From: a virus
Lineage: Duplodnaviria > Heunggongvirae > Uroviricota > Caudoviricetes
IMG/VR virus record: IMGVR_UViG_2724678985_000014
Reading direction: 5' to 3' (one strand)
Length of the DNA: 14,514 bases
The notes beneath the pieces are model-generated. The model had not been told where the DNA came from. It worked only from the letters and a program-made list of their open reading frames with translations, and did not search any database. Made by a program: the position numbers and the translations under genes. Numbering within the stretch: position 1 is the first letter of the stretch; each line of letters opens with the position of its first letter. Shown here piece by piece: positions 1 through 14,514 of this stretch.

Positions 1-73
1 CACCCTGACCGTTATAAACCCACAGGGTGGTACCGGCAACTATGAGCGGTGCGAGAAGGTTTGGTCTTGGCAT
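1..73 (-). CDS. V: Major tail protein gpV, N-terminal 24 codons only (gene continues beyond window start)
   Basis: Minus-strand ATG at 73-71 opens MPRPNLLAPLIVAGTTLWVYNGQG, matching the remembered lambda gpV N-terminal motif (GAGTTLWVYKGSG). Lies directly downstream of U, as in lambda. Confidence 0.7.
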   Translation of the reverse strand, partial: MPRPNLLAPLIVAGTTLWVYNGQG

Positions 74-80
74 AACGTCC

Positions 81-476
81 TCACATCTCGTATGTAATGG
101 AATAAGTCAGATCTGCAGAACTCCATAACGCCATATCGTCATCACGACGATACTCATAGCCCTGCGTAACCATCGTGGTAATCAGTCCTGCCAGTGCCGG
201 GATCGCGGTCATCGCCGGGTAAATCCGGCTTTCCATCCACTGATCAAGCTCTGAATCCGGTACCTGTGCCGGTAAAAACACCTCAATATGCAGCGTGGCC
301 CGCCAGGTATCTGCATCCAGCTCTTCACCGGTATACTCTGCATCCGTCAGATAAACCGCGATCGCAGGAAAATCCTCTTCGTCAAAAACAACGGGGCGAC
401 CATCAAACAGCGTCGCCCCGTGTTCATGCTGCTCGAGTGCATCCAGCACTGCGGCACGAATGTCAGTGTGTTTCAT
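81..476 (-). CDS. U: Tail terminator protein gpU
   Basis: 131 aa, same length as lambda gpU and near-identical along the whole protein (MKHT..RAAVLDALE...DLTY.ITYEM). Start overlaps the Z stop, as in lambda. Confidence 0.92.
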   Translation of the reverse strand: MKHTDIRAAVLDALEQHEHGATLFDGRPVVFDEEDFPAIAVYLTDAEYTGEELDADTWRATLHIEVFLPAQVPDSELDQWMESRIYPAMTAIPALAGLITTMVTQGYEYRRDDDMALWSSADLTYSITYEM

Positions 477-1006
477 CGTTTTATTGCAATCCTCAGTTGT
501 TGTTTCAGCGCGTATGCCAGTTCTTTAGGCAGGCGTTCACGCCGGATACGGTCAACATTCTCATCAAATGCCTGTTTCAGTGGGGCCGCCATCGGGATTT
601 TCACCACATCAATGGGGTAACGGTTTTTCCCGGCCACACGCTGCATGACATGCCAGCGACCATTTTTTAATCGCTGAATAAATGCCCGCTGATACCGATG
701 CTGACCGGCTTTAAGTATGCTGTTCGGGCGACGCCCCAGCATCCTGATCCCCAGCTTAATCACAGGGAGATCACCGCGGTTAACGATAATTCTGGCATTC
801 GGATTTCTGACCGTCGCCCGTTTCAGTCTGGACCGTTCCTTAACCAGTTTCCGGCGAACCTTTGTCTCCCGGGCAACCTGTGATGAAGACTGATTAATCG
901 CCGTTGTGGCCACGCGGTTAATGGCCATTGCTGAAGCCGCCGGAATGGCGTTTTTACGAACCCGGCTCAGATTGTCAATCGCCTGATCAAGCCCTTTTAT
1001 CGCCAT
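473..1006 (-). CDS. Z: Tail completion protein gpZ
   Basis: 177 aa. N-terminus MAIKGL.QA..NLSR and C-terminus NGRWHVMQRVAGKNRYPIDVVKIPMA...RIRRERLPKEL match remembered lambda gpZ. Conserved position between FII and U. Confidence 0.9.
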   Translation of the reverse strand: MAIKGLDQAIDNLSRVRKNAIPAASAMAINRVATTAINQSSSQVARETKVRRKLVKERSRLKRATVRNPNARIIVNRGDLPVIKLGIRMLGRRPNSILKAGQHRYQRAFIQRLKNGRWHVMQRVAGKNRYPIDVVKIPMAAPLKQAFDENVDRIRRERLPKELAYALKQQLRIAIKR

Positions 1007-1021
1007 AATTTCACCCTGCGT

Positions 1022-1375
1022 TTATCGTCGCCGGTTAACTGCGGGTGGTTGACCACGGTTGAGCCAGAGATAACAGCTGCCCCCGTCATCCGGAGAAACA
1101 CGATCCACCCAGAATATCTCACCATTAATGGTCAGCGTGTCACCACGCCGCACGGCACGAACCGTATCCGTCCGCACAAATAATGACGGGCTGCTTCCTT
1201 CAATACGGACCCCGCCACCGGCAAACCCCAGCGACTCCGGATCGTCAAAAACCCCCTGAACTTCGCTGCCACACTGTGCCCCCGAGGTGAACTGCGCACA
1301 GAGCCCCATCACTTCAACGATCGTACTGTCTACCCCGGCGAGGGCAGCATCAAAGGCATTCTGAAAATCACGCAT
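1022..1375 (-). CDS. FII: Head-tail connector protein gpFII
   Basis: 117 aa, same length as lambda gpFII. Strong match including GVFDDPE, VRVEGSSPSLFVRTD, WVDRVSPDDGGSC.LWL.RG.PPAVNRRR. Confidence 0.92.
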   Translation of the reverse strand: MRDFQNAFDAALAGVDSTIVEVMGLCAQFTSGAQCGSEVQGVFDDPESLGFAGGGVRIEGSSPSLFVRTDTVRAVRRGDTLTINGEIFWVDRVSPDDGGSCYLWLNRGQPPAVNRRR

Positions 1376-1751
1376 ATTCAGCCGTTCCGTGCTGTATCAT
1401 GGCCGTTGCCAGTGATGATGGCACCAGAACACGCATACCCCGTAACGCCAGCTCAACGGGACGACCTGTCTCCGGGCAATACCCCATTACTTGCAGGCAC
1501 TTCCGTACCCGGACGGCTTTAACATCATCCGGAGCATCCGTGTTGTTCAACTGCTCACCATCGTCTGTGTGATTTTGATCAGCCCCGCTCTCATCAGAGT
1601 GCATAATGCCCTCCGGGGAAACAGCAAGCTCCTCTTCCCACTCAGACACACGTTGAGCAATATCCGCAGCACTCCCCGACATATCCGCCTCGCGCCCCAG
1701 CAGGCCAGCCAGTTGACGAAGACGATTCAGATTTTCTTCTTTTGTTGCCAT
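1368..1751 (-). CDS. FI: DNA packaging / head completion protein gpFI-like
   Basis: Sits between E and FII as in lambda. Start placed at the ATG (1751-1749) preceded by AGGAGG (rc of 1757-1762), giving 127 aa beginning MATKEENLNRLRQLAG with an acidic middle. The ORF-track start at 1799 would run through the hairpin and the SD. Sequence similarity to lambda FI not verified from memory. Confidence 0.75.
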   Translation of the reverse strand: MATKEENLNRLRQLAGLLGREADMSGSAADIAQRVSEWEEELAVSPEGIMHSDESGADQNHTDDGEQLNNTDAPDDVKAVRVRKCLQVMGYCPETGRPVELALRGMRVLVPSSLATAMIQHGTAEYA

Positions 1752-1765
1752 CTCAGCCTCCTGTG

Positions 1766-1794
1766 AAAAAAGACACGGGGGCATTTCGCCCCCG
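1766..1794 (-). terminator. Intrinsic-terminator-like hairpin on the coding strand directly after E
   Basis: 7-bp GC stem (plus 1776-1782 cgggggc paired with 1788-1794 gcccccg, loop atttc). On the minus strand it is followed after 4 nt by TTTTTT (plus A6 at 1766-1771). Lies between the E stop (1803) and the FI SD. Confidence 0.4.
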
Positions 1795-1802
1795 CTCACG
1801 GA

Positions 1803-2831
1803 TTATTTCACCTGTACCACCACAAACTCATCCGGATCCGGCAGCACCATCAGCGGAGCGGACTGCGTCATGGTGAATTCACAGGACGGATCGCCCACGG
1901 TCAGCCAGTGTTTCGGGTAACGGGAAGAAGCCACCACTCCTTCAGACAACGCCTGTGCATCCTTAATGGCACCATAGCAACGAATCCCCTCTGCCGCCGT
2001 ATTCCCCAGCACCAGCATGCCCTCCGGCAGATAACGTTTTTCGGTACCGTCCTCTGCCACATAAGACGTTTTCGCCACCACAATGGCCAGATCGCCGTAA
2101 TACCCCTTGAAGGACACCACTGCGCCCAGATCTTTCACTGCCGTTTCGAGTTGTGAATTTGAGCCGCGACGGGTATCCAGTTTTTCGCGGAACAGCTTAA
2201 AGCCATTCAGCAGACGCCAGACCGTACCGTCCATAATGGCGATATTCACAAGGCCGCTGGCCTGATCGCAGTAGAGGTCAATATCATGCGTCGGATCAAA
2301 CGTATCACGGTCCTGCTCAGACCATTTTTTACCGTCAGCCTGCTCAATGTTATTTCCTTCAGAGCGCCCGAAATCCACCTCGACAGTATCAAACTGATCC
2401 CCTTCCATGGTGTATTTGCCATACAGCACGGCATTCACCGCCTGCATTTCTTCCACCTGGACAATGGCGTGCTCTTCCTGTTTGAGGTTATCGGTAATGA
2501 TACGCAGACGACGGTAGGCCGGGTCGTTCAGCTGAGCCGGATCTTCACCAGGAAGGCGCTCAACCGCCTGCTGGTAATTAAATTCGTGTTTCGGCTTGAC
2601 GTAGCCCGGACGCAACACGCGGGTTTCACCACCACGATGGCGCAGCACTTTTCCTTCAACGATCGGGGAGACATAGGCCGCCACCGGCGTTTTTCCGGTA
2701 ATTTTGTCCAGCATCACCTCTTCGGTGTGGAAATTCACCGTACGGCGGAAAAACAGCTCCAGAAACAGCGCACGAAATTTCACTTTTTGTTCGGTATAAC
2801 CGAGTAACTGGCGGGTCGTAAACAATCCCAT
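1803..2831 (-). CDS. E: Major capsid protein gpE
   Basis: 342 aa (lambda gpE is 341). Extensive match to remembered lambda gpE: TT.QLL...EQK.KF..LFL.LFF, YVSPIV.G.V.R.RGG, PGYVKPKHE.N, KLDTRRGSNS.LETAVKDLG, SAPLM.L.DPDEFV.VQ. Confidence 0.95.
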   Translation of the reverse strand: MGLFTTRQLLGYTEQKVKFRALFLELFFRRTVNFHTEEVMLDKITGKTPVAAYVSPIVEGKVLRHRGGETRVLRPGYVKPKHEFNYQQAVERLPGEDPAQLNDPAYRRLRIITDNLKQEEHAIVQVEEMQAVNAVLYGKYTMEGDQFDTVEVDFGRSEGNNIEQADGKKWSEQDRDTFDPTHDIDLYCDQASGLVNIAIMDGTVWRLLNGFKLFREKLDTRRGSNSQLETAVKDLGAVVSFKGYYGDLAIVVAKTSYVAEDGTEKRYLPEGMLVLGNTAAEGIRCYGAIKDAQALSEGVVASSRYPKHWLTVGDPSCEFTMTQSAPLMVLPDPDEFVVVQVK

Positions 2832-2860
2832 AAATCAGTTCCTTTCATTCAGAAATCAGT

Positions 2861-2880
2861 CAGGCCACCATGGTGGCCTG
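2861..2880. repeat. Perfect 20-bp palindrome CAGGCCACCATGGTGGCCTG in the D-E intergenic spacer
   Basis: Read directly from the sequence; the reverse complement is identical. Lies between the D stop (2889) and the E start (2831). No T-tract follows on either strand. Confidence 0.6.
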
Positions 2881-2888
2881 ATAACGTG

Positions 2889-3236
2889 TTACGGCAGAGC
2901 CGCGTGACTCAGGGCTGTGCCGGCAAAGGCATTTGCCTTTTTGTGTTCATCCACACTGTCAGGCCAGCGGATTGCCTCCGTCGCAAAGGTCCCCGACTTG
3001 TAATAGGTCAGCACCGTCTCTGTGCCTTCAAGCGGCAGTACCAGTATGCCAACCGCACTACCGGCTTTCTGTCCATCCCAGACCACCAGTTTCCCGGTGG
3101 CTTCATCCAGCATCAGGGGCGTCAGAGCCGGTGTTGCAGAAGAAATCCCGCTGCTGCCTGTGGCGGTATGAGCCGGATCATTACCAGCAAAAATACGTAC
3201 TTCCGCACGCTGTTCAGTGATGGTTTTCGTCACCAT
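2889..3236 (-). CDS. D: Head decoration protein gpD
   Basis: 115 aa (lambda gpD is 110). Matches NDPAHTAT, TPLMLD, KLV.WDG...GAAVGIL, YKSGTF, AFAGTA of lambda gpD. Conserved position between C/Nu3 and E. Confidence 0.9.
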   Translation of the reverse strand: MVTKTITEQRAEVRIFAGNDPAHTATGSSGISSATPALTPLMLDEATGKLVVWDGQKAGSAVGILVLPLEGTETVLTYYKSGTFATEAIRWPDSVDEHKKANAFAGTALSHAALP

Positions 3237-3272
3237 TTTGTTAAAACCTCATATTGATGGTCAGCACTGACT

Positions 3273-3875
3273 TCATGGCATGGCCATGAGCATTTTCACG
3301 TCCGCATCACCGTCTGCTGACGTCTGTGACACGCCACCCCGCACCGCTGCCGGTGAATGATTCGCCATGAAATGTTCAAACAGGGCGGTTGTGGATGCAG
3401 AGACCGGTTCGGCCTTACCTGATCCCGCAGCCAGCACAGCCCGGGCGTTCTCCACGGTCATTCCCGGGCAGGCCGCCAGTTTTTCAGCCTGCGCTTCTGC
3501 CCCTTTTGCCTCATCCAGGGCCATGATCTGATCACGAAGTGAGGGCCCGGCATTCGCCTGCGGTGAGGCAGCCAGGATCGGGCGGGCTTTTTCCACCGTC
3601 ATCTCCGGCATCGCCGCCAGCGTTGCCGCCAGTTGTTCACGACCTTTCGCTTCTTCACACGCCATAATGCGATCGGCTTCACTCTGCGCGGATGCCACCG
3701 GCTGCTGCGGTGCCGCCGCGGCCAGAATAGCCCGGGCCTGTTCAATGCTCATGCCCTGTTGTCCTGCCAGCATCGTGGCAAGCTGTTCACGTCCTTTCGC
3801 TTCCTGACACGTCAGGATCCCCATCACTCGCTGGTTCTCCTGCGCGGCAGCTTCCGTTGCAGTTAATTGCGGCAT
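3273..3875 (-). CDS. Nu3: Nu3-like scaffolding protein, nested in-frame within the 3' third of C
   Basis: In-frame ATG at 3875-3873 preceded by AGGAGG (rc of 3880-3885). Yields exactly 200 aa (lambda Nu3 is 201 aa and likewise shares the C reading frame and stop). Begins MPQLTATEAAAQENQRVMGILTCQEAKGRE. Confidence 0.6.
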   Translation of the reverse strand: MPQLTATEAAAQENQRVMGILTCQEAKGREQLATMLAGQQGMSIEQARAILAAAAPQQPVASAQSEADRIMACEEAKGREQLAATLAAMPEMTVEKARPILAASPQANAGPSLRDQIMALDEAKGAEAQAEKLAACPGMTVENARAVLAAGSGKAEPVSASTTALFEHFMANHSPAAVRGGVSQTSADGDADVKMLMAMP

Positions 3876-4778
3876 AGTGCCTCCTGTATCATGAGTGTTC
3901 AGCGCCGCAGCCATCACGCTGATGGCATCCGACGCATTGATTAATTCATCCGCCAGTCCGGCCTTAATAGCGGACTGACCTTCAAAAACGGCAGCCTCTG
4001 TCCCCGTGACAGCTTCCACAGACAGCCCCGTATACATCGCCACTTTTTCGGCAAACATCCGGTGCGCCGCATCAACCCGCTGCTGCATGTCCTGACGCAC
4101 CTCTGCCGGTAAGGCTTCAAACTGATTGCCATCCACCTTGTGCGCCCCGGCATAAATCAGCGTGATATCCACCCCGGCCTGCGCCAGATGACCGGCATAG
4201 CTGACATGGCTCATCATCACGCCAATGGAGCCGATACGGGATGTCTGGGTAACCAGCCGTCGGGAGCAGGCCGACGCCAGCAGCATGGCTGCAGAACAGG
4301 CCGTGTCATTGCACAGTGCCCAGACCGGCTTCTGCTGACGGAGGCGGTAAATCATGTCAGCGCAGTCAAACGCGCCGGCGGCCTGCCCGCCCGGACTGTC
4401 AATGTCCAGCAGTACGCCCCGCACTTGGCTATCTGCCATTGCCTGCTGAAGACAGGCGACAATGCCGTCATAGCCTGTCATTCCGGAAAATGGCCGCATA
4501 CCGCCCAGCCGGTGCACCAGCGTGCCGGTCACCGGCAGTACAGCAATACCGTTCACCACCCGGTAAACACGGGCCGGTCGTTTACCTCCGGCCATGTACT
4601 CGTCCGTTTCAGCCAGCATTCCGGGAGCATCAAGCTGTACCTGTTGTTGTGGTACCGAAAGACTTGCTGCCCCCATCTCGCGCCCGAGCGCGCAAAAGAA
4701 AACCCGCGCATAGGCGGGCTCCAGAAGCAGCGGTTCATTGAATGCTGCGGCAATAATGTGTGAAAGATTACGTCTCAC
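3273..4778 (-). CDS. C: Prohead protease / scaffold gpC (S49 ClpP-like serine peptidase family)
   Basis: 501 aa. Strong match to lambda gpC over the protease core (HIAAAFNEPL.LEPAYARVFFCAL, NGIAVLPV.GTLV, SGMTGY.GI, GGQ.AGAFDCAD.I, KPVWAL.ND, SRRLVTQT.R.GSIGVMM, GV.ITLIY.G.HKVDGN). Start is GTG at 4778-4776: no in-frame ATG lies between it and the upstream in-frame stop. Overlaps the 3' end of B. The C-terminal third is longer than lambda's because of internal repeats. Confidence 0.9.
   Translation of the reverse strand: MRRNLSHIIAAAFNEPLLLEPAYARVFFCALGREMGAASLSVPQQQVQLDAPGMLAETDEYMAGGKRPARVYRVVNGIAVLPVTGTLVHRLGGMRPFSGMTGYDGIVACLQQAMADSQVRGVLLDIDSPGGQAAGAFDCADMIYRLRQQKPVWALCNDTACSAAMLLASACSRRLVTQTSRIGSIGVMMSHVSYAGHLAQAGVDITLIYAGAHKVDGNQFEALPAEVRQDMQQRVDAAHRMFAEKVAMYTGLSVEAVTGTEAAVFEGQSAIKAGLADELINASDAISVMAAALNTHDTGGTMPQLTATEAAAQENQRVMGILTCQEAKGREQLATMLAGQQGMSIEQARAILAAAAPQQPVASAQSEADRIMACEEAKGREQLAATLAAMPEMTVEKARPILAASPQANAGPSLRDQIMALDEAKGAEAQAEKLAACPGMTVENARAVLAAGSGKAEPVSASTTALFEHFMANHSPAAVRGGVSQTSADGDADVKMLMAMP
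3423..3830 (-). repeat. Three tandem ~50-aa (~150-bp) in-frame repeats inside C/Nu3
   Basis: Protein repeats (C residues ~317-452): ILTCQEAKGREQLATMLAGQQGMSIEQARAILAAAAPQ / IMACEEAKGREQLAATLAAMPEMTVEKARPILAASPQ / IMALDEAKGAEAQAEKLAACPGMTVENARAVLAAGSG. I recall one such unit (ILNCEEAHGREEQARVLAETPGMTVKTARRILAAAPQ) in lambda. Boundaries approximate. Confidence 0.6.
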
Positions 4779-6360
4779 GTGGTGTTGTCTCCTCTTCCGG
4801 CCTGCGACTCTCCGCTATCTGCTGCTGATACGCCTGCGCTATCCACACCGGGCGTGAGAGTCCGGCTTTTTCCCGCTCTGCAGATTCCCTGACCTGCTGG
4901 CGGAAAATGTCCTGATAATCCTCGCCCATCAGCGCCAGCTCTTTCTCATACGTGCTCAGTCCGGCCTCAATGCGCATCACTGATTCCTGGACTTCCTTGA
5001 GCCCGTCAATGGCCATTCTTCCGGCACCAATCCACTCTGCCCGTGACCAGGCTGATCGCGCCTGATAAAAATCAAAACGTGCCCGTGGCGGACGAATAAT
5101 CCCCCGAAGAAGTGCCTCTTCCAGCCAGCAGGAAAACATCTGCGTGGCCAGTCGGGCCGCAATAAATTTTCGCCGCCCCATAAAATAGCGCCACGACTCA
5201 TTGGCGGAGGCGCGGGCACTTGAGTAACTGACCTTCGAGTAATCACGGGACAACTGTTCGTAGGAAACGCCAAGACCGGCGGCGATATACCGCAGCAGCG
5301 CCTGTTCAAGCGCCGAAAATCCATTGTCTGAATCCTGCGCTGTCTGCAGTTTCAGATCATCACCAGGGAAAAGGTGCGGAATTTTGACACCGCCCAGCGT
5401 CACGTGATTCGTGTCATACCAGCTGGAGAACTTCTCCAGAATATTAATAAGCGGATTATCCTTCTGCTCCTGTGGCGCGCCGGCGATATATTCAAAGGCC
5501 TTTTCGGTATCAAGTTCACTTTCAATCGTCGCTGCATACATCGCCTTCACTATGGCCGACTGAAGCTGTGTTGCCTGCAGGGAATCGAGCATCTTCAGCC
5601 GTTCCATGACGCTGTAAAACTGATTAGCCCCACGGGTCTGCCCGTCCTCCACCGGCTCGAAAATATGCAGCATAGCCGGACGCCCGGTGGGAAGTTCACG
5701 CGGGATCCGTTCCCATCGTCCACTACCAGAGAACGGAAAATCATCCTCACAAATATGGTACGCGACGGCACGGCCATATCGATCGACCTCCACACCGGCC
5801 CGCAGAAAACGGTTCCCCATACCGTGTCCAGGCGTGTCCACCCGTTTCGGACTCACGGCTTTAAAACGCGTACGGAATAACTGCGTGGTTTCCGTATCCC
5901 AGACCGGCTGCACAAAGATTTCGCCGTTAAACGCATGAACGCCCACACCTTCACGGATAAATTCCGTGAACGTGCGTTTTCCTTCCACGTCGATCTCGCC
6001 AGACATCCCTTCGGCGTATTCCGACCAGGCCGCCTCCACCTCATCGACAAAGCTTTTTGCTGCGGTCTCCCGCATCCCCAGCCAGCGCCAGTTCGGACGG
6101 TAGCTGATCAGAAACATATGCCCGACAATGTGATCCTTATGCAGAGCCACCGCATTAGCCGCTATTCCGTTATTGCGCACCAGATCATCTGCCCGGGCAT
6201 TCCCCAGACGCAACGCGGGTAGCAGGGCCGCATCGGCACTCTGCGCCGGTGGCAACCACTCCGCCATTTGCCCGCCAAATCCTGCACCGCCCCCGTTGTA
6301 GCTGAGACTCTCACGAAGCGGAACGCCGTTCACATCAATCAGGACAGGCGTTCGTTTCAT
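4768..6360 (-). CDS. B: Portal protein gpB
   Basis: 530 aa (lambda gpB is 533). Long blocks match remembered lambda gpB (ADDLVRNNG.AANA, FEPVEDGQTRGAN.FYSVME, KMLD.LQ.TQLQSAIVKAMYAATIESELDT, GLGVSYEQLSR.Y...SYS.ARASANESW.YFMGRRKF, GRMAIDGLKEVQE.VM.IEAGLSTYEKE). Confidence 0.95.
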   Translation of the reverse strand: MKRTPVLIDVNGVPLRESLSYNGGGAGFGGQMAEWLPPAQSADAALLPALRLGNARADDLVRNNGIAANAVALHKDHIVGHMFLISYRPNWRWLGMRETAAKSFVDEVEAAWSEYAEGMSGEIDVEGKRTFTEFIREGVGVHAFNGEIFVQPVWDTETTQLFRTRFKAVSPKRVDTPGHGMGNRFLRAGVEVDRYGRAVAYHICEDDFPFSGSGRWERIPRELPTGRPAMLHIFEPVEDGQTRGANQFYSVMERLKMLDSLQATQLQSAIVKAMYAATIESELDTEKAFEYIAGAPQEQKDNPLINILEKFSSWYDTNHVTLGGVKIPHLFPGDDLKLQTAQDSDNGFSALEQALLRYIAAGLGVSYEQLSRDYSKVSYSSARASANESWRYFMGRRKFIAARLATQMFSCWLEEALLRGIIRPPRARFDFYQARSAWSRAEWIGAGRMAIDGLKEVQESVMRIEAGLSTYEKELALMGEDYQDIFRQQVRESAEREKAGLSRPVWIAQAYQQQIAESRRPEEETTPRET

Positions 6361-6563
6361 AACCTCACTCCCAGCGGACGACGGCGACGCCGGGTTGTCC
6401 CCAGTACCGACTCCGCATCATTGATCGCCCGGTTAAGCTCATCCAGAGAAGCCGCCGTATATTCAATTCTGCGACCATCTTTCTGGACAGACACCACCCG
6501 TTTACCGGTTAATAAATCAAGGCGCGCCTGACGCAGCGCCTGCAGTTCAGCGACTGTAACCAT
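6357..6563 (-). CDS. W: Head-tail joining protein gpW
   Basis: 68 aa, same length as lambda gpW, with the conserved core L.TGKRV..VQKDGRR.E.TA.S...L...I...E and an RRRRP C-terminus. Overlaps the A stop and B start, as in lambda. Confidence 0.9.
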   Translation of the reverse strand: MVTVAELQALRQARLDLLTGKRVVSVQKDGRRIEYTAASLDELNRAINDAESVLGTTRRRRRPLGVRL

Positions 6564-8475
6564 TCACTCCTCCGGACAGCTTCGCTGCCAGTTCTTTAAG
6601 GGTTGGCCGGGTCGTCTCTTCTTCCCGGGATTTTGCCAGTACAGCCAGATCAAGCTGCCAGCGTTGCACGGACACACGTAATGCCGCGTAGGCATACACC
6701 AGGCAGTCCAGCGCTTCGTTACGCCGCTTTTTGTTATCCCACAGCAGACGCATCTTTCCTTTTTCCCACTTCTCCACAAGCTCTTCCGCGACCAGTTGCT
6801 GCGCCTCTGTCTGCGAAAAAATCTCCGGATCATCAGGAAAACGGATGGCATACGACGTGGCTTCATCCGCAGGCGTGGGATCGGCTTTCATACGGGCATA
6901 GAGAATTTCTTTTGCGGTGTCCGTTCCCACTTCACACAGATACACGCCCCGCTGATTGCGGGTTTTTGGCATGGTGATCACCGGCTTGCCATAGACAGAT
7001 GCGCCTTTTACCGGCAGCACCCGGAAAACACCGTGTTTTTTTGATCTCTGATAAACAATTTCACCATCGATCCCCCCGGTGTCCCAGCAGACACGGGAAA
7101 TAGTCATTTCGGTGCCATCCGCATGGCGGTATTTTTTGTTGATCGCCGCATCCACACGTAACAGCGTCTCTTCCTCATCAGGACGCCCCATAATGATGAT
7201 TTTATCCACCAGGAAGGCTTCCTCTCCCGGAGCCCATCCCCAGACATACATCTCAAAACGGTTTCGCTGCGAGTCAATGCCCGCCGTCAGATAAACCACC
7301 CGGGCAGGCACCGCCGCCGTGTAACGCACCACCTTATCCATCAGTACCTGGTGATCGAGTTTTTCGCCCACGGCCTCTTCCCAGGTCTCGCCCAGCGTGG
7401 TGTTCACAAAGGTTTTCAGGCCGTTGGGATCTTTCAGTGCATCCAGCCAGTCATAGACAATCTGTACCCAGGTGGTGAACGGACTGTACGCCGTCCAGAT
7501 ATGGAACGTGATGGAGCGCGGCGGCGGAATTTCATCACCCCGGGCGCTGAAAAACGTCAGACCGTCACGGGTCCACATGCCTGTGTTTTCACAGATCCAC
7601 CGCCCGTTGCTCTGGTCCAGTTCAGACTGATGGATCACGCAGCCATGATGTTCACAGAGGTAGAAAACACTTTCAGGGCTGTCCTTCTCCCATTTAAGCC
7701 CAAAAGGCGTGGACTCATCGCCAAATTTCAGATACTGCTCCTCCCCACAGTGCGGGCAGGGCACATAAAAACGCATAAAATGCGCCGACTCGTTAGCGGC
7801 TTTTTCGATCTGGCAGGTGCCTTTGATTTTAGGCGTCGAGCCGCGAATGGATTTTGGCCACACCGACCCCTCAATACGCTTATCCCCCAGCAGGGTTGGC
7901 GAGCCCTCTTTTTCGACATCCGGCTCGAACGAGGAAAGTTCGTCATAGCAGACCACGTCCACGGATTTTTCACGGTAGTTTTTGGCGGCAGCGCCGCCCA
8001 GGCACCAGAAACCGACGCCCGATGAAAAGCGTTTCAGCGTGAGAGTATTGTCACGATGTTTACGACCCAGCCATGGGGAAAGGTCTTTCAGGCATGGCAC
8101 GTTCCGAATCGTCGCCTCCACGTGAGACTTCATAAAATCTTCAGCGGCAGAATCCGTGGGCTGAAAAAGCAGACTGTTTCGGGATTTATGCTCAATAAAA
8201 TACCCGACCACCCCCAGCAACATCTTTGTATAGCCAACACGGGCAGATTTAATCAGATTAACAGTGCGGATCTGATCATTCCCCATGCTGTTCATGATGG
8301 CGATCTGGAATGGCAGCGTTTTCCATTCGCCCTCACCATATGAAGATTCTTTAGGCAGATAATAATTTTGATCAGCCCATTCAACTGGCGTCACCGGCAA
8401 TGCCCTTATCAGGGGCTGTAATGCAGTTGTGACAGCGCTCATCATATTATTCAGTTGTTGCTCTGATATATTCAT
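6547..8475 (-). CDS. A: Terminase large subunit gpA
   Basis: Start placed at MNISEQQLNNMM (ATG 8475-8473), not the ORF-track start at 8532, by alignment with the lambda gpA N-terminus (MNIS...VEWAD.NYYLPKES.Y.EG.W.TLPFQ.AIMN.MG.D.IR.VN..KSARVGY.KMLLGV). Gives 642 aa (lambda 641). Overlaps the Nu1 3' end by 29 nt, as in lambda. Confidence 0.93.
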   Translation of the reverse strand: MNISEQQLNNMMSAVTTALQPLIRALPVTPVEWADQNYYLPKESSYGEGEWKTLPFQIAIMNSMGNDQIRTVNLIKSARVGYTKMLLGVVGYFIEHKSRNSLLFQPTDSAAEDFMKSHVEATIRNVPCLKDLSPWLGRKHRDNTLTLKRFSSGVGFWCLGGAAAKNYREKSVDVVCYDELSSFEPDVEKEGSPTLLGDKRIEGSVWPKSIRGSTPKIKGTCQIEKAANESAHFMRFYVPCPHCGEEQYLKFGDESTPFGLKWEKDSPESVFYLCEHHGCVIHQSELDQSNGRWICENTGMWTRDGLTFFSARGDEIPPPRSITFHIWTAYSPFTTWVQIVYDWLDALKDPNGLKTFVNTTLGETWEEAVGEKLDHQVLMDKVVRYTAAVPARVVYLTAGIDSQRNRFEMYVWGWAPGEEAFLVDKIIIMGRPDEEETLLRVDAAINKKYRHADGTEMTISRVCWDTGGIDGEIVYQRSKKHGVFRVLPVKGASVYGKPVITMPKTRNQRGVYLCEVGTDTAKEILYARMKADPTPADEATSYAIRFPDDPEIFSQTEAQQLVAEELVEKWEKGKMRLLWDNKKRRNEALDCLVYAYAALRVSVQRWQLDLAVLAKSREEETTRPTLKELAAKLSGGVNGYSR

Positions 8476-8953
8476 CAAGTAAATCCGGTAATTTATCCCC
8501 TGCCCGCGCACACTGATTTGCCCCCTTAGCAATAAGGGTTTTCAGATGGTCAAGATGGCGCGGTGTTAAATCAGGAAACTGTCGCTGCATGGATAAAGGG
8601 ATGGAATCAAGCGTACTGGATAACGCCATTGCCAGCTTACTGAGGGCAAAAATACAGAATCCGGCGTCAATAAGCTTACCTTCGGTTACCTGATTTTTAA
8701 GTTTTTGAGCTACGGCCTGTTCTTCTGTCAGTTCAGCTCTGGCCCGAAGCAGCCTTTCCTCCAGATCGCCCTCGTCATCAGGTATTCTCTGATTGTGTTG
8801 TCGCCGCTCGCGATCTATCTCCAGTACAGTTTTAACGTCATAAAAAACTTCCCTCCCCCGACGCTCAACAGGAGGAACGCCCCATTTATCAAATGCCTGA
8901 ACAGATATACCGATGGAGGAGGCCATATCACTTTTATTCAATAAAAAGGCCAT
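8447..8953 (-). CDS. Nu1: Terminase small subunit (Nu1-like)
   Basis: C-terminal half matches lambda Nu1 (FC.F.LS..A....S.LD..PLS.QR.FP.L..RH.D.LK..I.KA...AA......P.LL.EYI). Start chosen at ATG 8953-8951, immediately preceded by GGAGAGGAG (rc of 8954-8962); an alternative ATG is at 8971. The longer ORF-track start at 9058 would run into cosB. N-terminal domain diverges from lambda. Confidence 0.8.
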   Translation of the reverse strand: MAFLLNKSDMASSIGISVQAFDKWGVPPVERRGREVFYDVKTVLEIDRERRQHNQRIPDDEGDLEERLLRARAELTEEQAVAQKLKNQVTEGKLIDAGFCIFALSKLAMALSSTLDSIPLSMQRQFPDLTPRHLDHLKTLIAKGANQCARAGDKLPDLLDEYIRATTE

Positions 8954-9168
8954 CTCCTCTCCATAAGCCATCGATAAAAAGCGATACAACAACCATGTGT
9001 TTTTACAAAACCATTTGATATCATTGACATTTTTCGCATTGACGACATCAAAACACATCGTAAGGTTGTTGTATTTATTTTATTTTCACCTTACTTATCA
9101 ATTAGATATGCCAAACAATTAAACAACAACTCCCCCTCAAAAAATCTCATAAATAGCGAAAACCCGCG
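8954..9168 (-). promoter_or_regulatory. cosB-like region between cosN and the Nu1 start (candidate terminase small-subunit binding repeats)
   Basis: Position equivalent to lambda cosB. Two direct CATTGAC repeats (plus 9022-9028 and 9037-9043) are flanked by an imperfect ~20-bp inverted repeat (8984-9003 atacaacaaccatgtgtttt versus 9050-9074 aaaacacatcgtaaggttgttgtat). Sequence differs from remembered lambda cosB. Confidence 0.5.
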
Positions 9169-9180
9169 AGGTCGCCGCCC
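9169..9180 (-). other. cosN: 12-nt cohesive-end sequence GGGCGGCGACCT (minus-strand sense), identical to lambda
   Basis: Minus strand reads ...GATCCGACAGGTTACG|GGGCGGCGACCT|CGCGGGTTTTCGCTATTTATGA. This matches the remembered lambda right-end / left-end junction over ~50 nt with one mismatch in the right-end portion (CCGGCGATCC versus remembered lambda CCGGTGATCC). Confidence 0.85.
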
Positions 9181-9216
9181 CGTAACCTGTCGGATCGCCG
9201 GAAAGGACCCGTAAAA

Positions 9217-9231
9217 TGATAATAATTATCA
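9217..9231. promoter_or_regulatory. Perfect 7-1-7 inverted repeat TGATAAT-A-ATTATCA (Fur-box-like; alternatively part of the cosQ-proximal region)
   Basis: Read directly. Matches the 7-1-7 representation of the Fur box. Lies 37-51 bp from cosN on the genome-right-end side and about 150 bp upstream of the plus-strand ORF at 9380. Confidence 0.4.
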
Positions 9232-9379
9232 TCTACATGTCACAACGTGCATCTACGCCATCAAACCACGTCAAATAATCAATTATGACGCAGGTATCGT
9301 ATTAATTGATCTGCATCAAATTAACGTAAAAGCAACTTCAGATAATACAAATCAGCAACACTGAATATGGGGCAACATT

Positions 9380-9604
9380 ATGTCATCAAAGAACAGAACC
9401 CGCAGAACAACAACCCGCAACATCCGATTTCCAAACCAGATGATTGAACAAATTAACATCGCTCTTGATCTGAAAGGTTCAGGAAATTTTTCAGCGTGGG
9501 TTATTGAAGCCTGCAGAAGAAGATTAATTAATGAAAAATATTCTCAATTTGTACCCAACAAAGACAAACACGACCAGAGCACCTGTTCAGACAGGTTTAC
9601 TTAA
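9380..9604 (+). CDS. Small basic protein with a predicted ribbon-helix-helix DNA-binding fold (hypothetical)
   Basis: 74 aa. After a basic N-terminal tail, the segment TRNIRFPNQMIEQINIALDLKGSGNFSAWVIEACRRRL fits the RHH pattern (beta strand, helix, G-x-S/N turn, helix). Only plus-strand gene in the window. Followed by a hairpin terminator. Weak SD. Possibly related to small DUF-type proteins found next to terminase genes in E. coli prophages (recollection, unverified). Confidence 0.5.
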   Translation: MSSKNRTRRTTTRNIRFPNQMIEQINIALDLKGSGNFSAWVIEACRRRLINEKYSQFVPNKDKHDQSTCSDRFT

Positions 9605-9622
9605 ACGACTTATATATGACAC

Positions 9623-9652
9623 AAAAAGCGACCACTAAAGTCGCTTTTTCTT
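9623..9652. terminator. Bidirectional intrinsic terminator between the convergent RHH ORF and PerC/Pch-like gene
   Basis: 8-bp stem (9625-9632 aaagcgac paired with 9640-9647 gtcgcttt, 7-nt loop). Followed by a T-rich run on the plus strand (tttcttatgg) and, on the minus strand, by TTTTTGTGT. Confidence 0.6.
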
Positions 9653-9685
9653 ATGGTAACAGGCAATAACTCTCTCAGATATTTT

Positions 9686-10000
9686 TTAGCATTTTTTTGA
9701 CCGCGCGTTTCCGGACGTATTCTGTTCTCCTGTCCCTTTATATCGTCGGAATACCCGCCGCTCTTCAAATCCCATTCCCAACTCAGAATGTAGTCGGTTG
9801 ACCGCTTGTTTTATTTCGGTCAGGTTCACCGGTGAAACCGGAGTCCGGCGCGCCTTACGCAAACACTCTGCTCGTTTCTGTGCCGCCACTTTTCTTTTCT
9901 GGTCATCACTTAGCTGTACCATCACTTTTGCCCATCGTTCAGCTGCTCTCCGGTACAGTCCTTTTTTCTCCAGACATTCTGCCAGGTGATCATGTAGCAT
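9686..10000 (-). CDS. PerC/Pch-family transcriptional regulator (prophage-encoded PerC homolog)
   Basis: 104 aa. N-terminal L.E.LEKKGLYRRAAERWAKVM matches the PerC-family signature as I remember it (LE..GLWRRAA.RW). EHEC Pch proteins are about this length and prophage-borne (recollection). ATG at 10000 has GGAGG 6 nt upstream (rc of 10007-10011). Confidence 0.65.
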   Translation of the reverse strand: MLHDHLAECLEKKGLYRRAAERWAKVMVQLSDDQKRKVAAQKRAECLRKARRTPVSPVNLTEIKQAVNRLHSELGMGFEERRVFRRYKGTGEQNTSGNARSKKC

Positions 10001-10072
10001 AAGTAACCTCCGTTTATCTACAGACTGCCATCCTGAATTAACCGTCCTTAATAAGACAACAATAAAAAACTA

Positions 10073-10103
10073 ATTATATAAAAACAATAAAAATAATATA
10101 CAA
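10073..10103 (-). promoter_or_regulatory. Candidate sigma70 promoter for the PerC/Pch-like gene
   Basis: On the minus strand: TTGTAT (rc of 10098-10103), 17-nt spacer, TATATAAT (rc of 10073-10080), about 70 bp upstream of the ATG. The region is very AT-rich, so many hexamer matches occur by chance. Confidence 0.25.
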
Positions 10104-10463
10104 AAAAACTAAACAACAAAGAAAAGCAAATCATATCTGGCATTTTAATTGAAAGAGCAATTACCGAACAAAAGACGCTGACTATATACTCAAAACCAAA
10201 CAACAATTCTGCCAATCAGGTATCATGGCAACACACGGAATTACCATGTTTTTGCCTTCTCTGCCCATACAATACGGGCATATACTTCATACTCTATTGT
10301 AATATTTCTATCCATGCGCCCCACTCCATTTACCTGTAAATAATATTCAAAATATTTATCACAGAAATCGTTTTTGGCCATGAACTGAGCACACTATAAA
10401 GTCCGGAACTGACTCTTTGTTAAATTACCTTAACGTTACCAGTAACACCTTCGTAACAAAACA

Positions 10464-10931
10464 TCACGGTATACACTGGGTACGGATATATTCCTGTGCT
10501 CCTTCCAGTTGCTTCTGCATTGCCATCAGCCGTTCTCTGAGGATGAAATAATCCCGTTCAGCGGCTTCTGCCAGTCGGGGACCGGTTGCATTATCCACGC
10601 CGGAGGTGATGGGGGCTTTACGCAAGGAGCCTGGACAGTTGGCGTTGATCCGCAGGCGCTTACGACCAGCGGCAACATCAGCGCGCAGAGTTTCATTTTC
10701 AGCTCTCGCATCGGCTAATTCCCTCGAGTATCTGGCATCAAGTGCAGCAACATCACGCTGGCGCTGCTGCATATCAGTAATGGTTGCATTTGCCAGCTCC
10801 AGCTCACTGACTTTTTTATCGCGCTGCTCTTTGTAGGTTATGGCGTTATCACGGTAATGATTCAGCCCCAGACTAAGCGCACCACAGGCCACCAGCAGGG
10901 CAATGATGACCACGCACAGTACGCGGTTCAT
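10464..10931 (-). CDS. Rz: i-spanin Rz
   Basis: Start placed at MNRVLCVVIIALLVACGAL (ATG 10931-10929), giving 155 aa (lambda Rz is 153). Strong match to lambda Rz (NHYRDNAITYK.QRDK, L.LANA.ITDMQ.RQRDVAALDA.Y..ELADA.AEN..LR.DVAAGR.RL, SGVDNA..PRLA..AERDYF.LRERL..MQKQLEG.Q.YI...C). N-terminal TM segment. Confidence 0.88.
   Translation of the reverse strand: MNRVLCVVIIALLVACGALSLGLNHYRDNAITYKEQRDKKVSELELANATITDMQQRQRDVAALDARYSRELADARAENETLRADVAAGRKRLRINANCPGSLRKAPITSGVDNATGPRLAEAAERDYFILRERLMAMQKQLEGAQEYIRTQCIP
10526..10711 (-). CDS. Rz1: o-spanin Rz1 (lipoprotein), embedded in the +1 frame of Rz
   Basis: 61 aa. MRELKMKLCALMLPLVVSACGS... matches lambda Rz1 (MLKLKMMLCVMMLPLVVVGC...CVKPPPPPAWIMQPPPDWQTPLNGIISPSE.G): lipobox VSAC, proline-rich mature domain. 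A second in-frame ATG lies at 10696. Confidence 0.8.
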   Translation of the reverse strand: MRELKMKLCALMLPLVVSACGSTPTVQAPCVKPPSPPAWIMQPVPDWQKPLNGIISSSENG

Positions 10932-10932
10932 T

Positions 10933-11034
10933 TCACCACCAGCGTATCTGACCAATGAAATAACCGGAAGCCATAATCACAAACACCAGCCAGATAAGGA
11001 TGAACTTCCAGGTGGATAATTTTTCAGCCATCAT
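10933..11034 (-). CDS. Hypothetical 33-aa single-pass membrane peptide immediately upstream of, and coupled to, Rz
   Basis: ATGATG at 11034-11029 preceded by GGGAG (6-nt spacer). Encodes MMAEKLSTWKFILIWLVFVIMASGYFIGQIRWW with a ~20-residue hydrophobic core. Its TGA stop (10935-10933) is 1 nt from the Rz ATG (TGG TGG TGA A ATG). The longer ORF-track form (start 11151) would run through a hairpin and has no SD. Confidence 0.45.
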   Translation of the reverse strand: MMAEKLSTWKFILIWLVFVIMASGYFIGQIRWW

Positions 11035-11228
11035 TCGAATCTCCCGAATCAGTTTGCTAAAATCAAACACACTTTCTCCTTTGACTTTTCCGGAGTCAGG
11101 AAACACAAAACCCCACTTGCGGCCAACAAACGGGGTTTTACTTTTATTCACTTAGTTTTTGCCAGTTCGCAGGATTTCGTGTTATCCGCCCGTGTGAGCA
11201 AACCGCATTTTTCAGCAAAATATTCTGC

Positions 11229-11762
11229 TTATCTGTCAATTCCCCAGCACGCCAGCGCGCTCTCCTGGTCACGCCGTGAGACCTGACCGTAGCAGTTGTT
11301 TGAGCGAATACGGCAGTCTCTGCCACCGTCCTTAATCCACCAGCGAATCGCCTCGCATGCTCCCCTGCGGTCACCAGCATTAATCCGTCTGTAAAACGTC
11401 GACGGGAAACACTTACCGGGGCCAATGTTGTACGGACAGAATGACGCAATCCCCGCTTTCTGGGGTTCGGTCAGTGGCACTCTGATGTTTTTCTCCACCC
11501 ATGCCAGCGCCTTATCACGTTCAATGGCGTTAACCTGGTCGCATTTTTCCTTCGACAGCTTCATGCCAGGAATCACAGGCTTACCATCCACCATGATGGC
11601 ACCTCGGCAGATGGTCCAGATACCCGCACCATCACGGTATGCCGTGGTGTGGTTACCTTCCTTTTCATCCAGAAACTGGTCGAGAATGTCAGGCGCAGGC
11701 GCACCAGCGGCAATCAGCGCCAGAACGGCAGCCGACAGGCCGTATTTGATTTTGGTGTTCAT
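11229..11762 (-). CDS. R: Endolysin, GH24 (T4-lysozyme-like) family, with an Ala/Gly-rich N-terminal hydrophobic segment (candidate SAR or signal sequence)
   Basis: 177 aa. Catalytic-triad spacing E35-D44-T50 (EGNHTTAYRDGAGIWT) as in T4 lysozyme E11/D20/T26 and phage 21 R. Residues 4-24 (KIKYGLSAAVLALIAAGAPAP) are weakly hydrophobic and Ala/Gly-rich. Lies in the lysis cassette between holin and Rz. Confidence 0.9.
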   Translation of the reverse strand: MNTKIKYGLSAAVLALIAAGAPAPDILDQFLDEKEGNHTTAYRDGAGIWTICRGAIMVDGKPVIPGMKLSKEKCDQVNAIERDKALAWVEKNIRVPLTEPQKAGIASFCPYNIGPGKCFPSTFYRRINAGDRRGACEAIRWWIKDGGRDCRIRSNNCYGQVSRRDQESALACWGIDR

Positions 11763-11804
11763 GGATATTTATCAGGATTTATCGGCAACAGATAACGAGC
11801 CAGC

Positions 11805-12227
11805 TTATATACGTCCTTTAAGATAAGTCAGTCCTGGATGAAACCAGTAAGCCGGCACTTTTTTAAAGGGCGGGTTGTCAAACTCACGAAGAAGAGCCTC
11901 CCGCACAACTGCATCCTTGTCCGCACCACTGGCCAGCGCTTCAATCTCAGCAGCTATCTGCAGATATCCCATGCAACGACCAATGCACTTCATCAGCCCC
12001 TGCTTTTTATTGTTCTTCAGGTAATCAATGGCAAATTCAATGAGCACCTCACTATGCTGGTGCGATGGCGGTGTTACTTTTCCATTTTCTGAGATGGTTA
12101 TTTTCCCAGCATCACCGGATACAACAAAGGATGGCCGGTTACACTCCCATTCCAGCTCACTGAAATTATCATTATGAATACTGAAACACTCTGAGAGATT
12201 TCTGCTCATCGCGGCGTTTTTTTTCAT
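11805..12227 (-). CDS. Hypothetical protein encoded between holin and endolysin (start uncertain)
   Basis: 140-aa ORF with no TM segment or signal peptide and four Cys. The first ATG (12227) is followed directly by A8 (plus T8 at 12217-12224) and has no SD. Overlaps the upstream 49-aa ORF by 56 nt. E. coli Qin prophage has ydfR at the equivalent position (recollection), but I cannot confirm homology. Confidence 0.45.
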   Translation of the reverse strand: MKKNAAMSRNLSECFSIHNDNFSELEWECNRPSFVVSGDAGKITISENGKVTPPSHQHSEVLIEFAIDYLKNNKKQGLMKCIGRCMGYLQIAAEIEALASGADKDAVVREALLREFDNPPFKKVPAYWFHPGLTYLKGRI

Positions 12228-12321
12228 CTTCAGAAGGCATCAGCGTCGACAGTTTTTTATTCAGTTCAGCAATTTCATTTTCCAGACGACTGAAGCGCTG
12301 ATTCATTTCTTCATGGTTCAT
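12172..12321 (-). CDS. Hypothetical 49-aa charged helical peptide, translationally coupled to the holin stop
   Basis: ATG at 12321-12319 lies 4 nt after the holin TAG (GGA GAT TAG GTG ATG), with GGGGAG 8 nt upstream inside the holin 3' end. Encodes MNHEEMNQRFSRLENEIAELNKKLSTLMPSEDEKKRRDEQKSLRVFQYS. Below the ORF-track size cut-off; found by manual translation. Confidence 0.35.
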   Translation of the reverse strand: MNHEEMNQRFSRLENEIAELNKKLSTLMPSEDEKKRRDEQKSLRVFQYS

Positions 12322-12324
12322 CAC

Positions 12325-12540
12325 CTAATCTCCCCGGGCAGCCTTGCGACGGTCCTCTTTAATTTTGAAATACAGGTTAGTCAGATACGTCAGCAGGCCA
12401 AACAGCAGACTCCCCAGCACACCTATCGCCACCCACTGGGACGGAGAGACTTTGTCCAGCAGCTGCAGTAACCAGTATCCCGTCCCCACCGCTGACGTGG
12501 TGTATGACACACCTGTTGTGATTTTTTCCATCTGGTACAT
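12325..12540 (-). CDS. S: Class II holin of the phage 21 S21 (pinholin) type with dual-start motif
   Basis: 71 aa. [71 protein letters not shown] matches remembered S21 and DLP12 EssD-type holins. Met1 and Met4 give the antiholin/holin dual-start arrangement. GGGAG SD sits 7 nt upstream of Met1. Two TM segments. Confidence 0.92.
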
Positions 12541-12575
12541 ACCCCGTCTCCCGTTATCCGGAAGCTCACAACATG

Positions 12576-12605
12576 AAAAAGGCCAGCAGCTGTTTACTGA
12601 TGGCC
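12576..12605 (-). terminator. Terminator-like hairpin on the coding strand just upstream of the holin SD
   Basis: Stem 12581-12589 ggccagcag paired with 12597-12605 ctgatggcc (one mismatch, 7-nt loop). On the minus strand it is followed by TTTTT (plus A5 at 12576-12580). Lies between the stop of the acidic ORF (12617) and the holin start. Confidence 0.35.
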
Positions 12606-12616
12606 CTGACTCCCCG

Positions 12617-12889
12617 TTACAGCATCATGACCGATTCGGGTTGAGGTTCAGTCGCATCGGCGACCGGTGATTCAGGCTGAACTTCACCGCTCTCTGCGGT
12701 GGTATCTCCCGCTTCAGTCGGTGGCTCTGCCTGTACACCAAGCAGCTCATCCAGAATGGCATCAACCTCTGCATCAAGACGCGCTTCCAGGTTATGGCGA
12801 AGTTTTTGTTTCAGTGCGCTCCGGACTTCTTCAGAGCGCAGGACTTCCTTCACTGCTTCAGCAGTGACCAGGGATGTAATTTCTGACAT
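12617..12889 (-). CDS. Hypothetical acidic protein (helical N-terminus, Glu/Asp/Pro/Thr-rich tail)
   Basis: Start placed at the internal ATG 12889-12887, giving 90 aa ([90 protein letters not shown]). The N-terminal 58 residues of the ORF-track call are low-complexity and overlap a better small ORF. Weak SD. Confidence 0.4.
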
Positions 12890-12929
12890 GGGATTTTCTC
12901 GTCGAAAGATGTGATTAAGAAAGTTGCCG

Positions 12930-13109
12930 CTAAATGAGCGGCTCTTCGGGTTTGCTTCCGGCTGACTGACTGGCGCTGATTTTCTCAGCGGCCCTTTTGT
13001 CAATCTGTCTGCGCCAGAAGTCACGCATGGCCCTGTACCCACCCGAAAGGAGATACAGCACACAGACCACCGTACAGAAGTACAGCATTAACTGGTTCAG
13101 AAATGTCAT
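12930..13109 (-). CDS. Hypothetical 59-aa small membrane protein (N-terminal TM helix, basic tail)
   Basis: Manual translation from ATG 13109-13107: MTFLNQLMLYFCTVVCVLYLLSGGYRAMRDFWRRQIDKRAAEKISASQSAGSKPEEPLI. Hydrophobic residues 5-22 then a positively charged segment. Weak SD (GGAAAG). Confidence 0.35.
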   Translation of the reverse strand: MTFLNQLMLYFCTVVCVLYLLSGGYRAMRDFWRRQIDKRAAEKISASQSAGSKPEEPLI

Positions 13110-13205
13110 AATTTCTTTCCGTTATTGTTGACAATAAGAACTGTTTTCATTTAAAAAACCAGAGCACGAAAGTATCGTTCCTTTATTTTTTCTCCATAGG
13201 TATTA

Positions 13206-13245
13206 CCACCGCCAGCGTCCATTCCTGTCGCTGGCGGTTTTTTTT
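13206..13245 (+). terminator. Strong plus-strand intrinsic terminator (9-10 bp GC-rich stem followed by T8)
   Basis: 13209-13217 ccgccagcg paired with 13229-13237 cgctggcgg (11-nt loop), immediately followed by TTTTTTTT at 13238-13245. Oriented opposite to all neighbouring genes. No T-tract on the minus-strand side. Confidence 0.6.
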
Positions 13246-13265
13246 ATCATGCCGCAGTGTCTGTG

Positions 13266-13465
13266 NNNNNNNNNNNNNNNNNNNNNNNNNNNNNNNNNNN
13301 NNNNNNNNNNNNNNNNNNNNNNNNNNNNNNNNNNNNNNNNNNNNNNNNNNNNNNNNNNNNNNNNNNNNNNNNNNNNNNNNNNNNNNNNNNNNNNNNNNNN
13401 NNNNNNNNNNNNNNNNNNNNNNNNNNNNNNNNNNNNNNNNNNNNNNNNNNNNNNNNNNNNNNNNN
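13266..13465. other. Assembly gap: run of 200 N
   Basis: Read directly from the sequence. Interrupts the 3' end of the esterase-like gene. Because 200 is not a multiple of 3 and the true gap length is unknown, the frame across it cannot be inferred. Confidence 1.
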
Positions 13466-14514
13466 CCGTCTCCGGTCAGGGCAACGCCCTGTGGCAGTGA
13501 AGATACCGGCCAGTAAAACGCCATAACATACTGGTTCGCAGCCAGCGCTCCCGAAACCTTAAAGCGGCAGCGAATCTGCCCCCCTTTCTGTAACAGAGCC
13601 GCACCGTTGCCCGCGGCGTACTCCAGCACCCAGCTGCTTTTACCGGCTTCCTTGGTCAGCTTCACTGCCTTACCTCCGGTTCCCTCCGCATCGCTGACCA
13701 CTTCTGCCCTGCCGCCACTGGCTGACCATCCCTGTACTTTCAGGCTTCCCTCTGACTCGCTGGCAAGGTAAGAGAGCAGTGTTGTGACGCCTGTGGCTTC
13801 TGCACCGGAAGGCGATGACGGGCGCACCTCTGATACTGTCGATGATGCCCCCGCGTTTAGCGCCACTCTTCCCGCATGGCGCAAAATCGCCGTTGCCAGA
13901 CGGTCGGAAATAATCCCACGGCGTGCCCAGGCGCTGAAATGGCTCGCCCTGTCCTGTGACGTCCAGGTGGCTGAGCTGTCACGCCATTTCGAACCGTAAT
14001 ATCCGATACCCGGAATGTCCGGGTCTTCTTCCGGTTTGTTCGTCGGCACATTCACCCCATTCTCATCCGTCATGAACGGTACGAAATGGATATTCTTTTC
14101 CGTTTTGTTTTTGTAGCTGCCGTACACCGTCTGGTACGAGGATTCGTTCTTCTGCTTCCAGAAATACGTCGTGTCCCCGCATATCCAGGGAACACCGTCA
14201 GCAGAGCCACCGACGCACTGACCTGCCATATCCGCCAGGTCTGCACGGAATTTATCAACCTGCGCACCAAACTGTGCTGCGTGATTTGCCGGCGTACCGC
14301 CAAAATCAAATTCCCCCTGCATCCACACCACGGCAAACAGCACATTTTTCGGATTCTTCTTCAGTGCTGCTTTTGTTCGACCGATAAGGTCCTTATACAG
14401 CGGCTTGTCCACACCCCAGCGGGTTGAATTCTCCGAGGCACCACTCGCGTCACTGTCTGTGCCATCCGCCCCGGTGGTGAACGCTGAACCACCACGACAG
14501 CACGGAACCAGCAG
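13466..14514 (-). CDS. Partial NanS-p-like prophage esterase (sialate O-acetylesterase / SASA family); 5' end beyond the window, 3' end lost in the N gap
   Basis: The frame is open from the window edge (14514) to the gap; the ORF-track M at 14412 is a GTG inside a longer frame. Contains VVWMQGEFD, resembling the SASA-family W.QGESD block, then a long Ser/Gly/Ala-rich C-terminal region. Lying upstream of S on the late strand is where Stx and related lambdoid prophages carry nanS-p (recollection). Confidence 0.55.

Follow-up and report, generated by a model that had tools for sequence, protein, structure and literature searches.

A Fur-box palindrome beside cosQ in a lambdoid prophage corresponds to published Escherichia coli Fur sites and is inherited with the lambda-type cos module

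The perfect palindrome at positions 9217–9231 of the DNA analysed here (IMG/VR record IMGVR_UViG_2724678985_000014, a stretch of 14,514 nucleotides, hereafter the window) is best explained, with a probability of roughly 0.8, as a high-affinity operator of the host Fur protein that is a regular, though non-essential, component of the lambda-type cos site, whose likeliest effect would be iron-dependent silencing of transcription toward the terminase genes, and which is not an operator of the neighbouring DUF3950 or PerC-like genes. The palindrome is an already published Fur site and is ordinary for this window. Binding of Fur to it is prior art, known from identical and near-identical alleles of E. 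coli K-12, and is predicted for the window prophage. Comparison of lambda-like phages shows that the box is linked to cos and independent of cargo genes.

Prophage context and organization of the cos region

The window belongs to an apparently complete lambdoid prophage of the STEC O111 type and is oriented on lambda's minus strand. In the stretches tested, 9165–9262 and 9560–10470, it is 100% identical to prophages of STEC O111 and related strains. Its elements follow one another in the order terminase, cosB, cosN, cosQ, box, DUF3950 gene, PerC-like gene and Rz (Table 1). The Nu1-family gene is a homologue of K-12 nohA and nohD, the namesakes of the published Fur sites considered below. An earlier note on this DNA had placed the palindrome about 40 bp from cosN and about 150 bp upstream of an "RHH ORF", the DUF3950 gene of the present analysis; both estimates agree with the distances found, which are 36 nt from cosN and 148 nt to the ATG at 9380. 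Its statement that the palindrome sits where lambda has cosQ needs correction, since cosQ is a separate and intact element, corresponding in sequence and position to the annotated cosQ of phages 434 and 21, and the box starts 6 nt beyond it. The A-run of the intervening linker, together with the T that follows, constitutes the outer hexamer of the 19-bp Fur consensus and is conserved across the groups of right-hand flanks described below.

A mosaic joint was observed at cos (approximately 9050–9140 versus 9140–9514). On its right, cosN, cosQ, the box and DUF3950 are 91–98% identical to lambda/434-type phages, whereas leftward of it cosB and the Nu1-family gene have no DNA-level match to lambda. 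Because DNA identity to lambda is found right of the joint only, the prophage joins a lambda-type right end with another packaging-specificity module.

Table 1. Features of the packaging region and its right-hand neighbourhood in the window
Feature	Position	Strand	Remarks
Large terminase	6547–8475/8532	-	
Terminase small subunit, Nu1 family	8447–8953	-	Pfam Phage_Nu1; start according to RefSeq of the identical O111 prophage
cosN cohesive-end sequence	9169–9180	-	AGGTCGCCGCCC, reverse complement of GGGCGGCGACCT; aligns with the annotated cos of DE3/lambda
cosQ, packaging-termination subsite	9204–9210	-	AGGACCC (GGGTCCT on the lambda top strand)
A-rich linker GTAAAA, cosQ to box	9211–9216	.	length 3 to 8 nt among phages
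Full Fur-site cluster	9212–9236	.	9-1-9 single-dimer site 9215–9233, AATGATAATAATTATCATC
Overlapping 19-bp consensus matches in the cluster	9212–9230; 9218–9236		16/19; 15/19, minus strand
Sigma-70-like promoter match	9216–9243	-	-35 GTGACA 9243–9238, 16-nt spacer, -10 TATCAT 9221–9216
7-1-7 palindrome, Fur-box core	9217–9231	.	0 mismatches to the 7-1-7 Fur model TGATAATnATTATCA
DUF3950 (YlcI/YnfO family) ORF	9380–9604	+	Pfam DUF3950, E = 1.8e-18; RefSeq YlcI/YnfO family
PerC-family ORF	9686–10000	-	Pfam PerC, E = 5e-44
Rz	10464–10955	-	

The palindrome and its match to Fur recognition models

The sequence is exactly that described in the earlier note as a perfect 7-1-7 palindrome, with TGATAAT and ATTATCA on either side of an A: TGATAATAATTATCA consists of two fully complementary 7-nt arms and a central A. 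A repeat search extended the symmetry to 8-1-8 (ATGATAAT/ATTATCAT, 9216–9232). With up to three mismatches allowed, the 15-mer matched seven times in the window, where shuffles gave an expectation of 0.20 and none of 200 reached seven, several of the seven near-matches being self-overlaps of the one palindrome.

In addition to its mismatch-free fit to the 7-1-7 model, the palindrome scores 16/19 against the classical 19-bp Fur consensus (GATAATGATAATCATTATC) at 9212–9230, which is the best and the sole such match on both strands of the 14.5-kb window (29 kb of two-strand sequence). Further matches of 14–15/19 overlap the palindrome on both strands, at offsets of 3 and 6 bp. Apart from this cluster, a second and weaker consensus match (14/19, GCTGATCAAAATTATTATC) lies at 8358–8376 on the minus strand, within the terminase coding region, and is probably a chance occurrence in AT-rich coding sequence.

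Identity with published Fur sites of E. coli K-12

Alignment with the right end of lambda, proposed in the earlier note as a check, revealed the same arms at the same position with G in place of A at the centre (NC_001416, box at 48452–48466, minus-strand sequence CGTAACCTGTCGGATCACCGGAAAGGACCCGTAAAGTGATAATGATTATCATC). In E. coli MG1655 the window 19-mer at 9215–9233 (AATGATAATAATTATCATC) is identical to positions 580592–580610 (centre 580601) of the ylcI-nohD region of the prophage DLP12, the identity between DLP12 and the window spanning window positions 9213–9319. The nohA-ynfO intergenic region of the MG1655 prophage Qin bears the lambda allele, and this Qin/lambda "nohA" allele differs from the window 19-mer at the centre base and at one outer position. 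Phage 434 shares the centre A of DLP12 and the window. At the DLP12, Qin and lambda loci, every Fur-consensus match of at least 14/19 sits on the palindrome.

Both K-12 loci are represented among published Fur sites. The nohB Fur cluster, with 25.3 bits at coordinate 579824, ranks third in the E. coli table of Chen et al. (2007; PMC2189734), who credit the site to the Fur titration assay of Stojiljkovic et al. (1994). The nohA cluster was given 22.3 bits at coordinate 1634624; a nohA oligonucleotide was shifted by 150 nM Fur in an EMSA, and a nohA Sau3A fragment came from the in vivo Fur selection of Vassinova and Kozyrev (2000), as reported in the same study (Chen et al., 2007; PMC2189734). 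When the U00096.2 to NC_000913.3 offset of +1976, taken from the nohA gene coordinates, is applied, coordinate 1634624 falls on the centre of the Qin palindrome (1636600). Since the M9 Fur model of Chen et al. (2007; PMC2189734) spans 19 bp (-9 to +9) and the 19-mers are identical, the nohB score of 25.3 bits holds unchanged for the window. The nohA and nohB genes are not mentioned in the main text of Beauchene (2015).

Table 4 of the former study (PMC2189734) places the nohB cluster at -133, whereas the palindrome centre at 580601 was measured approximately 233 bp upstream of the nohD start at 580834, the same distance as Chen et al. give for nohA. The mismatch between -133 and about 233 is probably a typographical or annotation difference.

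The box travels with cosQ

When window positions 9140–9300 were compared with phages by BLAST, the homology of divergent cos phages stopped at one of two points, either at the outer edge of the box (21, phi80, N15, HK225, mEp237, Stx1a phages and PhiR12) or directly past cosQ (4A7, 3W, 2B8, 4C10 and an Enterobacter phage). In a first comparison of 17 cos-containing loci anchored on cosQ, the box was found 5–7 bp past cosQ, followed by unrelated sequence, in lambda, DE3, 434, Turner, phi80, N15, 21, HK225, mEp237, Stx1_1380 and PhiR12_1. It lies 5 nt from cosQ in phi80 (TGATAATAATTATCA), mEp237 (TGATAATGATTATCA), HK225 (CGATAATAATTATCA), N15 (CGATAATAGTTATCG) and 21/ev017 (CGAGAATAATTATCA), and 7 nt from it in Stx1_1380 (TGATAATGGTTATCA) and PhiR12_1 (TGATAATGATTGTCA); in all seven the sequence downstream of the box is unrelated to that of the window.

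An unbiased census used a pattern confined to the cosN-proximal/R4/cosQ segment (CGTAAC-N5-GGAT-N4-RGAAAGGACCC), which left out more divergent cos sites such as that of Salmonella Gifsy-1. It yielded at least 120 viral contigs and 24 genome contigs; together with the earlier loci, at least 163 matches were sorted by their right-hand flank into 23 groups. Among the matches listed, a box with no more than three mismatches was present 3–8 nt beyond cosQ (mode 5–6) in 17 of the 23 flank groups and absent in the other six. With one representative per flank group, the information content was 1.61 bits per position in the box versus 0.37 over the next 25 nt. The palindrome is thus located inside cos and co-inherited with cosN and cosQ among lambda-like phages, as is characteristic of a lambda-type cos subsite. 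Since it is kept with cosQ while the flanks change, it belongs to the cos module and not to the DUF3950 gene or other cargo. Of the interpretations offered in the earlier note, that of a conserved cos-proximal sequence is the one borne out, both by lambda, with the same arms at the same position, and by the 17 of 23 flank groups among the matches listed.

Conservation of this kind has to be weighed against common descent, under which the box would be a functionless AT-rich palindrome hitch-hiking with the cosN-cosQ block, its likeness to a Fur site being coincidental. All copies do descend from a common cos block, and the 17 contexts therefore do not count as separate origins; decay is seen in some prophage copies (TGATAATCATTGTCG and the 3-bp-deleted AAATAATAATTATCA), and the six of 23 contexts that are boxless among the matches listed show no obvious harm. 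Coincidence is nevertheless the least credible of the explanations considered here: the linker gains substitutions and indels and the outer sequence is replaced, yet the box core retains 1.4–2.0 bits per position; the 16/19 consensus match is unique in 29 kb of two-strand sequence; and Fur binds the published K-12 alleles in vitro and in vivo (PMC2189734).

The box-bearing segment occurs in 3,828 of 5,426 complete E. coli genomes (~70%), with up to seven copies per genome. The degraded boxes TGATAATCATTGTCG and AAATAATAATTATCA were encountered in some prophages (E. coli ECGI0523 and two viral contigs), the latter having arisen by a 3-bp deletion in the linker and left arm, which shows that a resident prophage can lose the site by erosion. 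Among the genome contigs of the census, the genuine hosts were Escherichia, Shigella and Citrobacter only, and most other matches look like lambda contamination. The exact lambda right end was recovered from assemblies of Shewanella, Oceanobacillus, Neobacillus, Kitasatospora, Veillonella, Leeuwenhoekiella and Raphidiopsis, from an Alicyclobacillus "plasmid" and from several MAGs, mostly at contig ends and in contigs of ~1x coverage, one Shewanella contig measuring 48,542 bp. These sequences in unrelated taxa look like control or ladder DNA contaminating public genomes.

The neighbouring accessory genes

The earlier note had suggested that the palindrome could be a Fur box serving as an iron-responsive operator for accessory genes, or alternatively an operator for the RHH protein. 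The first half of the former reading stands, the 19-mer being identical to that of the published nohB site, and the second half fell with the co-occurrence tests. That the box is an iron-responsive operator for DUF3950 (9380–9604), for the PerC-like gene (9686–10000) or for both, or a site bound by the putatively RHH-like DUF3950 protein, is accordingly very improbable. It does precede the DUF3950 ATG by 148 bp, on the same strand, box and DUF3950 do occur together in lambda, 434, DLP12, Qin and the window, and the control of the phage cargo stx1 by Fur provides a precedent. However, box and gene each occur without the other. No DUF3950 gene follows the box in phi80, N15, 21, HK225, mEp237, Stx1_1380 or PhiR12_1; conversely, BP-4795 carries DUF3950 and has no Fur-like box in its 5.1-kb locus. 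A site about 150 bp before the start codon is, moreover, too distant to occlude a gene-proximal promoter; the PerC-like gene is on the opposite strand and is transcribed from the far side, with a hairpin-plus-T-run (9624–9650) in between; the box fits the host Fur consensus and shows no phage-specific motif; and a separate inverted repeat at 9278–9310 is a better candidate for a local operator. The failure of co-occurrence in both directions, together with the 148 nt separating box and ATG, led to the rejection of a DUF3950/RHH autoregulatory operator. Recurrence of the palindrome at this position in lambda and in cos phages free of the accessory genes was the observation that the earlier note had named as a refutation, and it was made; it removes the accessory-gene reading and leaves Fur binding untouched.

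The repeat at 9278–9310 (ATCAATTATGACG/CGTATTAATTGAT) has 13-nt arms that are 85% complementary and a 7-nt spacer; it is situated ~70–100 nt upstream of the DUF3950 start, is kept in lambda, DLP12 and Qin, and is preferable to the Fur box as a candidate operator or promoter element of DUF3950. Between the convergent DUF3950 (plus strand) and PerC-like (minus strand) ORFs, positions 9624–9650 (AAAAAGCGAC-CACTAAA-GTCGCTTTTT) form a GC-stem hairpin between an A-run and a T-run, which looks like a bidirectional intrinsic terminator, although it was not among the features returned by an automatic scan. The PerC-family activator gene itself, located between Rz and cos, lies in a region present in 673 of 5,426 complete E. 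coli genomes, typically in three copies, and identical in STEC O111/O121-type strains; it is probably a pch-like virulence-regulator moron.

Lambda encodes a 64-aa ORF of the DUF3950 (YlcI/YnfO) family by its right end (complement 48109–48303), which is unannotated in NC_001416 and annotated in phage 434 (OL657227). In BP-4795, a phage with HK97-type HNH/terminase genes, the DUF3950 gene sits next to the packaging genes on their upstream side and is encoded on the other strand, which suggests a conserved positional link of DUF3950 to packaging modules of different types. A PDB sequence search with DUF3950 gave no match.

Transcription across the box and its predicted silencing

Occupancy of the box by Fur in the window is predicted from its sequence identity with the K-12 alleles, binding having been shown for identical or near-identical ones. 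In iron-replete cells, at least one Fur-Fe2+ dimer would occupy 9215–9233 together with the overlapping sites at 3- and 6-bp offsets, and this occupancy would cover an AT-rich, promoter-like patch and extend to the edge of cosQ. The likeliest effect would be an iron-dependent silencing of transcription that starts in or crosses this patch toward cos and the terminase genes, a step proposed tentatively. The filing of the K-12 Fur sites under nohA and nohB matches silencing in this direction (Chen et al., 2007; PMC2189734).

The sigma-70-like match with the hexamers GTGACA and TATCAT (10/12) is directed toward cos and terminase and has its -10 within the box; such matches are just as numerous in the region as shuffling predicts. 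The match is peculiar to the flank type of the window, the lambda -10 position reading TATCAC, and it presumably reflects the "promoter region" logic by which the K-12 sites were filed under nohA and nohB. When a conserved -35 was sought in both directions in one representative of each of the 17 box-bearing flank groups, none was found. A conserved promoter over the box was consequently rejected, as its -10-like hexamers are the Fur half-sites GATAAT and TATCAT themselves and no -35 is conserved. Lambdoid late genes are normally transcribed from pR' through cos, so that a promoter at the box has no obvious need. An RNA hairpin on the late transcript was also discarded, a 7-bp A/U stem being unable to close on a loop of 1 nt.

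Dispensability for packaging and a possible accessory role at cos

Phage 2B8 possesses cosQ and a terminase whose gpA and Nu1 proteins are identical to those of lambda at 637 of 641 and 179 of 181 residues, respectively, and it has no Fur-like box within ~700 bp beyond cosQ. In the boxless phages as a whole, no displaced box was detected within 700–1,000 bp beyond cosQ. Since 2B8 lacks the box despite a 99% identical terminase, the box is not an essential packaging signal, and an essential terminase signal is ruled out by 2B8 together with the other boxless contexts, including a satellite-like element.

A weaker form of a packaging role was considered as well, in which Fur at the box, or the box DNA itself, serves as an accessory element of cos, comparable to host IHF at I1 in cosB, and renders DNA maturation iron-sensitive. 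It could act as a speed bump or marker met by the translocating terminase just before cosQ, aiding termination, or as a shield for the prophage cos or the first-injected DNA end. Among the alternatives to silencing toward the terminase genes this one carries the greatest weight, followed by the operator for DUF3950 or other accessory genes and then by the functionless hitch-hiker, and it is still unlikely. The box lies 3–8 bp from cosQ on the arrival side of the packaging motor, is kept across four packaging specificities (lambda, 21, N15 and phi80) and more than 12 unrelated right flanks, has the mosaic boundary exactly at its outer edge and is accompanied by no conserved promoter; the Fur footprint, ~30 bp at known sites (Chen et al., 2007; PMC2189734), would reach cosQ. 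Such a role is, however, at odds with the dispensability of the box, given the near-identical gpA and Nu1 of the boxless 2B8 and the six boxless contexts out of 23 among the matches listed, and with a distance from cosQ that varies by 5 bp, against a rigid terminase-Fur-DNA geometry. Host genetics and the cos literature point the same way: the Keio host-factor screen, with its 57 lambda host-dependency genes, makes no mention of fur, cosQ is defined as 7 bp (PMC4669245), and papers of the Feiss laboratory (including PMC4669245 and PMC9026076) and the curated records of 21, 434 and phi80 mark cosQ, R4 and I2 and nothing at the box. It is likewise doubtful, if slightly less so, that host Fur is an unrecognised, non-essential accessory factor at lambda-type cos, tuning a cos event by iron status as IHF acts at cosB; the event concerned might be the termination of packaging, the protection of the prophage cos or of the DNA end injected first, or a shielding of the terminase genes against read-in transcription.

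The satellite-like element (IMGVR_UViG_2737471861_000017, positions 1–7400) combines a lambda-type cosN and cosQ with the absence of a Fur box. Its AlpA gene abuts cosQ; next come capsid genes resembling D and E of lambda, then SSB and a primase/helicase of the D5 type. The element may represent a PICI-type satellite that encodes capsid proteins and relies on a lambda-type cos.

Novelty and implications

No link between a Fur box and the lambda cos/terminase region was found in the searchable literature, while the primary papers of 1994 and 2000 may already remark on it. What is new relative to that literature is the conservation of the Fur site as part of the cos module in lambda, 434, 21, phi80 and N15. 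For the window itself this carries little weight, and the box reveals no iron control of the PerC-like and DUF3950 accessory genes. More generally, one of the strongest Fur sites of E. coli turns out to belong integrally to the lambda cos module, which can nevertheless do without it, and the many prophage copies of the box add up to a sizeable reservoir of strong Fur sites in E. coli genomes that is usually overlooked. Its retention beside cosQ, despite differing packaging specificities and unrelated neighbours, raises the question of whether iron status touches packaging or terminase expression.

Comparison with known systems

Like the classical Fur boxes of the 7-1-7 and 9-1-9 models, the window palindrome is a perfect 7-1-7 repeat with a score of 16/19 against the 19-bp consensus, and its overlapping matches at 3- and 6-bp offsets show the arrangement typical of Fur clusters. 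A Fur box typically overlaps the promoter of a gene for iron uptake or storage, whereas that of the window has neither a conserved promoter nor an iron-related gene beside it.

The Fur sites of K-12 nohB/nohD (DLP12) and nohA (Qin) are the same element as the window box. In DLP12, Qin, lambda and the window alike, the box is 6 nt outside cosQ, between Nu1-family and DUF3950 genes. The K-12 loci are cryptic remnants only, whereas the window prophage is apparently complete, has a cosB/Nu1 module unlike that of lambda and carries an additional PerC-like gene. The nohA and nohB sites are treated in the searchable literature as promoter-region sites, with cos unmentioned.

Stx1 phages and the window have in common a host Fur site borne by a lambdoid prophage. 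The Fur box of stx1 overlaps the toxin gene's own promoter, whereas the window box is attached to no cargo gene, and boxes of the window type are also found in phages with no cargo at that position.

A further comparison is with the subsites of lambda cos (cosQ, cosN and cosB with R1–R3, R4 and I1/I2). Unlike these, the box is unannotated as a subsite and is missing in viable lambda-like phages that share the terminase, and its spacing to cosQ is variable, whereas the cosQ-cosN and cosN-cosB spacings are critical (PMC9026076). It nevertheless lies, as they do, within the cos region of ~200 bp and moves with cosQ and cosN; and just as I1 of lambda cos binds host IHF, the box is the target, in its published alleles, of a host DNA-binding protein, Fur.

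Follow-up and report, generated by a model that had tools for sequence, protein, structure and literature searches.

Between the endolysin gene R and the i-spanin gene Rz in the lambdoid lysis cassette of an E. coli prophage lies a small gene whose product we predict, with high confidence, to be a tail-anchored, single-pass inner-membrane micro-protein of the mobile phage family PHROG 6632. Its predicted start is a GTG at 11070 and its real extent is very probably about 45 codons, the 33-aa open reading frame (ORF) of the original prediction forming the C-terminal part. The ORF is invariably preceded by a leader, with which the gene constitutes one cassette and in which an A-tract and a hairpin built on G-C pairs are followed by a U-tract and a strong Shine-Dalgarno sequence. 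Several families of small membrane ORFs occupy the R-Rz gap of this type of lysis cassette, PHROG 6632 among them. Our confidence extends to this anatomy of gene and cassette taken jointly. The family is already known, as PHROG 6632 and through hypothetical-protein annotations, and the gene carries no name.

The Locus and Its Genes

The window, the whole stretch of 14,514 nucleotides that was analysed, is a lambdoid late region extending from a nanS-type esterase to a capsid gene and shares about 95% identity with phage H-19B and with Stx phages. Read along the minus strand, R endolysin is followed by the hairpin, the small ORF and Rz (Table 1). The N-terminus of the R endolysin is hydrophobic, resembling that of the phage 21 SAR endolysin; records of relatives annotate the gene as lysozyme or R, and its TAA stop (11229-11231) lies 194 nt from the ATGATG sequence within the micro-gene. 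A neighbouring 71-aa gene encodes a phage-21-type holin (Pfam Phage_holin_2_1, 8.5e-33). The spacer that follows R is variable and shows a 1-nt indel among near relatives, and in the K-12 Qin reference the cassette is absent and R overlaps Rz. As noted when the locus was first described, lambda has no gene between R and Rz; the same is not true of this lineage, for which RefSeq and DDBJ list a hypothetical protein and PHROG a family.

Table 1. Features of the R-Rz region, with positions in the window.
Feature	Positions	Strand	Product, evidence or remarks
R endolysin, 177 aa	11229..11762	(-)	Pfam Phage_lysozyme 5.2e-24; upstream neighbour of the micro-gene
Spacer 3' of R	11141..11228	(-)	A-rich tract GAATAAAAGTAAAA at its end, abutting the hairpin
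Intrinsic-terminator-shaped hairpin	11106..11140	(-)	15-bp stem and 5-nt loop; fold, covariation, conservation
U-rich tract UUUUGUGUUUCCUGA	11096..11110	(-)	After and overlapping the 3' arm of the hairpin
Shine-Dalgarno site AAGGAG	11076..11081	(-)	5 nt upstream of GTG 11070; duplex with 16S rRNA 3' end -8.7 kcal/mol
Micro-protein gene, long form	10933..11070	(-)	45 codons and TGA; product VFDFSKLIREIRMMAEKLSTWKFILIWLVFVIMASGYFIGQIRWW; PHROG 6632 match, homologues, N-terminal motif, Nei-Gojobori
Internal Shine-Dalgarno-like GGGAG	11041..11045	(-)	9 nt upstream of Met14 codon; -7.4 kcal/mol
33-aa ORF of the original prediction	10933..11034	(-)	ATGATG start at 11034-11029; C-terminal part of the ~45-codon gene
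Coding region of the transmembrane helix	10945..11004	(-)	Residues 23-42, FILIWLVFVIMASGYFIGQI; Kyte-Doolittle 19-residue mean 2.0-2.1
Junction TGG-TGG-TGA-A-ATG	10929..10941	(-)	Micro-gene ends in two Trp codons and the stop; Rz start follows after one base
Rz i-spanin, 155 aa	10464..10931	(-)	Pfam Phage_lysis 1.2e-46
Rz1 o-spanin	10526-10711	(-)	Embedded in Rz; Pfam Rz1 7.9e-20

Extent and Coding Capacity of the Micro-Gene

The original prediction envisaged a protein of 33 residues translated from the ATGATG sequence under the direction of a Shine-Dalgarno site. That size is very probably too small: upstream of ATGATG the reading frame continues open for another 12 conserved codons, to GTG 11070, which has its own Shine-Dalgarno site. 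In 22/22 homologues examined the long form has GTG or TTG as its start behind such a site, and the predicted duplexes range from -5.9 to -9.4 kcal/mol, with values of -8.2 or stronger in 21. The 12 upstream residues (FDFSKLIREIR plus one) are conserved at the protein level in distant homologues, including those of Pseudomonas phages, and the motif x-D-F-S-K-L/I-I-R-E-L/I-R is likewise conserved in 29 cluster representatives from a library of 1.84 billion proteins, whose called starts sit 1-3 residues ahead of it. For Pseudomonas phage R656, the differences within this N-terminal stretch are synonymous or conservative and the sole indel is in frame. A still longer reading, of 72 aa from GTG 11151, was rejected: its N-terminal 27 residues cross the hairpin and vary without coherence, and in close relatives a 1-nt indel shifts their frame.

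What stands of the proposed ATGATG start is its second half. The second Met (Met14, ATG 11031) is invariant in every homologue seen, while the first ATG is replaced by GTG or GAG in most relatives, the codon pair reading MM in 31 of the 157 homologous loci, VM in most and EM in few. The internal GGGAG of the window arises where GAG comes after CGG, a rare Arg codon, and a GGAG or GAGG 8-10 nt upstream of Met14 is kept in 21/22 homologues, generated by a rare CGG or AGG codon together with GAG. One homologue, P0047 (36 aa), has been called from near Met14. In another, L093, a 9-nt in-frame deletion removes the internal Shine-Dalgarno spacing and the long frame is retained. ATG 11031 is a possible, putative start of a short isoform.

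That the micro-gene encodes a protein, as first proposed, is borne out by its pattern of variation. Its frame is intact in all 157 homologous loci, with no disruption beyond one in-frame deletion of 9 nt. Twelve pairwise comparisons by the Nei-Gojobori method gave, for codons 14-45, pS values of 0.39-0.82 against pN values of 0.07-0.30 (pN/pS roughly 0.15-0.4), a pattern of substitution which shows that purifying selection acts on this part of the gene. For codons 2-13 the synonymous sites are unusually conserved, with pS (0.06-0.27) about equal to pN, and GATTTTAGCAA is invariant in 22/22 sequences. Codons 2-13 are thus constrained at the level of nucleotides, for which two overlapping initiation regions are the only cause that we can suggest.

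The Hairpin Leader

The arms recognised at the outset (11107-11114 and 11132-11139) do pair, and they form part of a longer stem with a predicted dG of -15.9 kcal/mol in the sense RNA. It contains four consecutive G-C pairs (CCCC with GGGG), flanked on the basal side by four A-U pairs and a U-G pair. A 61-nt segment carrying the hairpin folds better than 198/200 dinucleotide shuffles (z -2.9). When 22 homologues are aligned, pairing holds in 96.9% of cells and 6/13 pairs have changed on both sides, neither value being matched by shuffles (0/500). Read as the sense strand, the alignment has G-U wobble in 15 cells and A-C in none, so that the hairpin is selected in the sense strand; the antisense fold in the window is weak (-11 kcal/mol, z -1.25).

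In the transcript the stem is followed by UUUUGUGUUU, giving the GC-rich stem-loop and U-tract that define an intrinsic terminator at the sequence level, and in other contexts the counterpart of the U-tract is TTTTCTGTTTCT. A simple terminator scan did not list the hairpin, since the stem, at its maximum, takes in the first four Us. A search of the region against Rfam at E values up to 10 yielded just two chance-level matches, and the whole window gave none at the gathering threshold. Every family member examined has the hairpin upstream, also at identities of 40-55%; the base of the stem, AAACCCCG/CGGGGTTT, is kept and the upper stem is fully compensatory. In the window the Shine-Dalgarno site follows only about 25 nt after the hairpin and the start codon about 35 nt after it. 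The sequence 5' of the hairpin is context-specific.

Whether the leader occludes the Shine-Dalgarno site was considered, and such occlusion is not claimed. It is significant in SEN34, L091 and SPN3UB but neither here nor in most other homologues; in the window, 92/200 shuffles reach the same level, no excess over composition, and for that reason the idea of translational damping has only the non-ATG start to draw on. A scan for consensus sigma-70 promoters found no sense-strand sigma-70-like site between R and the ORF.

Protein Family, Annotation and Predicted Topology

The match to PHROG 6632 is strong (E 1.7e-29), and residues 28-72 of the 72-aa reading, that is the 45-aa protein, align with profile positions 1-45 of 45. 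Entries of PHROG 6632 carry no function, and databases label the protein hypothetical. In some genomes RefSeq (PGAP) and DDBJ have a hypothetical protein of 45 or 72 aa at the exact position, examples from RefSeq being WP_000459345.1 (45 aa) and WP_001043239.1 (72-aa call). The annotated start is inconsistent between records, which give 72, 65 or 45 aa, or no call, and the gene is unannotated in the records of H-19B and E2863. Literature searches with the peptide, the accessions, the PHROG identifier and the topic of genes between R and Rz yielded no relevant paper on the micro-protein, and neither the hairpin linkage nor the multiple genomic contexts are recorded in the literature searched; a preprint on Pas sRNAs deals with sRNAs beside the holin/lysozyme operon, not with the R-Rz spacer.

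Hydropathy agrees with the single transmembrane helix originally proposed. Residues 3-21 are amphipathic, with a hydrophobic moment of 0.5-0.6, and from hydropathy and charge distribution this N-terminal segment is predicted to be cytoplasmic and only some 3-5 residues to be periplasmic. No lipobox is present in the micro-protein and it matches neither the Rz nor the Rz1 family of Pfam, whereas the neighbouring genes match both. Searches of Pfam, NCBIfam and the lysis-category PHROGs revealed no similarity to holin, antiholin, releasin or spanin families, and Pfam gave no match at E values up to 1, DUF2730 included. The micro-protein and three sibling small ORFs were also without a match in Pfam, NCBIfam and PADLOC. 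A relationship, suspected by eye, between the short form (MAEKLST...) and a 43-aa MSDKLIT... family was discarded when BLASTP gave no alignment.

Distribution and Genomic Contexts

A 361-nt query comprising hairpin and ORF found near-full-length matches in 871/5,426 complete E. coli genomes. The micro-gene is present in H-19B and many Stx1 and Stx2 phages, and the cassette spans the genera Escherichia, Salmonella, Yersinia, Enterobacter and Pseudomonas. Its contexts include three kinds of endolysin-to-spanin junction, baseplate V-to-W junctions and moron islands among tail genes, and at least half of the independent contexts lie outside lysis cassettes. The order endolysin, cassette, i-spanin recurs in the company of three or more different sets of holin, endolysin and spanin families, and this repeated placement in unrelated lysis cassettes makes a link to lysis possible.

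In SEN34, Rac-SA53 and Yersinia similis, hairpin and ORF lie among baseplate genes, far from any spanin. The SEN34 cassette is located in the baseplate cluster downstream of a Q-type antiterminator, in what is apparently one long late operon, and the lysin and Rz genes of SEN34 overlap with no cassette between them. Distant members in tail-module islands adjoin genes that are Bro-N, KilA-N or Ant-like. The ORF usually has no terminator after it and abuts the next late gene; a downstream hairpin was seen in one context alone, that of the distant member L250, where a terminator and a convergent gene come after the ORF.

The R-Rz gap of this type of lysis cassette is a hot spot that holds one to four small membrane ORFs. 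Several diversified families of such ORFs occur there in tandem and substitute for one another, and the gap also takes up Ant-like genes.

The Junction with Rz and a Proposed Mode of Expression

The stop codon of the micro-gene (TGA, 10935-10933) is separated from the Rz ATG (10931-10929) by a single A at 10932. Conservation of this tight arrangement, on which the suggestion of coupling to Rz was based, was confirmed: the ending TGGTGGTGA-N-ATG is found in 61/75 loci of this R/Rz type, whichever small ORF comes last. The Rz start also holds, annotators using the same ATG, and loci with other last ORFs offer no alternative start codon close upstream in the Rz frame. The Shine-Dalgarno-like sequence of Rz itself is weak and too near the AUG, GGUGGUGA pairing with the anti-Shine-Dalgarno sequence at only -6.2 kcal/mol at a distance of 3 nt.

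The most likely reading, although we rate its chance of being the best overall explanation at slightly below even, is that of a late cassette whose expression would be terminator-gated and Q-antiterminated and which would pass its ribosomes on to Rz. The hairpin would act as an intrinsic terminator in the sense transcript, so that the ORF would be reached only by terminator-resistant, Q-modified late transcription and would be shielded from stray read-through in the lysogen. Translation would begin at the GTG and perhaps also at the internal Met14, with its own GGAG, yielding a 32-aa form. Ribosomes stopping at the TGA could re-initiate 1 nt further on at the Rz ATG, and the insertion would thus restore the translational coupling from R to Rz that is present where the two genes overlap. 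The protein would enter the inner membrane late in infection, where it would most likely modulate the envelope or the lysis phase in a dose-sensitive, non-essential way rather than act as a spanin-specific partner. The combination of terminator gating with a membrane role in the lysis phase is a more tentative proposition, which we consider rather less than even. In the myoviral and Pseudomonas contexts the hairpin must be leaky or overridden because essential genes lie downstream, and a Q antiterminator was verified only for SEN34.

Alternative Explanations and Comparison with Known Systems

Morons were reportedly defined by Juhala et al. in 2000 as independent transcription units with their own promoter upstream and a terminator downstream. 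Those of lambdoid phages have been reviewed (PMC3594210); HK97 gp15 is an example. The cassette resembles them as a mobile, self-contained insertion at late-operon junctions that encodes a small inner-membrane protein and often has Bro-N, KilA-N or Ant-like neighbours. The micro-protein might accordingly be moron-type cargo, an inner-membrane protein like HK97 gp15 that aids the lysogen or excludes superinfecting phages and has no relation to lysis, its position merely marking permissive junctions in late operons. The movement of the cassette across unrelated phages and genera fits this idea, as do the uptake of Ant-like genes by the R-Rz gap and the tandem, diversified families of small membrane ORFs, which are typical of accessory cargo. 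The cassette differs from morons, however, in its architecture: no sigma-70 promoter was detected between hairpin and ORF and no conserved one is carried upstream by the module, while the terminator-shaped hairpin stands upstream, where it would block independent expression in the lysogen, and the ORF generally runs without a terminator to within 1 nt of Rz or up to another late gene. There is also no match to a PADLOC defence model. We regard moron-type cargo as a fairly unlikely explanation.

The lysis genes themselves offer other parallels. Lambda S107/S105 and phage 21 S71/S68 are dual-start holin/antiholin pairs in which two in-frame starts each have their own ribosome-binding determinant. 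Like them, the micro-protein is a small membrane protein of a lambdoid lysis cassette with candidate starts at GTG-1 and at Met14 with its GGAG, and two conserved in-frame starts, each with a Shine-Dalgarno sequence, are found in 21/22 homologues. Unlike them, it is only 45 aa long, has one transmembrane segment where holins have two or three, matches no holin family of Pfam or PHROG and belongs to a cassette that also occurs outside lysis cassettes, and its two starts are putative. From spanins it differs in lacking both a lipobox and a periplasm-spanning domain, with some 3-5 residues following the transmembrane segment. P2 LysA, which lies between the endolysin gene K and the spanin gene lysB, has several transmembrane segments. 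In the releasin gp25 of Mu (DUF2730), a transmembrane domain at the N-terminus precedes a cytoplasmic one (PMC9239132). Both proteins, like the micro-protein, are non-canonical membrane proteins whose genes lie among or next to those for endolysin and spanin, and both modulate lysis though neither is a holin, endolysin or spanin. The micro-protein has no sequence relationship to either, DUF2730 being unmatched, and compared with Mu gp25 it is far smaller and of reversed topology, its transmembrane segment being C-terminal.

In its original form the prediction was of a 33-aa protein, started at ATGATG and co-translated with Rz, serving as an accessory or regulator specific to spanins or holin. 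The conserved stop-1 nt-ATG junction, the GGGAG 6-9 nt upstream of the ATGs, the invariant Met14 near which P0047 was called, and the position between endolysin and i-spanin in unrelated lysis cassettes all speak for it. They are outweighed by the variable first ATG, by the protein-conserved upstream codons with their own start and stronger Shine-Dalgarno site, and by L093, which keeps the long frame without the internal spacing. The specific role is further weakened by the cassettes in baseplate and tail modules with no adjacent spanin, by the overlap of lysin and Rz in SEN34, and by a periplasmic tail so short that little is left to contact the periplasmic domain of Rz. We judge this version distinctly improbable.

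Type I toxins such as Hok, Ldr, TisB, Ibs and EHEC ZorO are short hydrophobic peptides (about 20-50 aa) that form one helix and are kept at low expression by controls at several levels. The micro-protein is similarly small, hydrophobic and single-helical, and one could picture it as a peptide toxin opposed by an antisense RNA that starts inside the ORF and ends at the hairpin, whose symmetry puts a T-tract on either strand, with the conservation of codons 1-20 then marking the antisense RNA or its target. The A-tract 5' and the T-tract 3' of the hairpin, the suppressed synonymous variation in the 5' part of the ORF with its invariant GATTTTAGCAA, and a weak promoter-like site on the plus strand at 10948-10977 would suit such a system. 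The hairpin is, however, selected in the sense strand, its 15 G-U cells becoming A-C mismatches in an antisense RNA whose fold in the window is weak. The promoter-like hexamers lie on codons that vary in relatives, as judged by inspection of the aligned sequences, and the number of such sites is at the chance level (1 found against 1.5 expected); a promoter scan together with that inspection disclosed no conserved antisense promoter. With no Rfam antitoxin match, and with the ORF embedded in a late operon and coupled to the next gene, a toxin-antitoxin arrangement seems very unlikely.

The least credible alternative, to which we give hardly any weight, is that the peptide has no function and the ORF is kept so that ribosomes cover the insert and reach Rz, which would avert Rho polarity and bring back translational coupling; it would account for the junction that persists whichever small ORF precedes, for the poor Shine-Dalgarno sequence of Rz and for the interchange of ORF families in the same gap, but not for the purifying selection on amino acids, the motif conserved to Pseudomonas phages and across 29 divergent clusters, or members such as L250 that have no co-oriented gene after them.

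Implications

To our knowledge, the lysis cassette of lambdoid and Stx phages has been regarded as fully inventoried, with holin, endolysin, Rz and Rz1. A conserved extra gene under purifying selection has now been shown to lie within it. On a broader and decidedly speculative view, which we think rather improbable as a whole, hairpin-led cassettes would represent an unrecognised class of late-phase phage effectors, with PHROG 6632 and at least three other tail-anchored families sharing the leader. These would be membrane-active, harmful peptides, each behind its own terminator gate, with family A perhaps producing two nested-start isoforms like a miniature holin/antiholin, and their role would be in lysis timing or in sealing the cell against superinfection, in Stx phages and in many temperate phages of Proteobacteria.

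The pairing of a terminator-shaped hairpin with a small membrane ORF provides a simple signature for hidden micro-protein genes in phage late operons, and its constancy offers a testable idea on why small membrane ORFs need a gate. Release of Shiga toxin depends on phage lysis, and if the micro-protein affects the timing of lysis it would also affect the release of the toxin.

Lysis region of the window

On the minus strand the lysis genes follow the order holin, 140-aa ORF, R endolysin, spacer, small ORF and Rz with Rz1 inside it. Outside these genes the window consists of a lambdoid late region, with a nanS-type esterase at one end and the major capsid gene at the other. Identity to phage H-19B, and to many Stx1 and Stx2 phages, is about 95%. 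In relatives the holin-endolysin interval carries a YdfR-family gene; in the window the 140-aa ORF occurs instead, matching only positions 160–296 of the 296 of PHROG 1085 and overlapped in a different frame by a 50-aa ORF, and this region may represent a frameshifted or truncated gene. The 409-aa ORF shows only a partial SASA esterase match (3–60) and DUF6645; it looks like part of a nanS-p-type esterase, a type common upstream of Stx-phage lysis genes. Between Rz and a PerC-family gene, positions 10040–10220 are very A+T-rich and of low complexity, and the operon strand there lacks ORFs except for one of 55 aa, starting with TTG, in low-complexity sequence.

Features of the lysis region and adjacent sequence
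Feature	Coordinates	Strand	Remarks
409-aa ORF	13183–14412	minus	
Phage-21-type holin	12325–12540	minus	Phage_holin_2_1, 8.5e-33
50-aa ORF	12172–12324		
140-aa ORF	within 11805–12324	minus	C-terminal half of PHROG 1085 only
R endolysin	11229–11762	minus	Downstream of 140-aa ORF, then spacer
Hairpin arms	11107–11114, 11132–11139		
Micro-gene (proposed extent)	10933–11070	minus	GTG 11070 to TGA 10933
Rz	10464–10931	minus	Phage_lysis, 1.2e-46
Rz1	10526–10711	minus	Embedded in Rz
PerC-family gene	9686–10000		

The micro-gene and its start

The original prediction placed a hairpin and a 33-aa ORF, starting at ATGATG, between R and Rz. Inspection of the sequence confirmed both hairpin arms, the ATGATG (11034–11029) behind GGGAG and the TGA (10935–10933) separated by a single A from the Rz ATG (10931–10929). 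The interpretation was borne out in part: the gene is a real coding gene, but neither the length nor the start held, the first ATG being GTG or GAG in most relatives.

Among relatives gathered from IMG/VR, GTDB genomes, GenBank phages and a protein database, the reading frame is unbroken in 157 loci, with a single in-frame 9-nt deletion. Nei-Gojobori comparisons of twelve diverse pairs yielded pS values of 0.39–0.82 against pN values of 0.07–0.30 for codons 14–45, where the protein is under clear purifying selection.

The 12 codons 5' of the predicted start are open in every homologue, and three observations show that they are coding. Among 1.84 billion representative proteins, 29 divergent clusters matched, and their most conserved feature is an N-terminal motif, D-F-S-K-L/I-I-R-E-L/I-R-x-M-x-E-K-L-x-x-W-K/R-F, with annotated starts 1–3 residues ahead of it. 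In Pseudomonas phage YMC11/02/R656 this stretch differs by synonymous or conservative changes and has a sole indel, of one codon. Finally, all 22 aligned sequences carry a GTG or TTG start at the 5' end of the gene, each behind a Shine-Dalgarno site (−5.9 to −9.4 kcal/mol, with 21 of them at −8.2 or stronger). The micro-gene therefore comprises about 45 codons. A 72-aa reading favoured by some annotators passes through the hairpin, is unconserved, and was rejected.

Met14 (ATG 11031) is invariant in all homologues seen and a GGAG or GAGG is kept 8–10 nt upstream, encoded by the rare Arg codon CGG or AGG followed by GAG; thus a second, 32-aa isoform is possible. Locus L093, where a 9-nt in-frame deletion destroys the internal site spacing and keeps the long frame, argues for the 45-codon form as the main product. 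Synonymous sites of codons 2–13 are unusually conserved (pS 0.06–0.27), and GATTTTAGCAA is invariant in 22/22 sequences, that of the Pseudomonas phage included, a nucleotide constraint that could reflect two overlapping initiation regions.

Residues 3–21 are amphipathic with a net positive charge, the helix at residues 23–42 is strongly hydrophobic (Kyte-Doolittle mean 2.0–2.1), and only about 3–5 residues follow; the protein is therefore predicted to be tail-anchored with a cytoplasmic N-terminus. It matches PHROG 6632, a family without assigned function, yielded no matches in Pfam, NCBIfam or PADLOC, and is named "hypothetical" in every database entry.

The hairpin leader

The sense-RNA stem comprises 15 bp (−15.9 kcal/mol in the window, −20.7 in the commoner variant), flanked by a 5' A-tract and a 3' UUUUGUGUUU. 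It precedes the micro-gene in every context, down to homologues with 40–55% protein identity, in which the stem base AAACCCCG/CGGGGTTT is retained and the upper stem altered by compensatory substitutions. Across 22 sequences 96.9% of hairpin cells are paired and both sides have changed in 6 of 13 stem pairs, values reached by none of 500 shuffles. The cells include 15 G-U and no A-C, so selection acts on the fold in the sense strand. Its shape resembles that of an intrinsic terminator; a simple terminator scan did not list it. The region's only sigma-70-like site (CTGACC, 18 nt, CATAAT; plus strand, 10948–10977) lies antisense within the micro-gene; its hexamers are unconserved on inspection of aligned relatives and the site count is at chance level.

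Genomic contexts of the cassette

The hairpin and micro-gene lie between endolysin and i-spanin genes both in the phage-21-type lysis cassette of the window and in Salmonella phage SPN3UB. Locus L089 combines them with a lambda-S-like holin, a transglycosylase-type endolysin and a different Rz family, and shares the TGA-A-ATG junction, while in L091 and L093 they separate a GH19-type endolysin from an unrelated short spanin pair. They also occur between baseplate genes (Rac-SA53, SEN34, about 22 IMG/VR contigs and Yersinia similis) and, in Pseudomonas phages and more distant members, in tail-gene islands next to Bro-N or KilA-N genes. SEN34 carries a Q-type antiterminator gene. Its lysin and Rz genes overlap, and the cassette, which follows this pair about 18 kb further downstream, appears to share one late operon with it. 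The copy in PP818812.1 (Actinobacillus phage vB_Apl-pPE4) is 91.1% identical to the query, equal to that of Escherichia phage Rac-SA53; the record would thus represent a phage very closely related to an E. coli prophage, although its name points to another host.

The R-Rz gap as a hot spot

In 75 loci with window-type R and Rz (among L169–L248) the gap spans 293–1426 nt and holds between one and four small single-helix ORFs in tandem, from several families (PHROGs 6632, 4906 and 1115/4493), all without assigned function, and sometimes an Ant-like gene (189–231 aa). The same hairpin opens 71/75 gaps, and TGGTGGTGA-N-ATG closes 61/75 irrespective of the last ORF. Examples from this set and from L166:2520-3030 and L168:2020-2685 include ORFs of 43 aa (MSDKLIT...), 60 aa (MGKYKRILLRL...) and 28 aa (MSAELIRAMAFAIRIVAIAVLVWAIRWW). 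In L170 and L178 (gaps of 988–1000 nt, 189-aa Ant-like gene) another terminator-shaped hairpin, GGCACCGTAATGGTGCC then TTTGTCATTTCT, replaces the post-R hairpin.

A generic hairpin-motif scan of IMG/VR found 22 small membrane ORFs downstream, about 18 of them from the gap families or one further family. Additional families behind the same leader (hairpin, U-rich tract, Shine-Dalgarno) occur at L269, L299, L322, L376 and L164:2671-2787; one, of the K-D-A-G-I-x-G-K-x-L-A type, also lies 3' of the PHROG 6632 ORF in phage R656.

Possible roles

Although catalogued, the micro-gene is uncharacterised; in the literature searched, neither its leader and mobility nor the R-Rz hot spot appears to have been described. 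The gene, the selection on it, its linkage to the hairpin and its junction with Rz are demonstrated. We infer that the hairpin would act as a terminator limiting expression to Q-modified late transcription, and that ribosomes ending at the micro-gene TGA may re-initiate at Rz, which has only a weak Shine-Dalgarno-like sequence, GGUGGUGA, at 3 nt from its AUG. R overlaps Rz where no cassette is present.

A moron or exclusion protein is an unlikely but credible alternative, and a 33-aa spanin-specific accessory is more doubtful. A type I toxin is improbable, and a mere coupling ORF slightly more so. We favour a dose-sensitive membrane protein that would act at a late stage and probably affect the envelope or lysis.

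Follow-up and report, generated by a model that had tools for sequence, protein, structure and literature searches.

A split gene between the pinholin and lysozyme genes of an Escherichia coli O111 prophage is very probably a young pseudogene that arose by loss of 41 bp between direct repeats

What occupies the space between the holin and the endolysin genes of this prophage? In the window, as the whole analysed stretch of 14,514 nucleotides is called here, a pinholin gene and a lysozyme gene were separated by 562 bp, with everything on the minus strand, and this spacer contained two overlapping open reading frames (ORFs) of 49 and 140 aa together with a run of eight A residues (A8). The first-pass annotation of the sequence had offered three readings, namely two independent overlapping genes, a fusion produced by a +1 frameshift or transcriptional slippage at the A8 run, or a pair of which one member is spurious; its factual description of the gap and of the overlapping ORFs proved correct in every element. 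We consider it very probable that the locus is a young pseudogene of an accessory late gene, made by a 41-bp deletion between direct repeats. The coordinates of the features are given in Table 1.

Table 1. Features of the holin-lysozyme region in the window.
Feature	Position	Strand	Details
Phage-21-type class II holin (pinholin), 71 aa	12325..12540	-	PF04971, E = 8.5e-33; stop codon TAG 12327-12325
Whole split gene (very probable pseudogene)	11805..12321	-	185-aa-type phrog_1085 member with internal 41-bp deletion
49-aa ORF, N-terminal fragment	12172..12321	-	ATG 12321; TAA stop codon 12174-12172
140-aa ORF	11805..12227	-	ATG 12227 directly before A8; stop codon 11807-11805
Spurious 5' extension MKKNAA of the 140-aa ORF	12210..12227	-	+1-frame reading of the parent ...DEKKRR codons
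A8 run	12217..12224	-	In the ancestral frame part of Glu-Lys-Lys (GAA AAA AAA); not the frame-break site
Deletion junction, sole remaining GATGAGCAG copy	12202..12210	-	Alignment and in-silico deletion
C-terminal fragment	11805..12209	-	Parent residues 52-185 (MSRNL...LKGRI and stop), open in the +1 frame
Lysozyme (R21-like endolysin), 177 aa	11229..11762	-	PF00959, E = 5.2e-24; starts at 11762

The upstream neighbour of the split gene is labelled 'class II holin family protein' and the downstream neighbour 'lysozyme' in RefSeq records of identical DNA. The trinucleotide GTG was the whole gap between the holin stop codon and the ATG of the 49-aa ORF. A ribosome-binding site for this ORF (GGAG, 12333-12330) was located inside the 3' end of the holin gene, with an 8-nt spacer before the ATG, in agreement with the holin-coupled start that had been proposed on first reading. 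No Shine-Dalgarno sequence or other ribosome-binding site was found upstream of either candidate start of the 140-aa ORF. The two ORFs overlapped by 56 nt (12227-12172), and the 140-aa ORF was confirmed to lie in the +1 frame relative to the 49-aa ORF.

Relatives of 185 aa, of which P0001 represented the closest cluster, held both pieces in one frame. Codons 1-40 of the 49-aa ORF corresponded to the coiled-coil N-terminus of the parent protein (40/40 identical to P0001), and codons 41-49 (KSLRVFQYS) were out-of-frame read-through up to the TAA codon. The 140-aa ORF was composed of six spurious codons followed by 134 authentic ones; its ATG was a fortuitous out-of-frame reading of parental GAT GAA (ATG A), its family homology started only at Met7, and the C-terminal fragment was about 95% identical to residues 52-185 of P0001. 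In searches against PHROGs, the 49-aa ORF matched phrog_1085 (positions 117-152, E = 6e-7), phrog_36381 (positions 1-41, E = 6e-22) and, end to end, the 49-position family phrog_15975, and the 140-aa ORF matched positions 160-296 of the 296 positions of phrog_1085 (E = 1.8e-90). The motifs of the phrog_1085 C-terminal domain, GRCMGxLQxAAEIE ... NPPFK ... PGxxYLK, were present in the alignments. The two-ORF arrangement is not due to chance, as both ORFs are homologous, colinearly and with high significance, to one and the same protein family. The earlier view that the two ORFs belong together was borne out, as they are colinear pieces of phrog_1085, whose intact members are single ORFs. The coiled-coil segment, however, was in the window present in another frame than the C-terminal domain instead of in the same polypeptide, and the locus is therefore read as a disrupted member of phrog_1085, a pseudogene.

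Intact 185-aa genes were found between holin and lysozyme genes in strain T309.Ta3 (WP_289201197.1), in O157:H7 PV15-279 (WP_001015158.1) and in Stx2a phages, and the same gene order was common to the related loci L002, L003, L004, L007, L010 and L011. In the window, too, the split gene lies between the class II holin and lysozyme genes, and its start is coupled to the end of the holin gene. The window copy shared its slot and its start 3 nt past the holin stop codon with the two named proteins and P0001, but lacked the 41 bp between two GATGAGCAG repeats and was thereby split into the 49-aa and 140-aa ORFs. When aligned with the intact allele of T309.Ta3, the window DNA was 98% identical and contained a single 41-bp gap, flanked by GATGAGCAG. 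Intact alleles carried two copies of this 9-bp direct repeat, at gene positions 112 and 153, 41 bp apart. In-silico removal of one repeat and the intervening sequence from the intact allele L002 or L007 gave 517 nt, which is the length of the window gene, and the alleles so deleted differed from it by 11 (L002) and 34 (L007) mismatches, all of them substitutions. As 41 cannot be divided by three, the loss of codons 41-53 is accompanied by a shift of the reading frame. The event was a deletion and not an insertion, because the uninterrupted form was both the majority form (748 vs 72 genomes) and the state found in distant family members. Deletion between short direct repeats is a classical signature of replication slippage, and the loss of the 41 bp was likely caused by replication slippage or by microhomology-mediated deletion.

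A 39-mer spanning the junction was detected in 72 of the 5,426 complete E. coli genomes (about 1.3%), with all copies identical; the undeleted segment was found in 748 genomes. Carriers of the deletion were mostly O111:H8/NM, including reference strain 11128, and over 4.2 kb the window matched these O111 prophages with 100% identity. In PGAP/RefSeq records, the exact span 12321-11805 is annotated as one 'frameshifted' hypothetical protein (NZ_CP027548, NC_013364), and the locus is already recorded as a frameshifted pseudogene in public annotation.

The proposed course of events would start from an intact accessory late gene that is common between pinholin and endolysin in E. coli lambdoid and Stx-type prophages. 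In the O111 prophage, the 41 bp between the two GATGAGCAG repeats would have been lost, together with codons 41-53 and the reading frame. The first 40 codons would then run into nine out-of-frame codons and a stop codon, giving the 49-aa ORF, and the remaining 134 codons would have stayed open in the +1 frame and gained a fortuitous ATG before the Lys-Lys codons of the A8 run, giving the 140-aa ORF. With its start signals intact, the 49-aa ORF probably continues to be translated during expression of the late operon; the C-terminal fragment, because it has no ribosome-binding site, is probably silent. The C-terminal ORF contained no stop codons or other lesions, and it would still be open because the deletion is young, as judged from the identity of the 72 carriers at the 39-nt junction probe. 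Residual use of this ORF is possible.

Functional recoding was weighed against this scenario. A fusion at the A8 run had been suggested in the first-pass annotation; it would arise if RNA polymerase slipped on the run or ribosomes shifted there by +1, and would be a 171-172-aa protein made in a set ratio to the peptide. The C-terminal frame is fully open, and by simple arithmetic the loss of one A (A7) or the gain of two (A10) in the mRNA gives an uninterrupted fusion of 171 or 172 aa (...SEDEK(K)NAAMSRNL...). In addition, low but measurable slippage on runs of eight A has been reported for some systems (PMC1088944). We nevertheless regard recoding as very improbable, as the frame break is not the A run but the 41-bp deletion downstream of it, whose junction repeat (12210-12202) begins 6 nt past the run. 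The identical run (GATGAAAAAAAACGC) was found in the intact alleles L002, L007 and L008 and in the IS-disrupted L006, where it is read in frame as Asp-Glu-Lys-Lys-Arg and needs no shift. It was replaced by GCAAACAAA in L003 and L012 (context GATGCAAACAAACGC) and by GAAAACAAA in L010 (context GATGAAAACAAACGC), and the segment was absent from L011. Such interruption or absence in related prophages was what the first-pass annotation had itself named as speaking against its proposal. Since the run occurs in unbroken alleles and varies elsewhere, it is neither conserved nor tied to the two-ORF organisation, and it is therefore not a sequence evolved for recoding; the A8 tract appears to be an ordinary allelic spelling of Glu-Lys-Lys that holds no recoding signal. 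A slippery motif conserved across homologues with a two-ORF layout was likewise not found, the homologues being single ORFs, and the frame transition came from the deletion rather than from a slippery motif.

Other features of the locus also argue against recoding. No +1 frameshift stimulator was seen after the run, be it a stop codon, a rare codon or an upstream Shine-Dalgarno-like element. In the fusion, the second predicted helix would lack residues 41-51, and residues 35-37 would be changed from KRR to NAA. The low frequency of the deletion allele and the lack of junction divergence give no indication of selection, and nothing in the sequences suggests selection for a slippage fusion. Among the 72 deletion-carrying genomes, no A7-restored allele was found; 71 had A8, and A9 occurred in one alternative assembly of strain 2013C-3277, the other assembly of which has A8. 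Selection against slippery runs has been reported to be evident at 9 nt, not at 8, in many bacterial genomes (PMC1088944). The locus resembles the slippage-rescued poly-A genes described by Baranov et al. (2005; PMC1088944), such as IS-element ORF fusions and cases of 'savior' slippage, in that the A run lies just upstream of the break and a one-nucleotide change in run length would restore the frame. Unlike in those genes, the run here is of 8 nt and not of 9 or more, lacks conservation and also occurs in alleles that are unbroken; the frame is disrupted by a 41-bp deletion distinct from the run, and restored or selected variants were not seen.

A related and similarly improbable idea is that the deleted allele is active, either through the 49-aa fragment acting on intact paralogues in O111 strains or through A8-to-A7 slippage yielding a low dose of the 171-aa protein. 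Low-level slippage of this kind could produce a small amount of the near-full-length fusion. If the allele were active, the 49-aa coiled-coil fragment might serve, for example, as a dominant-negative partner of paralogues in other lambdoid prophages, or the internally shortened 171-aa product might be at work; the prophage would then modulate the role of the family in late infection, with a possible effect on the timing of lysis and Stx release.

Even less credible is the view that two independent functional genes overlap here, one for a holin-coupled 49-aa peptide and the other for a 140-aa protein with an initiation of its own. Neither ORF is interrupted, the start signals of the peptide are good, and the full-length coverage of the peptide by phrog_15975 would suit a self-standing gene. 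Short PHROG and database entries, however, also include frameshift truncations (e.g., P0151 and P0156), both ORFs are colinear pieces of a family whose intact members are single ORFs, and a ribosome-binding site is missing at either candidate start of the long ORF. Moreover, the last nine residues of the peptide and the first six of the 140-aa ORF are out-of-frame by-products of the deletion, so that the earlier suggestion of independent overlapping genes was not upheld. Homopolymer runs are error-prone and one alternative assembly of 2013C-3277 had A9, but a sequencing or assembly artefact creating a false frameshift is effectively refuted, since the lesion is a 41-bp deletion without change in homopolymer length and the same sequence recurred in 72 complete genomes, which were assembled independently and came from many laboratories and platforms.

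The preferred reading, a deletion-made pseudogene, concerns one allele, and other damaged copies of the gene were observed. The second prophage of E. coli O111:H8 99.1145 contained an undeleted paralogous copy with A8 that was interrupted by IS1203 (L006:1412-3091); this genome also holds a 41-bp-deleted copy, which makes two independent inactivations in one genome. In the protein database, the short proteins P0156, P0151, P0129 and P0145 (e.g., MNTEEINYRISRLRNEIAELNKKLSAVVLSEDEKNAAMTGISRSVKMGK) looked like products of single-A losses in otherwise undeleted alleles, with ...SEDEKNAAM... as an example of a short product of the A-run frameshift type. These short proteins could instead reflect homopolymer sequencing errors; if the single-A losses are genuine, the A run is a mutational hot spot in the family. 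The IS1203 disruption and the A-run frameshift products indicate that the gene has been lost repeatedly in resident prophages.

The parent family was examined through its intact members. The intact gene relies on a GGAG in the 3' end of the holin gene, as the split copy does. Its product combines a helical hairpin or coiled coil at the N-terminus with a conserved C-terminal domain of about 110 aa. For this domain, pairwise comparison of intact alleles gave dN/dS values of 0.14-0.28 (about 0.2), which points to a genuine coding gene under purifying selection. When an intact relative was used as query against 5.8 billion proteins, 166 matches were obtained, many of them of 185 aa, and every source name given was E. 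coli. A profile search of 1.84 billion representatives retrieved only 39 clusters, which marks the family as narrow, and no informative distant relatives were found in this exhaustive search. AlphaFold2 predicted the C-terminal domain with confidence (pLDDT 82, pTM 0.75), as a three-strand meander with three helices and an ordered tail, for which no recognisable fold relatives were found. Scans of both ORFs and of intact relatives against Pfam, NCBIfam and PADLOC gave no match to the C-terminal domain, and for the 49-aa peptide yielded merely sub-threshold coiled-coil noise. The literature contained no paper on the C-terminal domain family, with data existing only for K-12 YdfR (DUF1327). DUF1327 goes unmentioned in a comparative study of Stx-phage lysis cassettes, and the passages of it that were consulted describe no gene between holin and endolysin.

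A relationship to the DUF1327/YdfR-like proteins had also been raised, and it held for the position of the gene only. YdfR of the K-12 Qin cryptic prophage occupies the same slot (essQ-ydfR-rrrQ), with its start 4 nt past the holin gene, and longer members of the family do carry DUF1327. The 287-296-aa proteins named 'YdfR family' contain the coiled coil and C-terminal domain seen in the window, downstream of a DUF1327 domain of their own, and in Pfam scans this domain was found only in the 287-329-aa relatives. K-12 YdfR aligned only to residues 1-74 of these long forms, which is the DUF1327 part, and BLASTP of K-12 YdfR against the 185-aa P0001 gave no alignment. No match to DUF1327 (PF07041) above the Pfam gathering score was obtained with the 49-aa ORF or the intact P0001, and the 140-aa ORF had no Pfam match. 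By these comparisons, the window gene is not a DUF1327 member. Residues 1-72 of YdfR have been reported to bind the catalytic half of RNase E (PMC13232886); a counterpart of these residues is absent from the window gene, and the interaction therefore cannot be transferred to it.

The family was mosaic, with forms of 185, 213, 287-296 and 329 aa that share the coiled coil and the C-terminal domain and differ in linker inserts and in the optional N-terminal DUF1327 domain. In Stx2a phage Stx2_14040 (L012:1204-1689), the same coiled-coil N-terminus, through ...FAAFDDYCRKVMSRNLAECF, was joined to an unrelated C-terminus of about 100 aa; by comparison, other alleles (L003:1504-2145, L004:917-1906) additionally have a DUF1327 domain at the N-terminus or a linker insert of 28 aa. 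BLAST breakpoints clustered at query positions 115-123 and 172-174, adjoining the GATGAGCAG repeat. On this pattern, the slot between holin and endolysin appears to be a hot spot of module swapping.

The C-terminal domain was left unannotated in ExPEC genomes, and further pseudogenisation was considered as an explanation for this but rejected, as translation gave an intact 296-aa ORF. This uninterrupted ORF was found in E. coli O15:H18 ST69 (NZ_CP102488; L011:1516-2406), where the PGAP annotation stops after the first 336 nt, which it labels 'YdfR family protein, incomplete, missing C-terminus', and omits the C-terminal domain; the under-annotation of this locus is an annotation artefact. Such under-annotation of the domain by PGAP is probably widespread. 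Of the 568 records with a best match 90-95% identical, most showed 'none' under the match, to go by the examples listed.

The locus is best regarded as ordinary decay of a resident O111 prophage, with a frameshift that RefSeq has already flagged. The A8 tract and the overlapping ORFs make no case for pursuit as a recoding site, and annotation of the 49-aa and 140-aa ORFs as two separate genes is to be avoided. Hundreds of E. coli prophages, Stx phages among them, carry a member of the parent family in a fixed, pinholin-coupled slot, and the family consists of swappable modules. For the parent gene, the lysis-timing modulator or moron raised in the first-pass annotation is a candidate role; it is this family, and not the broken copy, that would be a reasonable target for the study of lysis curves and Stx release.

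Several neighbouring features of the window were recorded in addition. The gene for a SASA-family esterase (nanS-p-like; 13183-14412) is interrupted on the minus strand by a masked run of N at about 13260-13480, with X residues in its translation; the run is a property of the supplied sequence and has no biological meaning. Comparison of the full window with Rfam produced no hits. A small ORF on the minus strand (10933-11070), which lies immediately upstream of Rz and overlaps its start, encodes a C-terminal hydrophobic segment (...STWKFILIWLVFVIMASGYFIGQIRWW) and matches the 45-aa family phrog_6632 (E = 1.7e-29). This ORF is unannotated in the O111 11128 record and may encode a small membrane protein of the lysis cassette. 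A minus-strand gene at 9686-10000, located between this cassette and the terminase genes, encodes a 104-aa PerC-family transcriptional activator (phrog_994 and further transcriptional-activator PHROGs), whose size and family presumably fit the Pch-type regulators of EHEC prophages.

Follow-up and report, generated by a model that had tools for sequence, protein, structure and literature searches.

Which genes lie between the esterase gene and the holin gene of this prophage, and do they serve the lysis genes on one side or the esterase on the other? This question was raised by positions 12,576 to 13,109 of the window, by which we mean the whole analysed stretch of 14,514 nucleotides (IMG/VR record IMGVR_UViG_2724678985_000014). 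An earlier note had described three features there: a 59-aa ORF with one TM helix, a 90-aa acidic ORF, and a stem followed by T5. We found all three at the coordinates claimed, each on the minus strand. They belong to the late region of an E. coli prophage that is lambdoid and of the Stx-phage type, and the two ORFs are located in the late operon with toxin/esterase cargo on one side and lysis genes on the other. On the cargo side, the 3' part of a NanS-p-type sialate O-acetylesterase gene (13247..14514, minus strand) leaves the window and is N-masked at 13266..13465. It matched WP_024222300.1, a SASA family esterase of E2863, at 100% and carries DUF1737, SASA and DUF6645 domains. On the lysis side lies the gene of a 71-aa S21-type class II holin, or pinholin (12325..12540, minus strand), which matched PF04971 (Phage_holin_2_1, E=8.5e-33) and is named a class II holin by PGAP.

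The earlier note had regarded both ORFs as unannotated and unrecognisable, but homology and HMM searches placed both in curated Pfam and PHROG families, above the Pfam gathering thresholds, and PGAP already names both. The 59-aa ORF (12930..13109, minus strand, ATG start) matched PF07125 (DUF1378) over residues 1-59 and model positions 1-59 of 59 (E=2e-39, 134 bits, cut-off 25) as well as phrog_494 (E=1e-40). Its sequence is identical to RefSeq WP_000143458.1, a DUF1378 family protein in PGAP, and it does not differ from PF07125 and PHROG 494, of which it is a full member. The 90-aa ORF (12617..12889, minus strand, ATG start) matched PF05696 (DUF826) over model positions 1-70 of 75 (E=1e-29, 102.9 bits, cut-off 25) and phrog_311, and is identical to WP_001290231.1, a DUF826 domain-containing protein in PGAP. 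Both families are thus already catalogued, although uncharacterised. Among 5426 complete E. coli genomes, 964 carried the whole module, at up to 14 places per genome, and it matched 304 phage records. The pair is therefore common, in about one fifth of complete E. coli genomes, while carrying no function in annotation. The family is also narrow: a profile search of 1.84 billion representatives brought back the DUF826 family alone, with only 53 clusters at 50% identity. All named matches came from Escherichia or Shigella, and a scan of species-representative genomes with the DUF826 alignment gave no confirmed locus. In the literature, DUF826 and DUF1378 are mentioned in one sentence of PMC10462455. 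A search by locus tag for both genes returned unrelated papers only, and a further match for the DUF names was a typo for DUF1738.

The coding status of both ORFs was evaluated in 62 distinct relatives. Conservation of the frames, which had been proposed as a check, was observed: the DUF1378 ORF was intact with its ATG start in 62/62, and the DUF826 ORF was intact in 61/62, the exception (L079) having no stop inside the extracted segment. The dN/dS was 0.195 for DUF1378 and 0.115 for codons 1-52 of DUF826, compared with 1.8-4.2 in shifted frames. It reached 0.42 in the tail of DUF826, where only in-frame indels occurred. Codon-position periodicity was strong in both ORFs, and third-position variation dominated in the proposed frames only. 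The Shine-Dalgarno sites of both are weak. Because dN/dS was low and codon periodicity was evident among the relatives, we concluded from these substitution patterns that the two small ORFs are genuine, separate protein-coding genes; the possibility that they are non-coding was ruled out by dN/dS. The only protein found to span both ORFs as a natural fusion (P0008) was a single-member cluster on one contig, so a conserved longer protein, which would have contradicted the two-gene description, did not emerge.

A 148-aa ORF call (12617..13063, minus strand, GTG start) covers the DUF826 gene together with an upstream open frame that overlaps DUF1378 in another frame. Over the bases of this extension, dN/dS was 1.80 in the extension frame and 2.03 in the third-frame control, compared with 0.17 in the frame of DUF1378 itself. 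Variation along the extension frame peaked at its codon position 2, earlier in-frame stops occurred in 6/62 distinct relatives, and the only starts were GTG or TTG. In addition, the PF05696 match within the 148-aa ORF began at Met59, and several distant homologues start at the equivalent of this residue. As had been suspected, the 148-aa call is, by this sequence evidence, an artefact in which the DUF826 gene carries an untranslated N-terminal extension. The gene models are thus settled at 59 and 90 aa. The same long artefactual start is present in PHROG 8301, ORF45 of phage BP-4795 and some PGAP calls of 127-141 aa; these annotations should be corrected, and the 90-aa form of the window's gene is favoured.

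The two proteins differ in predicted location. The Kyte-Doolittle hydropathy of the 59-aa protein (19-residue window) peaked at 1.98 over residues 3-21 and so points to a bitopic inner-membrane protein whose one TM helix is N-terminal, at about residues 3-25. The 20 residues C-terminal to this helix contain 7 K+R versus 3 D+E, and by the positive-inside rule we inferred an N-out, C-in topology with a basic cytoplasmic helix. This helix carries a conserved AAEKISASQSA motif, and AlphaFold2 modelled residues 2-50 as a single helix. The 90-aa protein is predicted to be cytoplasmic and is acidic (pI 4.19; 20 D+E and 7 K+R). Its conserved helical N-domain (about residues 1-52) is followed by a variable, acidic, Pro-rich tail that ends in MML. 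AlphaFold2 placed helices at residues 10-17 and 20-49 (pLDDT about 90) and gave residues 57-90 a pLDDT below 50. In the model, DUF826 would therefore combine a long, conserved and amphipathic helix with a disordered acidic tail, which evolves fast.

The third feature is a terminator-like stem-loop with T5 (12576..12607, minus strand; stem 12607..12579, T5 12580..12576). In it, 7 pairs are followed by a 1x1 mismatch, a further 4 pairs and a loop of 5 nt; it begins 9 nt past the DUF826 stop, and its T5 lies 35 nt ahead of the holin ATG (12540). The predicted folding energy was -15.2 kcal/mol (z = -3.85), and 0/200 shuffles were as stable. An identical hairpin stands in Sakai Sp5 at NC_002695.2 1272723..1272753, with its T-run at 1272749..1272753; in NC_002695.1 these coordinates are lower by roughly 142. 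For strain Sakai, Term-seq, dRNA-seq and RNA-seq data are deposited in GEO, as cited in PMC7547250. Across 17 distinct variants, 95.9% of cells were paired, compared with 19-73% in slid controls, and three pairs showed double-sided compensatory substitutions. A simple consensus terminator scan did not flag the hairpin, probably owing to its internal mismatch. The same hairpin was also found upstream of S in prophages without DUF1378 and DUF826, including where the esterase is the final cargo gene, and BLAST matches in prophages without the pair begin at window position 12609, 2 nt ahead of the stem. These results confirmed the hairpin described earlier as real, conserved and covarying, and demonstrated that it marks a border ahead of the pinholin gene. 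Closer to that gene, a second small stem-loop (CUUCCG/CGGGAG; 12548..12564, minus strand) directly precedes the Shine-Dalgarno site of the holin. It folds at -8.7 kcal/mol (z -2.35), and among 21 intergenic variants its loop varies while its stem is invariant. In lambda S as in S21 of phage 21, an sdi stem-loop is combined with a dual-start motif, S21 pinholin and antiholin starting from Met1 and Met4. The holin of the window begins with MYQM, with Met1 and Met4, and the second stem-loop sits where the sdi of such a dual-start gene would. The likeness is one of position and of the MYQM start, and concerns this stem (12564..12548) as distinct from the hairpin with T5.

We infer that the hairpin acts as an intrinsic terminator and insulates the holin gene. 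In most variants, 4-7 T directly follow the stem. Moreover, in a distant subfamily of the pair, in which no S21-type holin matched, the DUF826 stop is followed by different and unrelated hairpins whose tails are T-rich, which fits an end-of-unit signal better than a role in the S leader. On the other hand, the U-tract in the window is short (five U, then C), the T-run is interrupted in some variants (CTCTTGTT, TTTATATT), and in one locus (L126) the hairpin after the DUF826 stop has no T-run. For these reasons, the terminator may be inefficient, or the hairpin may instead serve the stability or processing of the RNA. A reading without termination, in which the hairpin is an RNA element of the S leader, is possible although doubtful. 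Such an element could, for example, serve RNA processing, stabilise a 3' end, or act as partner of the sdi-like stem in setting the holin start ratio. This reading would account for the hairpin travelling with S in prophages that lack DUF1378 and DUF826, for the short and in places degenerate U-tract, and for the second conserved stem 15 nt downstream, beside the Shine-Dalgarno site, but it leaves the T-runs of most variants and the T-tailed hairpins of the distant subfamily poorly explained. None of the orphan Hfq CRAC peaks listed by Tree et al. falls at the 3' end of DUF826 in Sp5 of Sakai, but as their filter removed sense-strand peaks near CDSs, this absence is uninformative.

To which neighbour the pair belongs can be read from its linkage, which was counted at loci with sufficient upstream sequence (75 of the main subfamily and 31 of the 33 of the distant subfamily). 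The esterase gene lay upstream of the pair at 75/75 and 31/31 of these loci, and in the main subfamily the distance from the esterase end to DUF1378 was 138-173 nt at 75/75. An S21-type holin gene directly followed the pair in the same orientation at all 80 main-subfamily loci. In the distant subfamily (DUF826 identity about 40-48%, DUF1378 52-59%), the order esterase-DUF1378-DUF826 was retained and was followed by com/mom genes, and 0/33 loci matched the S21-type holin of the window. Since the esterase is kept where no S21-type holin matches, we assigned the pair to the esterase cargo cassette, outside the S21 pinholin/SAR-endolysin lysis machinery. Esterase genes without the pair also exist (E2348/69 PP2/PP5 and L130); thus the esterase is independent of DUF1378 and DUF826. 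This linkage turned against the earlier suggestion of lysis regulators. Spelled out, the pair would be accessory to pinholin/SAR-endolysin lysis, for example as a membrane protein of antiholin or releasin type whose cytoplasmic partner helps to tune S21 triggering. Several known lysis modulators are small single-pass membrane proteins. DUF1378 is likewise predicted to cross the membrane once, and in the main subfamily the pair stands directly upstream of the S21-type holin at 80/80 loci, within one operon. Against such a role, the 33 distant-subfamily loci keep the esterase with com/mom next and without an S21-type match, and very many prophages carry S21-type holin cassettes without the pair. 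Pfam, PHROG, NCBIfam, PDB and fold searches gave no similarity to known lysis proteins, and the strongly hydrophobic TM segment of DUF1378 does not read as SAR-like. We therefore regard lysis regulation as unlikely.

The explanation that we favour, with moderate confidence as a whole, is that DUF1378 and DUF826 are two late-operon cargo genes in a fixed cassette with the NanS-p esterase, followed by the terminator-like hairpin. The esterase, DUF1378 and DUF826 make up a cargo cassette of three genes in lambdoid (Stx-type) prophages, which upon induction would be transcribed from pR' by Q-modified RNA polymerase. The transcription step was deduced from the increase of nanS-p by 1-2.4 log with mitomycin C (PMC10462455). 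The hairpin and its U-tract would stop Q-independent transcription of the cargo ahead of the holin gene, and lysogens would thereby be spared holin expression; after Q antitermination, the terminator would be read through.

What the two proteins do within the cassette can be proposed with low confidence only: the basic cytoplasmic helix of DUF1378 could dock the acidic DUF826 at the membrane, giving a two-protein unit that serves the esterase cargo. In the main subfamily, however, DUF1378 and DUF826 allele types reassort freely, and co-evolution thus lends no support to a physical complex. In PDB sequence searches, neither family profile had a significant match, and Foldseek of the DUF826 model against the PDB gave nothing below E=7, the fold being too simple to inform. 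NCBIfam and the PADLOC models (E<=1) gave 0 matches for either protein. A broader proposal, which we consider rather improbable, is that either DUF1378 as anchor and DUF826 form a dedicated unit acting on or with NanS-p, which might for example retain the esterase at the inner membrane, release it or time its action ahead of lysis, or DUF1378 is a peptide active on membranes, its dose being controlled by an adjacent Esr41-like RNA and the downstream terminator. If the membrane-active-peptide reading is true, the gap from esterase to holin would amount to a small regulated module and not to passive cargo.

The Esr41-like RNA gene lies beyond the interval of the earlier note, which had missed it. 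It occupies 13128..13245 on the plus strand, in the esterase-DUF1378 gap and antisense to the late genes. Its sequence contains a promoter-like box (TTGACA at 13128..13133, N18, TAAAAA), an RNA body at 13169..13245 and a terminator stem at 13208..13238 with T8, which folds at -20.1 kcal/mol (z -6.6). The element is conserved in 43 distinct relatives and could be aligned with both Esr41 of Sakai and the copy in Sp5. Against Rfam RF02676 it aligned over the full length with 30.9 bits (E=0.0013), far below the gathering score of 102; it would thus work like Esr41 and is probably related to it, although not a curated RF02676 member. No significant similarity to PasA or PasC was found in the window, and the Esr41-like element occupies their position. 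This gene raises the reading that DUF1378 is a type-I-toxin-like peptide, controlled by the Esr41-like RNA through pairing with the late mRNA just ahead of the DUF1378 start. In zorO-orzO and tisB-istR, an sRNA and a toxin gene are known to be arranged divergently. In keeping with them, DUF1378 is 59 aa long with a hydrophobic N-terminus, and 60-136 nt upstream of its ATG lies the conserved antisense gene, which carries a promoter-like box and a terminator of its own. Nevertheless, we judge this reading to be very unlikely, as PasA/PasC occur at the equivalent post-esterase position without DUF1378, one DUF1378 subgroup has a gap of only 57 nt with no terminated antisense unit, and Pfam, NCBIfam and PADLOC gave no toxin-family homology. 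In addition, Esr41 and the Pas RNAs have been reported as trans-acting Hfq sRNAs.

The earlier note also suggested anti-defence cargo. A reading in which DUF826, with or without DUF1378, would be for example an acidic DNA mimic blocking restriction or host defence agrees with the pI of 4.19, the acidic tail and the prophage cargo location, but is very unlikely, as the acidic residues number just 20 with about half in the disordered, rapidly evolving tail, what is conserved amounts to one amphipathic helix without a DNA-like surface, the deep late-operon location before the lysis genes is too late for an early role against restriction of incoming DNA, and nothing was found in NCBIfam, PADLOC or PDB sequence searches.

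Collectively, the earlier finding was correct, yet largely ordinary, and the locus does not represent a new kind of system. The assignment of the pair to the esterase cassette and the marked border before the pinholin gene narrow the experimental search space.

Compared with known systems, the cargo cassette has close counterparts. ECs_1210 of Sakai prophage Sp5 and ORF44 of phage BP-4795 are DUF1378 relatives that likewise lie between nanS-p and S, and ECs_1211 and ORF45 are DUF826 relatives at the equivalent position. Esr41, as well as the PasA/PasC sRNAs that prophages carry between sialic-acid esterase and holin genes, resemble the plus-strand element in being antisense and about 80 nt long, with a terminator abutting the esterase stop. 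The window element shares the Esr41 core (UUUUCUCCAU...CCGCC.GC/GCUGGCG-U7), whereas its 5' third is unlike Esr41. T4 RI/RIII, P1 LydB and Mu releasin, as well as Hok, ZorO and TisB, are like DUF1378 small proteins with a single TM segment, encoded near lysis genes or a divergent sRNA. Neither DUF1378 nor DUF826 has sequence or fold similarity to these modulators and toxins, and the pair is instead syntenic with the esterase, so the likeness is one of analogy only. The tR' terminators of lambda and Stx phages, which are read through under Q, likewise form GC-rich stem-loops with a U-run; they lie ahead of the lysis genes and on the late operon's sense strand. Unlike tR', the hairpin of the window lies kilobases downstream of pR'/tR', directly ahead of S, and is followed by only five U.

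Every gene in this region of the window is encoded on the minus strand. A NanS-p-type sialate O-acetylesterase gene (stop at 13247) is followed by a 59-aa ORF (13109..12930), a 90-aa ORF (12889..12617), a hairpin, the 71-aa S21-type class II holin gene S (12540..12325), a broken gene, the lysozyme gene R (11762..11229), which we take to be of the SAR type, and Rz/Rz1. The 961-nt stretch around the two ORFs and the hairpin matched E. coli E2863 at 100% identity; at 98% it matched phage BP-4795, the Sakai prophage Sp5 and many Stx1a, Stx2a and Stx2c phages. The locus is therefore the late operon of a lambdoid prophage of the Stx-phage type. Positions 13266..13465, in the middle of the 3' half of the esterase gene, are masked by 200 N; therefore, the esterase is not fully readable in the window. 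The broken gene (11805..12324, minus strand) appeared as ORFs of 50 and 140 aa, two pieces of one 185-aa phrog_1085 gene that was intact in locus L127 (4438..4995). In the window it was broken by an approximately 41-nt deletion with a frameshift, and in E2863 it was interrupted by IS1203 instead.

The coordinates of the earlier note were exact to the base, but it had called both ORFs unannotated and unrecognisable. The Pfam search revealed that the 59-aa product is a full-length DUF1378 member (134 bits; cut-off 25) and the 90-aa product a DUF826 member (103 bits; cut-off 25), and the RefSeq annotation of E2863 has precisely these two proteins. Thus, both belong to known, already annotated DUF families, corresponding to PHROG families 494 and 311, respectively. 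The complete esterase-to-holin stretch was found in 964 of 5426 complete E. coli genomes, at up to 14 places per genome, and in 304 phage records. Both families were very narrow: every named homologue came from Escherichia or Shigella, and an exhaustive profile search (1.84 billion representatives) yielded only 53 clusters.

The single N-terminal TM helix described for the DUF1378 protein matched one strongly hydrophobic segment (residues 3-21, KD19 1.98), directly followed by a net-positive stretch. Its AlphaFold2 model was one continuous helix (residues 2-50). The TM core, LYFCTxVCxLYLxSGGY, is conserved, as is an AAEKISASQSA motif on the predicted cytoplasmic side. The DUF826 protein was acidic as described (pI 4.19); in its model, residues 10-17 form a short helix and residues 20-49 a long one predicted with confidence (pLDDT about 90). 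Residues 57-90 had a pLDDT below 50 and are read as a probable disordered tail. Searches of solved structures, folds, NCBIfam models and defence models gave no match to either protein. Frame conservation, proposed earlier as a check, was examined in the DUF1378-to-holin segment of 80 loci (62 distinct sequences). All 62 had ATG starts for both ORFs; DUF1378 was intact in 62/62 (59-64 aa) and DUF826 in 61/62 (81-96 aa), the exception being L079, where the stop was absent from the extracted segment. In the proposed frames, most variation fell on third codon positions. The dN/dS (Nei-Gojobori) was 0.195 for DUF1378; within DUF826 it was 0.115 in codons 1-52 and 0.42 in the tail. This tail carried in-frame indels, yet it was acidic and Pro-rich throughout and ended in MML or MMM.

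The stem plus T5 hairpin reported before the holin gene is present, with its stem at 12607..12579 and T5 at 12580..12576 (minus strand). It folded at -15.2 kcal/mol (z = -3.85), a stability that 0 of 200 shuffles equalled. The stem was kept, in differing sequences, across 21 distinct DUF826-to-S spacers, and most variants carried 4-7 T after it, although a few were interrupted. In 17 aligned variants, 95.9% of cells paired, compared with 19-73% when the 3' partner was slid. Three stem pairs showed double-sided compensatory changes (GC/AU, AU/GC and CG/GC), and the observed covariation score was reached by no shuffle; this covariation support is new here. A second, smaller stem (12564..12548, minus strand), invariant in its stem and variable in its loop, adjoins the Shine-Dalgarno site of the holin, which has a Met1/Met4 dual start. 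This stem, not the hairpin upstream, is presumably the positional match to the sdi-type structure of dual-start holin genes.

The hairpin and T-run also stood directly upstream of S where the esterase or its remnant was the last cargo gene. In prophages without the DUF1378-DUF826 pair, BLAST similarity began at window position 12609, 2 nt before the stem. In two such loci (L129 and L130, both 2501..2570, versus window 12540..12609), an S21-type holin was directly preceded by this same hairpin together with its T-run and the sdi-like stem. Since the element is kept before S in prophages without the pair, thousands of E. coli prophages have it as the 5' boundary of their holin module. The hairpin is terminator-like and of an ordinary kind, and the most economical reading is a putative intrinsic terminator closing the cargo block, where it would halt Q-independent transcription ahead of the holin and Q-modified polymerase would read through it. 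A serious rival is that it serves as an RNA-stability or S-leader element. Another small GC-rich hairpin, GCCGCUCAUUUAGCGGC, at 12926..12942 (minus strand), lies across the DUF1378 stop codon and was picked up by the terminator scan. Folded as a 29-nt stretch it gave -10.5 kcal/mol (z -3.4), and its T-tract was weak.

In the main subfamily, in which the pair precedes an S21-type holin, the esterase C-terminus ended 138-173 nt upstream of DUF1378 in 75/75 loci with enough flank. The upstream protein, sometimes PGAP-named 'DUF6645 domain-containing protein', had the same DUF1737, SASA and DUF6645 architecture. A distant subfamily of 33 loci (L092-L124; DUF826 about 40-48% and DUF1378 52-59% identity) preserved the order esterase, DUF1378, DUF826 (e.g., L093 2786..4377 and L109 2783..4864), and a different hairpin with a T-rich tail followed the DUF826 stop. 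Past this cassette came a small ORF and the DNA modification genes com and mom, of Mu-like type; the contigs often stop shortly afterwards. The window's S21-type holin, sought by tblastn, had no match in these loci (0/33). S21-type holins without the pair occurred in many prophages, and esterase genes without it also exist; one yet more distant DUF826 homologue stood alone between Rz and a terminase gene. Because the distant subfamily retains the trio without an S21-type match and S21-type holins occur without the pair, the stable unit is esterase, DUF1378 and DUF826. This unit is late-operon cargo outside the lysis machinery, and the linkage of the pair to the esterase cassette rather than to lysis is new here. 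The cargo block would be transcribed from pR' under Q control, and the 1-2.4 log rise in nanS-p mRNA after mitomycin C (PMC10462455) fits such expression. A bolder reading, with the pair as a two-protein unit in the service of the esterase or DUF1378 as a regulated membrane peptide, seems improbable. The earlier proposal of lysis regulators is not supported by the same linkage evidence.

The earlier suspicion that the 148-aa call (13063..12617, minus strand) was an artefactual fusion was borne out. Its upstream extension had a dN/dS of 1.80, indistinguishable from the third-frame control (2.03), varied most at its own codon position 2, offered only GTG/TTG starts and was stop-interrupted in 6/62 relatives; the equivalent Met is the start in several distant DUF826 homologues. 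On these grounds we reject the long form as an artefact. A conserved longer protein over both ORFs was also looked for, and the sole protein with both Pfam domains was P0008, a single-member cluster from one contig. Long DUF826 models (127-148 aa, GTG/TTG starts overlapping DUF1378) are widespread in databases, with their own family, PHROG 8301; they include BP-4795 ORF45 and the PGAP calls P0012, P0015, P0020, P0031 and P0061 (127-141 aa). The resolved gene models are new here.

Within the 138 nt that separate DUF1378 from the esterase stop lies an Esr41-like small-RNA gene, absent from the earlier note, on the plus strand (13128..13245), antisense to the late genes. It comprises a promoter-like box, TTGACA-N18-TAAAAA (13128..13157), and the sRNA body (13169..13245), with a strong terminator (-20.1 kcal/mol, z -6.6) whose T8 lies right against the esterase stop codon. 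The box and a terminator were kept in 43 distinct relatives, and the body occurred in several alleles. The EPEC sRNAs PasA and PasC sit at the same position (Table S6 of PMC8550237; 2026 preprint), and comparison of their bodies with that of the window sRNA found no similarity. The window sRNA was nearly identical to the Sakai Sp5 copy. Rfam gave an end-to-end Esr41 alignment (E=0.0013, far below the gathering score), and the window sRNA resembles Esr41 in a common core and terminator.
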